A stretch of 64,000 bases of DNA from an uncultured Clostridia bacterium. Lineage in GTDB: Bacteria; Bacillota; Clostridia; TANB77; CAG-465. The stretch is taken from the NCBI GenBank assembly GCA_934130595.1, contig CAKOYF010000001.1, positions 1,966-65,965 of the forward strand, written 5' to 3'. Below the pieces are notes generated by a model. It did no database searches. It worked only from the letters and a program-made list of their open reading frames with translations, and was not told the origin of the DNA. The translations under genes and the position numbers were made by a program. This document shows, piece by piece, positions 1-64,000 of the stretch; within the stretch, counting starts at the first letter, position 1, and every line of letters begins with the position of its first letter.

Positions 1-318
1 AAACTTATATGTTTCTATTTTTCCAATATTAACTGTTTCATCTTTTGGAATAGCTTCTTGTATAATAACATCTTCAATATTATTTTTAACAATATACATA
101 GAAGTAATATCATATTTATTTTTTAAACTTAGATGCTTATTTCCATCTTTAGACAAGCATGCAATTACAATTTCTTCTATATTATCAATAATATCAAATG
201 CAGATTTTTTAGTCAAGATATCATTATCATTTGACGCATTAATGTGGTGTCCTACTCCTAAAATTGTAACAATTGTAATAATAATTAATGTTACGTATAT
301 TATTTTTTTCTTATTCAT
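1..318 (-). CDS. hypothetical membrane-anchored protein, 5' part only (continues past window start)
   Basis: Own reading: ATG at 316-318 (minus), frame open to position 1. Product starts MNKKKIIYVTLIIITIVTILGVGHH, an N-terminal hydrophobic anchor. Absent from the ORF track because there is no stop in the window. Confidence 0.45.
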   Translation of the reverse strand, partial: MNKKKIIYVTLIIITIVTILGVGHHINASNDNDILTKKSAFDIIDNIEEIVIACLSKDGNKHLSLKNKYDITSMYIVKNNIEDVIIQEAIPKDETVNIGKIETYKF

Positions 319-372
319 AATATCACCCAATGTAATTGTATACTTTTTTTGGCAGTAGCACTTATATAATAT

Positions 373-401
373 AAAAAAAGCTAGTTATCTACATAACTAG
401 C
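373..401 (-). terminator. Rho-independent terminator after the zinc-ribbon gene
   Basis: Stem gctagttat/ataactagc (380-388 / 393-401) plus a U7 tract on the minus strand (373-379). Confidence 0.75.
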
Positions 402-416
402 CTTTCTTCATTAATT

Positions 417-926
417 TTAGAATTTATGTCCACATTTGTTGCAGAATTTTGCTGTTGGTTGGCATACTTCTCCACACTCTGGGCATACTTTTTCTACTTC
501 AACTTCTTCTTTTTTTATTACTTTCTTTTCTTCTTTTATCTTTACTGCCTTTTGTTTTTCTCCACAGTTAGTGCAGAATTTACTATCTAAAGCAATTGTT
601 TCTCCACAAGATTCACATTTTCTTAAATTCTTGTTGTATAATATTTTTTTATTCATTTCTTCAATTTCTTCATTTAATTTGTCTATTTTTTTACCTTGTT
701 TAGTAAATTCTTTTCCTACATCTTCACCAGCTTTGTATGCATTATATACAGCTTTACCTATTTCTTCATAGATTTCGTCTATATCAGTTTCTTTATCTGA
801 TATAGCTATTTTTAATTTTGTCTCCTCAATTAATTTTCCAGATTTGTCTGCAACAGTATTATATGTACTTGATGCTGTATCTCCTACCTTTTTAGATAGT
901 TCTTCAACTTTCTTCATAAATTCCAT
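417..926 (-). CDS. double zinc-ribbon domain protein with N-terminal coiled-coil region
   Basis: Two CxxC...CxxC pairs (CESCGE..CTNCGE and CPECGE..CNKCGH). RBS GGGAGG upstream. Terminator directly downstream. A possible own promoter is TTGAAT(979-984)-17-TATATT(956-961). Confidence 0.75.
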   Translation of the reverse strand: MEFMKKVEELSKKVGDTASSTYNTVADKSGKLIEETKLKIAISDKETDIDEIYEEIGKAVYNAYKAGEDVGKEFTKQGKKIDKLNEEIEEMNKKILYNKNLRKCESCGETIALDSKFCTNCGEKQKAVKIKEEKKVIKKEEVEVEKVCPECGEVCQPTAKFCNKCGHKF

Positions 927-984
927 AACAATAACCTCCCTTTATTTATGGCAATAATATATCACAAATACACTATAAATTCAA

Positions 985-3426
985 CTATTCATTAGAAATA
1001 ACAATTTTATCATCTACTACTTTCATAGTTACACTAGTATTGTCTTTTATTTTTCCATCAAGAATGTATTCAGCTATTTCATCTTCTATTTTAGATTGAA
1101 CAGCTCTCTTTAGAGGTCTTGCTCCATAGTTTTCGTCAAATCCTACTTTAGCAATATACTCAACTACAGATTCATCTACATTAATAGTTATATTTCTTTC
1201 TTTTAGTTTTTCTACAGATTTATCTATCATAATTTTAGCTATTTTCTTAACTGATTCTTTATCTAATTTTTTAAATACAATTATCTCATCTAATCTATTT
1301 AAAAATTCTGGTCTAAATGTTCTCTTTAGTTCTGCCATAACTTCTTCTTTGCTTTTTTCATATTCTTTACTTGAATCTTCCTTATTTGCAAATCCAATAG
1401 TTTTACTTTCAACAATATTTCTTGCACCGGTATTAGAAGTCATTATTATAACAGTATTCTTAAAGCTTACTGTTCTTCCATTAGAATCTGTAAGTCTTCC
1501 ATCATCAAGAATTTGTAGTAACATGTTAAATACATCTGGATGTGCTTTTTCTATTTCATCAAATAATACAATTGAATATGGTTTTCTTCTTATTTGCTCA
1601 GTTAATTGGCCACCATCATCATATCCAACATATCCTGGAGGTGATCCTATTAATTTAGAAACACTATGTGGTTCCATATATTCAGACATGTCTAATCTTA
1701 TCATTGAATTTTCACTACCAAACATATTTGCTGCAAGTGCTTTTGTAAGTTCTGTTTTTCCTACACCTGTTGGTCCTAAGAACATAAATGAACCAATAGG
1801 TCTGTTCTCATCTTTTAAACCAACTCTAGCTCTTTTTATTGCTTTTGCAAGTACATCTATAGCTTCATCTTGACCTATTACTCTTTCTTTTAAGTCTTTA
1901 TCTAGATTTTTTAATTTTTCAGTTTCAGTTTCTGTTAATTTAGTTACTGGGATTTTTGTCCAATTAGAGACTACTGCACAAATATCTTCTTTACTTATTG
2001 AAACTTCTTTATTTTTTTCTTGTTTTTTCCATTCGTCGTCGTTTTTCTTTATTTTTTCTTTTAAATCTTTTTCTTCATCTCTTATTTTAGCTGCTTTTTC
2101 AAAGTTTTGAGAAATTATTGCTTCTTCTTTTTCTTTAGATTTCTTTTCTAGTTCTTTTTCAAGATTTTTATAACTTTCTGGTTTTGTAAGGCTCTTTATT
2201 TTAGCTTTTGAACAAGCCTCATCTATTAAATCTATTGCTTTATCTGGTAAAAATCTATCTGTAATATATCTTTCAGATAATATTGTTGCCTCTTTAATTG
2301 CTTCATCTGTAATCTTTACTTTATGATGAGCTTCATATTTATCTTTTAATCCTCTTAATATTTCTATTGTATTTTCTATGCTTGGCTCTTCTACAATAAC
2401 ACTTTGAAATCTTCTTTCTAATGCGCTATCTTTTTCAATATATTTTCTATATTCATTTAATGTTGTAGCACCAATAACTTGTATCTCTCCTCTTGAAAGT
2501 AAAGGTTTCAAGATATTTGCTGCATCCATTGCTCCTTCTGCAGAACCTGCTCCAACAATAGTGTGAATTTCATCTATAAACAATATAACGTTTTTAGCAG
2601 ATTTCATTTCTTGTAATGCTTTTTTTAATCTTTCCTCAAATTCGCCTCTATATTTTGCACCTGCAATCATTGAAGCCATATCTAAAGAAACTACTCTTTT
2701 TCCTTTTAGAATTTCTGGCACATTGTTTTCATATATCATTTGTGCTAAGCCTTCAACAACAGCAGTTTTACCAACACCAGGTTCACCTATTAAAACAGGA
2801 TTATTTTTAGTTCTTCTACTTAGTATTTCTACAACCCTTTCTATTTCTTTTTCTCTTCCAATTACTGGATCTAGTTTATTTTGCTTTGCAAGTTCTGTTA
2901 AATCTTTACCATATTGGTTTAAAGTTGGAGTATTTCCTCCTGCTTTTGAATCTAAATTAGCTGGATCTGTATAATTTTTAGAAATTGGAGATTCTTCTCC
3001 TAATATTCTTAATAGCTCAGTAAAGATTTTTTGAGGATCTATATCTGAATCTATTAAAATTCTAACAGCTACACTGTCAATTTCTCTCATTAAAGCAAGT
3101 AGAATGTGTTCAGATCCAACATAATTTTGACCCATTCTTATTGCTTCTTTTTGACTATTTGCAATTATTCTTTTAGCTCTAGGAGTAAATTCAATTTCGT
3201 CTTCATCTACAATTGTGTTCATTGCTCCATCTATTTTTACTATTTCATCTTCAACATATTCTGTTGTAAGGCCTTGATTCTTTAGAATTGTAGCTGCTAA
3301 TCCTTCATTTTCAGCAATCAGACCATATAAGATATGTTCTGTTCCTACATATGAATAATTATGTTCTAAAGAAAATTCTTTTGCAAATTCTATAACTTTT
3401 CTAGCACTTTCTGTAAATTCGTACAT
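985..3426 (-). CDS. clpC: ATP-dependent Clp protease ATP-binding subunit ClpC
   Basis: Clp N repeats, two Walker A sites (GEPGVGKT, GPTGVGKT) and a UVR-like middle region. It is the last gene after ctsR-mcsA-mcsB. The start is moved to the ATG at 3426 because AAGGAGAG (3433-3440) abuts the ATG at 3432. Confidence 0.95.
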   Translation of the reverse strand: MYEFTESARKVIEFAKEFSLEHNYSYVGTEHILYGLIAENEGLAATILKNQGLTTEYVEDEIVKIDGAMNTIVDEDEIEFTPRAKRIIANSQKEAIRMGQNYVGSEHILLALMREIDSVAVRILIDSDIDPQKIFTELLRILGEESPISKNYTDPANLDSKAGGNTPTLNQYGKDLTELAKQNKLDPVIGREKEIERVVEILSRRTKNNPVLIGEPGVGKTAVVEGLAQMIYENNVPEILKGKRVVSLDMASMIAGAKYRGEFEERLKKALQEMKSAKNVILFIDEIHTIVGAGSAEGAMDAANILKPLLSRGEIQVIGATTLNEYRKYIEKDSALERRFQSVIVEEPSIENTIEILRGLKDKYEAHHKVKITDEAIKEATILSERYITDRFLPDKAIDLIDEACSKAKIKSLTKPESYKNLEKELEKKSKEKEEAIISQNFEKAAKIRDEEKDLKEKIKKNDDEWKKQEKNKEVSISKEDICAVVSNWTKIPVTKLTETETEKLKNLDKDLKERVIGQDEAIDVLAKAIKRARVGLKDENRPIGSFMFLGPTGVGKTELTKALAANMFGSENSMIRLDMSEYMEPHSVSKLIGSPPGYVGYDDGGQLTEQIRRKPYSIVLFDEIEKAHPDVFNMLLQILDDGRLTDSNGRTVSFKNTVIIMTSNTGARNIVESKTIGFANKEDSSKEYEKSKEEVMAELKRTFRPEFLNRLDEIIVFKKLDKESVKKIAKIMIDKSVEKLKERNITINVDESVVEYIAKVGFDENYGARPLKRAVQSKIEDEIAEYILDGKIKDNTSVTMKVVDDKIVISNE

Positions 3427-3441
3427 AAACATCTCTCCTTT

Positions 3442-4413
3442 CTATATACTACTTTTTATATATTCTGCTCTTTTTATATTTTCTTCTTCTTTTGAAAAAT
3501 TATCTTTCATATTTTTTCTAAGTGTATTTATTCCAATGTTTTCTATTAATTCTCTAATTTGCTCTAGTGAAACATCTTTTATATAATCCATATTAATTCC
3601 CATTGCAATATTAGATAATAGTTGCATTGCTTCTTCTTGAGAAATCATAGTAGCATATTTTGCAATACCATAAGATCTCATAACTTCATCTTTTATTTGA
3701 AGTTTATTTTTTAAGATTTCTCTTGCTTTTCTTTCTTGTTTTACTATATAATTTGTGACTTGTTTAACTTGTTCTATTATATCTTCCTCTTTTATTCCTA
3801 GAGTTTTTTGATTTGAAATCTGATATATAGATCCATCACCATTAGTATTTTCTCCATAAATTCCTCTTATTGAAATTCCTAGATTAGATATTTCATTAAA
3901 TATTTTTTCAAGTGCACCAATTTTTTCAAGTGCAGGTAAGTGTAACATAACTGATACTCTCATACCTGTTCCTAGACAAGTTGGGCAAGCTGTTATGTAT
4001 CCATAATCTTTTGTATATGCATATTCTATTTTACTTGAAATATAATTATCTACATTTACTATATTTTCATATGCTTTATCTATATCAAAAGCATTTTGGA
4101 AAGCTTGAATTCTAAAATGGTCTTCTTCATTAATCATTGTTGAAATTCCATTTTTTTCATCTAATATTATAGCTGTTCCATTATTTAATAGTAATTCTTT
4201 AGAAATTATATGTTTTTCAACTAGTGATTTTTTAGTAACATCATCTATATTGTCTAATTCCAATATATTATATTTGTCTTTTAAGTTTTCTTTTATATAT
4301 TCTAATAACTCTTGTTTTTGTCTATCACTCATATTATTAGTAAATCTATAACCTTTAACATTTCTGGCAAGTCTTATTCTAGTTGTAATTACTACGTCTT
4401 CGTATTTTTCCAT
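3442..4413 (-). CDS. mcsB: protein arginine kinase McsB
   Basis: ATP:guanido phosphotransferase-like sequence (ITACPTCLGTGMRVSVMLHLPAL). Its start overlaps the mcsA stop (TAATG). Confidence 0.9.
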   Translation of the reverse strand: MEKYEDVVITTRIRLARNVKGYRFTNNMSDRQKQELLEYIKENLKDKYNILELDNIDDVTKKSLVEKHIISKELLLNNGTAIILDEKNGISTMINEEDHFRIQAFQNAFDIDKAYENIVNVDNYISSKIEYAYTKDYGYITACPTCLGTGMRVSVMLHLPALEKIGALEKIFNEISNLGISIRGIYGENTNGDGSIYQISNQKTLGIKEEDIIEQVKQVTNYIVKQERKAREILKNKLQIKDEVMRSYGIAKYATMISQEEAMQLLSNIAMGINMDYIKDVSLEQIRELIENIGINTLRKNMKDNFSKEEENIKRAEYIKSSI

Positions 4414-4907
4414 TATTGCTTGCCTCCTTTTCCTTTAGATTCTATTTTTTTAATTTCATCTCTTACTACAGCAGCTTCTTCGAATTTTTCGTCTTTAATA
4501 AGTTGTTGTAGTTTTTCTTTTAATTCATCTACTTTTGAAACTGTATTTGTTTTTTCTTTCTTTATAGATTTCTTTCTATTTGTTGTTTCAATATGTCTAT
4601 TTTTTCCTTGAATTCTAGGTAGTAATTTATCTATTTCACTTTTAAATGTGTTATAGCATTCATCACATCCTAATAATCCAGTTGATTTATACTTTGAAAA
4701 AGTATAACCACACTTTTTACATTTTACTTCTTCTGGTAATATATAATCTAGATCTAAAACCATTGGTGAAAAGATATCATCAAATGAATTAAATATTCCT
4801 AGTTTATGTGCACATTCTTCACACAAGTTTAAATTTATAATATTACCATTTATATTCTGTTTATATGTAATATTTGCAATATTTTTTCCACAATTTGAAC
4901 ATTTCAT
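4413..4907 (-). CDS. mcsA: McsA (zinc-finger and UVR-motif activator of McsB)
   Basis: N-terminal CxxC pairs (CSNCGK, CEEC, CKKCG, CDEC) and a C-terminal UVR-like FEEAAVVRDEIK. Sits between ctsR and mcsB. Confidence 0.85.
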   Translation of the reverse strand: MKCSNCGKNIANITYKQNINGNIINLNLCEECAHKLGIFNSFDDIFSPMVLDLDYILPEEVKCKKCGYTFSKYKSTGLLGCDECYNTFKSEIDKLLPRIQGKNRHIETTNRKKSIKKEKTNTVSKVDELKEKLQQLIKDEKFEEAAVVRDEIKKIESKGKGGKQ

Positions 4908-4925
4908 AAAAAATTCCCCCTTTTT

Positions 4926-5372
4926 TTATATTAAATTTATAAGTATATTTTTAAACATATCCGCTCTTACATTATCTCTTTTTATTTTTTCTACCTGATT
5001 TAAACTTTTCTCAGATAAAGCTGCAGTTATTATATTAGCAGTCTTATCATCTAATACATTATATCTAAGCAACTCTCTTAAGTAAACTTCCATAACACTT
5101 TGTGACATTTTTCCACCTATGTTGTGGATAATTTTATTTATGTATTGAGATTTAGATAGATTCATTCTGCTGATTTTTATATATCCATTTCCTCCTCTTT
5201 TACTTTCTACATAAAAACCTAATTCAGGAATAAATCTGGTAGATATAACATAATTTATTTGTGATGGTACACAATTAAATTCTTGTGCTATTTCACTTCT
5301 TTTTAGCTCTACCTGCTCTGAATCTGCTATTGCTTTCATAATATATTGTTCAATTAAATCTGATAAATTCAT
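4926..5372 (-). CDS. ctsR: transcriptional repressor CtsR
   Basis: MNLSDLIEQYIMKAI... is a typical CtsR N-terminus. GGAGGAAAAAATG RBS for the ATG at 5372. The track ORF start at 5417 runs through the promoter and the CtsR operator. Confidence 0.9.
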   Translation of the reverse strand: MNLSDLIEQYIMKAIADSEQVELKRSEIAQEFNCVPSQINYVISTRFIPELGFYVESKRGGNGYIKISRMNLSKSQYINKIIHNIGGKMSQSVMEVYLRELLRYNVLDDKTANIITAALSEKSLNQVEKIKRDNVRADMFKNILINLI

Positions 5373-5391
5373 TTTTTCCTCCTTATTTAAC

Positions 5392-5408
5392 TTTGACTTT
5401 CTTTGACT
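5392..5408 (-). promoter_or_regulatory. CtsR operator (tandem heptad AGTCAAA-GAA-AGTCAAA)
   Basis: Minus-strand AGTCAAAGAAAGTCAAA matches the CtsR box consensus (A/G)GTCAAA-NAN-(A/G)GTCAAA. It lies immediately downstream of the -10. An extra GGTCAAA half-site is at 5424-5430. Confidence 0.8.
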
Positions 5409-5437
5409 ATTATACAACTATTTTTTGACCTTGTCAA
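5409..5437 (-). promoter_or_regulatory. sigma-A type promoter of the ctsR operon
   Basis: Minus strand TTGACA (5432-5437), 17-nt spacer, TATAAT (5409-5414). Confidence 0.75.
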
Positions 5438-5470
5438 GTATTAAGTAACATTTTTTTGAATTATGTAAAA

Positions 5471-5504
5471 TAAAAAGAGAGTATATTTCACGAATATACT
5501 CTCT
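5471..5504 (-). terminator. Rho-independent terminator after the 155-aa membrane protein gene
   Basis: 11-bp stem agagagtatat/atatactctct (5476-5486 / 5494-5504) followed on the minus strand by a U-run. Confidence 0.8.
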
Positions 5505-5513
5505 TTTTTGATA

Positions 5514-5981
5514 TTAATTTTCATCGTTATCTTTTATTGCAAATATAAAGAATGGTCCTAATAGTCCTAGTGATAGCACATCTAATACAGTCATTATAAC
5601 TGTACTTTTACTATATTTTTTATATATTCTATAATGTGCTACAAAACAATACACACTTAGTATAATTGATATTATAAATCCTAAAATTATTAAGAAATAT
5701 AATAATTTTAAATTTCGTGCTACGAAAAATATTGCCATACTTATAATAACATTGATCACAGCAAGCGTAACCATAATTGCAGCATGAACATTAGATTTAA
5801 AAGCAATTCTCCCTAATGTATATTTATTTATATATGGTATCCATGGCATTACTGTGTTTTCATTTTCTCTTTTGGCCATTCCATATAATCCATATGAATT
5901 AAAAGCATATGAAACAAATCCAAAACCAAATAATCCCAGATACATAACAATAACAATAACTATAACTAACATCCCCATCAT
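5514..5981 (-). CDS. hypothetical integral membrane protein
   Basis: Four or five hydrophobic segments and no recognisable motif. RBS AGAGGTGA upstream. Confidence 0.6.
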   Translation of the reverse strand: MMGMLVIVIVIVMYLGLFGFGFVSYAFNSYGLYGMAKRENENTVMPWIPYINKYTLGRIAFKSNVHAAIMVTLAVINVIISMAIFFVARNLKLLYFLIILGFIISIILSVYCFVAHYRIYKKYSKSTVIMTVLDVLSLGLLGPFFIFAIKDNDEN

Positions 5982-5998
5982 TTCACCTCTTATTTATT

Positions 5999-7294
5999 TT
6001 ATATATCACTGCTCATAAAATCTTTTAATTTCTTGCTTCTACTTGGATGTCTTAATTTTCTAAGAGCTTTTGCTTCTATCTGTCTGATTCTTTCTCTTGT
6101 TACGTCAAATTCCTTTCCGACTTCTTCAAGAGTTCTCATTCTACCATCTTCAAGTCCAAATCTTAGCTTTAATACTTTTGCCTCACGTGGAGTTAATGTT
6201 TGCATTACTTCCTCGATATGTTCTCTTAAAAGTGTATCTGCAGCTTGTTCTGATGGAGATGGTGCTTCATCATCAGGAATAAAGTTTCCAAGATTACTTT
6301 CATCTTCTTCTCCTACTGGAGTCTCTAATGAAATTGGTTCTTGTGATACTTTTAAAATATCTCTTACTTTTTCTACTGGCATTTCTAGTTCTGCAGCAAT
6401 TTCTTCTGGTGTTGGTTCTCTACCTAGAGTTTGTAGTAGATGTCTAGATGTTTTTATTAATTTATTTATTGTTTCTACCATGTGTACTGGTATTCTTATT
6501 GTTCTGGCTTGGTCCGCAATTGCTCTTGTTATTGCTTGTCTAATCCACCATGTAGCATATGTAGAGAATTTATATCCCTTTGTTTGGTCAAATTTATCTA
6601 CAGCTTTTATTAGTCCTAAATTTCCTTCTTGGATTAAGTCTAAGAAGTTCATTCCTCTACCAATATACTTTTTAGCAATACTAACAACTAAACGTAAATT
6701 TGATTCGATTAACTGTTGTTTTGCCTCTTTATCTCCTTTTAGCATTCTCTCAGCCAGTATGTTCTCTTCTTCATAAGTTAGTAGTCTAATCTTTCCTATT
6801 TCTTTTAAGAACATTTTTACTGGATCATCTACATTTAAATTATCTACGAAAGACATATCTTGCATATCTTGGAATAATAGATCCTTTTCTGTTTCATCTA
6901 TATCTTCAAGATTTGGCTCAATATCTAAATCTGCAACTGGAGCATTTTCATCATCCTTCTTATCTGGATCTTCTTCAAGCTCTTGTTTTATCTTTCCATC
7001 AATTAATAAGTCTTTATCTTCGTCTTCATCATCTAGTATTAAGTTTACTTTAGCTTTATCTAATTCATCATAAATCTTTGTTACATATTCAGAATCGATG
7101 TTTTCTTTACTTATAAATTCAATAACATCTTTCATCTGTATTTTTTTTGATTTTATTGCTTGATCTATAAACTTCTTTACCTTTTCTTTTTGTGTTAATT
7201 CCTTCTTAGCCTTTTCTTCAACTTTTGTTTCTGGTCCATTTTGAACATTTTTTATTGATTCTTTATTATCAATTGTTTTTTCTTTTTTACCCAT
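5999..7294 (-). CDS. rpoD: RNA polymerase sigma factor RpoD/SigA
   Basis: Regions 2-4 are conserved ([33 protein letters not shown]). Long acidic N-terminal linker. Follows dnaG. The ATG at 7294 has GAGGAG 10 nt upstream, whereas 7312 has no SD. Confidence 0.95.
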
Positions 7295-7313
7295 TTTTAC
7301 TGAACTCCTCATT

Positions 7314-9125
7314 TTACTTTAATTTAGAAAGTTCTATTACTATTTGATTTAATTCAACCTTAAGTACTTCACTTTCATCGCTTGAGACATATTCACCTAG
7401 TCTTTTTATAATTTCATCTCTTCTAGTATATAGTCTTTCTTTTTTCTTATTCTTTAATACATCTTGAAGTAACTTTTCTTCATACCCTGAAATATCGATA
7501 TACATTATATCTGTAATTTCCTTTAACATATCTTCATCCTGTATTTTAGATAAGATATCTATTTTATTTATATCATACTCATTACTTAAATTAATAATGA
7601 AATTATAAACATTTCTTACATTTTCATCTTCTATATCTTCAGATGAAATATTTTTTACTATCTCTTCTTGTATTTTCTTCTTTTTAGATAGCATTAGTGC
7701 AACTATGTATTGCTCTTGCCTCTTACGCACACTAGTAACTAATTGCATCTTTTTATTTAATGCATTCATATCTAAAACAATATCATCTTCTTTTTTGTTT
7801 TTCATTCCTTTTTCAACTTCTTTTAAAATTGGTCCTGGACTCATTCCATATTTTTTAGATATTTTATCTATATATAAATCTCTTTCTATATTATTATCTA
7901 TTTTAGAAAGTATATTAGAAACACCTGTTAAAAATCTAACCTTAGAATCAAAATTATCTAAGTTTAAATTCTTCTCTAAAATAGAAACTTTAAATTCAAC
8001 AAGAGAAATAGCTTCATCTACACATTTTTTTAATCTTTCTGGTCCATACTTGTTTAAGTACTCATCTGGATCTTTAACATCACTTCTATCGAGTTTTAAT
8101 ACTTTAACATTTAATCCATGATTTGCTAAAATATCCAAACCTCTCATTGTTGCAGCTTGTCCAGCACCATCTTGATCATATCCAATTATTACATTATCTG
8201 TATATTTTTTTATTAGTCTTGCTTGATTTTCTGTCAAGGCAGTTCCTAAAGACGCAACTGCATTAGTAAATCCAAATTTTTGTAATGCTATAGCATCCAT
8301 ATATCCTTCAACTATAATTATATTCTCTATTTTTTCTCTTTTAGCAAAATTCATCAAATATAACGTTTTTCCTTTGTGATATATTTCATTTTCTTGCGAA
8401 TTATAATACTTAGGAATTGTTTTAGATATAACTTTTTCTCCAAAGGCTCTACCACCAAATGCTACAATTCTATCTCTTATATCAAATATAGGAAACATTA
8501 CTCTATCAAAAAATCTATCATACATTCTACCATTTCTACTAGGTAGAATTATATCTGAGGCCTCAATTTCCTCTTTACTATATCCTAATTTTACTAGATA
8601 ATCATATAATGATTCTTTTCCTGTTGAATATCCAATTCCAAATTTATTTATTGTCTTTATATCCAACTTTCTAGAAATAATGTAATCTTTTACTGGATTT
8701 TTTTCTTCTTTTAAAAGTTCAATCAAATTATTATGATAAAATAGACCGACATCTCTATTTAACTTATATAAAGTTTCTTTTAAATCTCTTTTTGTTGTGT
8801 CCATTTTATTATAATAATTATTTACTTCATATCTTGTTGTATCTATATTTGCTCTTTCAGCAAGCATTTCTACAGCATCCCAAAAATCCAAATTTTCTAT
8901 TTTCATAATAAAAGTAATAACATTTCCACCTTCAGAGCATCCAAAGCACTTGAATATTTGCTTGTCCATAGAAACACAAAAAGAAGGTGATTTTTCCCTA
9001 TGAAAAGGGCATAGGCCCATATAATTTCTTCCGCTCTTTTTTAGAGTAACATATTCTGAAACAACTTCAACTATGTCATTTTGAGATATAACTTCCTCTA
9101 TTAAATCACTTGAATAATATGGCAC
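7314..9125 (-). CDS. dnaG: DNA primase DnaG
   Basis: Zinc-binding [11 protein letters not shown]...CFGC, a TOPRIM EGYMD motif, and the dnaG-rpoD arrangement. Confidence 0.95.
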
Positions 9126-9144
9126 CTATTACTCACCTTCCTTC

Positions 9145-10383
9145 CTATGCTTCAATCATTTTTATTCTTTCTTCTCTATTATAATAGATATTTGTAGTAT
9201 TTACAATACCTATTATAACTAATAATAATGTTAAAACTGGTTGATAATATATGATATTCAACTTAAATATAGTAATAACTGCATATAATAATATAAAACT
9301 TAATTTTATAACAGTAGATTTAGTATCATATTTTCTATGCAATGCTAAAGATAAAATTTCCATTGCTAAAATATACACATAACATGTAATGTAGAATTTT
9401 GTAGACATACTAGAAAATTCATAAGCTTTTTCTTTTATATTTGAAAATTCAAAATTTCTAGCAGTATGTATTCCTACATTTAAATCATTTGTTATATTTT
9501 GACATACGCCATTTTCTCTATTAGCTAGTCCTCTGATACAGCTTCTTCCAACAAAATAAATTGCTGTAGATATCAATATTACTATACATAGTGATACCAA
9601 TAACTTACTTATTTTAATTCTTTCTATTTTATATATAAAGTAATTGTTTTTCTTTCTTTTTATTGTTTTGTTTTGTCTATTAGATAAATTTAAACTTGTT
9701 GAGTCTAAATTTGAAGTAATAAACAAAGATACTATTGCTACTCCAACCCATATTAAATAATTTACACCAAATAAAGTGCTTACACCAATACAAACTCCTA
9801 ATATTACAGCTTGAATTATATACTTTTTATTTTTTATATTTAATTGTTTTAGTTCATCTAGCAATATTTGCATAACATATATAGATACAAGCATAAACAA
9901 TGATATAAACTTAGCATTTAAATCTATTGTTTTGTCTGCTATTATATTAGGAACAGTAAAAGAAACAAACATTCCTAATACAGATAGCACATCACTTTTT
10001 GAAACATTAAATACAATTCTTTGTATAGTAAGTCCTATCAAATATGTCATAACAAAATATAGTATTAATGACCTTTTCGGGTACATATCCATTACTTTAT
10101 ATATTTTAAAAAATGTAGTAGCTAGCATAACCAATGTTATATAGATATACCTATATACAATAGATATAGGTTTTTGAAGTTTTTGTCTAGATATTTTTTC
10201 TTTTACATATGTATATAACGAAACAAGTATTATTACTACAAAAACATATCCAATTTTTATTAAATTACTAGCACTATTTACAGAATTTCCAATATTATTG
10301 ATATATGTAAAATCTGAAATCCCTAAAAATAAGATTAATGCTACAAATACTGCTACTACTAAACTACGTGAAATTTTACTCAT
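9145..10383 (-). CDS. polytopic membrane protein of unknown function
   Basis: About 10 predicted TM helices and no motif I recognise. Lies 19 nt upstream of dnaG and 28 nt downstream of a nucleotidyltransferase gene. Confidence 0.65.
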   Translation of the reverse strand: MSKISRSLVVAVFVALILFLGISDFTYINNIGNSVNSASNLIKIGYVFVVIILVSLYTYVKEKISRQKLQKPISIVYRYIYITLVMLATTFFKIYKVMDMYPKRSLILYFVMTYLIGLTIQRIVFNVSKSDVLSVLGMFVSFTVPNIIADKTIDLNAKFISLFMLVSIYVMQILLDELKQLNIKNKKYIIQAVILGVCIGVSTLFGVNYLIWVGVAIVSLFITSNLDSTSLNLSNRQNKTIKRKKNNYFIYKIERIKISKLLVSLCIVILISTAIYFVGRSCIRGLANRENGVCQNITNDLNVGIHTARNFEFSNIKEKAYEFSSMSTKFYITCYVYILAMEILSLALHRKYDTKSTVIKLSFILLYAVITIFKLNIIYYQPVLTLLLVIIGIVNTTNIYYNREERIKMIEA

Positions 10384-10411
10384 ACTTATTTACCACACTA
10401 CTATTATATTA

Positions 10412-11158
10412 CTATTTGTTCTCAGCTTTCTTTGAATATAACTCATTTACACGTGCTAATGATTCATGTGTTCCTACATCATGCCATTGTCCAACAAATG
10501 GGTAAGCATAAAATGGCATTTTTTTGTATAAATAAGCTACAAAGTTACCTGGAGCATCTATTTTGTTTCCTTCATCAATATATTTTTTGAATTCAGGAAC
10601 AACTTCTCTTGGATATAAGTATACAGCAGAAGCTGCATATTTTCCCTTTGGTTCTTCTGGTTTTTCTTCAAATCCAACGATTTTTTGATTTTCGTCAGTT
10701 TCAACAACTCCAAGTCTTTTTAGACTCTCATGATCTTCTTCTTTTACACATATTGCTGATGTTCCTTTAGATTTTTGGAAATCTACGAAATCTCTCAATT
10801 TAAATGTAAATAGATTGTCTCCTGCTATTATTAATAAATCATCATCAATTTTAGCATTTTCAATTGTAAATTGGATATCACCAATTGCTCCAAGTCTATT
10901 TTCATTTGTTGTTGTTTTATCATTGAAAACTGTTATAGTCTTTTTATTATTTTTTTCATCAGCCCATTTTTGAAAATGAGGTGTATATTTATTATTAGTT
11001 ACTAAATATATTTCATCTACTTCGTCCAAAGAATTCACTTCATCGACAATATAGTCAAGTAAAGGTCTTCCCCCAACCTCTAATAATGCTTTAGGAAAAT
11101 TCTCAGTTAATGGGAATAATCTTGTTGCATATCCTGCACAAAGTAATATACATTTCAT
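10412..11158 (-). CDS. sugar-phosphate nucleotidyltransferase (NTP_transferase family)
   Basis: N-terminal LLCAGYATRLFPLTENFPKALLEVGGRPLLDY, a G-x-G-T-R-L-type signature. RBS AAGGAGAGG. Confidence 0.8.
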   Translation of the reverse strand: MKCILLCAGYATRLFPLTENFPKALLEVGGRPLLDYIVDEVNSLDEVDEIYLVTNNKYTPHFQKWADEKNNKKTITVFNDKTTTNENRLGAIGDIQFTIENAKIDDDLLIIAGDNLFTFKLRDFVDFQKSKGTSAICVKEEDHESLKRLGVVETDENQKIVGFEEKPEEPKGKYAASAVYLYPREVVPEFKKYIDEGNKIDAPGNFVAYLYKKMPFYAYPFVGQWHDVGTHESLARVNELYSKKAENK

Positions 11159-11290
11159 AAAATCCTCTCCTTATTATACAAATTCTTGATTCGTTAATTA
11201 CCATGTAATTATAACACATCAAGTTATTTTTTTCAATATTTATGTAATTAATATCAAAAAACAAAATCCCACATTTTTTGCAAAATATAT

Positions 11291-11324
11291 AAAAAAAGTA
11301 TTGCTATTTCAAAATAGCAATACT
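11291..11324 (-). terminator. Rho-independent terminator after the 331-aa orphan gene
   Basis: 12-bp stem agtattgctatt/aatagcaatact with a U7 tract on the minus strand. Confidence 0.8.
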
Positions 11325-11342
11325 TTCTAGTTTTTTGTTTTA

Positions 11343-12338
11343 TTATACTGATTCAATATCATTTAATTTTTCTTCAAATTCAGAAATTCTTTGTTCTGTT
11401 TCATATTGTTCAATTCTGTTTAAAGCATATAAATATTTTCTTTCTTGAGAAAGTAATGATTGATATTCTTCATTCCAATCTTCATGATTTTTTAGATTGT
11501 TATGAACATCATCTAATTTTTCTTCTAGTACAGATTTGATTGGATCTAAAACATTTGCACCTTTTTCTACTTTGATTCCGTTATCTACCATATATGTAAT
11601 AACTTCTGCAAATAATCTTTCACCTTGAACATTTACTCCTTCGTCTGTATTATCATGTAAAATTCCAACAACTTTATTTACTTGATCAATACCAATTCTA
11701 TCGAAAATAGTATCTACTCTTGAATCAATAAATTGTCCATTTTCACCAAATACTTCTTGACCTTTAATGAATAAATCTACATTGTTTTGGATTATTCTTG
11801 CTTGTTCAACAGGAAGTTCTTCTGTAGCTATTTTTAAAGCATGTCTATCATAGTATTTTCTGAATGCACTGTTACACATATCTTGTTCTTCTGAATATGG
11901 TTTGAAATATTGTGCATACTCTCTTAATACTTCATGTTGAGTTTTATCTCCACTCATATTAATTCTAAGTTCATCAATATTTTCTCCAAAATAAGTTGTA
12001 ACTTTTTGATCGATTCCATCTAGTTGATATGTCGGTTGAGCAATTTCTGCTTCTTGGATTGCTGAATCAGCAAACACACCATTTTCTTGTGCAAATACGC
12101 CCCCTGCTTTAATATCCTCTGCTGAATCTAAAGTAACCTCAGATGAAACATTGCTTAAAGATACTGATGAAGCTTGTACAGGTTCTTCATTTTGTAAAGT
12201 TTCTCCTGCATCTTGTTGTGTTCCAGATTTTAACATTAAATAATCTTGTTTTCTTCCGAACAATTTTGCAAACGCATTTTTTACTGAGTCAATATCTTCA
12301 AGAAATAATTTCCATTCATTTTTCCAAAATTCTAACAT
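11343..12338 (-). CDS. hypothetical protein (no recognisable domain)
   Basis: Long ORF with coding-like composition. ATG at 12338 with GAGGTG 8 nt upstream; the track start at 12347 is a GTG inside the RBS. Product starts MLEFWKNEWKLFLEDID. Confidence 0.65.
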   Translation of the reverse strand: MLEFWKNEWKLFLEDIDSVKNAFAKLFGRKQDYLMLKSGTQQDAGETLQNEEPVQASSVSLSNVSSEVTLDSAEDIKAGGVFAQENGVFADSAIQEAEIAQPTYQLDGIDQKVTTYFGENIDELRINMSGDKTQHEVLREYAQYFKPYSEEQDMCNSAFRKYYDRHALKIATEELPVEQARIIQNNVDLFIKGQEVFGENGQFIDSRVDTIFDRIGIDQVNKVVGILHDNTDEGVNVQGERLFAEVITYMVDNGIKVEKGANVLDPIKSVLEEKLDDVHNNLKNHEDWNEEYQSLLSQERKYLYALNRIEQYETEQRISEFEEKLNDIESV

Positions 12339-12530
12339 TAAAAACACCTCTTTTGTACATAATATAACCTACTATTATATGTAATTCCATTATATTAAAA
12401 GCGAAATCAAAATGCAATAACAAGAATATTTTATTTACATTTCAATAAGATTACATATATAGGTTTATTTACAAAAAGGTGCCTTTTAATCCATATTAAC
12501 TTTTGTAATAGTTTACAATAATTTTTATAA

Positions 12531-12686
12531 TTAATTCATTTGAAAAATATAATCTAACAAAGCTTTAAAATCACTTATATCTTCTTTGACCCTTTTCCAT
12601 TCACTTTTCCAAAAAGGATTAACATCACATTTTTGCTCTATTTCCATAATGCTAGGATATAACATTAACATTTTATTCTTTTTCAT
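12531..12686 (-). CDS. candidate small protein (51 aa) sharing an FWKxEWK...EDI motif with the downstream orphan
   Basis: Own translation MKKNKMLMLYPSIMEIEQKCDVNPFWKSEWKRVKEDISDFKALLDYIFQMN. GGAGG lies 11 nt upstream of the ATG. Below the ORF-track size cutoff. Confidence 0.35.
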   Translation of the reverse strand: MKKNKMLMLYPSIMEIEQKCDVNPFWKSEWKRVKEDISDFKALLDYIFQMN

Positions 12687-12845
12687 TTATAACTTGACCT
12701 CCAAAAAGTATCAATATTATACAAAAATCTTCATTTAAATTCAAGAACAAAATCATTTCATTTAAGTTACTTGTTATAACTATATGAACAGAAAGTATTT
12801 TATAGTATTTTTTAATAATATTTGTATTTACATAATTTTATTTCT

Positions 12846-13208
12846 TTATATTTTTAGCATATCTTTATATGGAAAATTTGATAATGAACCATATTCCCAA
12901 ATGTACAAATTATTATATCCCATACTATTTAGTATACCTATTGCCTCTTTAGTTCTTATACCACTAGAGCAATAAAGTATAATACATTTTTTTCCTTTAT
13001 ATTCGCTTTCACAAACTCTTAACTTTGAAACTGGTATATTTACAGCATTAACAACATGCATAATATTATATTCATTATTGCTTCTTACATCTATTAATAT
13101 ATTTTCTTTATCTAATATCATATCTCTTACTTTTTCATAACTAACTAAATTATATATAAGATTTCTAGAATTACATCTGGATCTTCTTAGGCCAAAAAAA
13201 TTAAACAT
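12846..13208 (-). CDS. single-domain rhodanese-like sulfurtransferase
   Basis: Active-site loop YCSSGIRTKEA and the rhodanese pattern LIDVRSNNEY. Confidence 0.8.
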   Translation of the reverse strand: MFNFFGLRRSRCNSRNLIYNLVSYEKVRDMILDKENILIDVRSNNEYNIMHVVNAVNIPVSKLRVCESEYKGKKCIILYCSSGIRTKEAIGILNSMGYNNLYIWEYGSLSNFPYKDMLKI

Positions 13209-13258
13209 AGCTATACCTTCTTTCTGATATAGTCTATGTTTAATTTAATTATTTATGA

Positions 13259-14458
13259 CTATTTTGCTTCAATTACTTCTTGTGTTTGTGTTGTTTTTGA
13301 ATCTTTATTTTTTATAATCATAGATACAAGTATACCTAAAGCCATAACAAATGTTATGAATTTGAATACTTCTCCAACGTATGGAATTGTTTCAAAGATT
13401 TCAATTGATAATAATGTTAATATTGTGATTACCATATTATTAACTTTCATACTACCTGAATTATATTTTTGTGTAGCATAGTTAGCAACAAAAACTCCAA
13501 ATATAACATTTTTTAGTATTGTTACTATTGCCATTACTGCAGCACCAAATATTAAGAAAGCAACTCCTAATTTTGTTAATAATGCGAGTAATACAATTCC
13601 CATGCATATTATTCCTAATAATGCTAAGTATGAATAAATTCCATTTTTTAATATACTTCTGTTGGCATTTAATTTTTCTCCAACTTTTTCTAATCTTTCT
13701 TTTTTGAATATTATTATTAATAATAAGAAGATTACTACGTTTCCTAAAGTAGAAACAAATATTTTTAAGCAATATTGTTTAAAATCAAATCCACTTTGTG
13801 AAACTTGTACATCAATTTTTGATTCTCCTACACTTTCTGGAACACTTAAGTTCTCATTTTGTGTATTTAATTCAATTTTACCTTGTACTGTAGCTGTTTC
13901 AGAGCAATTTAACTCTGTTACATTCATCTTAACATTTCCATTTATTTGACTATTTAAGTCTAATTCTTGTGCACCACCTAAAATATTACCTTCTATGTTG
14001 CCATTAACTTCTACTTTGTTTGCATAGCACACTAAATTATTTTTTACATTTGCATTTTCACCTATTGTAATTGTTCCTTTACAATATATGAAAGTTGTAT
14101 TTTCTATTGTTCCATTTATAATTACATTTCCAGTAGAAAAAATTGCAGAATACTCTGTATCAGAATTTAATCTTACTGTATCAGTACTATAAAGTACTTG
14201 AATTCCTTTTAATGGTTGAGTAACATCAATTGAAGATGTACTCATAAATACACCTGTTTGTGATATTGATTTATCTAGTTCTATTCTATTGTCTATCATT
14301 CTAATAAATGGTACACTAAAGTCTGATGTATCATCACTAAGTTTATATACTTCTGTTGAAGATTTACTATCAAAAATTTCAACTGCATATGTACTATTAA
14401 AAATACTAAAACATAATGCTAATACAACCATGACTGCTATAAATTTATTTTTAGTCAT
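13259..14458 (-). CDS. secreted/membrane protein with bactofilin-like (polymer-forming, beta-helical) repeats and a C-terminal multi-TM region
   Basis: Signal peptide MTKNKFIAVMVVLALCFSIFNSTYA. Repetitive NGxI/V.G motifs (NVIINGTIEN, VEVNGNIEGNILGG, INGNVKMN). Four or five C-terminal TM helices. Confidence 0.6.
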   Translation of the reverse strand: MTKNKFIAVMVVLALCFSIFNSTYAVEIFDSKSSTEVYKLSDDTSDFSVPFIRMIDNRIELDKSISQTGVFMSTSSIDVTQPLKGIQVLYSTDTVRLNSDTEYSAIFSTGNVIINGTIENTTFIYCKGTITIGENANVKNNLVCYANKVEVNGNIEGNILGGAQELDLNSQINGNVKMNVTELNCSETATVQGKIELNTQNENLSVPESVGESKIDVQVSQSGFDFKQYCLKIFVSTLGNVVIFLLLIIIFKKERLEKVGEKLNANRSILKNGIYSYLALLGIICMGIVLLALLTKLGVAFLIFGAAVMAIVTILKNVIFGVFVANYATQKYNSGSMKVNNMVITILTLLSIEIFETIPYVGEVFKFITFVMALGILVSMIIKNKDSKTTQTQEVIEAK

Positions 14459-14523
14459 ATCTTATTTTCCTCCTAATTATACATCTAATTGTATAATAAC
14501 TAGTCAAAAAAATCAATATAATT

Positions 14524-15399
14524 TTACATAGCTTTATTAATTCCATCAGTAATTATTTCTGTCATTATATCAATAAGCTCATCTATGTCTTTAGGAGTAA
14601 CTATATAGTTTTCCGTATCTAGCACATTAGCAATTTTATGATATCTTTCTCCTCTTTCATCACTTTCATTTTCTATTTTATTTAACGCTTCATTTGCTAT
14701 AGTAGCCATATCTACAACCATAGGAACACCTAATGATATTACTGTAGCTCCAGTACTTTTATTGTCTATTGATGTGTTTATTCCTGTTATGCCCGACCCA
14801 GGAGTTATACCAGTGTTACTTAGTTGAATTGATGCTCCTACTCTTTTTATTGATTTTGACATTAAGCTATCTATAGCTATTAAATAATGCGGTTTTACTA
14901 TATCTGCTATTGATGATATTATTTCACTAGTTTGTATTCCTGTGTTTCCCATAACTCCTGGACAGATTGCACTAACCTCACGAGTGTTAGAATCAATCAC
15001 ATTACTTGCAAATTTCAATATATGCCTTGTAACCTCTATTCCATTTACCACTTTAGATCCTAGTGCATCTGGTGTAACATATAGATTTCCAAGTCCTACA
15101 ACCATAACAGAATTATTATCTTTTATTAGTTTTTTCAAATACTCTTCTAATTTTTCTATTATTTTTTCTCTATCATCGATGTATTTTACATCTTCCATCT
15201 CAAATGTAACATACGTTCCAATTTCTTTTTCTATAGCTCTAGAACCATTTTCATTTGTTACATTAACTTGCGTAATTTTAAACTCATCATACTTTTCTTC
15301 TAGAATTTCAATTCCATCAATATCGCTCATATTGTTTATTTCTTTATATTCGTCAACTCTTTCATCTGCCATATCTGTATTAAATTTTAATTTCTGCAT
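14524..15399 (-). CDS. gpr: germination protease GPR (spore endopeptidase)
   Basis: N-terminal TDMADERV and the VVGLGNLYVTPDALG motif typical of GPR. Confidence 0.85.
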   Translation of the reverse strand: MQKLKFNTDMADERVDEYKEINNMSDIDGIEILEEKYDEFKITQVNVTNENGSRAIEKEIGTYVTFEMEDVKYIDDREKIIEKLEEYLKKLIKDNNSVMVVGLGNLYVTPDALGSKVVNGIEVTRHILKFASNVIDSNTREVSAICPGVMGNTGIQTSEIISSIADIVKPHYLIAIDSLMSKSIKRVGASIQLSNTGITPGSGITGINTSIDNKSTGATVISLGVPMVVDMATIANEALNKIENESDERGERYHKIANVLDTENYIVTPKDIDELIDIMTEIITDGINKAM

Positions 15400-15449
15400 A
15401 AAAAAACACCTCTTATATACAATTATGTATTTTAAGAGGTATTTTTATT

Positions 15450-16358
15450 CTATAACATGCAAATAATTTCTTTTAATCCTATTTCAAAATCCATTTCACC
15501 ATTTTTGGTATCTTTATCATACTTGTCAAAAGCATATATTATATTTTTTAATTCATCTTCTGTATATTTTTGACTAGCATAAGATAACTTTTTAACAATA
15601 AAAGGAGCAATTCCTAGTACCTGTGCAATATTTTTTTCTCCACTTTCTGTTAATAGTTTTATCATATATAGTTGTTTTATTTGCTTATATAACATTATAT
15701 ATATTTTTATAATTGGTTCTTTTTGTTTTAACAAGAAATCCAATTGCTTTATAGCTTTATCTTTTCTTTTATTTATTATATCATCTAATACGTCAAATAA
15801 CTTGGCATTAAGTGTTTTTGAGCAAACTTTATCTATTATCTCTTTGTTAACATTTCCACCTGGTTGAACATATATTACAAGTTTTTGGAGTTCGTTTATA
15901 TTATTATATTTGTCATTACCACATACATTTTGCATGTATTGTGCATCATCATATGATATAGACACTTTATATTTTTTTAGTATATCAATAATAAATTGTG
16001 TCATCTGTCGTTCATCTAAATATTTATATTCAATACATTCAGCAATTTTTGATAAAGTCTTATATTCAGATAATCTTTTATCTATTGTATCTTCAACAAT
16101 AATAACTTTAACATCTTCATCTAAATCTTTGATTAGGTTAACATCAAATTTTAAATTTGTATTTTTTATTATTATTAATTTTTCACTTCCAAAAAATGTC
16201 ACTCCTTGAACAACACTTTCAAGTTGGTCAATATTATCTAAATTAATATAAAACAAATTAACACCAACTTCTAGATTACTAAACTCTTTTTTTATTTTTT
16301 CTATTTTTTGATTTATATCGTATTTTTCTTCTCCATATAATAAATAAATATTGCTCAT
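15450..16358 (-). CDS. holA: DNA polymerase III delta subunit
   Basis: MSNIYLLYGEEKY start, with length and pattern typical of HolA. Confidence 0.8.
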   Translation of the reverse strand: MSNIYLLYGEEKYDINQKIEKIKKEFSNLEVGVNLFYINLDNIDQLESVVQGVTFFGSEKLIIIKNTNLKFDVNLIKDLDEDVKVIIVEDTIDKRLSEYKTLSKIAECIEYKYLDERQMTQFIIDILKKYKVSISYDDAQYMQNVCGNDKYNNINELQKLVIYVQPGGNVNKEIIDKVCSKTLNAKLFDVLDDIINKRKDKAIKQLDFLLKQKEPIIKIYIMLYKQIKQLYMIKLLTESGEKNIAQVLGIAPFIVKKLSYASQKYTEDELKNIIYAFDKYDKDTKNGEMDFEIGLKEIICML

Positions 16359-16364
16359 TATTTC

Positions 16365-17738
16365 TTACCTCAAGTTATCTATTTTCACTTTTTTTAATTC
16401 TTTTATGCTCTCTAATGCTATATTAGCCAAAGCTGTATATTTTTCTTTTTTATCTCTTATAGTTTTTTCCAGTGGCTTTAATATTCCAAAATTAGCATTC
16501 ATTGGTTGAAAGTCTTTATTTTCTGTTGAAACATATCCAGCAAGACTTCCAAGCATTGTATCTTCTGGAAATTCTATTGTTTTTCCATTTAATTTTGCTA
16601 AAATGCTGTATGCTACCATTAAGCCAGAAGCTGCAGATTCAACGTATCCTTCAACTCCTGAAATCTGTCCTGCAAAATATATGTCTGGTTCTTGTTTTAA
16701 ACAGAAATTACTATCTAATAGTCTTCCACCATTTATATATGTATTTTTATGCATTACACCATATCTTTCAAAAACTGCATTTTGAAGTCCTGGTATCATT
16801 GAAAATACTCTTTTTTGCTCTCCAAACTTTAAATTTGTTTGAAATCCAACAATATTAAATGATTGTCTTTCTTTATTTTCCATTCTAAGTTGAACATTTG
16901 CATAAGGTCTTCTACAAGTTCTAGGATCAGTAAATCCTACTGGTTTTAATGGTCCAAATCTTAATGTATCTATTCCTCTTTTTGCCATTATTTCAATTGG
17001 CATACATCCTTCAAATATTTCTCTTTTTTCAAATTCGTGTAGATTTACCACTTCTGCGTTTACAAGTTCATTACAAAAACTTTCATACTCTTCTTTATTC
17101 ATTGGAAGATTTAAATAATCTGCCTCTTTCATATTAGATATTCTCTCTAGCCATGCATACTCTTCTTCGTTTCTTGCTCTTTCTTGATCATATCTGTCTC
17201 CCCAGTATGCTATGCTCATATCTATTGAATCTCTAGAAATAATTGGAGCTGCTGCATCATAAAAATACAATTCATTATCTCCAAGCTTTACTTTCAAGCT
17301 ATTCATGAGACTATTGTCTGTTAAAGGTCCTGTAGCTATTACTTTAATACCTTCTATGTCATCTATAGTTTCAACTTTTTTGTTTATAATATTTATATTT
17401 TCTGTATTTTTTATTTTTTCAGTAATGTAACTTGAAAAAATTTCTCTATCTACTGCTAGAGCCTGTCCTGCTGGGACTTTAGAATTGTATGCAGCTTCAA
17501 TAAAAAGACTACCTAGTATTTCCATTTCTTTTTTTAATAATCCACAAGCATTTGTTAAAGCTTCTGATTTTAATGAATTACTACATACTAGTTCTGCAAA
17601 ATCATCTGATTTATGTGCCGCACTTTTTTCATTTGGTTTCATCTCATATAAATTAACTTCTAATCCATTTTTAGCTAATATATATGCACATTCGCATCCT
17701 GCAAGTCCTGCTCCTATTACATTTACTTTATTTATCAT
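16365..17738 (-). CDS. trmFO: methylenetetrahydrofolate-tRNA-(uracil-5)-methyltransferase TrmFO
   Basis: FAD-binding VIGAGLAGCE. Follows topA as in Bacillus. ATG at 17738 has GGAGA 8 nt upstream; 17753 has no SD. Confidence 0.95.
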   Translation of the reverse strand: MINKVNVIGAGLAGCECAYILAKNGLEVNLYEMKPNEKSAAHKSDDFAELVCSNSLKSEALTNACGLLKKEMEILGSLFIEAAYNSKVPAGQALAVDREIFSSYITEKIKNTENINIINKKVETIDDIEGIKVIATGPLTDNSLMNSLKVKLGDNELYFYDAAAPIISRDSIDMSIAYWGDRYDQERARNEEEYAWLERISNMKEADYLNLPMNKEEYESFCNELVNAEVVNLHEFEKREIFEGCMPIEIMAKRGIDTLRFGPLKPVGFTDPRTCRRPYANVQLRMENKERQSFNIVGFQTNLKFGEQKRVFSMIPGLQNAVFERYGVMHKNTYINGGRLLDSNFCLKQEPDIYFAGQISGVEGYVESAASGLMVAYSILAKLNGKTIEFPEDTMLGSLAGYVSTENKDFQPMNANFGILKPLEKTIRDKKEKYTALANIALESIKELKKVKIDNLR

Positions 17739-17822
17739 TTTTCTTTTCTCCATTCGTATTTATTATATTATACAAGTACCATTTTTGCAAGAAAAAACAG
17801 AGAGTTACCTCTCTGCTTAATA

Positions 17823-19790
17823 CTATTTTTTCTTTGGTTTTGTCCATGATATGTAATGACATTTACTATCTTCACTGTTAGTATTATTTTCGCATACATA
17901 AAAAGGTCTTCTTGTTTTTGTATGTTTTATTAATACTTTACCTCCACAGTCCGGACAAGGTACATCTATTGTTTCATTATATGGTTTTATGTTTTGGCAT
18001 TCTGGATATCCAGGACATGCAAGGAACTTTCCGAATCTTCCTTGTTTTATTACCATCTTTCTTCCACATTTTTCACATACAACATCTGTTTCTTGTTCTG
18101 GTACTTTTACCTTTTCAATTTTATCTTGTACTTCTAATAGATTTTTATTAAATGGCTCATAGAAGTTTCTTAGCATCTCTACGTAGTTTTGTTTTGACTC
18201 TGCTACTTTATCTAATTTATTTTCCATGTCTGCTGTAAATTTAACATCTACTATATCTTTGAAATTATCTTCTAGTAGTTTGTTTACAACTTCACCTAAA
18301 TCTGTAGGTTTTAAATATCTACCTTCTTTTTCTATGTATAGTCTTTCTTCAATAGTAGATATAGTTGGAGCATATGTACTTGGTCTACCAACACCTTTTT
18401 CTTCCATAGCTTTTACTAAACTTGCTTCTGTATATCTTGCTGGAGGTTCTGTTGTCTTCTTATCTGCTTTTAATTCTTTTTGCTCTAATATATCTCCAAT
18501 TTCAAATTCTGGTAAAACACGTTCTTCGTCATCATCGTCTTCTTCATTTTCTGTTCTAGATTTATTTTTATCGTCTTTTCCTTCAATATATAATTTCATA
18601 AATCCATCGAATTTTATTGTACTTCCATTTATATGGAAAATATAATCTTCTACGTCTACTTTTATTCTAGTAGTATCATATACAGCAACAGACATTTGAG
18701 AAGCTAAAAATCTATTTAATATTAAGTTATATAATTTTTCTTCATCTCTTCCAAGTTCTGGTTCAACATCTAAATGAGATGGTCTGATAGCTTCGTGAGC
18801 ATCTTGAGCATTTTCTTTTGCTTTAAATTCTCTATTTAAATAATAATTTTTTCCAAATTTATCTGTTATGTATTCTTTTGCCATCTTTTTAGCATCGTCA
18901 GACAATCTAGTTGAGTCTGTTCTCATATAAGTAATATAACCTGCTTCATATAGCTTTTGTGCAACCATCATTGTTTTCTTAACACCAAAGCCTAATTTTC
19001 TAGAAGCTTCTTGTTGTAAAGAAGATGTTGTAAATGGTGCAGGTGGATTTTTTCTTCTCTCACTCTTTTTTATATCTATAACTTTGTATTGCTTATTATC
19101 TATTTTTTTAATAATAGAATCAACTTGTGCTTTATCTTTTAAATCAATTCTACCATTTTTATCTCCATAGAACTTAGCTAAAATTACATCATTTTCTTTT
19201 TGTAATTTAGCATACATTAAAAAGTATTCTTCTGGTTTAAAATTTCTTATTTCTCTTTCACGATCTACAATTATTTTTAAGGCAACAGATTGTACTCTTC
19301 CAGCACTAGTTCCTTTTTTTACTTTTTTCCATAATAATGGGGATAACTTATATCCAACAATTCTATCTAATATTCTTCTTGCTTGCTGAGCATCAACTAA
19401 AGCTTGATTTACTGTTCTTGGCTTTTCAACAGCTTTTTTTACAGCATTTTTAGTTATCTCATTAAACTCAATTCTACATTTTTCATTATCATCAATATTT
19501 AATAGATTTTTTAAATGCCATGCAATGGCTTCTCCCTCTCTATCAGGGTCGGTTGCTAGATATACAACATCTTTTCCTTTTGCGTGGTCTTTTATTTCTT
19601 TTATTATTCCAGCTTTTCCTTTCATAGTTTTATACTCTGGTTTAAAATCATTATCTACATCTACAGCAAGTTTACTAGAAGGTAAATCTACAACATGCCC
19701 TTGAGAAGCAATAACTTCATAATCTCCTCCTAAGTATTTTTTTATAGTCTTAGCTTTTGAAGGAGATTCCACTATAACTAATTTTGCCAT
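17823..19790 (-). CDS. topA: DNA topoisomerase I
   Basis: TOPRIM start MAKLVIVESPSKAKTIKKYLG, active-site region YITYMRTDS, and C-terminal zinc ribbons. Confidence 0.95.
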   Translation of the reverse strand: MAKLVIVESPSKAKTIKKYLGGDYEVIASQGHVVDLPSSKLAVDVDNDFKPEYKTMKGKAGIIKEIKDHAKGKDVVYLATDPDREGEAIAWHLKNLLNIDDNEKCRIEFNEITKNAVKKAVEKPRTVNQALVDAQQARRILDRIVGYKLSPLLWKKVKKGTSAGRVQSVALKIIVDREREIRNFKPEEYFLMYAKLQKENDVILAKFYGDKNGRIDLKDKAQVDSIIKKIDNKQYKVIDIKKSERRKNPPAPFTTSSLQQEASRKLGFGVKKTMMVAQKLYEAGYITYMRTDSTRLSDDAKKMAKEYITDKFGKNYYLNREFKAKENAQDAHEAIRPSHLDVEPELGRDEEKLYNLILNRFLASQMSVAVYDTTRIKVDVEDYIFHINGSTIKFDGFMKLYIEGKDDKNKSRTENEEDDDDEERVLPEFEIGDILEQKELKADKKTTEPPARYTEASLVKAMEEKGVGRPSTYAPTISTIEERLYIEKEGRYLKPTDLGEVVNKLLEDNFKDIVDVKFTADMENKLDKVAESKQNYVEMLRNFYEPFNKNLLEVQDKIEKVKVPEQETDVVCEKCGRKMVIKQGRFGKFLACPGYPECQNIKPYNETIDVPCPDCGGKVLIKHTKTRRPFYVCENNTNSEDSKCHYISWTKPKKK

Positions 19791-19846
19791 TTTACTTCCT
19801 ACCCTTTCATACGATTTTAGATTATATCACAAATAAAATATTCAAA

Positions 19847-21001
19847 TCAATCCCTATACAAAATATTTAATAAATTTGCTAAGCACCTAGTAGCAAGTTT
19901 TGCTTCATCTAAAGTATTTCCAGATGCTCCAACTTCTACTAAAAACGAATTTTCTTTTATATCCTGATTATATATTGAATTTCTAATAATCATCGGCCTA
20001 AATAATCCTGGATAAATTTTATTTGCTAAAATTTGTATTTCTAATGCAAGCTTTAAATTCTGTTCATAGTATGGATTATATCCATCTGAATATCCAATCC
20101 CCATAACCAACATTAAAGATGCTACATTATATCCACTAAGCTCTGCTTTGGGTGCAAAATCTAAATCTTCTATTGCATCTCTATGTACATCTATACTAAT
20201 AGCAACCTCTGGATTTTGCAAAACTATACTTTCAAAAGTTCTTCTTGAATTTGTATAAGCACTATTATATTCACCATAATCATGTGGTGTCAAGCTACAT
20301 ATTGTATTTATACCTTTTTTATTTAAATTAGACGCAAAAATACTTGCTACTGAAAGCATATTATATTGCCCATCAGTAGTACGCCTAGGACTTGTATACT
20401 CAAAGCTATACATTTGACTATTAGCATACGACTCAGATGTATGCGTTGTATACATGAAAACAGTATCACTTTTTCTTAAAAATTCCTTGTTTTCACTATT
20501 TAATATTTTTGCAAAATCTATATTTCTATTTGTAGAATAATTAGTTATATCTACACCACATACTTTTAATTTTTGATAGTTATTTGTTTCTGCTACCACC
20601 TGAATATCTTTTGAATCTATAGTATTAAAAACTGTAGTGTCACTACAATTGCTTGCAATCATGTCCATTGCAATCTCTTCTTGTGTGCTATCATCTTCTT
20701 TGGGACTATTTTCTTCTTTTTGAGTAAACACATAATTTTTAGTATCTGCCATAGCATTTAATGCAATTATATTTTCTTTTGAAATTTCAATATTTTCTAT
20801 TTTAGATATATTGCTAGTAAAACACAATAACTCATTACAGTTTATTACCATTAAACATGCAACAAATAATATTAATACTATTTCATACTTTTTAATACTT
20901 ATACTATCTTTACTATTTATGTAGCTATACTTATCTACATACTTGTTTATTTTTTTTTCTTTTCTTCTTTTTAGCTTAAAAAAAGCAACCGTAAATTTCA
21001 T
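19847..21001 (-). CDS. spoIIP: stage II sporulation protein P
   Basis: N-terminal anchor, the YTTHTSESY and IDVHRDA motifs characteristic of the SpoIIP amidase family. Confidence 0.85.
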   Translation of the reverse strand: MKFTVAFFKLKRRKEKKINKYVDKYSYINSKDSISIKKYEIVLILFVACLMVINCNELLCFTSNISKIENIEISKENIIALNAMADTKNYVFTQKEENSPKEDDSTQEEIAMDMIASNCSDTTVFNTIDSKDIQVVAETNNYQKLKVCGVDITNYSTNRNIDFAKILNSENKEFLRKSDTVFMYTTHTSESYANSQMYSFEYTSPRRTTDGQYNMLSVASIFASNLNKKGINTICSLTPHDYGEYNSAYTNSRRTFESIVLQNPEVAISIDVHRDAIEDLDFAPKAELSGYNVASLMLVMGIGYSDGYNPYYEQNLKLALEIQILANKIYPGLFRPMIIRNSIYNQDIKENSFLVEVGASGNTLDEAKLATRCLANLLNILYRD

Positions 21002-21051
21002 AAAACATATCTCCTATGTTCTATTCTATTACGGTTACTTAAATATAATTA

Positions 21052-21471
21052 CTAATCTAATAAATTATTAATTTCTTGACTATATTTATCTAATAGCCCT
21101 ACTGTTTTCTCTTTTAAATCTATAACTTCTCTTTTCATATCTAAAAGTTTTTCTTTTTCCATTTCAATTAAATGTTCTATTCTATCTTTTTCTTGAATAG
21201 CTTCACTTCTTGAATTTTCTATAATCTTTTTAGCCTGATCTTCCGCAGTTATTAGAGCACTAGCAACTTTTTCTTGTTTTGCGATATAGTCTGTTTCATA
21301 TTTTTCTAGTTTTCTTTTAACTAAAGAAAGCTCATTTGCTACTCTATTAGCATCTGAACGTTCAGCTTGTAATTTACTCTCATAGTCTGCCTTTAAAGCT
21401 TTAACATATTCTTCTACTTCTTTTTTATCATAACCGAACATTTCAGTTCCAAACTTCTTCTCGTTTTCCAT
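21052..21471 (-). CDS. DivIVA-domain coiled-coil protein
   Basis: FGYDKKEVEEYV DivIVA N-terminal motif followed by coiled coil. ATG at 21471 is preceded by GGGGG; the track start at 21582 lacks an RBS. Confidence 0.7.
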   Translation of the reverse strand: MENEKKFGTEMFGYDKKEVEEYVKALKADYESKLQAERSDANRVANELSLVKRKLEKYETDYIAKQEKVASALITAEDQAKKIIENSRSEAIQEKDRIEHLIEMEKEKLLDMKREVIDLKEKTVGLLDKYSQEINNLLD

Positions 21472-21605
21472 ATTACTACCCCCAAAGCTCCAATATATAG
21501 AAACATTATACCAAATTATTTTTTTGTTTTCAATATTTTTTAAAAAATATAAATAAAAATTATATTTAAAATTTTTTTGCAAATATTATTACTGGTGATT
21601 AATTT

Positions 21606-22064
21606 ATGAATACAAATTTAAATATATCAAACAGTGAATATAATGATTTAATTTCTCAAAAAGCACAAAAAAGTCCAATATTAAAGAATATTTTCTTTGC
21701 ATTTATAATTGGTGGACTTATTTGTTCACTTGGACAATTTATCTTTGATACTTCAATAAATATGGGTATTAGCAAAGATGACGCATCAACTGTAACAAGT
21801 ATATGCCTAATTTTACTTGGAGCATTTTTAACTGCTGTTAACCTTTATTCAAGACTTGGTAAAATAGCAGGCGCTGGTTCAACTATTCCAATTACAGGAT
21901 TTTCTAATTCTATTGTTGCACCTGCTATAGAGTTTAAAAGTGAAGGTTATATTTTAGGAATAGGAGCAAATATGTTTAAAGTTGCAGGTCCTGTTCTAGT
22001 TTATGGTACAACAACTGCTGTTATACTTGGATTTATATATTACATATTTAATTATATTTTTTAG
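21606..22064 (+). CDS. spoVAC: stage V sporulation protein AC
   Basis: Membrane protein with the conserved IIGGLICSLGQ segment. First gene of a spoVAC-AD-AE tricistron. Confidence 0.9.
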   Translation: MNTNLNISNSEYNDLISQKAQKSPILKNIFFAFIIGGLICSLGQFIFDTSINMGISKDDASTVTSICLILLGAFLTAVNLYSRLGKIAGAGSTIPITGFSNSIVAPAIEFKSEGYILGIGANMFKVAGPVLVYGTTTAVILGFIYYIFNYIF

Positions 22065-22073
22065 GAGGTTTTT

Positions 22074-23090
22074 ATGAAAGTAGGAAATCAAACATTTAAA
22101 ATAGAATCTAAGCCTTGTATTTTTGCAACATCTAGTATCGTTGGTCCAAAAGAAATGCAAGGACCATATGCTAACTTTTTTGATTTACATGTTAAAGATG
22201 TTTTTTTTGACGAAAAGACCTTTGAAAAAGCAGAAAGTAAAATGTTAGAAAGCTGTATAAATAATCTTTTTGTAAAAGCTGGTATTACTGAACATGATAT
22301 TGATGTTATATTTTCTGGAGATCTTTTAAACCAATGTATATCTTCTGGATTTGCCATTAGATCTTTTGATACTCCATTTTTAGGATTATATGGTGCGTGC
22401 TCTACTTTTTGTGAAGGATTACTTTTATCTTCACTTCTTCATGAAACAAATTGTGTAAGCCAAGTAGTCGCCTCTGCTTCTTCACATTTTTGTAGTGCTG
22501 AAAGACAATTTAGGCTTCCACTAGAACACGGAAATCAAAAAAGTACTACTGCGCAAGCAACAGTTACTGCTAGTGGTGCTGCACTAGTAACTAAACGCTC
22601 TATAGCAGATAATGGCATTCATATAACTTATGTTACTCCCGGAAAAATTATAGACTTAGGAGTAAAAGATGCAGCAAATATGGGAGCAGCTATGGCACCT
22701 GCTGCTTTTAGCACAATAAGTAACCACTTAACAGATACTGGTAGAGATATAGACTATTATGATGCAATAATAACTGGTGACTTAGGAACACATGGTAGTG
22801 ATATGCTAGTAGAATTGTTTAAAAAAGAAGGAATTGATATTTCTAAAAAACATAAGGATTGCGGTGTATTAATTTATGATGAAAATAAGCAAGATGTAAA
22901 TTGTGGTGGCAGTGGATGTGGCTGTATTGCCAGTATGTTTTCTTCATATTTCTTTAATGAATTAAAGGCAAAAAATTTAAACAAAATACTACTAGTAGCA
23001 ACTGGTGCTCTTATGAGTCCTTTATCTTCTTCTCAGGGAGAATCTATTCCAGGTATTGCACATGCAATTGCTATAGAAAACGAGGTGTAG
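22074..23090 (+). CDS. spoVAD: stage V sporulation protein AD
   Basis: Thiolase-like fold sequence (GLYGACST) of typical size and position. Confidence 0.9.
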   Translation: MKVGNQTFKIESKPCIFATSSIVGPKEMQGPYANFFDLHVKDVFFDEKTFEKAESKMLESCINNLFVKAGITEHDIDVIFSGDLLNQCISSGFAIRSFDTPFLGLYGACSTFCEGLLLSSLLHETNCVSQVVASASSHFCSAERQFRLPLEHGNQKSTTAQATVTASGAALVTKRSIADNGIHITYVTPGKIIDLGVKDAANMGAAMAPAAFSTISNHLTDTGRDIDYYDAIITGDLGTHGSDMLVELFKKEGIDISKKHKDCGVLIYDENKQDVNCGGSGCGCIASMFSSYFFNELKAKNLNKILLVATGALMSPLSSSQGESIPGIAHAIAIENEV

Positions 23091-23095
23091 AAAAA

Positions 23096-23461
23096 ATGGA
23101 TATTTTTATTGAATATGGAAAAGTATTTTTAACTGGTGGATTAATATGTACACTAGGTCAAATATTAATAGACAAAACAAAAATAACTCCTGCTAGAATT
23201 CTTACTCTTTTTGTAACACTAGGAGTAATACTAGGTTTTTTAGGTCTATATGAACCTATATTTAACTTTGGTAAATGCGGTGCAACTGTACCTATATCTG
23301 GATTTGGTTATTCATTATATAAAGGAACTGTTAAAGGAATAGCTGAACATGGTTTTATTGGGATTTTTACTGGAGGAATTTCAGCTACAGCAGGAGGAAT
23401 AGCTGCAGCTATAGTATTTGGCTTCCTTGCCTCTTTATTTGCTAAGCCAACAATAAAATAA
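23096..23461 (+). CDS. spoVAE: stage V sporulation protein AE (AEb type)
   Basis: SpoVAC-like membrane paralogue (GGLICTLGQILID) directly after spoVAD. Confidence 0.88.
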   Translation: MDIFIEYGKVFLTGGLICTLGQILIDKTKITPARILTLFVTLGVILGFLGLYEPIFNFGKCGATVPISGFGYSLYKGTVKGIAEHGFIGIFTGGISATAGGIAAAIVFGFLASLFAKPTIK

Positions 23462-23537
23462 AAAACATTTCAAATAAGTGTATAAAACTAATGAAATATT
23501 CAAATACTATATGTAGTGATTTAAAAGGAGGTTATTT

Positions 23538-23720
23538 ATGAATAGTTTAAATCAAATAGAAATCCAAAATATCAGACACATTTGTGGTCATGCAACAGAG
23601 TTTTGTACCAAAATAAATTATTATAAGACTCTAACTTCAGATTCAAATGTTACAACTGTACTTGATGATATATGTACAGAATGTACAAATTTAAAATCTG
23701 AATTGTGTAATATGTTGTGA
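23538..23720 (+). CDS. small Cys-rich protein, possibly a spore-coat partner of the next gene
   Basis: 60 aa. AGGAGG RBS. 11-nt gap to a Coat-F-like gene. The pairing resembles the small YraE/YraD-type coat gene pairs of Bacillus. Confidence 0.45.
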   Translation: MNSLNQIEIQNIRHICGHATEFCTKINYYKTLTSDSNVTTVLDDICTECTNLKSELCNML

Positions 23721-23731
23721 GGTGAATAAAA

Positions 23732-23977
23732 ATGACAGAGAAAACTGGTATAAGTGATGTACTATCTACTTTAAATAGTATTATAACAATGCTAGACTAT
23801 AGCATTCAACAATCAAATGATAAAAATTTTAGAGATACTTTAATAACTTCTAGAAATTCACTAGAAAACTATCAATGGCAAATATATTTAATTGCTAAAG
23901 AAAAAGGATATTATGTACCCGCTGCTCCAGCAGGGCAAGCAGATATCGAGCAAGTAAAAAATGCCATAGGATGTTAA
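23732..23977 (+). CDS. Coat F-like spore coat protein
   Basis: Pattern DVLSTLNS...Y..IQQSND.NFRDTL...R......Q.QIY...KEKGYY resembles the CotF/YraD family. Confidence 0.55.
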   Translation: MTEKTGISDVLSTLNSIITMLDYSIQQSNDKNFRDTLITSRNSLENYQWQIYLIAKEKGYYVPAAPAGQADIEQVKNAIGC

Positions 23978-24021
23978 AAAAAAGCTTACCTTTAATTTTA
24001 ATTAAGGGTAAGCATTTTTTT
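23976..24021. terminator. bidirectional terminator between convergent genes
   Basis: 12-bp stem (23984-23995 / 24002-24013) with an A-run before and a T-run after. Confidence 0.75.
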
Positions 24022-24022
24022 G

Positions 24023-24481
24023 TTATAAAGAAGGTTCACTTCTTTCAATTTTTTGTTTAACTTCTGGTTCTGTTTGAACCTCTTTTTCAGCAAGCTCAAT
24101 TTTTTCTTTACTTGGCTCAGATTTCTCTTTTGACATATTCTTGCTATCAAGTATAGGATTTAATTGATATTTAATGAAAAAGTCTAAGTACATATCTGTT
24201 GCTTCTTTTTTAGTTTTCTTTTTCTTCTTTTTTAAACTATCAGTAGTTGATACAACATAGAAATCTCCATTTTCATAAAGTAATTGTTCTTTACCATCTG
24301 TAAAAACAATATAATTGTCTTTAGGTAATTCTATTTCATCAATTTTATTTAAGAAATCAACTGTTACACTTGCTTCTTCTTTTAAAGCTTCTTTTTGTTT
24401 TGCAGAAAGCTTTTCATCCATAGACTTTAAAACTTCTTTTCTAAAGCTTTCTTCTAAAAAATCCTTTTCATCTTCTCTCAT
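24023..24481 (-). CDS. hypothetical Lys/Glu-rich protein
   Basis: Long ORF immediately downstream of mrnC. No recognisable motif. Internal KKKKKKTKK run. Confidence 0.55.
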   Translation of the reverse strand: MREDEKDFLEESFRKEVLKSMDEKLSAKQKEALKEEASVTVDFLNKIDEIELPKDNYIVFTDGKEQLLYENGDFYVVSTTDSLKKKKKKTKKEATDMYLDFFIKYQLNPILDSKNMSKEKSEPSKEKIELAEKEVQTEPEVKQKIERSEPSL

Positions 24482-24492
24482 AACTATTCCTC

Positions 24493-24888
24493 CTATTTAA
24501 AAAAGTTAATGCATTCTTTTACTATTTTATCTAGTCTTTCATTATTTTTAGTAACATATAAATATCCTATCAAGCATTCAAATCCTGTTGCCTTTTTATA
24601 TTCTATAACGTCAACATGTTTTGATACAGTTGCTATATTTGTATTTCTTCCTCTTTTATATACTGCTATTTCTTCTTCTGTTAGTGATTCCATTAAGTAA
24701 TCAATTAACTGAGCTTGTCCTTTAGCACTAACATATTTTATAGATAATCTATGTAATGCACCAGTCTTAGCCGTAGAAACACTTGCTAAATATGTTCTTA
24801 TATACACATTATACACAGCATCTCCTATGAATGCTAAAGTCTGTGCTGGAATAGTTTGAACATCTATATTTTTTATATATTCATCCAT
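24493..24888 (-). CDS. mrnC: mini-ribonuclease III
   Basis: LAFIGDAVYNVYIR signature and a size of about 130 aa. Confidence 0.9.
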   Translation of the reverse strand: MDEYIKNIDVQTIPAQTLAFIGDAVYNVYIRTYLASVSTAKTGALHRLSIKYVSAKGQAQLIDYLMESLTEEEIAVYKRGRNTNIATVSKHVDVIEYKKATGFECLIGYLYVTKNNERLDKIVKECINFFK

Positions 24889-25034
24889 AATATTCTCCTG
24901 TTTATATACATAATATTATATATTAAAATTCGTTTATTTGCAAGTATTATGATTATATCTAGGCAATTAACTTTAGTATAAATTGACTTTATAAAAAATA
25001 TATAATATAATACATCTCAAAGAGGTGTTTAAAA

Positions 25035-25481
25035 ATGAATAAAAATATAGAGCAAAAACCAAAGAAAAATCTCACTATAAAAATAGTTTCAGCATTTTTG
25101 ATATTGCTTGCTTTTTTATATGTATTTATAATAATTAACACAAAAAATTATTCTCTTGTTTCAGGAGTAATTGGAATAGTATTACTAATACTTACAATGA
25201 ATATCGCAAATGTAATAAAAATTAATAAAGAGAAAGTAAAATTATTTTCAATAATATCAATAGTACTTTGTATAATATCTATTCCACTAGTATTTAAACA
25301 AATTATATTTTCATATGTACTAGTAGTACCAGCATTCATCTTTTCAAAAAGAGCTATGCAAAAAGATAGTAGACAAGTACTTACAAAAATATCATTTTTC
25401 TTATCTGCCTTAATGTTAGTATTCTACTTAGCATTTTCAATTATTGGCGGAATTTCAAATGTAATAACTATATCTAAATAA
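25035..25481 (+). CDS. hypothetical integral membrane protein
   Basis: Four hydrophobic segments. RBS AGAGGTG. Confidence 0.6.
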   Translation: MNKNIEQKPKKNLTIKIVSAFLILLAFLYVFIIINTKNYSLVSGVIGIVLLILTMNIANVIKINKEKVKLFSIISIVLCIISIPLVFKQIIFSYVLVVPAFIFSKRAMQKDSRQVLTKISFFLSALMLVFYLAFSIIGGISNVITISK

Positions 25482-25483
25482 AA

Positions 25484-25513
25484 CAAGAAGGGACCTTATA
25501 AGTCCCTTTTTTT
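25484..25513. terminator. bidirectional terminator between the membrane-protein gene and groEL
   Basis: Stem aagggac/gtccctt (25488-25494 / 25502-25508) with flanking A and T runs. Confidence 0.65.
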
Positions 25514-27089
25514 ATTTATCATTATCTATATTGCATATTGCTGCATCTGTGGTAAGTATCATAGAAGAAATAGACACTGCATTTTCTAAAGCTGTTCTTG
25601 TTACTTTAGTTGGATCTATAATCCCCTCTTCTTTCATATTAACAAAAGTATTAGTATTAGCATTATATCCAATCTTATTATTTTCTTTAACCTTTTCTAC
25701 TATAATATCTCCATTTTGACCAGCATTTTCAGCTATATAATATAATGGTTTTTCTAGTGCTTTTAATACTATGTTTCCACCTATTCTTTCTTCTTCTCTT
25801 AAACTATTTACAAATCCTTTTACTTCATTTTGTACTATCATATATGCTGTTCCACCGCCATCTACTATTCCTTCTTCAATAGCAGCTCTAGTAGCAGATA
25901 AAGCATCTTCAATTCTAAGTTTTTTCTCGTTTAATTCTGTTTGAGTTGCAGCCCCAACTTCAATAACCGCAACTCCTCCTAACAATCTAGCTAGTCTTTT
26001 TCTTAGTCTTTTAACTTCACTTTCTTGACTTTCAAGTAAAATATTATTTTTTATCTCTTCTATTTTTTCACTTATGTTTTCGTCTTTTCCTTTTCCTCTT
26101 AAAATAATTGTACTATCTTTAGTAACTTTTATGCTTTTTGCACTTCCTAAGTCTTCCAGCTTTACATCTTTTAAATCTACTTGTATCTCTTCATCTAAAA
26201 ACTTTCCACCTGTTGCTATTGCTATATCTTCTAGTATTTCTCTTCTTCCTTCTCCAAAACTTGGAGCCTTTATTGCTATAGAATTAAAGTTTCCTCTCAT
26301 CTTATTAACTATTAATGTAGCTAAAGCTTCACCTTCTATATCTTCAACAATAAAAACAAGCGGTCTATTAGTGCTTGATACTTTTTCTATTATAGGGAGT
26401 ATATCTTGAACATTAGTTATTTTTTTATTTGTAATTAATATGTATGGATTTTCAAGACTTTCTTCCATTTTCACATTATCTTCTACCATGTATGACGAAA
26501 TATATCCACTATCTATTCTTAATCCCTCAACTATATTTAGTTTTGTTTCACTAGTCTTAGATTCATCTACTGTAATTATTCCCTCTTTTCCAATCATATC
26601 TATTGCATTATATATTAAGTTTCCTATTGTTATATCTCCAGATGAAATAATTGCTACTTCTTTTATTTGCTCATTTGATTCAACACTTTTAGATATCTTT
26701 TTAATGATTTTCACAGATTCTTTTAAAGTCTTATTCATTCCATTTCTAATGTGAACAGGATTTGCTCCAGCTGTTATATTTTTCATTCCTTCTTTTACCA
26801 TACTATATGCAAGTACTGTAGCTGTAGTTGTTCCATCTCCTGCAATATCATTAGTTTTTAAGGCTACTTCTTTTAACAATTCAGCACCTAAGTTTTCAAC
26901 CTCATCTTCTAAAACAACTTCTTTTGCTATTGATACACCATCATTTATTATTACAGGAGATGAGTATTCACTTTTTAAAGCAACATTTTTTCCTTTTGGA
27001 CCAAGAGTTATATTTACAGCATTAGCTAGTTTTTCGACTCCTCTTAATATTGCCTCTTTAGCATCGTTTCCATATAATATTTTTTTCAT
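25512..27089 (-). CDS. groEL: chaperonin GroEL (divergent, no C-terminal GGM tail)
   Basis: TLGPKGKNV, AGDGTTTATVLA and the equatorial/apical pattern throughout. 525 aa ending ...AAICNIDNDK. Confidence 0.9.
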   Translation of the reverse strand: MKKILYGNDAKEAILRGVEKLANAVNITLGPKGKNVALKSEYSSPVIINDGVSIAKEVVLEDEVENLGAELLKEVALKTNDIAGDGTTTATVLAYSMVKEGMKNITAGANPVHIRNGMNKTLKESVKIIKKISKSVESNEQIKEVAIISSGDITIGNLIYNAIDMIGKEGIITVDESKTSETKLNIVEGLRIDSGYISSYMVEDNVKMEESLENPYILITNKKITNVQDILPIIEKVSSTNRPLVFIVEDIEGEALATLIVNKMRGNFNSIAIKAPSFGEGRREILEDIAIATGGKFLDEEIQVDLKDVKLEDLGSAKSIKVTKDSTIILRGKGKDENISEKIEEIKNNILLESQESEVKRLRKRLARLLGGVAVIEVGAATQTELNEKKLRIEDALSATRAAIEEGIVDGGGTAYMIVQNEVKGFVNSLREEERIGGNIVLKALEKPLYYIAENAGQNGDIIVEKVKENNKIGYNANTNTFVNMKEEGIIDPTKVTRTALENAVSISSMILTTDAAICNIDNDK

Positions 27090-27099
27090 AATTCCCCTC

Positions 27100-27351
27100 C
27101 TATATTATTGCAAGAACATCTTTTTCATCTAATACAAAGTATTCGTTACTCTCATATATTATTTTTCTAGCATTAATATCATTATATATAACTTTATCCC
27201 CAACTTTAACATCCTTTACTTCATTACCAATACTTATGACATTACCAATTAAATTTAATGAATTAGTACTTTTAATTATTATGCCATTTTTTTCATATTC
27301 ATTTTTATCACTTGACTCTAATATTATGTTTCTTCCTATGCTTTTTAACAT
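27100..27351 (-). CDS. groES: co-chaperonin GroES-like (short, 83 aa)
   Basis: Aligns by eye to GroES: LKSIGRNIILE, VKVGDKVIY, EYFVLDEKDVLAII. Lies 10 nt upstream of groEL. Confidence 0.75.
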   Translation of the reverse strand: MLKSIGRNIILESSDKNEYEKNGIIIKSTNSLNLIGNVISIGNEVKDVKVGDKVIYNDINARKIIYESNEYFVLDEKDVLAII

Positions 27352-27499
27352 ATTTTATCCCTCCTAATAATATATATTCAGAAAGAATAATTTTTATACA
27401 TAAAAAATAAGAAGTTTGTTATTTTTAAATATTATGTTATTATTCACGCAATACCTATTATAATTAATATTAATCAGTATATTACCATTCATTTCCCAC

Positions 27500-27530
27500 A
27501 AAAAAATAACACCTACATAAAGTAAGTGTT
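27500..27530 (-). terminator. Rho-independent terminator after the scpA/small-ORF unit
   Basis: Stem aacacctac/gtaagtgtt (27508-27516 / 27522-27530) with a U7 tract on the minus strand (27500-27506). Confidence 0.7.
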
Positions 27531-27540
27531 ACAATGTATT

Positions 27541-27714
27541 CTATTTATTTTTCTCTCTATTTTCTTTTAAAAACTCTGGAATATTTGGATATACCTCTTC
27601 CTTTTTTAATTCTATATCTTTCGTTTCTTCATTTATTATTTTTATCCAATTTTTGGTATATTTTTCAATATTATCCCATCCTGTATCATCAAATCCTTTA
27701 AATTTTTCTTCCAT
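27541..27714 (-). CDS. candidate small acidic protein (57 aa)
   Basis: Own translation MEEKFKGFDDTGWDNIEKYTKNWIKIINEETKDIELKKEEVYPNIPEFLKENREKNK. GAGG lies 8 nt upstream. Sits between scpA and a terminator. Confidence 0.35.
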   Translation of the reverse strand: MEEKFKGFDDTGWDNIEKYTKNWIKIINEETKDIELKKEEVYPNIPEFLKENREKNK

Positions 27715-27744
27715 AATTCTGCCTCAAAACATCAAATATTTTTC

Positions 27745-28533
27745 CTAATAATTTAGAGTTGTTGTATCTATATTTATATCGCAATCATTTTTCTTTATAA
27801 CATTGATATCTGAAAACAAGTATTTTTGCTCTATATCAACTTGTTTCATTCTTCCAAGTTCTAGCACTCCTAAAAATGCTGTAACTATTTCTACATTATC
27901 ACAAGATGAATTAAAGACATTATTAAATACCATGTTATTATTTTTATTTAAATATCCAACGATTTGTTTTACTTTATCTTGTACTGTGTATTTTTCATAC
28001 ACAGCAATTTTTTCAATTTCTTTTGCTTTTCTATTTATCTTATTTTCATTTCTATATAATATATCTGAATAAGTATTAAATATATCTCTTGGTGAAAATT
28101 TTTCTCCTGTATATTCAATTTTCTTTTTAAATTTTATTTTCTCAAAAGACTTAACAAAAGATCCAAAGTTTTCTTTATACATTTCATATATTTTTTCTGA
28201 TGCTTGCTTATATATTTTATATTGTGATAGTCTACGTAATAGTTCTTCTTCTGAAATTTGCTCTTCTTCTTCGTTTTCTTCTAATTCAGGTAACAATTTA
28301 CGTGCTTTAATATCTAGTAATGTAGCTGCCATTACTACAAATTCTGAAGCCACCTCAATATTTTTTTCATTCATTTCTTGAAGATAAGCTACATATTCAT
28401 CTGTTAGCTCACTTAAAGAAATTTCAAAAATATTCTTTTTATTTTTTGAAATCAAATATAACAATAAATCTAGAGGTCCTTCAAAATTTTTTATATTAAA
28501 TTTGAAATCTTCTATTTTTTCTATACTTGCCAT
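27745..28533 (-). CDS. scpA: segregation and condensation protein A
   Basis: FEGPLDLLLYLI kleisin N-terminal motif. Typical size. Confidence 0.85.
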   Translation of the reverse strand: MASIEKIEDFKFNIKNFEGPLDLLLYLISKNKKNIFEISLSELTDEYVAYLQEMNEKNIEVASEFVVMAATLLDIKARKLLPELEENEEEEQISEEELLRRLSQYKIYKQASEKIYEMYKENFGSFVKSFEKIKFKKKIEYTGEKFSPRDIFNTYSDILYRNENKINRKAKEIEKIAVYEKYTVQDKVKQIVGYLNKNNNMVFNNVFNSSCDNVEIVTAFLGVLELGRMKQVDIEQKYLFSDINVIKKNDCDINIDTTTLNY

Positions 28534-28534
28534 T

Positions 28535-29284
28535 TTATTTTCTTTCCTTTTCTAATTCTACTGCAATGTCTAAAGCAAGCTCAATCATTTGATTTAATCC
28601 TGTTTGTCTTTGCTCAGCTGGTACAGATATTCCTCTTAGTAGTTTATCTGTAACTGTAAATAGTGCAAGAGCGTTTTTATTTGCAACTATAGCATTTGTA
28701 TATAATGCAAGTGTTTCCATTTCTACACCCATTGCTCCTTGTTTTGACATTTTTTCTAGTAATCTATGCTCCATATAAAATGTATCAGAAGTATAAACAG
28801 TACCTATCTTTATATTATTCATATCTTTGCTTTTTTCTTTTGCTATATCTAATAAGTGCTCCGATGCAACAGGATATACATCATATTCGTTAGCTTCAAT
28901 ATAGTTTGAATCTGTAAGGACATCTGTTGCTATTACTATATCTCCTAGTTCGACAGATTTACATTCTTCACTTGCATTATCATTATCTAAAGATCCAGCA
29001 CTTCCTATTCTAATAATATTATCTACATCATATCCTTCAAATAATTCCTTAGAATATATTCCCATAGAAGGTACACCCATACCACTACCTTGTACTGATA
29101 TTGTAACTCCTTTATATTTTCCAGTATATCCTAGCATTCCTCTAACATCGTTATATAATTTAGCATCTTCTAAAAAATTTTCTGCTATATATTTTGCTCT
29201 TAAAGGATCACCTGGCATTAAAACTGTTTTTGCTATTTCTCCCATTTTTGCATTATTATGTGGTGTTGGCACGTTTATTTTCAT
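28535..29284 (-). CDS. deoD: purine nucleoside phosphorylase, DeoD type
   Basis: VLMPGDPLRAKYIAENFLED and GMGVPSMGIYSKEL. ATG at 29284 behind GGAGGAG; the track start at 29299 is a TTG inside the RBS. Confidence 0.9.
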   Translation of the reverse strand: MKINVPTPHNNAKMGEIAKTVLMPGDPLRAKYIAENFLEDAKLYNDVRGMLGYTGKYKGVTISVQGSGMGVPSMGIYSKELFEGYDVDNIIRIGSAGSLDNDNASEECKSVELGDIVIATDVLTDSNYIEANEYDVYPVASEHLLDIAKEKSKDMNNIKIGTVYTSDTFYMEHRLLEKMSKQGAMGVEMETLALYTNAIVANKNALALFTVTDKLLRGISVPAEQRQTGLNQMIELALDIAVELEKERK

Positions 29285-29354
29285 CTCTATCTCCTCCAAA
29301 ATATATTTAGATTATATACTTTATCTTATTTTTTTGCAAGGAAAAACATATATA

Positions 29355-29765
29355 TTAATAATTAGATGCTCTAAAGCCTCTTCTATATAGATATGCTTTT
29401 TGTTTTAGGGGTTCCATATTTTTAAGTTTTCCTTTTAAAAGCTTATCTATTAATTTATTTTCATAATCACAATTATCTAGTTCTTCTAATTTTTCAGATA
29501 ATATTTCTTTGTTTATTCCCTTTTGAATAAGTTTCATTCTTATTTCATATTTTGAATACTTAGGAATATTTATACACTGTCTAATGTATGCTTCAACGTA
29601 CTTTTCATCATTAATATATCCTATACTTTTTAAGTATTCTGTTACTTGAACTATTATATCTTCTTCTACATTTAGTTTTCTTAATTTATTTTTTACTTCT
29701 TCTTCTGTTCTTAATGCTAATACTAAATATCTTACAGCTTTTTCTTTGGCTGTTTCATAATCCAT
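29355..29765 (-). CDS. recX: recombination regulator RecX (short form)
   Basis: Directly downstream of recA. RecX-type helical repeats (KAVRYL..R.....EV..KL, GYINDEKYVEAYIR). Confidence 0.8.
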   Translation of the reverse strand: MDYETAKEKAVRYLVLALRTEEEVKNKLRKLNVEEDIIVQVTEYLKSIGYINDEKYVEAYIRQCINIPKYSKYEIRMKLIQKGINKEILSEKLEELDNCDYENKLIDKLLKGKLKNMEPLKQKAYLYRRGFRASNY

Positions 29766-29783
29766 TTTTATTCTCCTTCTTTA

Positions 29784-29811
29784 GAAAAAAGACGCATTTT
29801 GTGCGTCTTTT
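29784..29811 (-). terminator. terminator/attenuator hairpin between recA and recX
   Basis: Stem aaaagacgca/tgcgtctttt with a U-run on the minus strand. Located in the 60-nt recA-recX spacer. Confidence 0.7.
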
Positions 29812-29825
29812 TTATTAATCTATTA

Positions 29826-30881
29826 TTATTCATCTAAAAGTTCTTCTGATTCTTCTTCACTTTCTGAACTTCCAGTCATGCTATTTTCAAAAGCTAAATT
29901 GAAATTATCTCTAACTTTTCTTTCTATCTCTTTCATAATATCTGGGTTTTGAGTTAAGAATGCTTTAGCATTTTCTCTTCCTTGACCAATTTTTTGACCA
30001 TTGTATGCAAACCATGCACCACTCTTATCCACAATATTCATATCTGTTGCAAGATCTAGTACACATCCTTCATTAGAAATTCCTTTTCCATATACAATAT
30101 CAAAAACAGCTTCTCTAAATGGAGGTGCAACTTTGTTTTTAACTACTTTTACTTTTGTTCTTGTTCCTACAACTTCACCGTTAATTTTTATAGCTTCTTG
30201 TTTTCTAACATCAAGTCTTACTGAAGCATAAAATTTTAAAGCTCTACCACCAGGAGTTGTCTCTGGATTTCCAAACATTATACCTACTTTTTCACGTAAT
30301 TGGTTAATAAATATTGCAACTGTATTTGATTTATTTAATACACCTGTTAACTTTCTTAATGCTTGAGACATAAGTCTTGCTTGTAGACCTACATGTGAAT
30401 CTCCCATTTCTCCATCTATTTCTGCTTTTGGTACAAGTGCAGCAACAGAGTCTATTGTTATGATATCTACAGCACCACTTCTTACTAGTTGTTCTGCTAT
30501 TTCTAGTGCTTGCTCTCCAGTATCTGGTTGAGCAACAATAAGATTATCTACATCTACTCCCAAATTTCTTGCATATACAGGATCTAAGGCATGCTCAGCA
30601 TCAATAAATGCAGCAATTCCTCCTTGCTTTTGAGCTTCTGCTATTGCATGTAAAGCAACTGTTGTTTTTCCTGAAGATTCAGGTCCAAAGATTTCAACAA
30701 TTCTTCCTCTAGGAAATCCTCCTATTCCAAGAGCTATGTCTAAGCTTAAAGCTCCTGATGGAATTGTATCAATAGTTACATCCCCAACTTCTCCTAGTTT
30801 CATTACAGCACCTTTTCCAAAATTCTTTTCTATTTGGGCCATTGCTATATCTAGTGCTTTTTTTCTTTCTTCAGATATCAT
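29826..30881 (-). CDS. recA: recombinase RecA
   Basis: GPESSGKTT Walker A and overall RecA sequence. ATG at 30881 behind GGAGGAAATATT. The track start at 30902 would sit 4 nt from the LexA box. Confidence 0.97.
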
Positions 30882-30905
30882 AATATTTCCTCCTCTTACC
30901 ATTTA

Positions 30906-30918
30906 GAACGTTTGTTCG
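30906..30918 (-). promoter_or_regulatory. LexA (Cheo/SOS) box
   Basis: Minus strand CGAACAAACGTTC matches the Firmicute consensus CGAAC-N4-GTTC. Lies between the recA -10 and the RBS. Confidence 0.8.
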
Positions 30919-30927
30919 TACAGCTAG

Positions 30928-30956
30928 ATTATACTATTATTTTTTTTATTTGTCAA
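30928..30956 (-). promoter_or_regulatory. sigma-A type promoter of recA
   Basis: TTGACA (30951-30956), 17 nt, TATAAT (30928-30933) on the minus strand. Confidence 0.75.
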
Positions 30957-31102
30957 TGCTTATTTTTCAAAAAATTTAATATTAATCTTTGCGTCTTGAA
31001 CTCTCTACGTTCTACTGTAATTATATTTCTTTACTTCATTTTTGTAAATAGCTTTTACTACTTTTTTTCTTATCAAAAAATCACTAATTTTGTTAATTTT
31101 CA

Positions 31103-31138
31103 TATACAAAAGGAGCAAAATCTATGATCTTGCTCCTT
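31103..31138 (-). terminator. terminator after the HD-EAL gene
   Basis: Stem aaggagcaa/ttgctcctt (31110-31118 / 31130-31138), followed on the minus strand by UUUUGUAU. Confidence 0.6.
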
Positions 31139-31142
31139 ATTT

Positions 31143-32780
31143 TTACATTATTGATTGATCTTCTTCTGAGTTTAACAAATTGAATATATTTTCATTCATC
31201 ATATTTATATCTGGTGAAGGTTTTCCAAAATAGAAACCTTGAACTAATCTTACACCAACTAATTTTAATGTATCTAATATTCTCTTGTTTTCTACACCAA
31301 CAGCTATAAGATTTATATCTTTAGATATTGTGTATGTTATTAAGCTATTTATAAATTTTTGCTTTTCAAAATCTTTATATATATCTTTAACATATGAAAT
31401 GTCTGGTATAATATAGTCTATATCTAGATAGCAAATATCTTCTATTGATAACTTGTCCAACTTAAAGTTATCAAAAGCTACTTTTCCACCTTTTAAGTGA
31501 ATTCCTTGTATAGTCTCTTGTATATCTGTTAAATCTTTATTGTCATAGTTTTTAAATTCTATAACTACTTTATTTCTTGCCATCATATCATAAATTCTTG
31601 GCTTATTTACATATTTAACGTAACTATCATAATCAATATTTACCATTATTACGTTAGATTCTCTGTTTACAACATTTTCAAATTTTTCAACCGCATTAGT
31701 AAATAATACTTGTTGCAATTTATCATAATCATTATAGTCTTTTGCTACTTCAAGTAGCTTTTCTATCCTTATTTTCTTAGTTGCTGTTATTTGAGATAAA
31801 GCCTCATAACCAAAAACTGATTGTGTTTTTAAATCTACTATCGGTTGATATTTTACTCTTATTGTTTTCTTAGTGATAATTTCATCTATTAACTCTTTTA
31901 TATCTTTACTTGTTAGTTTAGTATCTTCATCATTTGTATCATCTACATCGTCATCTTCTTTTGATTGTGAAGATACATCTTTTATTTCTATTTTCTTTCT
32001 TGTGCCTTGTTCAAAATATGAATTAGCAAATTCATATAATTTTTCTTTTATTTCTTTAAAATTATTATATGCTTCAGTACTTTTTGCTTTAGCATCAGCA
32101 TCTTTTACATTAATTAAAAGATAAAACAATTCTCTATCATTATTTAATTGTTCTGCAAGAAAAGTTAAATTTTCTGGTGTAACTTCCTCTACATTTAAAT
32201 ATTTATCATGATATTTTATTAAAGTTAATATAATTTTCTTCTCATCATCATTAAAATTAAATCTATTTAATATTATTTCAGCTAATTCTACTGATTTTTC
32301 ATCATGTCCTGCAAAACTTTCTGTACCATCTTCTGATACCTTCTTAACATATGGTTTTCCTATATCATGTAAAAACATTGTCCACTTTAAAATCTTCTTT
32401 TGCCAATCTGCTATAGAAATTTCAGAAACATTGGCATTTTCTATACTAGCAACAATGTGATGAAAAACACTATATCTATGATATACACTGTTTTGTTGGC
32501 AATTAAATAGATTTTCACCATATTCATTATACACAAATAATTCTGGAAAATGTCTCATAAAAACATCTTGTTGTGTTATTTTTGGTAAAAAATATGATAC
32601 ATTTGAATCTAGAAGTACATTTGTATATAGTTCAGTAATTGTTCTAACATTATCTGCATACATATTTAAATTATTTATTATATTTCTTAGTCTTCCTTTT
32701 TCAGTAGCATCAACTAAAGTTGCAGAAGTATCTGCAAAATCCATATCAAAAACACCTTCATATACTTCGTATTTTATCAT
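31143..32780 (-). CDS. HD-domain / EAL-domain fusion protein (putative c-di-GMP-related)
   Basis: N-terminal HD region (YHRYSVFHH, FLHDIGKP, FAGHDEKS). Asp/Glu-rich linker. C-terminal EAL domain (YQPIVDL...GYEALSQ...VNID...VGVEN...VQGFYFGKP). Confidence 0.8.
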   Translation of the reverse strand: MIKYEVYEGVFDMDFADTSATLVDATEKGRLRNIINNLNMYADNVRTITELYTNVLLDSNVSYFLPKITQQDVFMRHFPELFVYNEYGENLFNCQQNSVYHRYSVFHHIVASIENANVSEISIADWQKKILKWTMFLHDIGKPYVKKVSEDGTESFAGHDEKSVELAEIILNRFNFNDDEKKIILTLIKYHDKYLNVEEVTPENLTFLAEQLNNDRELFYLLINVKDADAKAKSTEAYNNFKEIKEKLYEFANSYFEQGTRKKIEIKDVSSQSKEDDDVDDTNDEDTKLTSKDIKELIDEIITKKTIRVKYQPIVDLKTQSVFGYEALSQITATKKIRIEKLLEVAKDYNDYDKLQQVLFTNAVEKFENVVNRESNVIMVNIDYDSYVKYVNKPRIYDMMARNKVVIEFKNYDNKDLTDIQETIQGIHLKGGKVAFDNFKLDKLSIEDICYLDIDYIIPDISYVKDIYKDFEKQKFINSLITYTISKDINLIAVGVENKRILDTLKLVGVRLVQGFYFGKPSPDINMMNENIFNLLNSEEDQSIM

Positions 32781-32907
32781 TACTTATTCCCCTCTATAAT
32801 TTCAATATATTCTTATATTACTATAAATGAACACTTTTTTCAAGTATTTTAAGCTTACAAGATAATTTTATATATTTTGTTTTTCGTAAGTTTTTTTGTT
32901 TATTTAG

Positions 32908-32936
32908 TTGACATTTTTTCAAAAAAAATGTATAAT
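32908..32936 (+). promoter_or_regulatory. sigma-A type promoter of rplM-rpsI
   Basis: TTGACA (32908-32913), 17 nt, TATAAT (32931-32936). Confidence 0.75.
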
Positions 32937-32940
32937 ATTT

Positions 32941-33015
32941 GAGTATATTAAAGGTAGTCAAACTAAAACCCCGGAAATTTGACTTACTAATAGCATTTTT
33001 AGGAGGGTAATTTAA
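32941..33015 (+). promoter_or_regulatory. structured 5' leader of rplM (possible L13 autoregulatory leader)
   Basis: Hairpin gtagtcaaa (32954-32962) / tttgacttac (32978-32987) about 15 nt upstream of the AGGAGGG RBS. L13 leaders are known upstream of rplM in Firmicutes. Family membership is not verified. Confidence 0.35.
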
Positions 33016-33450
33016 ATGAACAATACTACACATAGCGTAAAAGCTAATGAAATTGAAAAAAAATGGTACGTTCTAGACGCAACTGACAAACCACTTGGTA
33101 GAGTAGCTACAGAAGCAGCTAGACTTTTAAGAGGTAAACACAAACCTACTTATTCTACACACATTGATTGTGGAGACAACGTTATAGTTATAAACTCTGA
33201 TAAAGCAGTTTTAACTGGTAACAAATTAGAAAACAAAAAATACAGACGTCATTCATCTTACATGACTGGTCTAAAAGAAGTTTCTTACAAAGATTTAATG
33301 GCTAACAATTCAGATAAAGCTGTTATGTTAGCAGTTAAAGGAATGTTACCACACAACACTTTAGGTAGAGAAATGTTAACAAAATTAAGAGTATTTAAAG
33401 GTGCTGAGCACAATCATGAAGCTCAAAAACCTGAAATGTGGAATTTTTAG
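33016..33450 (+). CDS. rplM: 50S ribosomal protein L13
   Basis: KWYVLDATDKPLGRVATEAARLLRGKHKP is canonical L13. Confidence 0.97.
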   Translation: MNNTTHSVKANEIEKKWYVLDATDKPLGRVATEAARLLRGKHKPTYSTHIDCGDNVIVINSDKAVLTGNKLENKKYRRHSSYMTGLKEVSYKDLMANNSDKAVMLAVKGMLPHNTLGREMLTKLRVFKGAEHNHEAQKPEMWNF

Positions 33451-33463
33451 GAGGAATTAAAAA

Positions 33464-33859
33464 ATGGCAAAAAAAGAATATATTTATGCAACAGGAAAAA
33501 GAAAATCTTCAATCGCAAGAGTAAACATTATTCCTGGAACAGGTAAAATAACAATAAACAAAAAAGATTTAAACGATATCTATTCTTTAGATACTTTAAA
33601 AGCTATAGTTTTAAAACCTTTTACAGTTGCTAATATGATGGAAAAATATGACGTTGAAGCTACAGTTCATGGTGGTGGATTTGCTGGTCAAGCAGGTGCC
33701 GTTTCTCATGGTATTGCTAAAGCTTTAGCTACTACAGACCCAGAAGTTAGAACAGTATTAAAAAGAAATGGTCTTCTAACTAGAGATTCTAGAGTAAAAG
33801 AAAGAAGAAAATACGGTCTTAAAAAAGCAAGAAAAGCTCCACAATTCTCAAAAAGATAG
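33464..33859 (+). CDS. rpsI: 30S ribosomal protein S9
   Basis: GTGKRKSSIARV ... GLLTRDSRVKERRKYGLKKARKAPQFSKR is canonical S9. Confidence 0.97.
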   Translation: MAKKEYIYATGKRKSSIARVNIIPGTGKITINKKDLNDIYSLDTLKAIVLKPFTVANMMEKYDVEATVHGGGFAGQAGAVSHGIAKALATTDPEVRTVLKRNGLLTRDSRVKERRKYGLKKARKAPQFSKR

Positions 33860-33901
33860 TTTCAAGGAACTTTTCAAGATACTTAGAAAGTATAATAATA
33901 T

Positions 33902-33933
33902 CCCGCTATTTATTACAAATAGCGGGTTTTATT
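33902..33933 (+). terminator. Rho-independent terminator after rpsI
   Basis: 10-bp stem cccgctattt/aaatagcggg followed by TTTTATT. Confidence 0.85.
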
Positions 33934-33984
33934 GTTTATCCATTGCTAAAGACTTATTAACCACGAATCAATTTGAAGAAATAT

Positions 33985-34016
33985 TAATAAAAAACAGAGC
34001 TATTTACAGCTCTGTT
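33985..34016 (-). terminator. Rho-independent terminator after the PAS gene
   Basis: Stem aacagagct/agctctgtt (33993-34001 / 34008-34016) with a U-run on the minus strand. Confidence 0.75.
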
Positions 34017-34017
34017 T

Positions 34018-34320
34018 TTAAATTTCCATATAATATCCATAAAATTTTTCATCTGATCTTACAGGGAAAATACGAATTTTTCCTATTTCGACACTCTCTA
34101 AAGAAATATTATTTTTTAGCATTCTCGTTGCCATTTGAATTTTTTCATTTAAGTTTTGATCATGAAAACTAAGCACTGATTTTCCGATTAAATCTGGATA
34201 GCTTCTCTTTTCATAATACTTCTTAGCTGAATTATTCAAATACCTAATTGTATTATATTCGTCTACAAATACAATACCTTTTTTCATATTCTCTACGATG
34301 TTAATTAAAATTTTTTCCAT
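34018..34320 (-). CDS. stand-alone PAS-like domain protein (100 aa)
   Basis: Pattern GIVFVDEYNTIRYLNNSAKKYY...IGKSVLSFH...FPVRSDEKFYGYYMEI is PAS-fold-like. No output domain. Confidence 0.55.
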   Translation of the reverse strand: MEKILINIVENMKKGIVFVDEYNTIRYLNNSAKKYYEKRSYPDLIGKSVLSFHDQNLNEKIQMATRMLKNNISLESVEIGKIRIFPVRSDEKFYGYYMEI

Positions 34321-34412
34321 AATATACCTCCTAAATTTAATTATAATTTAGTGTTCACGTTATATTGATTACATAATTATATCATAGATTATTAGGTATT
34401 TCAATTAATATA

Positions 34413-35234
34413 TTATTTTAAAATAAACTTTTCAATAAAATCTCCAACTCCTGCTTCATTATTTGATAAAGTTACGTAGTCTGCTATTTCTTTTAGCTCT
34501 TCACTTGCATTTTTCATAGCAACTTTATACCCACACGCTTTAAACATATCTATATCATTTATGAAGTCTCCAAAGCAAAGTGAATCTTCTTTTTTTATAT
34601 TAAATATATTTAAAAAGCTAGTTATGCCCCTACCTTTACTTGTACTATTATTATTTATATCTGCATAATAACTTTTTTGATCTTTTTTATTTTCTAAGTA
34701 TGCTCTTGATAAATTTAATATTTTTAGCTCTTTATCTAATTTAACTCCATTGATTAAATTAGTCATTGCATTATATGATTTGGTTTCACATACTATTTGA
34801 AGGATTTCTTCATCTTCTATATCATTAATTGATTTTAAAACTTTCTCTTTTTCATCTAGTTTTCTAAGTAAATTTGGAGTCTTAAATCTTCCATTAGTTG
34901 TATTTAAAATTGCGTCTATACCATATTCTTTTGTTCCTTCTAATAATTTTTTTACACTACTATTAGGTATCTTGTTTGCATAAAGCGTTTTATTTTCTTT
35001 GAAATCAAAAATTTGTGCACCATTATTAGATATTAAATATTGGCTTGTTTTTGCAGTTAGAGCAATTTTACTTGCATATTCTTGCGCTCTTCCCGAACAA
35101 ATCACAACTAAAATTCCACTTTTTACTGCTTTTTCGATTGCTAAAATATTTTTTAAAGGAATATTCTTATTAGAATCAGTAAGAGTTCCATCTATATCTA
35201 TAAATATAACTTTTATATTACTAAAATCTCTCAT
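34413..35234 (-). CDS. Cof-type HAD-IIB family hydrolase
   Basis: FIDIDGTL motif I, SGR motif II, GDFINDIDM motif IV. ATG at 35234 behind GGGAG. Confidence 0.85.
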   Translation of the reverse strand: MRDFSNIKVIFIDIDGTLTDSNKNIPLKNILAIEKAVKSGILVVICSGRAQEYASKIALTAKTSQYLISNNGAQIFDFKENKTLYANKIPNSSVKKLLEGTKEYGIDAILNTTNGRFKTPNLLRKLDEKEKVLKSINDIEDEEILQIVCETKSYNAMTNLINGVKLDKELKILNLSRAYLENKKDQKSYYADINNNSTSKGRGITSFLNIFNIKKEDSLCFGDFINDIDMFKACGYKVAMKNASEELKEIADYVTLSNNEAGVGDFIEKFILK

Positions 35235-35268
35235 ACACATCTCCCATTTTATTTTATCATAGAAGATT

Positions 35269-35949
35269 TTAGTTGGTCAAGTTAATAAGGTCACTATCTT
35301 TTTTTAAATCTAAATTGTAATACGTACTAGGAATGTCTCCACTTAGAATTGTTTCTGCTAATACAACCTCTTTTTCATAACATTCGTTTTTTAGATATAC
35401 TGGTGCAATTATTGTAAAATACGTTTTAACATTAAGTATTATTCTATGTCTTGTTTGATTTATTCCAACATTATCAAATTGAGACACACATTCTATTTTA
35501 GTATCTCCTAGCGGTACCGTTTTTATTTTCACTCTTATTCCTGTTCCACCAAATATTCCAGCATTAAAAAATAATGCTAAAGGTATTTTTATAGTGCTTT
35601 GATCATTTTGTGCTATATTATCTTCAATTGTTATAGCAAGATTATTTGATATTCTATTTAACTCATTCGTATTGGTTCGTAAAGCCACTATTTTTCCATT
35701 TTCATCTGTTACCTCTGAAATTATACTATCATACGTTATATTTTGTAAATTTTCCCTTATTGCTTGCTCTGTTGATTTCATTGCTAATGTATATGCATTA
35801 GCTTGTGTAAAATTTTGAAGTATTGGTTCTATTACTTCTTTATATAAAGTTGTAATGCTTGAAAAAGAAACTAATAATACTAAAAAAAAGACAAATGATT
35901 TTTCCTTTTTCATTTGCCTTAAAGATAATTTGTAATATTTTATTCTCAT
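35269..35949 (-). CDS. yunB: sporulation protein YunB
   Basis: N-terminal anchor. Pattern IEPIL...A....A..I......IPLA......G.G..V......G......GINQTRH.I....P.....E is co-linear with B. subtilis YunB by eye. Confidence 0.7.
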   Translation of the reverse strand: MRIKYYKLSLRQMKKEKSFVFFLVLLVSFSSITTLYKEVIEPILQNFTQANAYTLAMKSTEQAIRENLQNITYDSIISEVTDENGKIVALRTNTNELNRISNNLAITIEDNIAQNDQSTIKIPLALFFNAGIFGGTGIRVKIKTVPLGDTKIECVSQFDNVGINQTRHRIILNVKTYFTIIAPVYLKNECYEKEVVLAETILSGDIPSTYYNLDLKKDSDLINLTN

Positions 35950-35951
35950 TA

Positions 35952-37478
35952 TTATCTAATAATTAGTATCTTTTGTCCTATATCTATTAAATCTGGATTT
36001 TCAAGATTATTAGTTTTTATGATATTATCCATACTAGTTTTATATTTTTTTGCAATTTTCCAAACACTATCACCTGGTTTTACAACATATATATTAATGC
36101 TACTTAAATTTTTCAGATCTATTGGCATATCTTCAATTTTTTCTATTGAATTTATACCAATAAGCTTTTCTGCATTAATTCTTGCATATATAGTAATTTT
36201 TATATCTATGCTATTTCCATTTTGCAATACATTAATTTTAACATCATTAATTTTTATGCTTACATTTTGATTTTTCCATGATTCATCAATTGGAATAGTT
36301 TGGTCTACCATTATATCTATAGATTTACTTTCCAATTCGCCACTATCTTTATCTTGAAAAATAACATTAAGTTTAGCTACACCATTTATATTTATATTGC
36401 CATTATCTAGTTTTGGTAATATTCCAGATGTATCTAAATCATATTCAACAATTTTACTATTTTCAGGAATAATGTCATTTAAAGTTTCAGATATATTTAC
36501 CTCTTTATCTATAACTCTTTCTGTAGCAGCAATATTTATTGTATTTACATCGTATTTTAAATCTCTTGTTCTACTATAAAAATCATCTATGTACTCTACC
36601 TCTTCATTTTCAAACATAGTAATATTGCTTTCTATCTTATACTCTACATTTAAAGTCTTTTGATCTATATCTGGATTTATTTTAACACAAAAATCTCTAA
36701 TACAATAATCTATTTTAAATTTAGAATTTTCTGATATATTTTCAAGTTCTACCATAGAGGAAAATGGAACATCTACACTTTGATTACATATATCTCTATT
36801 TTCTCCTAAATATAATATATTAAGTTCTATTATTCCTTTAAGCATTAATTTATTGTAGCTTTCTTTATATTCTGTATCTTTTATTTTAGGACAAATTTTT
36901 AATATTTCATATATAGCACTAGCCTCTTTAGGAAGCATTACATCTTCTGAAGAAGCGATAATACATCTTTTTCTTTCTTTTATATTATCAAAAGAATTAT
37001 TACATTTATTAAACTCTATATCTTCACATTTTTGGAAATCTTTTATTATATCTACAGTAACCGCTTCAACAATATCTATATTAAACACTATTTCATTTTT
37101 TATAGCTATCTTTCTCTCATTTGGAAGTGAGTATATTATATTTTTCAATTTAGAATCTACAATAACATCTTCTTTATTCTTAATATTATTATTTTCTATA
37201 TTTACTGTATATGGATATGACACATTTAATCCTCTAATATTCATTTGTTCATCATTTGCCCTATAAGTAACCGAATAATTTATTTTTCCAACAACCTTTG
37301 CTCTACCATTATTTATTTCAACATCATTAACATATGGTATTGAAGAAATATTAATTATTTTTACTGCATCTGGCATGTTATCTGGAACTATTATATCTTG
37401 TTCTATCCATTTTTCATTTTTATCTGAAATCCTAGATTTATTCAAATTCAACTTAATATTATTTGTACTAATGTTCAT
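35952..37478 (-). CDS. LysM-domain sporulation-associated protein (DUF3794-like repeats plus C-terminal LysM)
   Basis: C-terminal YVVKPGDSVWKIAKKYKTSMDNIIKTNNL...IGQKILI is a LysM. ATG at 37478 behind AGGAGG. Confidence 0.65.
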   Translation of the reverse strand: MNISTNNIKLNLNKSRISDKNEKWIEQDIIVPDNMPDAVKIINISSIPYVNDVEINNGRAKVVGKINYSVTYRANDEQMNIRGLNVSYPYTVNIENNNIKNKEDVIVDSKLKNIIYSLPNERKIAIKNEIVFNIDIVEAVTVDIIKDFQKCEDIEFNKCNNSFDNIKERKRCIIASSEDVMLPKEASAIYEILKICPKIKDTEYKESYNKLMLKGIIELNILYLGENRDICNQSVDVPFSSMVELENISENSKFKIDYCIRDFCVKINPDIDQKTLNVEYKIESNITMFENEEVEYIDDFYSRTRDLKYDVNTINIAATERVIDKEVNISETLNDIIPENSKIVEYDLDTSGILPKLDNGNININGVAKLNVIFQDKDSGELESKSIDIMVDQTIPIDESWKNQNVSIKINDVKINVLQNGNSIDIKITIYARINAEKLIGINSIEKIEDMPIDLKNLSSINIYVVKPGDSVWKIAKKYKTSMDNIIKTNNLENPDLIDIGQKILIIR

Positions 37479-37640
37479 TTTATTCCTCCTCATTTATTAC
37501 ATATATATTTTATATAAAAAAAAATATTACAAGGTAACAAAAAAATATTTAATACATATTATATATTAGTTGAATGCAATAAAGCATTCAGCATTAGATA
37601 AATTCTTTCTTACTATAACATACATTTATATACTCTCCTG

Positions 37641-37676
37641 AAAATAAAAACAGTACTGCTAAATTTAGCAGTACTG
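37641..37676 (-). terminator. second of two tandem terminators after veg
   Basis: Stem cagtactgct/agcagtactg with a U-run on the minus strand. Confidence 0.7.
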
Positions 37677-37685
37677 TTTTTTTGT

Positions 37686-37718
37686 AAAAAAAATATGAGC
37701 TAAATTTATTAGCTCATA
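37686..37718 (-). terminator. first terminator after veg
   Basis: Stem tatgagcta/tagctcata followed by U8 on the minus strand. Confidence 0.7.
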
Positions 37719-37758
37719 ATATATCAAATCAACCCTCTTATGATTGCCATCTTACGAA

Positions 37759-38043
37759 TTATAATCTAGTATATTTTGGTGTAGAGAAATCATATCTCGT
37801 AATAGGTTCCCCTGTTGGCAAACTCAATTCTAGTGTATTAGTTACTAAGTCTGAGTAGCTATAAGACAATTTGCTATCTGTCTCAGAATCTCTAAACACA
37901 AACAAATTTGTATATGTGCTGTCGATATATCCTTTCCTTTCAATGCATTTGTTTCTTCCTACATTAGCTTTTACGCAAATTTCCTGACCAACATAGTTTT
38001 CAACATCTTGTCTAATCTTCATCAATGAATCTTTTGAAACCAT
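37759..38043 (-). CDS. veg: Veg protein
   Basis: Co-linear with B. subtilis Veg: IR.DVE...G....VKAN.GR.K..ER.G......T..FV......LSYSYSDL.T..LEL. Confidence 0.85.
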   Translation of the reverse strand: MVSKDSLMKIRQDVENYVGQEICVKANVGRNKCIERKGYIDSTYTNLFVFRDSETDSKLSYSYSDLVTNTLELSLPTGEPITRYDFSTPKYTRL

Positions 38044-38067
38044 ATTATATCACCTCTTACAAGGCGA

Positions 38068-38096
38068 ATTATATCATTTTTGCTCGAAGATGTCAA
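38068..38096 (-). promoter_or_regulatory. strong sigma-A promoter of veg
   Basis: TTGACA (38091-38096), 17 nt, TGaTATAAT extended -10 (38068-38073). Confidence 0.8.
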
Positions 38097-38128
38097 AGTG
38101 ACATTAATATTGTATTTCATTTCTATGT

Positions 38129-38160
38129 AAAATAAAACTACATTTGTTATTCAAATGTAG
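38129..38160 (-). terminator. terminator after the ctp gene
   Basis: Stem ctacatttg/caaatgtag followed on the minus strand by UUUUAUUUU. Confidence 0.65.
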
Positions 38161-38199
38161 CCTTATTTTATTTTTGCATTTCATTTTATATCATTTAAA

Positions 38200-39432
38200 T
38201 TACAATTGTTCTTTTATGTATTCAATAGCCTTTTGTAATTGAGTATCTTTATCTCTTGGAATGTATGTATTATTTTTATATTCTTCATCTACATTAACCA
38301 CATAGTTTGGTTCAATACCATTGTCTTGTATAACTACACCGCTTGGTGTAAAGTATTGGGCAGCTACTATATCTATAGCGCCATGGCCTTTTATAACTTC
38401 AACATATTGTACAACACCTTTTCCAAAAGTTTGTGTACCAATAACTACACCTTTATTTGCATCTTTTACAGCACTTGCAAATATTTCTGATGCACTTGCA
38501 CTATTTTGGTTTACAACAACTGCAAGTGGAATATCTATTTGATTTTTATCATCTGTTTTGTATACTTTTTCTTTTCCGTTTTTATCTACTAGTCTTAATA
38601 CATCACACTTTGGTAACAATAGATTTAGCATATCAATCGTATCTTTTACATATCCACCAGGATTATTTCTTAAGTCTACTATTAATCCTTTTACATTCTT
38701 TTCTCTTAATGCTTCGTATGCCTCTTTAAATTGCTCATATATTCCATTATCAAAAGAATATACTCTTATATACCCTATATCATCTATTATTTCTGATGTA
38801 ACGTTATTTTCTGTTATTGTTGCTCTTTTAGGTTCTACTTCTACTAATTCTTCTCCTCTTTTTATAGTAAGCTTAACTGAAGTATTTTCTTCTCCTCTAA
38901 TTGCATTTACCCCTTCTGTATAAGAATCTTTGTTAATTATTAAATCATCTACTTTTAAAATTATATCTCCAGCTTGTATTCCAGCCTCTTCTGCAGGAGA
39001 AGATGGAACTGTACCTAAAACTCTTATTGCATCACTATCTTTATCATAAGTTAAGTGAACACCTATTCCAACATAATTTCCGTTTGCTCCGCTATTTAGC
39101 CCTTCTTGATATTCTTCTTCTGTTTCATAATATGAAAATACATTGTTTAAAGAGCTTACCATTCCGCTAATTGCTCCGTCTACTAAAGCATCTTTGTCAT
39201 AATCATATAAATAATCTTTTTCAATTATTTTAGCTGCTTGCTCTAATCTATCTAATTGCTCTTGTGTAAACACACTACTTTGTAAATTAGTACTTGTTTG
39301 TGGCTTAAATACTACATACAAGCAAAATAAAACAACTACACTAAATACAATTCCACCACCTATAGATAAGGCATTTGTTAAAACTTTAGTTTTGTTAATT
39401 TTTTTATTATCATCATTATTGAATTCTTCCAA
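38200..39432 (-). CDS. S41 family carboxyl-terminal processing protease with PDZ domain
   Basis: PDZ (PAEEAGIQAGDIILKVDD) and catalytic region (VVNQNSASASEIFA ... GTQTFGKG). TTG start at 39432 behind GGAGA. Confidence 0.9.
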   Translation of the reverse strand: MEEFNNDDNKKINKTKVLTNALSIGGGIVFSVVVLFCLYVVFKPQTSTNLQSSVFTQEQLDRLEQAAKIIEKDYLYDYDKDALVDGAISGMVSSLNNVFSYYETEEEYQEGLNSGANGNYVGIGVHLTYDKDSDAIRVLGTVPSSPAEEAGIQAGDIILKVDDLIINKDSYTEGVNAIRGEENTSVKLTIKRGEELVEVEPKRATITENNVTSEIIDDIGYIRVYSFDNGIYEQFKEAYEALREKNVKGLIVDLRNNPGGYVKDTIDMLNLLLPKCDVLRLVDKNGKEKVYKTDDKNQIDIPLAVVVNQNSASASEIFASAVKDANKGVVIGTQTFGKGVVQYVEVIKGHGAIDIVAAQYFTPSGVVIQDNGIEPNYVVNVDEEYKNNTYIPRDKDTQLQKAIEYIKEQL

Positions 39433-39576
39433 AATAATATCTCCTTTTCTACTTCTTTCTTCAAATAATTATATATTATTGAAAAAATATAGTCAACTCC
39501 TCTTTTTCTTTTATGATAGAAATTTCACAAATATGATTAACTATTCTTTTTCTTTTACATAATTTCCCTTATATCC

Positions 39577-39605
39577 TTGACTTATATATAAAAATATTGT
39601 ATAAT
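39577..39605 (+). promoter_or_regulatory. sigma-A type promoter of rpsU
   Basis: TTGACT (39577-39582), 17 nt, TATAAT (39600-39605). Confidence 0.7.
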
Positions 39606-39686
39606 TTAATAGTAAATTTAGAAATACTTAGTAATAAACTATTATATATAAAAAAGTATTTCCCAAACTGGAGGGAGGGAAAGTAA

Positions 39687-39860
39687 ATGCCAGGTATAAA
39701 GATTAAGGATAATGAAAGCTTAGATAATGCTTTAGCTAGATTTAAAAAACAATGTGCAAAATACGGTGTTCTTGCTGAAATCCGTAAAAGAGAACATTAT
39801 GAAAAACCTAGCGTAAAAAGAAAAAAGAAATCAGAAGCTGCTAGGAAAAGAAAACACTAG
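39687..39860 (+). CDS. rpsU: 30S ribosomal protein S21
   Basis: Own translation [70 protein letters not shown]. Below the ORF-track size cutoff. Confidence 0.92.
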
Positions 39861-39894
39861 AATTTGAAAAACAGATATGTTTTTTGTTTATATT

Positions 39895-39928
39895 AATACA
39901 TCTATATATTTAGGTGTATTTTTTATTT
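39895..39928 (+). terminator. terminator after rpsU
   Basis: Stem aatacatc/ggtgtatt with one G-U pair, followed by TTTTATTT. A weaker AU hairpin lies at 39866-39886. Confidence 0.5.
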
Positions 39929-39964
39929 ATAATAAAAGCAGAATAGTTTAATCTATTCTGCTTT
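39925..39964 (-). terminator. terminator overlapping the 3' end of the pseudouridine synthase gene
   Basis: 12-bp stem aaagcagaatag/ctattctgcttt (39935-39946 / 39953-39964). The stop codon lies inside the stem. U-run on the minus strand. Confidence 0.65.
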
Positions 39965-40672
39965 CTTGTTATATAACGCTATTAATTCATTTTTTTCTTT
40001 AGCTGTTAAATATCTGTACTTTCCAGATTGTAAATTTCCAAGTAAAACATTTCCTACTTGTATTCTTCTTAAGTTTAGCAAGTTTATTCCTACTGAATCA
40101 CACATTCTTCTTACTTGTCTATTTTTCCCCTCTGAAATTATTATTTGAACCTTGTCATTTCCTATTCTTTTCACCTTTGCTGGTCTTGTAATATAATCTC
40201 CTATATCTACGCCATTTGTTAATTTCTCTAATTGTTCGTTAGTAACATTTGTATCTGTTGTTACTATGTACGTTTTTTCAATTTTATTTCTAGGATGCAT
40301 AACTTTATTTGAAAATTCTCCGTCATTAGTAAGTAGTAATAATCCTTCAGTATCTTTATCTAATCTACCAATAGAATATACTCTTACATTCTCATCAATT
40401 AAATCTATTACATTTTTTCTGTTATATTCATCACTATTTGTTGTAACATATCCCTTAGGTTTATTTAATACTATATATACCTTTTTTTCTTCTTTGTGTA
40501 TTAACTTGTTGTCTACTTCTACTATATCTTTTGGTGATACTTTTTCACCTAAATTAGTTACAACTTGTCCATTAACTTTTACTTTTCCACTACTAATTAG
40601 CTCATCTGCTTTTCTTCTTGAACAAACTCCACACGAAGCTATATATTTATTTAATCTTTCCATACTATTCAC
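39953..40672 (-). CDS. rRNA pseudouridine synthase, RsuA/RluB family, with S4 domain
   Basis: S4 N-terminus (RLNKYIASCGVCSRRKADELI) and catalytic GRLDKDTEGLLLLTNDG. Confidence 0.9.
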   Translation of the reverse strand: MNSMERLNKYIASCGVCSRRKADELISSGKVKVNGQVVTNLGEKVSPKDIVEVDNKLIHKEEKKVYIVLNKPKGYVTTNSDEYNRKNVIDLIDENVRVYSIGRLDKDTEGLLLLTNDGEFSNKVMHPRNKIEKTYIVTTDTNVTNEQLEKLTNGVDIGDYITRPAKVKRIGNDKVQIIISEGKNRQVRRMCDSVGINLLNLRRIQVGNVLLGNLQSGKYRYLTAKEKNELIALYNKKAE

Positions 40673-40736
40673 CTTTTGTTATTTATATCATATTATATAT
40701 TATCATAAGCTTATGTTCACATATATAAGGCTGCAA

Positions 40737-41666
40737 TTACTTTGCAGCTTTTTCTTTATTTTCTAAACTATTTAGTATCTTTTGAAAGTACTCTGGTAAT
40801 TCAGAGTCAAACTCTACAAATCTATTATCTCTTGGATGCTCAAAGCCTAAATACTTTGCATGTAACATTTGTCCTTGTACTTTAAATTTTGGATCTTTTT
40901 TTCCATATACTTCATCTCCTACTAAAGGATGATGTAAAGATGCCATATGGACTCTAATTTGGTGTGTTCTACCAGTTTCTAGTTCAGCTTCGACAAAAGT
41001 TACATTTGATGCATAAAAACGCTTTAAAACGGAAATATGAGTCACTGCACGTCTTGAATTTTTATCTGTAACAGCCATTTTCTTTCTATCTTTTGAACTT
41101 CTTCCGATAGGTTTATCTATTGTTAAATGGTCTTCTTTTATTATTCCTTTTACTAATGCTACATATTTTCTTTTAATACTATGTACTTTAAATTGTTCAG
41201 ATAATATCTTATGTGCATTGTCATTTTTAGCTACAACTATTATACCACTAGTATCCTTGTCTATTCTATGTACTATACCCGGTCTAATAACTCCATTAAT
41301 TGTAGATAAATTATCCTTATGCGAATTCATTAAAGAATTAACAACTGTACCTGTATAATTACCATTTGCAGGATGCACAACCATTCCCTTAGGCTTATTT
41401 ACTATAATTATATCTTCATCTTCATATACAATATCTAAAGGAATATCTTCTGGTATAATATTTTGAGCTACTTTCTCTACAATTTCCATTTCTATTTTGT
41501 CATTTAGCTTTAACTTATATCCACTTTTTACTTTTTTACCATTTACTAAGATTTTTTCTTCATCAATTAAATTTTTAACATAACTTCTTGTTATATCACT
41601 ATTTTTTTCACTTAAATAAATATCTAGTCTTTTTGAAACATCATCTTTTTGTACTATATACTCCAT
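40737..41666 (-). CDS. rluD: RluA/RluD family 23S rRNA pseudouridine synthase
   Basis: S4-like N-terminus, HRIDKDTSGIIVVAKN catalytic motif, and GRTHQIRVH. Confidence 0.9.
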   Translation of the reverse strand: MEYIVQKDDVSKRLDIYLSEKNSDITRSYVKNLIDEEKILVNGKKVKSGYKLKLNDKIEMEIVEKVAQNIIPEDIPLDIVYEDEDIIIVNKPKGMVVHPANGNYTGTVVNSLMNSHKDNLSTINGVIRPGIVHRIDKDTSGIIVVAKNDNAHKILSEQFKVHSIKRKYVALVKGIIKEDHLTIDKPIGRSSKDRKKMAVTDKNSRRAVTHISVLKRFYASNVTFVEAELETGRTHQIRVHMASLHHPLVGDEVYGKKDPKFKVQGQMLHAKYLGFEHPRDNRFVEFDSELPEYFQKILNSLENKEKAAK

Positions 41667-41674
41667 TATTTCTC

Positions 41675-42547
41675 CTATTTATTAAATAAATCTAATATTT
41701 GTTCTTCATTAAATGAATATTTTTTATTACAGAAATTACATGAAATTTCTAATATACCATTTTCCTTTACTATTTTTAAAGCTTCTTCTTTTCCAAGTGC
41801 AATTATTGTGTTTTGAATTCTTTGTAATGAGCAATCACAATGAAGCTCTGCTTTTGACTCAAAAACAGTCTCAATATCTTTATCTCCAGTAGCATTTATA
41901 ACTATATCATCTATAGTTCTTCCTTCTTTCATAAGAGATGTCATAGATGGTAATTTAATATTTATACTTTCTAGCTTGTCTATTACACTTTCTTCACAGT
42001 CTGGTAATGGTTGAATAATATATCCACCTGCTTTTAAAACATTTCCTTCCTCATTAATTAGGACACCAACAGATACTACAGATGGTGTTTGCTCTGAAAC
42101 GTTAAAGTAATATGCAAAGTCATCTCCTATTTCTCCTGTTAGTAATTCACATGTTCCAACATATGGCTCTTTTAATCCAATGTCTTTAATAACTGTCAAT
42201 GTACCTGCACCAATTCCTCTTCCAACATCAATTTTTCCTTCTGAATTTAACTCTAATTCTACTTGAGGATTTGTAACACATCCTTTTAAATTCATGTTTT
42301 TATCTGCACATACAACTATATTTCCTAAAGGTCCTTCACCTTTAACTTGTACTGTAATTCTATCATCATCATTTTTTAAAGTAGCTGCTATCATAGCTGA
42401 AACTGTAACTACTCTTCCAAGTGCAGCAGTTGCTAAATTTGAAAGATTATGTAGGTCTCTTAACTCTTGTACAATTTCAGTAGAATCAATTGCCATAACT
42501 CTTACACTTTTATTATATGCTAAATATCTTTTTACGTTGTTCATCAT
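41675..42547 (-). CDS. hslO: redox-regulated chaperone Hsp33
   Basis: C-terminal zinc centre CDCS...CNFCNKKY and overall Hsp33 pattern. Confidence 0.9.
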   Translation of the reverse strand: MMNNVKRYLAYNKSVRVMAIDSTEIVQELRDLHNLSNLATAALGRVVTVSAMIAATLKNDDDRITVQVKGEGPLGNIVVCADKNMNLKGCVTNPQVELELNSEGKIDVGRGIGAGTLTVIKDIGLKEPYVGTCELLTGEIGDDFAYYFNVSEQTPSVVSVGVLINEEGNVLKAGGYIIQPLPDCEESVIDKLESINIKLPSMTSLMKEGRTIDDIVINATGDKDIETVFESKAELHCDCSLQRIQNTIIALGKEEALKIVKENGILEISCNFCNKKYSFNEEQILDLFNK

Positions 42548-42572
42548 TTTTCTCCTTTTTTTACTAGCTTAT

Positions 42573-42601
42573 ATTTTACCAAAATTATGTAATTTTTTCA
42601 A
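42573..42601 (-). promoter_or_regulatory. sigma-A type promoter of hslO
   Basis: TTGAAA (42596-42601), 17 nt, TGgTAAAAT (42573-42578) on the minus strand. Confidence 0.6.
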
Positions 42602-42626
42602 GACACATATATTTATTTTGTGCAGT

Positions 42627-42669
42627 AATATATAAAAGAGCATTAACACACTAAGTATTAATGCTCTTT
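42627..42669 (-). terminator. Rho-independent terminator immediately after spoIIAB
   Basis: 12-bp stem aaagagcattaa/ttaatgctcttt (42635-42646 / 42658-42669), 4 nt after the stop, followed on the minus strand by UUUUAUAU. Confidence 0.75.
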
Positions 42670-42673
42670 GCTA

Positions 42674-43120
42674 TTACACCTTTGATTTTCTTTTTCTTAT
42701 TTTCTTAGTAAGTAATATCGTTGTACCTAAATTTACAGTTGAATCAACTATCACTTCATCCATAAACGACTCCATAATTGTAAATCCCATTCCTGCATGT
42801 TCATTTTCCGGCTTTGTTGTATATGCTGGTGTCATTGCCAAAGATATATCCTCTATACCTTTACCATAATCTCTTATTTTTATTACCATTTTTTCATTAT
42901 CTTCTACTGTTGCCTCTACTAGTATTTTATTTTCATCATTTTCTTCATCATAAGCATGATCTACAGCATTAGTTACAGCTTCAGAAAGTGCAGTTTTTAC
43001 ATCCATCAATTCATCTATATGAATATTTAAATTACTAAAGAAAGTAGTTATACATAGTCTTATTGGAGAAATATTAGATATATCTGCCTTAGATTCTATT
43101 TTTATATAATTATTGCTCAT
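42674..43120 (-). CDS. spoIIAB: anti-sigma F factor (serine kinase) SpoIIAB
   Basis: Co-linear with B. subtilis SpoIIAB: DELMDVKTALSEAVTNAVDHAY, TTKPENEHAGMGFTIMESFMDEV, GTTILLTK. Confidence 0.85.
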   Translation of the reverse strand: MSNNYIKIESKADISNISPIRLCITTFFSNLNIHIDELMDVKTALSEAVTNAVDHAYDEENDENKILVEATVEDNEKMVIKIRDYGKGIEDISLAMTPAYTTKPENEHAGMGFTIMESFMDEVIVDSTVNLGTTILLTKKIRKRKSKV

Positions 43121-43424
43121 ATCTTACACACTCCAATTTTATATTTGAAAGTTCAATTATTCTTCTTATATTTTCTGCAGCATTTACAACTGTCATTTTA
43201 GAATCTAATAACTTTATTAAATTATATCTTCCTATTATTAGTCCAATACCACTACTATCCATAAATTTAACTCCAGACAAATCCAGTACTAATTCGTATG
43301 GTTGATATTTCATAATATACCCATCTATAATTCCTCGTATAACCTTGCATGAACTAATATCTAGTTCTTCTTCTAAGTAAATTGTTAATTTTCCATTCTC
43401 ATAGTTATATTTCAAAAAACTCAC
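43110..43424 (-). CDS. spoIIAA: anti-sigma F factor antagonist SpoIIAA (STAS domain)
   Basis: Phosphorylatable FMDSSGIGLIIGRY motif. 11-nt overlap with spoIIAB. The real start is probably the TTG at 43415, behind GAGGTG. Confidence 0.8.
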   Translation of the reverse strand: MSFLKYNYENGKLTIYLEEELDISSCKVIRGIIDGYIMKYQPYELVLDLSGVKFMDSSGIGLIIGRYNLIKLLDSKMTVVNAAENIRRIIELSNIKLECVRYEQ

Positions 43425-43505
43425 CTCTTTTGGAACGTATTATATCAAATAAAAAGTGCAAAATTTGTTGTTCTTTAGTATACTTTAATATTTTATTATA
43501 ATATG

Positions 43506-43539
43506 AAAAAATCCCAACTGATTATATAATCAATTGAGA
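43506..43539 (-). terminator. strand-specific terminator after srtB
   Basis: 12-bp stem (43512-43523 / 43528-43539) that is fully paired only as minus-strand RNA (two G-U pairs), followed by U6. Confidence 0.7.
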
Positions 43540-43549
43540 TTTTATATTA

Positions 43550-44326
43550 TTAATTTTTTATTAATCTAGCTTGAACAACAAATCTTCCATCTTTTATTGA
43601 ATAATCGCATGTAGATAAAGTTAGTATACTATCTGCAGATGAAACTTCTACACCTGTATCATATCTACTCTTTTTAGCTAAACTTGCTATGAAATCATCA
43701 TATTCAGATAAAGACTCAAATTCTGTGTCTATATAATAAAATTTTGATGCTTCTACAGAATAAACTGTAAATATTTCATATTTTTTTAGTCCATCAGCTG
43801 TTGCAAGCTCTATATATTTATGATTATTAAAGAACTCTTCTCTTTTATAATTTAAAAGTGGAGTAAATCTATTATCTGTTTCAGTATTATGACCATAAAT
43901 AATTATATTAGTCATAAGATCAGATAATTTACTTACGTCACATCTATAATCTATGAATGTTTCTCCCCAATCTTGAGTTACTCCATCTCTATCTTCTCTA
44001 TAATATCTAGTGTTATCTGTTCCTTGGAATATAGGGTAATCTATTGTAGTTCCTGGTACTTTTAACCAAGCTTTTGCATCTTTATATGTAACATTAACTT
44101 TTGAAAGTTCTTCTACTAGATTTCTTCCTTCATCCTCAGATGTAGTAACAGGCATATTTTCGTCTCCAACAAAAATATCATATCCTAGCTCTTCTCCTGG
44201 TTTTTCAAGTGAGTTGCTATTAAATATGTTATTTAATACTAAAGCTACTATACCTATTATTGCCATTATTACAATTATAACTATAAAAATTATAACATTC
44301 AAATTCTTTTTCTTATTTATCGCCAT
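43550..44326 (-). CDS. srtB: class B sortase
   Basis: N-terminal anchor, AWLKVPGTTIDYPIFQG, IIYGHN, the TLSTCDY catalytic Cys motif and a C-terminal RFVVQARL. Confidence 0.85.
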   Translation of the reverse strand: MAINKKKNLNVIIFIVIIVIMAIIGIVALVLNNIFNSNSLEKPGEELGYDIFVGDENMPVTTSEDEGRNLVEELSKVNVTYKDAKAWLKVPGTTIDYPIFQGTDNTRYYREDRDGVTQDWGETFIDYRCDVSKLSDLMTNIIIYGHNTETDNRFTPLLNYKREEFFNNHKYIELATADGLKKYEIFTVYSVEASKFYYIDTEFESLSEYDDFIASLAKKSRYDTGVEVSSADSILTLSTCDYSIKDGRFVVQARLIKN

Positions 44327-44401
44327 TAATTAGCCTCCATTAAAATTAAGTAAATTATATCATATTATATATTTATGTTCAATAACCATTTATCTTTTAA
44401 G

Positions 44402-44431
44402 AAAAAAATAAGGCAATATAACTATTGCCCT
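44402..44431 (-). terminator. terminator after xerD
   Basis: Stem (44410-44418 / 44423-44431) with one G-U pair as minus-strand RNA, followed by U7. Confidence 0.65.
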
Positions 44432-44443
44432 ACAATTTATAGA

Positions 44444-45316
44444 TTATAAATTTACGTTATTGTGTCCATTTTTTTCATCTAGGTGAGCCATTTGAGTATA
44501 CATCATTGTAGATGCAACATCAGTATGTCCTAGTAATTCTTGTACTGTTTTAATTTCAGCACCATCTTCTAACATATGAACAGCAAATGAATGTCTGATT
44601 GTGTGTGGAGTAATATCTTTATCTATTTTTGCTTGCTCCTTATATTGTTTTAATATTTTCCAATATCCTTGTCTAGTCATTTTTTGTCCATTTGTATTAA
44701 TAAACAATGTCTTTTCTTCTTCAGTTCTTATTAGTAATGGTCTAACTTTATTCATATAGTCTTTTAGACATTTTAAAGATAAGTTTCCTAGTGGTATATG
44801 TCTTTCAGTATTCTTTTTCTTTACTTTGATGTATCCATTGTTTAAGTTTACATCTTCAACTCTTAAAGAAATAAGTTCTGTAACTCTTATACCAGTTGCA
44901 TATAAAATTTCTAGCATAGTCTTATCTCTTTGACCTTTAAGTTCAGAAAGATTTGGTTGCTCTAATAGTTTTTCTATTTCAGCCTTAGTAAGAATTAAAG
45001 GTTCTTTTCTATCTACTTTTGGTGCTTCCACATTTTCTGCTATATTTGTTTCAGCTAGTTTTTTATTTACTAAGTATCTATAAAAAGCTTTTATTGATGC
45101 TGTACTTCTTGATATTGTTGAATTAGATTTTCCCTCAGCCATTAGGTGGTTAATATATTCTTGCATATCTTCATTAGTTAAATCAAATATTTTCTTTCCT
45201 TGTTCTTCAAAATAATTGCTAAATTGAACTATATCCCTCTCATAAGATGCAAGTGTATTCTGTGATGCTTGTCTTGCCTTCAAACTGTCGATAAATTCAT
45301 CAATTATTATTTTCAT
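44444..45316 (-). CDS. xerD: tyrosine site-specific recombinase XerD-like
   Basis: Core-binding N-terminal domain. Catalytic R...HTIRHSFAVHML...LGHTDVASTMMYT. ATG at 45316 behind GAGGAGG. Confidence 0.8.
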   Translation of the reverse strand: MKIIIDEFIDSLKARQASQNTLASYERDIVQFSNYFEEQGKKIFDLTNEDMQEYINHLMAEGKSNSTISRSTASIKAFYRYLVNKKLAETNIAENVEAPKVDRKEPLILTKAEIEKLLEQPNLSELKGQRDKTMLEILYATGIRVTELISLRVEDVNLNNGYIKVKKKNTERHIPLGNLSLKCLKDYMNKVRPLLIRTEEEKTLFINTNGQKMTRQGYWKILKQYKEQAKIDKDITPHTIRHSFAVHMLEDGAEIKTVQELLGHTDVASTMMYTQMAHLDEKNGHNNVNL

Positions 45317-45421
45317 TTTCAGTCCTCCTCTGTCAATCAATAGTTATTTTACACTATTTTGAGGTTTTTTGCAAGCTTTTTATTTAAAATTATGTAATGT
45401 TTATATGTTTATTAATAGATT

Positions 45422-46021
45422 CTAAGAAATATTATTATAAATGCTTAAACAGGTACTTATAGTTAATTGTTCAAAGACAATAGCAAACGATATTAACGAT
45501 AAAGCTATTATAAAACAATATACTAATTTTGCCATGAATTTTATATCTATTTTTTCAGATTGTGTTATATTTTTAAATATTTCTATAATATTTATACATA
45601 TTATTATATATCCCATTAAACTAAATATATTTGGTATTATTACATTCAAAATATTAACTAATATTCCTTTAAATGTGCCAAATATTGAAAATATTGTACA
45701 CATGTATACACCTGTAACCATAGCTTTTACAACTAATAACATGCACACTATTATTGGAGCAACAATAGTTATTAATGAAAAATATAATATAGCTATATAG
45801 ACTAAATTATTTCTTATGCCATTAGATATTATATTTATTTTAACAAAGTTATCTTGTTTGGTTTGGTCAAATATTCCCTTTACAACTTCAGCATACTCGT
45901 TTCCTGTATTTGTAAATGAATATATTATTATTCCAATTGCTATTCCAACAAGATAAATTATGCCTATCTTAATAATTAATGATATATTTTCTCTTATGTA
46001 CTTTTGTATAATCTTATTCAT
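45422..46021 (-). CDS. spoIIM: stage II sporulation protein M
   Basis: About 5 TM helices and an N-terminal pattern like B. subtilis SpoIIM. Adjacent to xerD, as in Bacillus. ATG at 46021; the track start at 46042 is a GTG. Confidence 0.7.
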   Translation of the reverse strand: MNKIIQKYIRENISLIIKIGIIYLVGIAIGIIIYSFTNTGNEYAEVVKGIFDQTKQDNFVKINIISNGIRNNLVYIAILYFSLITIVAPIIVCMLLVVKAMVTGVYMCTIFSIFGTFKGILVNILNVIIPNIFSLMGYIIICINIIEIFKNITQSEKIDIKFMAKLVYCFIIALSLISFAIVFEQLTISTCLSIYNNIS

Positions 46022-46063
46022 AAAAAAATCACCATATAACACTGTATGTTATATGGTATATTT

Positions 46064-46501
46064 TTATGCAAATTTCTCTCTTGCAGCTACTGCTAGTCTA
46101 TCACATCTGTTATTTAATTCGTCATCTGCATGACCTTTTACTTTTAGAAATTCTACCTTATGAATTTCTAGTTGAGAAAGTAATCTTTCCCATAAATCTA
46201 TATTTTTAACTTTAGATTTATCTGCTTTTTTCCAGTTATTCTTTTTCCAAGAATATATCCAACCTTTTTGAATTGAATTTACTACATAAGCGCTATCACT
46301 ATATACTTTTACTTCACATGGTTCTTTTAGCATTTCTAATCCTTTTATTACTGCCATCATTTCCATTTGATTGTTAGTTGTATCTTTTTGTCCGCCACTT
46401 ATTTCTTTCTCAACACCATTATATATTAAAACTGCACCGTAACCACCAGGTCCGGGATTTCCACTACATGCCCCATCAGTATACAAAGTTACTTTTTTCA
46501 T
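46064..46501 (-). CDS. rnhA: ribonuclease HI
   Basis: YTDGACSGNPGPGGYG, NNQMEMMA and KGHADDELNNRCD are canonical RNase H motifs. Confidence 0.9.
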   Translation of the reverse strand: MKKVTLYTDGACSGNPGPGGYGAVLIYNGVEKEISGGQKDTTNNQMEMMAVIKGLEMLKEPCEVKVYSDSAYVVNSIQKGWIYSWKKNNWKKADKSKVKNIDLWERLLSQLEIHKVEFLKVKGHADDELNNRCDRLAVAAREKFA

Positions 46502-46588
46502 GATACCTCCATTTAATTGAAATAAATAAAAAATTATGCTAATATATTAACATAGATATGATTAAATATCAAGAAGGACGTGAATTAA

Positions 46589-47743
46589 ATGAAAATAGTT
46601 GGAATAATTGCAGAGTTTAATCCAATGCATAATGGACATCAATATTTAATAAAAAAAGCCAAAGAACTCACTGGTGCAGACTACGCTATATGTTTGATGT
46701 CTGGTAATTTTACCCAAGCAGGAAATATAGCATTAACAAATAAATTTAATAGAGCAACTACAGCTATAAAAAACGGATTTGATGCTGTAATTGAATTACC
46801 AACAATTTATGCAACTGCAAGCGCAGAATTTTTTGCATATGGTGCTGTTAATATTTTAAATAGCATTAATTGTATAGATTACTTATGCTTTGGTAGTGAA
46901 ACAGGAGATGTGGATATTCTAACAAATATAGCACATAAATTAATTAAAAATGAAGAAAACATATGGGAAAGTATAACTATAAGTTTAAAAGAAGGAATAT
47001 CTTTTGCTAAAGCTAGAGAATATGCTATTTCTAAATTTTTAACACAATCTGAAGTAGAAATATCTAGTTCATCTAACAATATTTTAGCTATAGAATATAT
47101 AAAATCTTTAATTAAATTAAACAGTACAATTACACCAATAGCTATAAAAAGAGAAGAAAATACTGAGTATTTGAGTGCAACTAAATTAAGAGAAAAATTA
47201 AAAAATAATGAAGATGTTTCAAAATACATTTTAGATAAAAATATTGGTACAAATCTTGAGTTTAATGACAATATTTATAAAATAATTAAATATAAACTAG
47301 TATCATCATCTAAAGAATATCTTCAAGAAATTAATGGTATTACTGAAGGGATTGAAAATAAATTAATTCAGGAAATAAATAATTCTGATACATTTGATAA
47401 TTTCATTCAAAATGTAAAAAGTAAAAGATATCAACTTTCAAAAATAAAAAGAATATTAATAAGTATATTACTAGATATTACTAAAACAGATTTTCAAACG
47501 CTAAATACAAATGAAAATCAATATGCTCATATAATTGCTATATTACCAGAAAGTAAAAATGCATTATTATCCATTTTAAATAGTAATTCATCTATACCAA
47601 TTATAACATCACTAAATGATAAAAAAATTGATACATTAGATTCTACTATTGCCTATTCTTTAAAATTAGATATACGAGCTTCTAACATTTACTCTGCTAT
47701 TTCAAATCAAGATATTAATAAAGATTACACTAATAAATTATAA
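46589..47743 (+). CDS. tmcAL: tRNA(Met) cytidine acetate ligase TmcAL (UPF0348/YlbM family nucleotidyltransferase)
   Basis: N-terminal GIIAEFNPMHNGHQYLI (HxGH nucleotidyltransferase motif). Size about 385 aa. Confidence 0.8.
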   Translation: MKIVGIIAEFNPMHNGHQYLIKKAKELTGADYAICLMSGNFTQAGNIALTNKFNRATTAIKNGFDAVIELPTIYATASAEFFAYGAVNILNSINCIDYLCFGSETGDVDILTNIAHKLIKNEENIWESITISLKEGISFAKAREYAISKFLTQSEVEISSSSNNILAIEYIKSLIKLNSTITPIAIKREENTEYLSATKLREKLKNNEDVSKYILDKNIGTNLEFNDNIYKIIKYKLVSSSKEYLQEINGITEGIENKLIQEINNSDTFDNFIQNVKSKRYQLSKIKRILISILLDITKTDFQTLNTNENQYAHIIAILPESKNALLSILNSNSSIPIITSLNDKKIDTLDSTIAYSLKLDIRASNIYSAISNQDINKDYTNKL

Positions 47744-47772
47744 GGTAAATTAATATAATTTACCTTTTTTTA
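47742..47772 (+). terminator. terminator after tmcAL
   Basis: Stem aaggtaaatt/aatttacctt followed by a T-run. Confidence 0.7.
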
Positions 47773-47782
47773 TTATATTTAA

Positions 47783-47813
47783 AATAAAAAAAGCTTAGGT
47801 TTGTCCTAAGCTT
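47783..47813 (-). terminator. terminator after rplQ
   Basis: Stem aagcttagg/cctaagctt with a U-rich tract on the minus strand. Confidence 0.75.
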
Positions 47814-47822
47814 TTTAAATTA

Positions 47823-48344
47823 CTATATTAATTCGATTATAGCCATTTCAGCTGCATCGCCACGTCTAGCAACTAATTTAATTATTCTAGTGTATCCACC
47901 TTTTGCTTCATATTTTGGAGCAATTTCGTTGAATAATTTTTCTGTTAAATCAATTGTGTTTCCTTTTGCATCTTTAACTTTGTTTAATGTTTTAAACATT
48001 TTTCTTCTAGCTGCAAGTTTAGAAGCACTGTCTACTTTAACTTCTTCTTTTACTACTTCTCTTACTACAACTTCATATTTGTTTCCATTTTTTGAAGTTT
48101 TAGTTTCTTTAACTTTTTTACCGTTTTTGTCTAATTTAGCTCTTGAAATTGTTTTTTCTTTCATTTCGAAGTTATCTTTTTCTTTTACTGCTAAATCGAT
48201 TAAACTATCTGCTAATGGTTTAACTTCTTTTGCTTTTGCAAGAGTTGTTTCAACTCTACCATTTAAGATTAAAGAAGTAACTAAGTTATTTAGCATTGCA
48301 TTTCTGTGAGAAGTTGTTCTTGAAAGTTTTCTTGTTCCTGGCAT
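47823..48344 (-). CDS. rplQ: 50S ribosomal protein L17 with an internal Lys/Glu-rich insertion
   Basis: N-terminal [22 protein letters not shown] and C-terminal [25 protein letters not shown] are canonical. The product is 173 aa, against about 115-125 aa in the Firmicute L17 sequences I recall. Confidence 0.9.
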
Positions 48345-48363
48345 TGTAAATTTCCTCCTTTAA

Positions 48364-49317
48364 TTAGTCTTCTTTACTTTTGAATTCAAGTCCTAAATCT
48401 GCTATTTTCTTCACTACTTCGTCTAGTGATTTTTTACCTAGATTTCTAACTTTCATCATATCTTGTTCTGTTTTGCTAACTACGTCTGCTACTGTATGTA
48501 TACCAGCTCTTTTTAAGCAGTTATATGATCTTACTGAGAATTCTAATTCTTCAATTGGTGTTTCAAGAAGTTTATCTTTTAGAGATAATTCTTTTTGAGA
48601 CATAATTGACATTGTTTTAGCAATTTCAGATAAGTCTATAAACATTTCTAGATGTTCATTTAATATTTTTGCTGCCATACTTAAAGCTTGATATGGTTCA
48701 ATAACACCGTTAGTCCAGATCTCCATAGTTAATTTATCATAATCTGCATTTTGACCAACTCTTGTTTTTTCAATTTGAAAATTCACTTTTTTAACAGGTG
48801 TAAATATTGAATCTATTGGTAAAGCTGTTAATGGTAGTTCTTTATCAGAATAGTTTGCTCTAGTTCCTTCTCTATATCCTCTACCTTTTATAGCTGTCAT
48901 ATCAATATTTAATTCAGAATTTTCATCAACATATGCAATATGTAAATCTTTGTTTACAACTGACATACTAGAATCTGTTACTATATCACCAGCAGTAACT
49001 TCACAAGGTCCTTTTACTCTAATTGAAAGTTCCTTTTTGTCTCTGTCGTCACATTTTAAACAAACTTGTTTTAAGTTTAAAATTAAATCTGTAACAGTTT
49101 CTGTAACACCTGGTACTGTTGAAAATTCATGTGATACACCATCAATTTTTACTGTATCAATAGCATATCCTGGTAAAGAAGAAAGTAATATTCTTCTTAA
49201 AGAATTACCTAAAGTAATTCCGAACCCTCTTTCTAGTGGTTCAACTTCAAATCTTGCATAAAATGTATCTGCGTTAACGTCAACACATTTTATTTCTGGT
49301 CTTTGCATTTCAATCAT
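48364..49317 (-). CDS. rpoA: DNA-directed RNA polymerase alpha subunit
   Basis: Canonical N-terminal domain (GNSLRRILLSS) and C-terminal domain (LSVRSYNCLKRAGI). Confidence 0.97.
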   Translation of the reverse strand: MIEMQRPEIKCVDVNADTFYARFEVEPLERGFGITLGNSLRRILLSSLPGYAIDTVKIDGVSHEFSTVPGVTETVTDLILNLKQVCLKCDDRDKKELSIRVKGPCEVTAGDIVTDSSMSVVNKDLHIAYVDENSELNIDMTAIKGRGYREGTRANYSDKELPLTALPIDSIFTPVKKVNFQIEKTRVGQNADYDKLTMEIWTNGVIEPYQALSMAAKILNEHLEMFIDLSEIAKTMSIMSQKELSLKDKLLETPIEELEFSVRSYNCLKRAGIHTVADVVSKTEQDMMKVRNLGKKSLDEVVKKIADLGLEFKSKED

Positions 49318-49395
49318 TATAATTTCCTCCTCCTAGCCCGCTCTGATTACACGCGCTATTTATAATATTTTAAATGATTAATTATTACCTATTAA

Positions 49396-50025
49396 CTAGT
49401 TCTTAGAGTATAACTCAACTATTAGGTTCTCTTGAACTTCTAAGTCTACATCTTCTCTAACTGGTTTTCTAACAACTTTTGCTTCCATTTTTTCTTTGTC
49501 TACTTCTAACCAAGATGGAACAGCTCTTAATTTGTTAGCTTCCATTGTAGCTACAATAGCTTTGTTATCTTTTTTAGAATCTCTAACTTTAATAACATCT
49601 CCAACTTTAACTATATAAGATGGAATGTTTACTTTTCTACCATTTACTTCTAGCATTTCATATCCAACTAATTGTCTTGATTCTGCTCTAGAAGCACCAA
49701 TACCCATTCTATATGCGATATTGTCTAATCTTAATTCTAGTTGTTCAAATAATGTATCTGAAGTAACTCCTTCTCTTCTGAAGGCTTCTTCATAATATTT
49801 TCTGAATTGAGATTCAGAAACTCTATAATAATTCTTAGTTTTTTGTTTTGCTCTTAATTGAAGGCCATATTCAGATAATTTTACTCTGTTTTTACCATGT
49901 TGTCCTGGAGCATATGATCTTCTATCTAATGCGCATTTTGCTGTATTACATCTTTCGCCTTTTAAGAAAAGTTTAGATCCTTCTCTTCTACATTTCTTAC
50001 ATACTGCGTCTGTATATCTTGCCAT
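49396..50025 (-). CDS. rpsD: 30S ribosomal protein S4
   Basis: MARYTDAVCKKCRREG... with an S4 domain. Confidence 0.97.
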   Translation of the reverse strand: MARYTDAVCKKCRREGSKLFLKGERCNTAKCALDRRSYAPGQHGKNRVKLSEYGLQLRAKQKTKNYYRVSESQFRKYYEEAFRREGVTSDTLFEQLELRLDNIAYRMGIGASRAESRQLVGYEMLEVNGRKVNIPSYIVKVGDVIKVRDSKKDNKAIVATMEANKLRAVPSWLEVDKEKMEAKVVRKPVREDVDLEVQENLIVELYSKN

Positions 50026-50043
50026 TTTATCTTTACACCCCCA

Positions 50044-50433
50044 CTATACTCTTCTTCTCTTTGGTGGTCTACAACCATTATGTGGTATTGGAGTAACATC
50101 TTTAATCATGCTAATTTCCAATCCTGCAGCTTGAAGTGATCTAATAGCTGCTTCTCTTCCAGAACCAGGTCCTTTTACGAATACTTCAACAGTCTTTAGG
50201 CCATGTTCTTTAGCTGCATTAGCTGCTGCTTCTGCTGCTTGACCTGCTGCAAAAGGAGTATTTTTTCTAGAACCTTTAAATCCTAGTCCACCAGCGCTTG
50301 CCCAAGATAATACATTTCCTTGAGAATCTGTCATTGTAACAATTGTGTTGTTAAATGATGATTGAATGTGTGCAGCACCAGTTGATACATTCTTTTTAAC
50401 TTTTTTCTTTGCTACTACTTTTTTCTTAGCCAT
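50044..50433 (-). CDS. rpsK: 30S ribosomal protein S11
   Basis: [15 protein letters not shown] ... [13 protein letters not shown]. Confidence 0.97.
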
Positions 50434-50438
50434 TTTTA

Positions 50439-50810
50439 CTATACTCCTTTCTTACCTGCGATTGCTACTGCTTTACCTTTTCTAGTTCTAGCGTTTGTTT
50501 TTGTTCTTTGTCCACGAACAGGTAATCTTCTTTTATGTCTTTGTCCTCTGTAGCAATTAATTTCCATTAATCTTTTGATATTTAAAGCTACCTCTTTACG
50601 AAGGTCTCCTTCAACAACATAATCTCTTTCGATTATTTCTCTGATTTTAGCTTCTTCTTCTTCTGTAAAATCTTTTACTCTTTTTGTTGTTTCTATACCA
50701 GCTTCTGCTAGTATTTTTCTAGCAGCAGGACGTCCTATTCCATATATAGAAGTTAGTCCAATTTCTGCTACTTTGTTTTTTGGTAAATCTACTCCAGCTA
50801 TACGTGCCAT
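50439..50810 (-). CDS. rpsM: 30S ribosomal protein S13
   Basis: [10 protein letters not shown] ... [18 protein letters not shown]. Confidence 0.97.
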
Positions 50811-50827
50811 TTACTATACCCCCCAAA

Positions 50828-50941
50828 TTAACCTTGTCTTTGTTTGTGTTTAGGATTTTCACAGATTACACGAACTACTCCGTTTCTTCTGATAACCTTA
50901 CACTTCTCACAAATTTTTTTTACAGATGGTCTTACTTTCAT
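50828..50941 (-). CDS. rpmJ: 50S ribosomal protein L36 (zinc-binding C+ form)
   Basis: Own translation [46 protein letters not shown]. Below the ORF-track size cutoff. Confidence 0.92.
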
Positions 50942-50961
50942 TTTAAAATCCTCCTTAAAAG

Positions 50962-50983
50962 TTTTGTTAATTAATTAACAAAA
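50962..50983. promoter_or_regulatory. perfect 22-nt palindrome TTTTGTTAATTAATTAACAAAA just upstream of the rpmJ RBS (function unknown)
   Basis: Read directly from the sequence: the two 11-nt halves are exact reverse complements. It lies 7 nt from the AGGAG of rpmJ. Confidence 0.4.
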
Positions 50984-51094
50984 GTAAGTATAAAATTATA
51001 TAATAAATAATCAGTTTAAAATAAAAGGATATTAGGCTTAATCCTCTTACAGCCGCTTCAAACAAGACTATTTATAACTAGTTTAAATAATAGG

Positions 51095-51316
51095 TTACTT
51101 GCTCTTTCTCCATGTGATTCTGCCTTTATTTAAATCATATGTAGATAGTTCTATCTTAACCTCATCACCTGGTAGAATTTTTATATAGTGCATTCTAAGT
51201 TTTCCAGATATATGTGCTAAAACTTCATGTCCATTTTGAAGTCTAACTTTGAAGTTTGCATTTGGCAATGCATCAACTACAACACCTTCAACTTCTATAA
51301 CATCATCTTTTGGCAT
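51095..51316 (-). CDS. infA: translation initiation factor IF-1
   Basis: [13 protein letters not shown]...[16 protein letters not shown]...YD..KGRI..R. Confidence 0.96.
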
Positions 51317-51373
51317 TTTCTTACCTCCCTATTATTGATAAGCCCTTTATATAGGGCAAAATATAACACATAT

Positions 51374-51402
51374 ATTATAACTTAATTTATAAATATTGTC
51401 AA
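51374..51402 (-). promoter_or_regulatory. sigma-A type promoter in front of infA
   Basis: TTGACA (51397-51402), 17 nt, TATAAT (51374-51379) on the minus strand. Confidence 0.65.
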
Positions 51403-51440
51403 CCATTTTATTACTTTTTTTGAATATTTGTACATTGTAA

Positions 51441-51494
51441 AGAAAAAAAGCATCTGAAAAAATTAAATTTTAAATTTAACTTATTCAAATGCTT
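51441..51494 (-). terminator. possible terminator after map
   Basis: 11-bp stem aagcatctgaa/ttcaaatgctt with one G-U pair and a long 25-nt AU loop, followed by U7 on the minus strand. Confidence 0.45.
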
Positions 51495-51507
51495 ATAATT
51501 TATAAAA

Positions 51508-52305
51508 TTACATTTTTAATTCTGCTCTTTCTCTTTTAGATAATGTTAGAATTTCAGGTTCACCCTTTGTAACAAGTATTGTATTTTCATAATGTGCTGC
51601 TAAGCTACCATCCTCTGTAATTATTGTCCATCCATCATCTAATTCTAAGATATCAGCTTTACCTTGAATAACCATAGGCTCAATAGCAAGTGTCATTCCA
51701 GCTTCTATTCTTGGACCTCTTCCAGCTTTTCCATAGTTTGGAATACCTGGATCTTCATGCATTTCTCTTCCTATACCATGACCTTGGAACTCTCTTACTA
51801 CACTATATCCTTGAGATTCAACATATTCTCCTATAGCATGAGAAATATCTCCAATTCTATATCCTACTTTTGCATATTTTATTCCCTCAAAAAATGCTTG
51901 TTTTGTAACATCAATTAATCTTTGTGCATCTTTTGAAATTTTTCCTACTACAAAAGTTCTAGCTGCATCACCATTATAACCATTTTTTAGTGCTACAGTA
52001 TCTACACTTACTATGTCTCCTTCTTGTATTATTTTATGTTTAGAAGGAACGCCATGTATAACTTCATCATTTATTGATACACATATAGATGCTGGAAAAG
52101 GAGGAACTCCTTTAACTCCTATATCATATCCTTTTTCTGCTGGTATAGCTCCAAGACTTCTCATTTTCTTTTCTGCTATTTGATCTAATTCCCAAGTACT
52201 CATTCCTGGTTTAATTTTTTGTTGTAATTCTTCATAAACTAGAGCAACTACTCTACATGCTTCACGCATTAACTCTATTTCTTTAGAATTTTTTATTGTT
52301 ATCAT
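51508..52305 (-). CDS. map: type I methionine aminopeptidase
   Basis: Metal ligands in context (VSVDTVALKNGYNGDAARTF, GHGIGREMHE, LAIEPM, HYENT). Confidence 0.95.
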   Translation of the reverse strand: MITIKNSKEIELMREACRVVALVYEELQQKIKPGMSTWELDQIAEKKMRSLGAIPAEKGYDIGVKGVPPFPASICVSINDEVIHGVPSKHKIIQEGDIVSVDTVALKNGYNGDAARTFVVGKISKDAQRLIDVTKQAFFEGIKYAKVGYRIGDISHAIGEYVESQGYSVVREFQGHGIGREMHEDPGIPNYGKAGRGPRIEAGMTLAIEPMVIQGKADILELDDGWTIITEDGSLAAHYENTILVTKGEPEILTLSKRERAELKM

Positions 52306-52326
52306 TTAATTCACACTTTCTAATTT

Positions 52327-52944
52327 CTACATTTTGGCATCGTCTATAACAGTTTCTGGATTATGTGACGCATCTACTGTCATAAGTAATCCTTTTTCTC
52401 TATAGAAATCTAATATAGCCTTTGCATTTTCTTTATATGTATTTATTCTTTTTGTTAAAGTTTCTTTTGTATCATCTGTTCTAACGCTTAAGTGTCCACC
52501 ACATTTGTCACAAACATCTTCAACTTTTGGAGGAAAATCTATACCATAAGATTCTCCACATTTATCACATCTTTTTCTTTCTAAGATTCTTTTAAATGCC
52601 AATTCATCTGGTACAACAAGCTCCATAACTTTTGTTATTTGTCTATTATTTCTTTTTAATAATTCATCTAGCAAAACTGCTTGACTATATGTTCTTGGAT
52701 ATCCATCTAGAACAAATCCAGGTTTGCAATCTTCCTCATTAATTCTATCTTCTAATAATTTTGTTATTATATCATCTGATATAAGTTCACCTTTTTGTAA
52801 TTTTTGTGCTATATCTTCATTTGTTTTTGCAACATTTCTTAACATATCTCCTGTTGCTATATGTGGTATGTTTAGTGCTTTAGCAAGGATGTCTGATCTT
52901 GTTCCCTTACCTGTAGCTGGACCACCTGTTAAAATATAAATCAT
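52327..52944 (-). CDS. adk: adenylate kinase with zinc-binding lid
   Basis: P-loop GGPATGKGT, GFVLDGYPRT, and lid CDKCGESY...CDKCGGHL. Confidence 0.9.
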   Translation of the reverse strand: MIYILTGGPATGKGTRSDILAKALNIPHIATGDMLRNVAKTNEDIAQKLQKGELISDDIITKLLEDRINEEDCKPGFVLDGYPRTYSQAVLLDELLKRNNRQITKVMELVVPDELAFKRILERKRCDKCGESYGIDFPPKVEDVCDKCGGHLSVRTDDTKETLTKRINTYKENAKAILDFYREKGLLMTVDASHNPETVIDDAKM

Positions 52945-53020
52945 TTATCTCACTCCATTTCAAGACATATATATTATTGCATAAAAGCAGTTAATTGTAA
53001 AGATTTTAATATTATTTTTA

Positions 53021-54064
53021 TTATAATATCTTATATCCACATGCCCTTATCATTCTATTCATTATAGCAGTTCCTATATACTCTTTTTTTACTCCTTCTA
53101 TTAAGCATACATCTAAATCATACAAATCAATTTTTCGTATTAATGAAAAGATATTTTTAGAAATATTCATTAAATCTGATTTACTACCCATTTTTATTGT
53201 AGTAATACCAAGTTTTGCTATATCTTTTTCATGTTCGTCAAAACATATAGCACCAACTTTTAAATTAGTAGAATCTTTGAATTTTCTTATTTTTTCTAGC
53301 ATCTTTTCATCATCTTCATCATATTCCACCAATATAGCATCTGTTGAAGGTGCATAATGTTTATGCTTCATACCTGGAGACTGTACAACTTCATTTTTCT
53401 TTACATCTTTAAAAACATGTTCGTCTAATCTTACTTTTATTCCTAGCTTGTTTATATCTTCTACAGAAATTTTCCCAGGTCTTAATATATCTACAACATC
53501 CCCGTCTACTTTTACAACTGTAGACTCTACACCTATATCAGTATTTCCACCATCAACAAAATAGTCTACTCTATTATCTAATTCTTTAAAAATATCTTTT
53601 AGATTTGTACCGCTAGGTTTGCCTGATACATTAGCACTTGGAGCAGCAATAGGTTTCTTAGCTGCATCAATAATGCTTAATGCTATATTATTATCTGGCA
53701 TTCTTATTCCAACAGTATCTAGACCTGCTGTAACGCTTTTAGGTAGATTTCCTTTACATTTTAATATTATTGTAAATGGTCCTGGCCAAAAAGCTTTCAT
53801 AAGTGCCATTTCTGTATCATTTGGCTTTTGTGCAACATCTTCTAGCATTTTATAATTACTAATATGAACTATAAGAGGATTATCTTGTGGTCTTCCTTTT
53901 GCTTCAAATATTTTCTTCACAGCAACATCGTTTGTAGCATCAGCTCCAATTCCATATACTGTCTCAGTAGGAAAAACAACAATTTTCCCTTTATTTAGTG
54001 CATATGCTATATCATCTAATTCATTCTTTTTTATGTTTTCTTTAAAATCGTAAACTATACTCAT
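53021..54064 (-). CDS. tsaC: L-threonylcarbamoyladenylate synthase (Sua5/YwlC type TsaC)
   Basis: VVFPTETVYGIGADA, PLIVHI, SANVSGKPS and a C-terminal Sua5 domain. Confidence 0.9.
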   Translation of the reverse strand: MSIVYDFKENIKKNELDDIAYALNKGKIVVFPTETVYGIGADATNDVAVKKIFEAKGRPQDNPLIVHISNYKMLEDVAQKPNDTEMALMKAFWPGPFTIILKCKGNLPKSVTAGLDTVGIRMPDNNIALSIIDAAKKPIAAPSANVSGKPSGTNLKDIFKELDNRVDYFVDGGNTDIGVESTVVKVDGDVVDILRPGKISVEDINKLGIKVRLDEHVFKDVKKNEVVQSPGMKHKHYAPSTDAILVEYDEDDEKMLEKIRKFKDSTNLKVGAICFDEHEKDIAKLGITTIKMGSKSDLMNISKNIFSLIRKIDLYDLDVCLIEGVKKEYIGTAIMNRMIRACGYKIL

Positions 54065-54103
54065 ATCTCTTTTTATCCCTAAAATATTATATCATTAAAG
54101 TCA

Positions 54104-54137
54104 AGAAAAAAGGACTAAGTCTTTTTTCTTAGTCCTT
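54104..54137 (-). terminator. terminator after the small membrane-protein gene
   Basis: 10-bp stem aaggactaag/cttagtcctt with flanking A and T runs. Confidence 0.75.
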
Positions 54138-54165
54138 TTTTTGTTATAAAACATTTTAAAACATT

Positions 54166-54354
54166 CTATTGTTTTTCTTGTTTGTCTTCTACAAAATCGT
54201 CGTCACTAAATCCCTTTAAGTCATTCTTTTTGTTTTCTCTTAGTACACAAAATATCAAATATAGTATTATACATATAATTGTTACACCTAATACTATCAA
54301 TCCATCTGTACTAAAGAAGCCACCTGTTACAGGCATACTTAAGTTGTTATCCAT
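54166..54354 (-). CDS. small single-TM membrane protein with acidic tail
   Basis: MDNNLSMPVTGGFFSTDGLIVLGVTIICIILYLIFCVL... GTGAGG RBS 9 nt upstream of the ATG at 54354; the track start at 54387 includes the RBS. Confidence 0.5.
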   Translation of the reverse strand: MDNNLSMPVTGGFFSTDGLIVLGVTIICIILYLIFCVLRENKKNDLKGFSDDDFVEDKQEKQ

Positions 54355-55456
54355 AATTTTATACCTCACTTTATGGCTATATATCATATATTCAATATAT
54401 ATTCTTCAAGTATTTAATTAATTATTACCATCTACCTTTTTCGTAGTGATTGCTAAACCATATAAATTTTAAAATTAAGCATAGCAAAAATTATTTCAGC
54501 TTAAACTTAGCCAAAAATTCATACCACGCAACATCCATTATGTCATAATAGTAACACATCCATACTTTATATAAAGTTACTACTTAAGAAATTAAGTTTA
54601 ATTTCTTTATAATAGTATGAATTTATATGATTATATACTTAATATATAATACTTTAAGTAGATTATACATATAATATTACCTCTTTTTAATAATACTATA
54701 CAATCCATTTTACATTTAATAATTTAAATGTTTTTTCGTAGATATTTCAAAAACTATCATCTTTAAATCTATCGAGCTCTCCTTTGATAGAAACGTATCT
54801 ATTCCATATATAATAATTTTCTCGTTTATTTAAATTTAATAATTTTTTCTACCTACATTTATCAACCTCTCTCTCTTAATACACGAAATATTAATATTCA
54901 TAATATTTTTAATATATATTTGTTTGATAAAATAACTATTTAACTTCCGTACATCTTTTTCCTTTTTAATATAATACCTAAAATCAAATTCAAATATATA
55001 TTTTTTCAAAAAGATTTTAATGTTTCCTTATACTTATTAAAATCCTATACTCTAAATTTTTTCCCACACCTTTTATTCCATTTCATACTAATGTGGAGCT
55101 GTCGTTTTTTTACTAATAGCATTGGGGGAACTATATTTTTTTACGCAGCCAATCATAGACTATAATATCTTAATCTGTATCTAAAAAACTATTTAAAATA
55201 ATTTTCTATTACATAATAATCATATCAACTTCTTTAGCCTCATAATTATCGACTAGTTTCTTTATTTCTTTGTTACCTGAATTCTAACACAATAAAATTT
55301 CAAATTCAATACGCTTTTTTACGAATTATGTAGTCTGTAATACAAGTATTTCTTTTAAATATTCCTTTGTTACATATTTGTATAATTTATATAATATGTA
55401 ACAGCTGTAGTTTGTAACTATTTCTGGTTTTCCTTTATATTTAGGCATTTTGAACT

Positions 55457-55494
55457 AAAAAAGAACACTAATATTTTTTTCATATTAGTGTTTC
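55457..55494 (-). terminator. Rho-independent terminator after the TED-like gene
   Basis: Stem gaacactaatat/atattagtgtt(t)c (55463-55474 / 55482-55494) with U6 on the minus strand. Confidence 0.8.
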
Positions 55495-55501
55495 TTTTTT
55501 T

Positions 55502-56887
55502 CTATAGAGAATCAAATATAATCTCTAAGTCAGTCTCTGCATCTTTTGTTATCTCAAATTCACGATTACTATTCTCTAGGAAATATTTTTCTGGCACATC
55601 ATATACTTCGATATAGTATTTACCAACAGGTAGAACAAAGCCATATTCTGCACCTGAGTTTTTCATGTCTTGAATAAGATGGTGATTTTCGTCATATATT
55701 TTATAACTTACAATTTCTACGTCACTTCCATCTTCTGTTTTAAAATTTAAATTAACATTTCCAACATCAACATTGTCATATGCAGCTACGACATCTTCAT
55801 ATATTCTCTCTTGTGGCTCTAATAATACATATTTTTTCTTAGAATTTAATTGCTCATAAATCTCACTTCTTAAGAAATATTCAGTAGAGGTCACCTTGCA
55901 TTGTGTAAAGACTTTTTCTGTACCAATAATTTTTATATAGAAAGTCTCTCCATTTTCTACACTAGTTACTTTTTCTCCATTCTCATTTATAGCAAAAGCT
56001 TGACTACCTTCAACATGACTTACAACATCTATATTAACACTAGGATTATATGCATCTCCCATTATTTCTTTAGTTGTATTGTCTGTTATAGTATAATATG
56101 CTATTGGTCCTACTAAACTCTCATTACCATCAACAGTCATTTTTGTTGTATCATCTTTAACTATATAATCTATACTAATCTCATAAGGATTCTCTATTGC
56201 CAAATTATATAGTTCTTTTGCTTTAGCTACTACACGCTCAACCATATCGCTATACTTCTCTTCACTTGGTTTTATTGCGTCTAGAGAAAATTCACCAATT
56301 GCCATACTGTACTTTTCATCAGATACAAGTGCATAAACAGCTAGTTGAGTCGCTATATATGCCTCTTCCTCATTATTTAATCCAAGCTCTTGATAAGTAA
56401 CATTAGGATATCCATTTATTAATATAGCAGACATTTTTCCTTTTGCAAAATAACTTGTTTGTGTCATTTCACCTTCTGGTATAACATCATATCTATATGT
56501 TAATGAATATGCTACTTTATCATCTAACTTAGTTTGAGCTATTTTTATATATGAGTTATTAATTGTATCTATCATGTACTTGGTTAAATCCCCTGATTCG
56601 ATATTTTTAGTTAATCCTTTTAATTGCTTTTCTAATTTTACTCCTTCTTGTCTAAATTGGTTTGTTTCATTATTTGAATGAATTAAGCAAAATATTCCAT
56701 TATACGCTGCAATGGACAATATAATTGCAATACCAATATATTTCCAAGAATTAATCTTTAACTTTTCTTTAAAAGGTAATTTATCATATTCCTCAAGTTC
56801 TTTTAAACGAGGCTCCTTATACATAAACTTTCTATATGCCTTTTTGATTCTTGTAATTATACTCAACTTCTTCTCATTGGATTTCAT
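55502..56887 (-). CDS. type-II membrane-anchored surface protein with a thioester-domain-like head (Cys replaced by Ser) and one CnaB-like domain
   Basis: ATG at 56887 behind GGAGGAATAATT; the track start at 56959 lies inside its own promoter. TM WKYIGIAIILSIAAYNGIFCLI. The head aligns with the neighbouring adhesin (VAYSLTY vs VAYCIDY; AYIATQLAVYA vs AYMATQMALWE). C-terminal GKYYIEVYDVPEKY CnaB-like unit. No LPXTG. Confidence 0.75.
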   Translation of the reverse strand: MKSNEKKLSIITRIKKAYRKFMYKEPRLKELEEYDKLPFKEKLKINSWKYIGIAIILSIAAYNGIFCLIHSNNETNQFRQEGVKLEKQLKGLTKNIESGDLTKYMIDTINNSYIKIAQTKLDDKVAYSLTYRYDVIPEGEMTQTSYFAKGKMSAILINGYPNVTYQELGLNNEEEAYIATQLAVYALVSDEKYSMAIGEFSLDAIKPSEEKYSDMVERVVAKAKELYNLAIENPYEISIDYIVKDDTTKMTVDGNESLVGPIAYYTITDNTTKEIMGDAYNPSVNIDVVSHVEGSQAFAINENGEKVTSVENGETFYIKIIGTEKVFTQCKVTSTEYFLRSEIYEQLNSKKKYVLLEPQERIYEDVVAAYDNVDVGNVNLNFKTEDGSDVEIVSYKIYDENHHLIQDMKNSGAEYGFVLPVGKYYIEVYDVPEKYFLENSNREFEITKDAETDLEIIFDSL

Positions 56888-56930
56888 AATTATTCCTCCT
56901 TTTTCAATAATTATTTTTCTTTCGCATATA

Positions 56931-56959
56931 ATTATATCATATTTTTTATGTAAATTCAA
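56931..56959 (-). promoter_or_regulatory. sigma-A type promoter of the TED-like gene
   Basis: TTGAAT (56954-56959), 17 nt, TGaTATAAT (56931-56936) on the minus strand. Confidence 0.7.
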
Positions 56960-56992
56960 TAATACTGTGTATATTTGCTCTATAACATAGGC

Positions 56993-57021
56993 AAAAAAAT
57001 AAGGTAGCCTAAGCTACCTTA
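56993..57021 (-). terminator. terminator between the two surface-protein genes
   Basis: Stem taaggtagc/gctacctta (57000-57008 / 57013-57021) followed by U7 on the minus strand. Confidence 0.8.
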
Positions 57022-57046
57022 TTTTATTTTTAGTTTCGTTGTATTT

Positions 57047-59992
57047 CTAGTTTTCTTTTTTAGTAGATAATACTTTCATTAAAGCATATCCTGAAATACT
57101 TACTAAAGCTACTACTAGTACTATTGTCATATCTGCACTTAATAATCCACCAGTTTGTGGTAATCTTTCTTCTTTGTTGTAAATTACTGTTTTGATTATA
57201 TCTTCGTTTTCAACTTTGAACATGTATGTGTTTTCATCTTTTATATATCCGTTTGGAGCTTCTACTTCTTTGAAGTAATATGTTCCATAAGGGATTTTCT
57301 TAGATAAAGCTTCACCATTTTCGTCTGAAACGATTGTATCAACAACTTCACCTTGTTCATTTGTTATTTCAAATTTAGCGCCTGCAAGTGGAGTTTTAGT
57401 TCCTTCTATTAATTTGTATATTAATAGTTGTCCTTTAACATAGTAGTTAACAACATTTTCGATTACATTTTGTCCATCTTCTACGATTGTAAATTCATGG
57501 AATGAAGTGTCTATTGCTATGCCTTCTGGAGCTTTAACTTCTTTGTAGTAATATGTTCCTTTTTCTAGCTCTTTAGATTCTGCAATACCTTCTTCATTTG
57601 TAGTCATTTCATCTATTTTTTGTTTATTTGAATCGTATATTTCGAAAGTAACACCAGCTAGTGGTTCATTGTTTTCATCAACTTTAATTATTTTTAGTTT
57701 ACCATGTTTTAGTTCGTTGATTACTGTTTTTTGTATTACTTGATTATTTTCAGTTAATACAAATTGATGTTCGCTTTCATCCATTACAACATTGTCTGGA
57801 GCTTTAGTCTCTTTGTAGTAATATGTTCCTAGTGGTAATTCTTTAGAGCTTGCTTTACCATCTTTGTTTGTAATGATGTGATCTACGACATTTTTGCTTT
57901 CGTCTAAGATATCAAATTCTACTCCATCAAGTGGTGTATTATTGCTATCTATTTTTGTTATTTGTAAAGTTCCTTTTGCAACTTTATTAACAACTTTAAC
58001 TGATACTAATTTTCCATCATTTGTGATTTCAAATTTGTATTCGTTGCTGTCTATAACATATCCATTTGGTACTTCTATTTCTTTATAGTAGTATGTTCCT
58101 GGTGTTAATTCTTTACTTACAGCAATACCATTTGCATCTGTTATTACTGTTTCAACAACTTTTTTATTTTCATCTAAGATATTGAACTTAACATTTGCTA
58201 TTGCTCTGTCATCATCACTTACTTTAGTTATTTTTAAAGAACCTTTAATTTTTTCATTAACGATATCTTTTCTAACTATTTGATCTTGTGTTTCTACTTT
58301 AAATTCATATACTCCACTATCAATTTTTACATTGTCTGGAGCTTCTATTTCTTGATAATAGTAAGTTCCTAATGGTAAGTTTTTAGCTCCTGCAAGTCCT
58401 TTTGCATTAGTTGTTAATGTTAATATAACATTTTTATCTGCATCTAAAATGTTGAATTTTACACCTTCAATTGGTGTTTTATCTTCATCTGTTTTTACTA
58501 TTAATAAGTTACCTTTACATCTTTCGTTTGTTACTGTTTGATAGAATGTTCTATTTACTTCATCAACTTTTAAAGTGTAAGTTTTAGTATCCATTATATA
58601 TCCTTCTGGAGCAGATATTTCTTTGAAGTAATATGTTCCATAGTCTAAGTTGATACTAGCTTTACCTTCTTCATTAGTTGTTACTCTTCCAACAACTTTA
58701 TTGTTGCTATCTTGTATCTCAAAAGTTACGTTTGCTAATGGTTTGTTTGTATCATCTACTTTTGTTATAACTAATCTACCAGTTATTCTGTTGTTTACAA
58801 ATTTAACTTCTGCAGTTTGATTTGCTACAACAGTTACATTTTTGCTTTTTTCAGTTATTGTATAACCTTGTGGTGCTGATACTTCTTCTAATATGTATTG
58901 TCCTTGTGGTACTTTGTAGAAGTTTATAATACCATCATCACCAGTTGTTACTTGACCGTAACTTTTTCCTGTTGTGTCTTTAAGTTCAAATGTTGCTCCT
59001 GATACTGGTTGATCATCTTGGTCAACTTTAACTAGTTTAATTTTTCCTAAAGTTGTTACTTTTTCCCATTCTATTGTTAATTCTCTTTCAGCTGTATTTG
59101 GTTCAGTTTCTATTTTTACATAGTCTTGAACTGTCTCACCTGGTTTTGTATAAATAGCACCAACTTTTCTGTCTATATCTGTTGTAAATTTAATTTTGAA
59201 AGTTTTGCTATCTTCTGATGAGCTCATTCTTACATATACAGAATCTCCACTAGATAATGATGTTTTTTCATTACCGTTTGCATCTGTTATTTTAGCAGAT
59301 GCAGGTGCATTTATTAATGATGCTGTTATAGATTTAACTATAGCAGATTGTGTTCCTTCTATTGTTACAGTATAAGGTCCAATTAAAGCATCATTACCTA
59401 AATAACTTAAACCAGCTTGGCTGTTATCTATAACCATTGTAGGTACTGTTGTATATGGATTAGCTTCAGCCATAGCAACTAATCTTTTTGCAGCAGCTAC
59501 TGATTTGTTATAGAAATCTTCTTTTCCTGCTTTAGGACTTACATTTTCTACTCTAAATATCAATCCTGATTTTTGAGATTCACCTGTTCTGTTCATAACT
59601 TCCCATAAAGCCATTTGTGTTGCCATATAAGCTTCATCTTCGTTATCGCATCCTAAAGCTGCAGGTGAATTGTTTGGGTAACCATTCATTAATATAGCCA
59701 TACCTTGGTCAGATAAATAGCTTCTAAATGTCATAGTACCGCTTGGTGCTGGACATGTGTAGTCAATACAATATGCTACATCTCCACCTAATGTTGCTCT
59801 ACTATACCAAACATTTTTTCCATTTCCTGAATCATAACCTACAGATACTACTCCTGGTGAATAGTATTGTAATTGTTGTGCTGTTGCTTTAACAGCAAAT
59901 GGACTAAATTCTAGCATAAGTAAAGCTACAAGTAAAACCATACTAGTAATTTTAAGTTTAAGTCTTTTAACGTTTTTAAATATTTTTACCAT
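57047..59992 (-). CDS. LPXTG-anchored adhesin: thioester (TQXA) head plus seven CnaB/SpaA-type repeats
   Basis: Signal peptide. AYCIDY Cys motif and ATQMALWE TQxA(L)W motif. Seven units of roughly 90 aa with G.L.I.K.D...PL.G..F.I.D / GTYYYKE..AP.GY / V.NE. C-terminal LPQTG plus TM plus KKEN. ATG at 59992 is 9 nt from GGAGG; the GTG at 59998 is too close. Confidence 0.88.
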   Translation of the reverse strand: MVKIFKNVKRLKLKITSMVLLVALLMLEFSPFAVKATAQQLQYYSPGVVSVGYDSGNGKNVWYSRATLGGDVAYCIDYTCPAPSGTMTFRSYLSDQGMAILMNGYPNNSPAALGCDNEDEAYMATQMALWEVMNRTGESQKSGLIFRVENVSPKAGKEDFYNKSVAAAKRLVAMAEANPYTTVPTMVIDNSQAGLSYLGNDALIGPYTVTIEGTQSAIVKSITASLINAPASAKITDANGNEKTSLSSGDSVYVRMSSSEDSKTFKIKFTTDIDRKVGAIYTKPGETVQDYVKIETEPNTAERELTIEWEKVTTLGKIKLVKVDQDDQPVSGATFELKDTTGKSYGQVTTGDDGIINFYKVPQGQYILEEVSAPQGYTITEKSKNVTVVANQTAEVKFVNNRITGRLVITKVDDTNKPLANVTFEIQDSNNKVVGRVTTNEEGKASINLDYGTYYFKEISAPEGYIMDTKTYTLKVDEVNRTFYQTVTNERCKGNLLIVKTDEDKTPIEGVKFNILDADKNVILTLTTNAKGLAGAKNLPLGTYYYQEIEAPDNVKIDSGVYEFKVETQDQIVRKDIVNEKIKGSLKITKVSDDDRAIANVKFNILDENKKVVETVITDANGIAVSKELTPGTYYYKEIEVPNGYVIDSNEYKFEITNDGKLVSVKVVNKVAKGTLQITKIDSNNTPLDGVEFDILDESKNVVDHIITNKDGKASSKELPLGTYYYKETKAPDNVVMDESEHQFVLTENNQVIQKTVINELKHGKLKIIKVDENNEPLAGVTFEIYDSNKQKIDEMTTNEEGIAESKELEKGTYYYKEVKAPEGIAIDTSFHEFTIVEDGQNVIENVVNYYVKGQLLIYKLIEGTKTPLAGAKFEITNEQGEVVDTIVSDENGEALSKKIPYGTYYFKEVEAPNGYIKDENTYMFKVENEDIIKTVIYNKEERLPQTGGLLSADMTIVLVVALVSISGYALMKVLSTKKEN
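57050..57163 (-). other. cell-wall sorting signal (LPQTG, hydrophobic segment, basic tail)
   Basis: ERLPQTGGLLSADMTIVLVVALVSISGYALMKVLSTKKEN at the C-terminus of the adhesin. Confidence 0.85.
57173..59047 (-). repeat. seven intragenic tandem repeats, period about 270 nt (CnaB-like modules)
   Basis: The protein repeat register is about 90 aa. At DNA level the GTYYYKE-encoding block (ctttgtagtaatatgttcc and variants) recurs near 57276, 57545, 57815, 58085, 58355 and 58625. Confidence 0.85.
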
Positions 59993-60047
59993 ATTCACAT
60001 ACCTCCTTAAACAAACCTATAACTTTTTATCTCTAGTTCACAATATC

Positions 60048-60076
60048 ATTATACCACACTTTTTCGTTGTAGTCAA
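60048..60076 (-). promoter_or_regulatory. sigma-A type promoter of the adhesin gene
   Basis: TTGACT (60071-60076), 17 nt, TGgTATAAT (60048-60053) on the minus strand. Confidence 0.75.
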
Positions 60077-60273
60077 TGTTTTTAGGAGGTAATAGCAAGA
60101 TAATTTTACATAAAAATGCTTTTTATCTTTAATTTTAAAATTAACATAATTATACTTTTAGGCATTTATGAGGGTTTGTAACGAATTTGCACTATTTTTG
60201 CAACATTTTAGTAATATTCTTTTATAGTGCTTAATTTTAACCTTTGGGCAAAACTTTATTTTTTTTATGTTAC

Positions 60274-60308
60274 AAAAAATAAAAGTACGAAAAAATTTTT
60301 CGTACTTT
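60274..60308 (-). terminator. terminator after the ABC-2 operon
   Basis: 12-bp stem aaagtacgaaaa/ttttcgtacttt touching the stop codon. U-rich tract on the minus strand. Confidence 0.75.
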
Positions 60309-61108
60309 TAATCTTTCATAGCCATGCTATTGCCTGACTCATAGCTCTTCATTGCTCTATAAAATATTTTAACTGCTATAAATAAGTATATTGCTCCTAC
60401 TACAAATATTAATAATAAATTTAATATACTAAAGTTTTCCATTATCCTTGCTGGTATATACGCAACATATGCAACAGGAACTACTGTGTATAATATTATT
60501 TTTATTCCTATTTTAAATATGTTTTCTGGATAAGTGGCAAATGTTATAAAAAGCATTTCAACATATCTATTAGCTATTGTTTGTGTATCTCCAATCCATA
60601 CAGATACAGCTCTACATATAATTTCAGTTGAGAAAAAGAATACACTACCAAAAGTTGCTATTGCTATTAATAAAAGTATTTTTCCTATATCTCCACCTGT
60701 TGCTATAATTCCAACAAACAATCCATATAGTAAATCACCAAAAGCGCTAAACTCACATTTAGATGTGGCTACATTTAGTAATAGATTTTTTGGCTGTAAT
60801 AGATAACTGTCCATTGCACCTGTAATTATATATTTATTAATTTGTTGTACTCCGGCAAAGAAAAAATATGTTATGCCGTATGACATAGTAGAAAAAGCCC
60901 ATATATATAATACATTATTAAATACTAGTCCACTATCTTGTCCTCCGTTTTTAAATACTACTGACCAAAATACAAGAAAAAAAGCATTATTTATGAACAT
61001 AAATATAGTCTGTATAAGAAAGCTTACTTTATACGCCATTGCTGACTTTATACTAACTTTTATAGCATTAAAGAAATATTTTATATTATTTTTAACCTCC
61101 ATTAACAT
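60308..61108 (-). CDS. ABC-2 family transporter permease
   Basis: Six TM helices. Paired with a paralogous permease and an ABC ATPase. 17-nt overlap with the upstream gene. Confidence 0.8.
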   Translation of the reverse strand: MLMEVKNNIKYFFNAIKVSIKSAMAYKVSFLIQTIFMFINNAFFLVFWSVVFKNGGQDSGLVFNNVLYIWAFSTMSYGITYFFFAGVQQINKYIITGAMDSYLLQPKNLLLNVATSKCEFSAFGDLLYGLFVGIIATGGDIGKILLLIAIATFGSVFFFSTEIICRAVSVWIGDTQTIANRYVEMLFITFATYPENIFKIGIKIILYTVVPVAYVAYIPARIMENFSILNLLLIFVVGAIYLFIAVKIFYRAMKSYESGNSMAMKD

Positions 61109-61865
61109 TTATATTTCTCACTCCTTTCAAATTAATAGCATAGGCTGCACCATATACTACTAATAAAGCTATTACTTGACACCCTATTAATGTCAAAGCT
61201 GTATTTAAGTCATAACTTACTAAAATTTTTCCAGGAGGAAAAACTTCATACGTAGTTGGTAAGAATCTAAGTATTGTTTGAACAGTACTAGGAAAAAATT
61301 CTATTGGCGTAAAAATTAATAGCAGCATTGCCTTTGATATCACCATATAAAACGATTTATTTTCTTCAGTCAAAAATGCAAGCATTCCTATAAATACTGA
61401 CATCATAATTGCTATACTTAGTGATAATATAAGTGATATAAAAAACAAGCATATTTGTAATGGCTCAAGTGTTATTTTACCTGCCATACATATTCCTAAA
61501 ATAATTCCAAATACAAAATTCACTCCTATATTTACTATAGATGTAGCTTCTAAAGAAATAACGTACTTCATAAAACTAAGTGGCTTAGTCAAGATATTTG
61601 CAACATCTCCATTTTTTATCATATTAGATATATTTATATAGTTCTTTTTACCAACTGAGTAAGCTATAAATTCTCCAACAATGATATACCAAATAAGTTC
61701 ATTTTTAGTATATCCTGCTACTGCTTTTCCTTGCAATATATAATTCCATAAAGCATTAAATACAAATATATGCACTGCAAAGGATAGCATAGAAAACAAA
61801 TAATCTACTTTAAAATTAAATTCAGATTTTAAATTGAATTTAAAAATAGCTAAATATTTTTTCAT
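61092..61865 (-). CDS. ABC-2 family transporter permease
   Basis: Six TM helices. 2-nt gap after the ATPase gene. Confidence 0.8.
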   Translation of the reverse strand: MKKYLAIFKFNLKSEFNFKVDYLFSMLSFAVHIFVFNALWNYILQGKAVAGYTKNELIWYIIVGEFIAYSVGKKNYINISNMIKNGDVANILTKPLSFMKYVISLEATSIVNIGVNFVFGIILGICMAGKITLEPLQICLFFISLILSLSIAIMMSVFIGMLAFLTEENKSFYMVISKAMLLLIFTPIEFFPSTVQTILRFLPTTYEVFPPGKILVSYDLNTALTLIGCQVIALLVVYGAAYAINLKGVRNINVNGG

Positions 61866-61867
61866 AA

Positions 61868-62818
61868 CTATCTCCTTTCTTGATAAATTTTCTTAATAAC
61901 ATCTTCAAGTGGTGTTGATTCAATTTGTATATCTACTATGTTTCCTACAGATGTAAAATATGAAAGCAAATCTCCCATGTTTACCTTATTAGTGTCTGCA
62001 ACTAACTCTACCTGATTATGTTCAATCTTTTGTACATTGTAATCCAGTTTAGTATTTTTTACATCCTGATCATATGAGATCTTAATTAGCTTTGTAGATA
62101 AATATTTAGACTTTAAATCTTGAATTGTTGAATCTGTGACTATAGTTCCATTATTTATAATTATTATTCTGTCACATAATGCTTCTACATCTCCAATATC
62201 ATGACTTGTAAGAAAGATTGTAGTACCTTTTTCCTCATTCATTTTCTTAATAATAGATCTTATTTTTGCCTTAGCAAATATATCTAGTCCAATAGTTGGC
62301 TCATCTAAAAATATTATTTCTGGTTCATGAAGAATGCTTCCTGCAATTTCACATATCATTCTCTGTCCTAATGATAATTTTCTTACAACTCTGTCTAATA
62401 AATCTTCTATTCCAAAAAGATTTACTATTTCGTCTATTTTCTCTTTTGCCTGTTCATCAGTCAAGTCGTATATACTGCAAAGTAATTTGTAACTATCTCT
62501 TACTGTTAAATGCATATAAAGCTGAGACTTTTGTCCAAACATACACCCAATTTTATATGCTAATTTTTTTCGATCCTTTGAAGGATCAAATCCAGCTACT
62601 GTAATTTTTCCATCTGTTGGTTGTATTATTCCTGTTAGCATTTTAATTGTTGTGCTTTTTCCCGCACCATTTGGCCCTATGAAAGCAACAATTTCTCCTT
62701 TTTCAACATTAAAGGAAACATTTTCAACTGCTTTTACATTTTGTCTTTTTTTAGGTTTAAAAAGACCTCCGCTTTTTACTACAAATGTTTTTTTCAAGTT
62801 TTCAACACATATTTGCAT
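61868..62818 (-). CDS. ABC transporter ATP-binding protein
   Basis: Walker A GPNGAGKST, signature LSLGQRM, Walker B IIFLDEPT. ATG at 62818 is 8 nt from AGGAGGG; the track start at 62836 overlaps the RBS. Confidence 0.9.
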   Translation of the reverse strand: MQICVENLKKTFVVKSGGLFKPKKRQNVKAVENVSFNVEKGEIVAFIGPNGAGKSTTIKMLTGIIQPTDGKITVAGFDPSKDRKKLAYKIGCMFGQKSQLYMHLTVRDSYKLLCSIYDLTDEQAKEKIDEIVNLFGIEDLLDRVVRKLSLGQRMICEIAGSILHEPEIIFLDEPTIGLDIFAKAKIRSIIKKMNEEKGTTIFLTSHDIGDVEALCDRIIIINNGTIVTDSTIQDLKSKYLSTKLIKISYDQDVKNTKLDYNVQKIEHNQVELVADTNKVNMGDLLSYFTSVGNIVDIQIESTPLEDVIKKIYQERR

Positions 62819-62878
62819 TATCGTATCCCTCCTCATTAATTAATTTAAGAACATCCATACCTAAATATTAATTTAAGT

Positions 62879-62940
62879 AAAAAAAAGATATTCTCATAAA
62901 AAGCTTCTCTAAAATGAGACTCCTTTTATGAAAATATCTT
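62879..62940 (-). terminator. intrinsic-terminator-like hairpin inside the 5' leader of the ABC-2 operon (candidate attenuator)
   Basis: Stem of about 19-24 bp (62885-62904 / 62922-62940, with inner tctc/gaga) followed by U8 on the minus strand (62879-62886). It lies downstream of the promoter at 63011-63039 and about 55 nt upstream of the RBS. Confidence 0.6.
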
Positions 62941-63010
62941 AAGTGTACCTTATTATTTTAAGGTTGTGTAGCTCGTTAAAAACTTATACACACTCTCATG
63001 CTATGTTTAT

Positions 63011-63039
63011 ATTCTAGCATACTTTTTCTTTTATGTCAA
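63011..63039 (-). promoter_or_regulatory. sigma-A type promoter of the ABC-2 operon
   Basis: TTGACA (63034-63039), 17 nt, TAGAAT (63011-63016) on the minus strand. Confidence 0.7.
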
Positions 63040-63056
63040 CGCTTTGCCCAAAATTT

Positions 63057-63092
63057 AGCAAAATAAAAGCCAGGATTATTATTATCCTAGCT
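63057..63092 (-). terminator. terminator of the glucosaminidase gene (overlaps its stop)
   Basis: Stem agctaggat/atcctggct as minus-strand RNA with one G-U pair, followed by UUUUAUUUU. Confidence 0.65.
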
Positions 63093-63771
63093 TTTGTACT
63101 AAACTGTTTACTATGTTGACTATTTTGTCAGCATGAGCTTTATCTGTACAATAATGTACGTCAACTGCTCTTGCTGAGTAGCCCTCAAAGTAAGCACCTC
63201 CTTCAGTCAAATAATTAGACTGAAGTTTTGAAGCAACATATAAAGTCGCTTCTTTTTTGTTAGCAAAAGTAGAAGCGTTATTTGGGTTAGAATCCACTGC
63301 GTTCCAACCATATAGGTTGTTGCGTTTTTGTGCAAACGCAGAGTTTCCAAACCCACTTTCTAGACATGCCAAGCCCATCATGTATAGAGCGTTAACTCCA
63401 TACTTTTGTTCAGCTTCTACAAAAGCTGAACCTAAGCCATTAAGCTTAGTTCCTTCTAACATTAAGTCTATTTCTTCAGGAGTCACATTAGATGCGACTC
63501 TTAGATCTGAGTTAACAGACAATGTTAGATTTTTTGTAGTTTTGTTTTCAGAAGCTTTCTCTGATACAGCATCAGATATAACATCTGGTGTAGTTTGAAC
63601 TACAGCCACACCGTATTTTTCTTTTAATGTAGAATACACTTCTTCTTGTGAAGCTGTGTAGAATCTACTGTTAAAGAAAATTCCTCCTCCAATAAATGCT
63701 AGTGTTGCTACAATTACACCTTTTTTTAATTTCTTCTTTAAATTATTCTCCTTTTTATTCTTTCTTTTCAT
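63082..63771 (-). CDS. secreted N-acetylglucosaminidase-domain peptidoglycan hydrolase
   Basis: N-terminal anchor. Glucosaminidase pattern FVEAEQKYGVNALYMMGLACLESGFGNS...NNLYGWNA. Confidence 0.8.
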   Translation of the reverse strand: MKRKNKKENNLKKKLKKGVIVATLAFIGGGIFFNSRFYTASQEEVYSTLKEKYGVAVVQTTPDVISDAVSEKASENKTTKNLTLSVNSDLRVASNVTPEEIDLMLEGTKLNGLGSAFVEAEQKYGVNALYMMGLACLESGFGNSAFAQKRNNLYGWNAVDSNPNNASTFANKKEATLYVASKLQSNYLTEGGAYFEGYSARAVDVHYCTDKAHADKIVNIVNSLVQKLG

Positions 63772-63856
63772 ATATTCCTCCTACGTACTAAAATTAATAG
63801 AAGTTTATTATAACCTCTATTAAGAGATTATTTTGACAAATAAATTCTCTATTATA

Positions 63857-63885
63857 ATTATATCATATTTTTACAATTATGTAAA
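63857..63885 (-). promoter_or_regulatory. sigma-A type promoter of the glucosaminidase gene
   Basis: TTTACA (63880-63885), 17 nt, TGaTATAAT (63857-63862) on the minus strand. Confidence 0.65.
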
Positions 63886-63903
63886 CATTTTATGTATTAA
63901 TAT

Positions 63904-63942
63904 AAAAAAAGAAAAATGTGAATAGTATTACCTATTCACATT
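63904..63942 (-). terminator. terminator of a minus-strand gene that ends at the right edge of the window
   Basis: 12-bp stem aaatgtgaatag/ctattcacattt (63913-63924 / 63931-63942) followed by U7 on the minus strand. Confidence 0.7.
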
Positions 63943-64000
63943 TCTATAATATGCTTTCCATGCCATTTTTACTCTATATGACATGTTAGCTTTTTGCTTA

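Follow-up and report, generated by a model that had tools for sequence, protein, structure and literature searches.

The gene at positions 55502..56887 on the minus strand of a 64,000-nucleotide stretch of an uncultured Clostridia genome, hereafter the window, encodes a 461-residue protein that has the fold of a Class II thioester domain (TED) without either of the residues that form the thioester. TEDs are defined by a reactive Cys-Gln bond, which is the basis of covalent bacterial adhesion. [quoted passage not shown] The explanation that we favor, with somewhat better than even confidence, is that Ser-TED is a crosslink-free, membrane-tethered duplicate of an adhesin head that would provide a reversible, non-covalent binding site at the envelope.

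Gene, fold, and membrane topology of Ser-TED

The open reading frame extends from an ATG at 56887-56885 to a TAG at 55504-55502, the coordinates of the gene including the stop codon, and an AGGAGG sequence lies 7 nt 5' of the start codon. Its assignment is supported by the translation, a Pfam TED match, BLASTP similarity to the neighboring adhesin, and 53 homolog clusters. A first-pass annotation of this DNA had given the gene its own consensus promoter and a strong terminator separating it from the adhesin gene. An intrinsic-terminator-like hairpin with a T-run is present between the two genes (56996..57025, minus strand), as is a promoter-like TTGAAT-17-TATAAT site with a TG extension (TTGAAT-17-TGnTATAAT; 56931..56959, minus strand), but such matches in this AT-rich region occur at chance frequency (45 versus 43.8 in shuffled sequences), so it is the position of the site that speaks for a promoter. 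A second terminator-like hairpin with a T-run lies just 3' of the stop codon (55457..55495, minus strand), and alignment of loci indicates that it is kept elsewhere with a different sequence. The conserved 1.1-kb intergenic region has no Rfam match at gathering thresholds, with two chance-level matches in E-value mode, and a metagenome scan with the RNA motif recovered only the same synteny and chance matches of 19 to 26 nt.

The adjacent gene (57047..59992, minus strand) encodes a canonical adhesin composed of a Class II TED (AYCIDY, ATQMALW, and VQDYV), seven SpaA/CnaB domains, and an LPQTG sorting signal, and the thioester Cys and Gln are invariant among its orthologs. BLASTP aligns Ser-TED with the adhesin (E 9e-24, 25% identity over 368 amino acids), and the AYS of the one pairs with the AYC of the other. 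Both peptides quoted in the first-pass annotation are present, and on this sequence evidence its proposal that Ser-TED is a paralog of the adhesin head is upheld.

The TED occupies residues from about 93 to 372 (55772..56611, minus strand). An AlphaFold2 model of Ser-TED (mean pLDDT 88.3) is matched by Foldseek to BaTIE (6fwv, E 2e-22) and to the TED of EfmTIE86 (6fwy, target-normalized TM-score 0.72, rmsd 4.6, 300 columns), and the profile match to 6fwv_A has an E-value of 2e-39. The Pfam TED profile (PF08341) reaches 37.4 bits, above its cut-off of 22 (E 3.7e-9), over residues 143-219 only; this match begins after the Ser and is consequently uninformative about Ser128, for which the PDB profile alignment was used instead. 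The fold evidence bears out the earlier description of the region as TED-like. The model contains the β-barrel, the three-helix bundle, the inserted β-sandwich, and the long P-Q hairpin that characterize the Class II TEDs of TIE proteins (BaTIE 6FWV, EfmTIE86 6FWY, SaTIE, and pLS20 TIE/p34). The order of TED followed by CnaB-like domain is also common to both, and the YxΦζ strand, the GYP loop, and the EAYxATQ helix are kept. The C-terminal CnaB/SpaA-like domain (residues 375-460; 55508..55765, minus strand) is recognized from a weak Pfam SpaA match and from profile alignment to the BaTIE CnaB domains. It lacks the isopeptide triad of a crosslinked stalk: the Lys column is Phe in 45 of 48 sequences (Phe382 in Ser-TED), the Glu column is K26/E14/Q6, and Asp459 is the one triad residue kept.

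Whereas TIE proteins have a cleavable signal peptide and an LPXTG signal, Ser-TED has a signal anchor and a single stalk domain. A basic, helical cytoplasmic tail (residues 1-49; 56741..56887, minus strand), for which AlphaFold2 predicts helices at residues 10-22, 25-35, and 39-45 with pLDDT 76-80, precedes one transmembrane helix at about residues 50-69 (56681..56740, minus strand; hydrophobic stretch YIGIAIILSIAAYNGIFCLI), modeled by AlphaFold2 as one helix spanning residues 47-73. The N-terminal segment, read directly in the sequence, contains neither an AxA cleavage site nor a lipobox, and the protein ends in ...IIFDSL, with no LPXTG sorting signal. This is the topology that had been proposed in the first pass. 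Ser-TED is thus a membrane protein of type II topology, with its N terminus inside and its C terminus outside, and its ectodomain consists of a Class II TED and then one CnaB-like domain.

A cytoplasmic tail of this length raises the prospect of a transmembrane receptor, in which the TED-like ectodomain would sense a ligand or engagement of the adhesin and signal through the tail. Column identity is nearly equal in the tail and, on average, in the ectodomain (0.53-0.54), the tail is predicted to be helical, most members keep a recognizable motif (K.K..YRKFMY.E....E.EE.DK.PFKE), and the gene is equipped with a promoter-like site and terminators of its own. However, the motif is absent from P0022, P0024, and P0027, which have few residues before the transmembrane helix; P0065, P0068, and P0074 of the sister group described below are likewise short, and P0064 has a tail of approximately 25 residues. 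The existence of family members and sister-group proteins without a long tail weakens a signaling role. Moreover, no Pfam or NCBIfam family matched the tail, and in none of the contexts examined does a gene for a sigma factor, a kinase, or a regulator lie beside the Ser-TED gene. A receptor is, in our estimation, quite unlikely.

Replacement of the bond-forming residues

The Cys and the bond-forming Gln are the only universally conserved residues of TEDs (PMC6194298). The thioester of BaTIE joins Cys71 to Gln266, so that the acyl-donor Gln is found approximately 195 residues after the Cys, in a separate and weak strand Q motif (PMC6194298). In Ser-TED, Ser128 (codon TCA; 56504..56506, minus strand) aligns with Cys71 of BaTIE and with the adhesin Cys, and strand C reads YSLT in place of the [YFL]CΦζ motif. 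The replacement of Cys by Ser had been noticed in the first pass, and its fixation across the clade (Ser in 52 of 52 homologs) identifies it as something other than a strain mutation; its codons have drifted synonymously and are exclusively TCN (TCA 13, TCT 9, TCC 1).

The codon of Lys351 (55835..55837, minus strand) is placed opposite the bond-forming Gln by three independent alignments: an HMM alignment to 6fwv_A, in which chain residue Q235 is Gln266; the BLASTP alignment to the VQDYV of the adhesin; and a MAFFT alignment with adhesin orthologs and Bacillus TIE proteins. The weak ΦQζΦΦ motif of strand Q, expected about 190 residues after the Cys, is absent there, and the family column is K36 T7 N3 H2 Q1 among 49 members. 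An obvious Gln motif is often missing in Class II TEDs (Walden et al., PMC4450167), and the equivalence of Lys351 to the Gln position is suggested by sequence alignment together with predicted secondary structure and strands.

Where TEDs have the TQxxΦW motif, on helix α-2, Ser-TED reads ATQLAVY (residues 180-185; 56333..56350, minus strand), in which T180 and Q181 are invariant and the Trp is replaced by an invariant Tyr185; the change of Trp to Tyr had been noticed in the first reading. That reading was also correct that the Gln of the TQxA motif is retained, but not in its implication that this is the thioester-forming residue; the bond Gln is on strand Q, where Ser-TED has Lys351, and TEDs can form the bond without the TQxxW Gln (PMC6194298; PMC4450167). 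Across the family alignment there is no conserved Cys, no conserved His, and no conserved Gln other than Q181. No alternative thioester Cys, and no candidate partner Gln besides Q181, was found.

The invariance of both Ser128 and Q181 is the starting point for an oxoester variant, in which Ser128 would be esterified with Q181, or with a register-shifted Gln at column 352, to give a stable or slowly reactive analog of the thioester. The TQ Gln of TEDs is immediately adjacent to the thioester, where it forms a hydrogen bond with the backbone of the Cys (PMC6194298), and column 352 is Gln in 13 of 49 members. Yet column 352 faces the opposite side of the strand and has Gln in a minority only, and no characterized TED uses the TQ Gln as acyl donor (PMC6194298; PMC4450167). 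A Cys68Ser mutation renders a Class II TED adhesin non-functional (PMC8092201). The analogy originally drawn was with the Thr-Gln ester domains of Clostridium perfringens Cpe0147, to which the VafE repeats also belong; the likeness is confined to the idea of a hydroxyl in place of a thiol, both occurring in Gram-positive surface proteins. Cpe0147-type domains have an Ig-like repeat fold rather than a TED fold, with the Thr or Ser and the Gln on the first and last strands, and ester formation requires an acid/base/nucleophile triad (His or Glu, with Asp) and buried acids (bioRxiv 10.1101/2025.03.26.645365). The Ser-TED family conserves neither such a triad nor the buried acids, and it lacks a conserved His or any other residue that would obviously act as a general base. 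Because the partner position is Lys351, in a family column that is K, T, N, or H, a canonical Ser-Gln oxoester is not supported by the sequence of the window protein, and we regard the oxoester variant in any form as extremely improbable.

Ser-TED, a duplicate of the adhesin head, has lost every self-generated covalent bond of that architecture, with Cys changed to Ser128, Gln to Lys351, and the isopeptide Lys to Phe382. In the non-covalent explanation that we favor, a polar Ser-X hydrogen-bonded pair would take the place of the covalent bond that ties strand C to strand Q, and the conserved cleft (YSLTY, GYP, and EAYxATQLAxY) would serve as the binding site. A single stalk domain on a membrane anchor would position this putative site at the membrane-wall interface. 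The predicted ligand is probably an amine-bearing envelope or ligand moiety of the same kind as for the Cys-containing relatives, or else partner proteins. That Ser128 is invariant while its partner column varies is not fully accounted for by simple hydrogen bonding.

Conservation, selection, and gene neighborhood

Ser128, Y127, GYP, and ATQLAxY are invariant across homologs that are only 30 to 55% identical, and the region equivalent to the active site is the best conserved part of the protein. It is from this conservation of the former active-site cleft that we infer binding; Ser-TED probably acts at the cell envelope as an ordinary module for non-covalent binding. The adhesin keeps the same cleft motifs, however, and fold constraints alone could account for them.

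The latter point belongs equally to the argument for an inert scaffold or decoy, in which an intact but silent remnant of the head duplication would act as an envelope spacer or shield with no specific ligand. All of the reactive and crosslinking residues are gone, the conserved motifs common to the adhesin may be fold determinants, and Ser-TED is the fastest-evolving gene of its neighborhood, with a dN of 0.40 compared with 0.12 for the adhesin between the window and locus L004. The gene is frameshifted in two loci from metagenome-assembled genomes (L015 and L016), and these frameshifts and the fast evolution are compatible with low functional constraint. Selection on the protein is nevertheless evident from dN/dS values of 0.12 to 0.24 in close pairs, which denote purifying selection. 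The invariant residues persist despite the divergence of the homologs, and the family keeps one syntenic position across lineages in which the housekeeping neighbors have diverged to 64 to 91% identity. An inert role is accordingly unlikely in our judgment, and the Ser-TED family is stably inherited in uncultured gut Clostridia, with the fold kept and both bond residues dropped. Only dN and close-pair dN/dS were used in these comparisons because dS had reached saturation, at about 1, for every gene in the informative pairs; a dS comparison for allelic replacement was dropped for the same reason.

The gene directly upstream of Ser-TED is always one of two: a Cys-Gln thioester adhesin (at least 14 loci) or a membrane-anchored Transglut_core protein with Cys/His/Asp motifs (5 loci). 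No homolog of the transglutaminase-like protein was found by tblastn within the 64-kb window. Thioester-adhesin and transglutaminase chemistries both end in Gln-Lys isopeptides, and this common product, the constant upstream pairing, and the substitution of Lys for the former Gln in 36 of 49 members would suit a Ser-TED that is the amine-donating target or a regulator of the adhesin or transglutaminase-like enzyme, or that has a Ser128-Lys351 catalytic dyad of its own. Lys351 is not invariant, being T, N, or H in about a quarter of members, and it would be buried in the former thioester pocket. Pairing with the adhesin may merely reflect tandem duplication, and the Ser-TEDs of the sister group occur with neither an adhesin nor a transglutaminase-like gene beside them. 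We consider such a partnership or dyad very improbable.

Ser-type TEDs and the Gln-retaining sister group

Among the best 150 relatives, 55 have Ser at the Cys column and none of these 55 has an LPXTG signal, compared with 24 of 49 Cys-type proteins, and an N-terminal transmembrane segment is present in 41 of 43 full-length Ser-type proteins. Loss of the Cys in these best relatives accompanies a switch from wall to membrane anchoring. The Ser-type proteins include a sister group (P0064-P0070 and P0191-P0230) of 410 to 445 residues, approximately 50% identical to the head of the window's adhesin, with an N-terminal transmembrane anchor, a TED and a CnaB-like domain, Ser in place of Cys, and no LPXTG signal. 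Their genes form tandem pairs beside a GH25-LysM lysozyme gene and not beside an LPXTG adhesin gene. In contrast to the window protein, which has Lys351 and Tyr185, the sister group has AYS[ILMV]DY around its Ser and retains the Trp (ATQ[MI]AxW) and the canonical Gln (QDY, QDF, or QHY) in 43 of the 43 full-length sequences that cover the Gln column. This retention counts in favor of oxoester formation, in that the wider class may include proteins with Ser-Gln chemistry, and by its sequence the sister group is a better oxoester candidate than the window protein. We found no description of Ser-type or Cys-less bacterial TEDs, or of the Gln-retaining sister group, in the literature searched, where absence is no proof.

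A bolder scheme, to which we assign very little credence, would make the Ser-type TEDs an undescribed membrane-tethered class that participates in or regulates transglutaminase-type acyl transfer, with the window protein as a self-target, an acceptor, or a Ser/Lys-dyad enzyme and the sister group forming a Ser-Gln oxoester. If true, an oxoester inside the TED fold would represent a new kind of protein crosslink, and the Gln-retaining sister group contains the right proteins for probing it.

The favored non-covalent explanation has a parallel in the thioester-less paralogs C5, some insect TEPs, and the bacterial α-2-macroglobulins of the YfaS/MagD type, which have kept their fold, lost the Cys-Gln pair, and act non-covalently. 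The complement and α-2-macroglobulin proteins differ from Ser-TED in fold and origin, and the parallel may be taken as an analogy only. Not every protein annotated as a TQXA or TED domain protein should be assumed to be a covalent adhesin, and the Ser-TED family points to a second, non-covalent job of the TED fold at the cell envelope.

Fold and bond-forming residues of Ser-TED

The Ser-TED gene runs on the minus strand from an ATG at 56887, preceded by AGGAGG at 7 nt, to a TAG at 55504-55502, and its 461-aa translation contains the peptide quoted in the first-pass annotation. The proposed paralogy with the head of the neighboring adhesin is borne out by BLASTP (E 9e-24, 25% identity over 368 residues), VAYSLTY of Ser-TED pairing with VAYCIDY of the adhesin. 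The adhesin (57047-59992, minus strand; 981-983 aa) is a canonical TIE protein, that is, a sortase-anchored thioester/isopeptide/ester adhesin, with a thioester domain (TED), seven SpaA/CnaB domains and LPQTG, then a transmembrane (TM) segment and a basic tail. Its likely anchoring enzyme is encoded about 13 kb away by a sortase gene at 43550-44326 (minus strand; TLxTC motif, Pfam Sortase E 9e-13).

The Pfam TED model (PF08341) matches Ser-TED with 37.4 bits against a gathering score of 22 (E 3.7e-9), although this local match comprises residues 143-219 only, with the Ser128 position outside it. An AlphaFold2 model built on 53 homologs (mean pLDDT 88.3) consists of N-terminal helices (residues 10-45), a long helix (47-73) that includes the TM segment (approximately 50-69), and a disordered linker (73-85). 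After these come a domain of mixed alpha/beta structure (93-372), in which strands 326-346 and 349-371 form a long beta-hairpin, and a beta-sandwich (375-460). Foldseek against the PDB paired the model with the founding Class II TED structures (PMC6194298): 6FWV, a TIE protein of Bacillus anthracis (E 2e-22), and 6FWY, the TED of TIE86 from Enterococcus faecium (TM-score 0.72 normalized to target). The family profile matches 6fwv_A with an E value of 2e-39. On the basis of the model, the Foldseek results and the profile match, Ser-TED is a membrane protein of type II, and its ectodomain, a Class II TED and one CnaB-like domain, corresponds to the adhesin head.

In a TED the bond links a Cys, in the motif [YFL]CΦζ, to a Gln that belongs to another, weak motif (ΦQζΦΦ) on strand Q (Miller et al. 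2018, PMC6194298; Walden et al. 2015, PMC4450167), the pairs being Cys71-Gln266 in BaTIE (PMC6194298) and Cys68-Gln256 in pLS20 TIE (PMC8092201). TQxxΦW contributes a Gln and a Trp that adjoin the bond without being needed for it (PMC6194298, PMC4450167). The Gln of the TQxA motif, earlier taken as the thioester partner, is therefore the wrong residue, the bond-forming Gln sitting elsewhere, on strand Q (PMC6194298, PMC4450167). The assignment of Ser to the Cys position holds: in the 6fwv_A profile alignment Ser128 (codon TCA, 56506-56504, minus strand) lies opposite BaTIE Cys71 (chain residue 40), and Gln266 (chain residue 235, in KVQNT) lies opposite Lys351, the middle Lys of SKKKYV. Lys351 is also opposite the Gln of adhesin TVQDYV in BLASTP, and falls again at the bond-Gln column in a MAFFT alignment with eight adhesin orthologs and three Bacillus TIEs. 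In the adhesin orthologs both the thioester Cys (codon TGT in 7/7) and the bond-forming Gln are invariant. The Lys351 column of the Ser-TED family contains K36, T7, N3, H2 and Q1. In the family alignment of the ectodomain neither Cys nor His is conserved at any position, and the single invariant Gln is Q181 of the TQxA motif. The CnaB-like domain has Phe at the column of the isopeptide Lys in 45/48 sequences, and K, E or Q at that of the catalytic Glu. With thioester Cys, bond Gln and isopeptide Lys replaced, all three kinds of TIE self-crosslinking residue have gone from Ser-TED.

We are highly confident that a thioester is impossible in the window Ser-TED and that a canonical Ser-Gln ester would have no acyl donor. 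An oxoester in some other form, including one between Ser128 and Gln181, is highly improbable. The Ser128-Gln181 ester is without precedent and has no obvious catalytic base; a Class II TED adhesin is inactivated by Cys68Ser (PMC8092201), and ester formation in Cpe0147 requires a triad and buried acids (bioRxiv 10.1101/2025.03.26.645365). Relative to a thioester domain, Ser-TED has the fold, above the Pfam threshold, but lacks both chemical features that define one; relative to TIE proteins, it lacks the anchoring and the isopeptide. Cys and Gln are described as the only universally conserved TED residues (PMC6194298), and the literature searched yielded no description of Cys-less or Ser-type bacterial TEDs. 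Ser-TED should be called a TED-fold protein, not a thioester protein.

Conservation of the Ser and a Gln-retaining sister group

A search covering 5.8 billion proteins gave a family of 53 clusters, most of them 455-470 aa long with identities of 30-55%, all from uncultured Clostridia of gut metagenomes and MAGs. Ser128, Tyr127, GYP and ATQLAxY are present in 52/52 sequences covering the site, so the Ser is not the strain-specific mutation that the first-pass annotation had allowed for. The Ser128 codons (TCA 13, TCT 9, TCC 1) have drifted synonymously while the residue stayed the same. Close pairs have dN/dS of 0.12-0.24, indicating purifying selection. That the protein is an inert scaffold is unlikely, and the former active-site region is strongly conserved. 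Despite purifying selection, no other protein gene of the locus evolves as fast as Ser-TED (compared in window/L004, L005/L006 and further pairs; L numbers denote compared loci). Between the window and L004, dN is 0.40 for Ser-TED, 0.12 for the adhesin and 0.05-0.17 for other flanking genes; in closer genome pairs, the dN of Ser-TED stands to that of the adhesin in a ratio of 3-5, and to that of other flanking genes in a ratio of about 2-8, dS being saturated in this comparison, which therefore supports no inference on allelic exchange. The reading frame is split in two MAG loci (L015 10001-11267, L016 10001-11402), which could reflect lineage pseudogenization and real loss or homopolymer assembly errors in AT-rich MAGs; an N-terminal match at L036 6044-6754 resembles these split copies.

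A profile of the TED part found only 344 matches at E ≤ 1e-3 among 1.84 billion representative proteins. Among the best 150 of the 344, the Cys column is Ser in 55, with LPXTG in 0/55, and Cys in 49, with LPXTG in 24/49, the remainder being mostly fragments; an N-terminal TM segment is present in 41/43 full-length Ser-type proteins of the same 150, and of the two that lack it one is lipoprotein-like. The Ser-type TEDs include a sister group (approximately 45 clusters, 410-445 aa, N-terminal membrane anchor) about 50% identical to the window adhesin head, which keeps AYS[ILMV]DY, ATQ[MI]AxW and the canonical Gln (QDY, QDF or QHY) in 43/43 full-length sequences covering the column. The oxoester hypothesis of the first-pass annotation, which the window protein does not fit, does fit this group, where Ser, Gln and Trp are kept; its members are, on sequence grounds, candidates for a real Ser-Gln oxoester. 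Their genes occur as paralog pairs, adjacent or a few kb apart, with no LPXTG adhesin adjoining (L031 5656-6948 and 8001-9332; L032 8001-9317 and 9353-10633; L033 595-1866 and 6067-7311), and a GH25-LysM lysozyme gene lies just upstream in L031 and L032. In L033, genes for an RT-Cas1 fusion, Cas1, Cas2, Csm6 and Cas10 lie between and beside the two sister-group genes (2855-5002 and 7466-9866).

Genomic setting and a conserved ORF-less stretch

At least 14 loci share one gene order: glucosaminidase, ABC transporter (three genes), LPXTG thioester adhesin and Ser-TED, followed by an ORF-less stretch of approximately 1.1 kb and genes for a small membrane protein, Sua5, Adk, MAP and ribosomal proteins. 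Even members only 33-40% identical keep this order. L005 (2950-7440) and L006 (2388-6876) have approximately 4.5 kb extra between the ABC permease and adhesin genes, absent from the window. In five MAG loci the Ser-TED gene has moved, with no adhesin adjoining, to 15-36 nt after a gene for a membrane-anchored Transglut_core protein (L007 9051-9959; L008 5297-6202; L009 8932-9840; L010 8931-9842; L011 5281-6099) of approximately 300 aa, with Cys/His/Asp motifs and the PDB relative 9crn (E 3e-15); no homolog of it was found within the window. Ser-TED is thus constantly paired with a thioester adhesin or a transglutaminase-like enzyme. A function as acyl-transfer partner, or as a Ser/Lys enzyme, is nonetheless very unlikely.

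The terminator proposed between the adhesin and Ser-TED genes corresponds to a terminator-like hairpin at 57025-56996. The promoter proposed for Ser-TED exists as a promoter-like site at 56959-56931, but such matches occur at chance frequency in 27% GC sequence, so only its position argues for it. A second hairpin with a T-run follows the stop codon, and orthologous loci keep a hairpin there, with different sequence.

The ORF-less stretch (54388-55501, minus strand; 1.1 kb, 21.6% GC) lacks any ORF of at least 60 aa, and has orthologs in L004, L005, L006, L012, L013, L015-L017, L026, L028, L030, L035 and L044, with 68-77% nucleotide identity across species whose Ser-TED proteins are only 33-53% identical. 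It opens with a near-invariant promoter-like TTGAAT-17-TGTTAGAAT (approximately 55309-55281). RNAalifold gave 12 helices with 73 pairs, of which 22 have compensatory changes, against 10.9±2.0 in shuffles (0/500 with as many as 22) and 5-7 in slid controls, the structure being derived from the alignment used to test it. The numerous G-U pairs fit transcription in the direction of the flanking genes, and there is no Rfam match. We regard the stretch as a candidate for a structured ncRNA specific to the lineage, or for a long leader of the small-protein/Sua5/adk/map operon. The small-protein gene (54166-54387, minus strand) encodes a single-TM protein of 62-75 aa, which is conserved and has no significant family match. 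Every syntenic locus has this gene immediately upstream of Sua5, and a conserved promoter-like ACTTGAAG...TATAAT precedes it.

Proposed role of a crosslink-free TED at the envelope

We lean, with a little better than even confidence, toward a membrane-tethered, crosslink-free TED with noncovalent ligand binding at the envelope. We take as established the membrane-tethered Class II TED fold that lacks the thioester Cys, the bond Gln and the isopeptide Lys, the invariant Ser, the strong conservation around the former active site, the purifying selection and the constant gene pairing. A polar contact would have taken the place of the covalent bond that joins strand C to strand Q. The residues K, T, N, H and Q of column 351 are all able to hydrogen-bond the Ser hydroxyl. 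The conserved cleft may bind its ligand reversibly. With a single stalk domain, the TED would lie within or below the wall, not beyond it, which makes a host adhesin unlikely; the target would more likely be an envelope component or the proteins that partner Ser-TED. Both the Ser-TED family and the sister group have wall hydrolase genes nearby, a suggestive setting, though not independent evidence. That the tethered domain is instead a signaling receptor is quite unlikely.

Most simply, the window Ser-TED is a deactivated paralog. Its nearest analogy is with the thioester-less paralogs of complement and alpha-2-macroglobulin proteins. The division between Ser with a membrane anchor and Cys with a wall anchor, together with the Gln-retaining sister group, is of interest to specialists.
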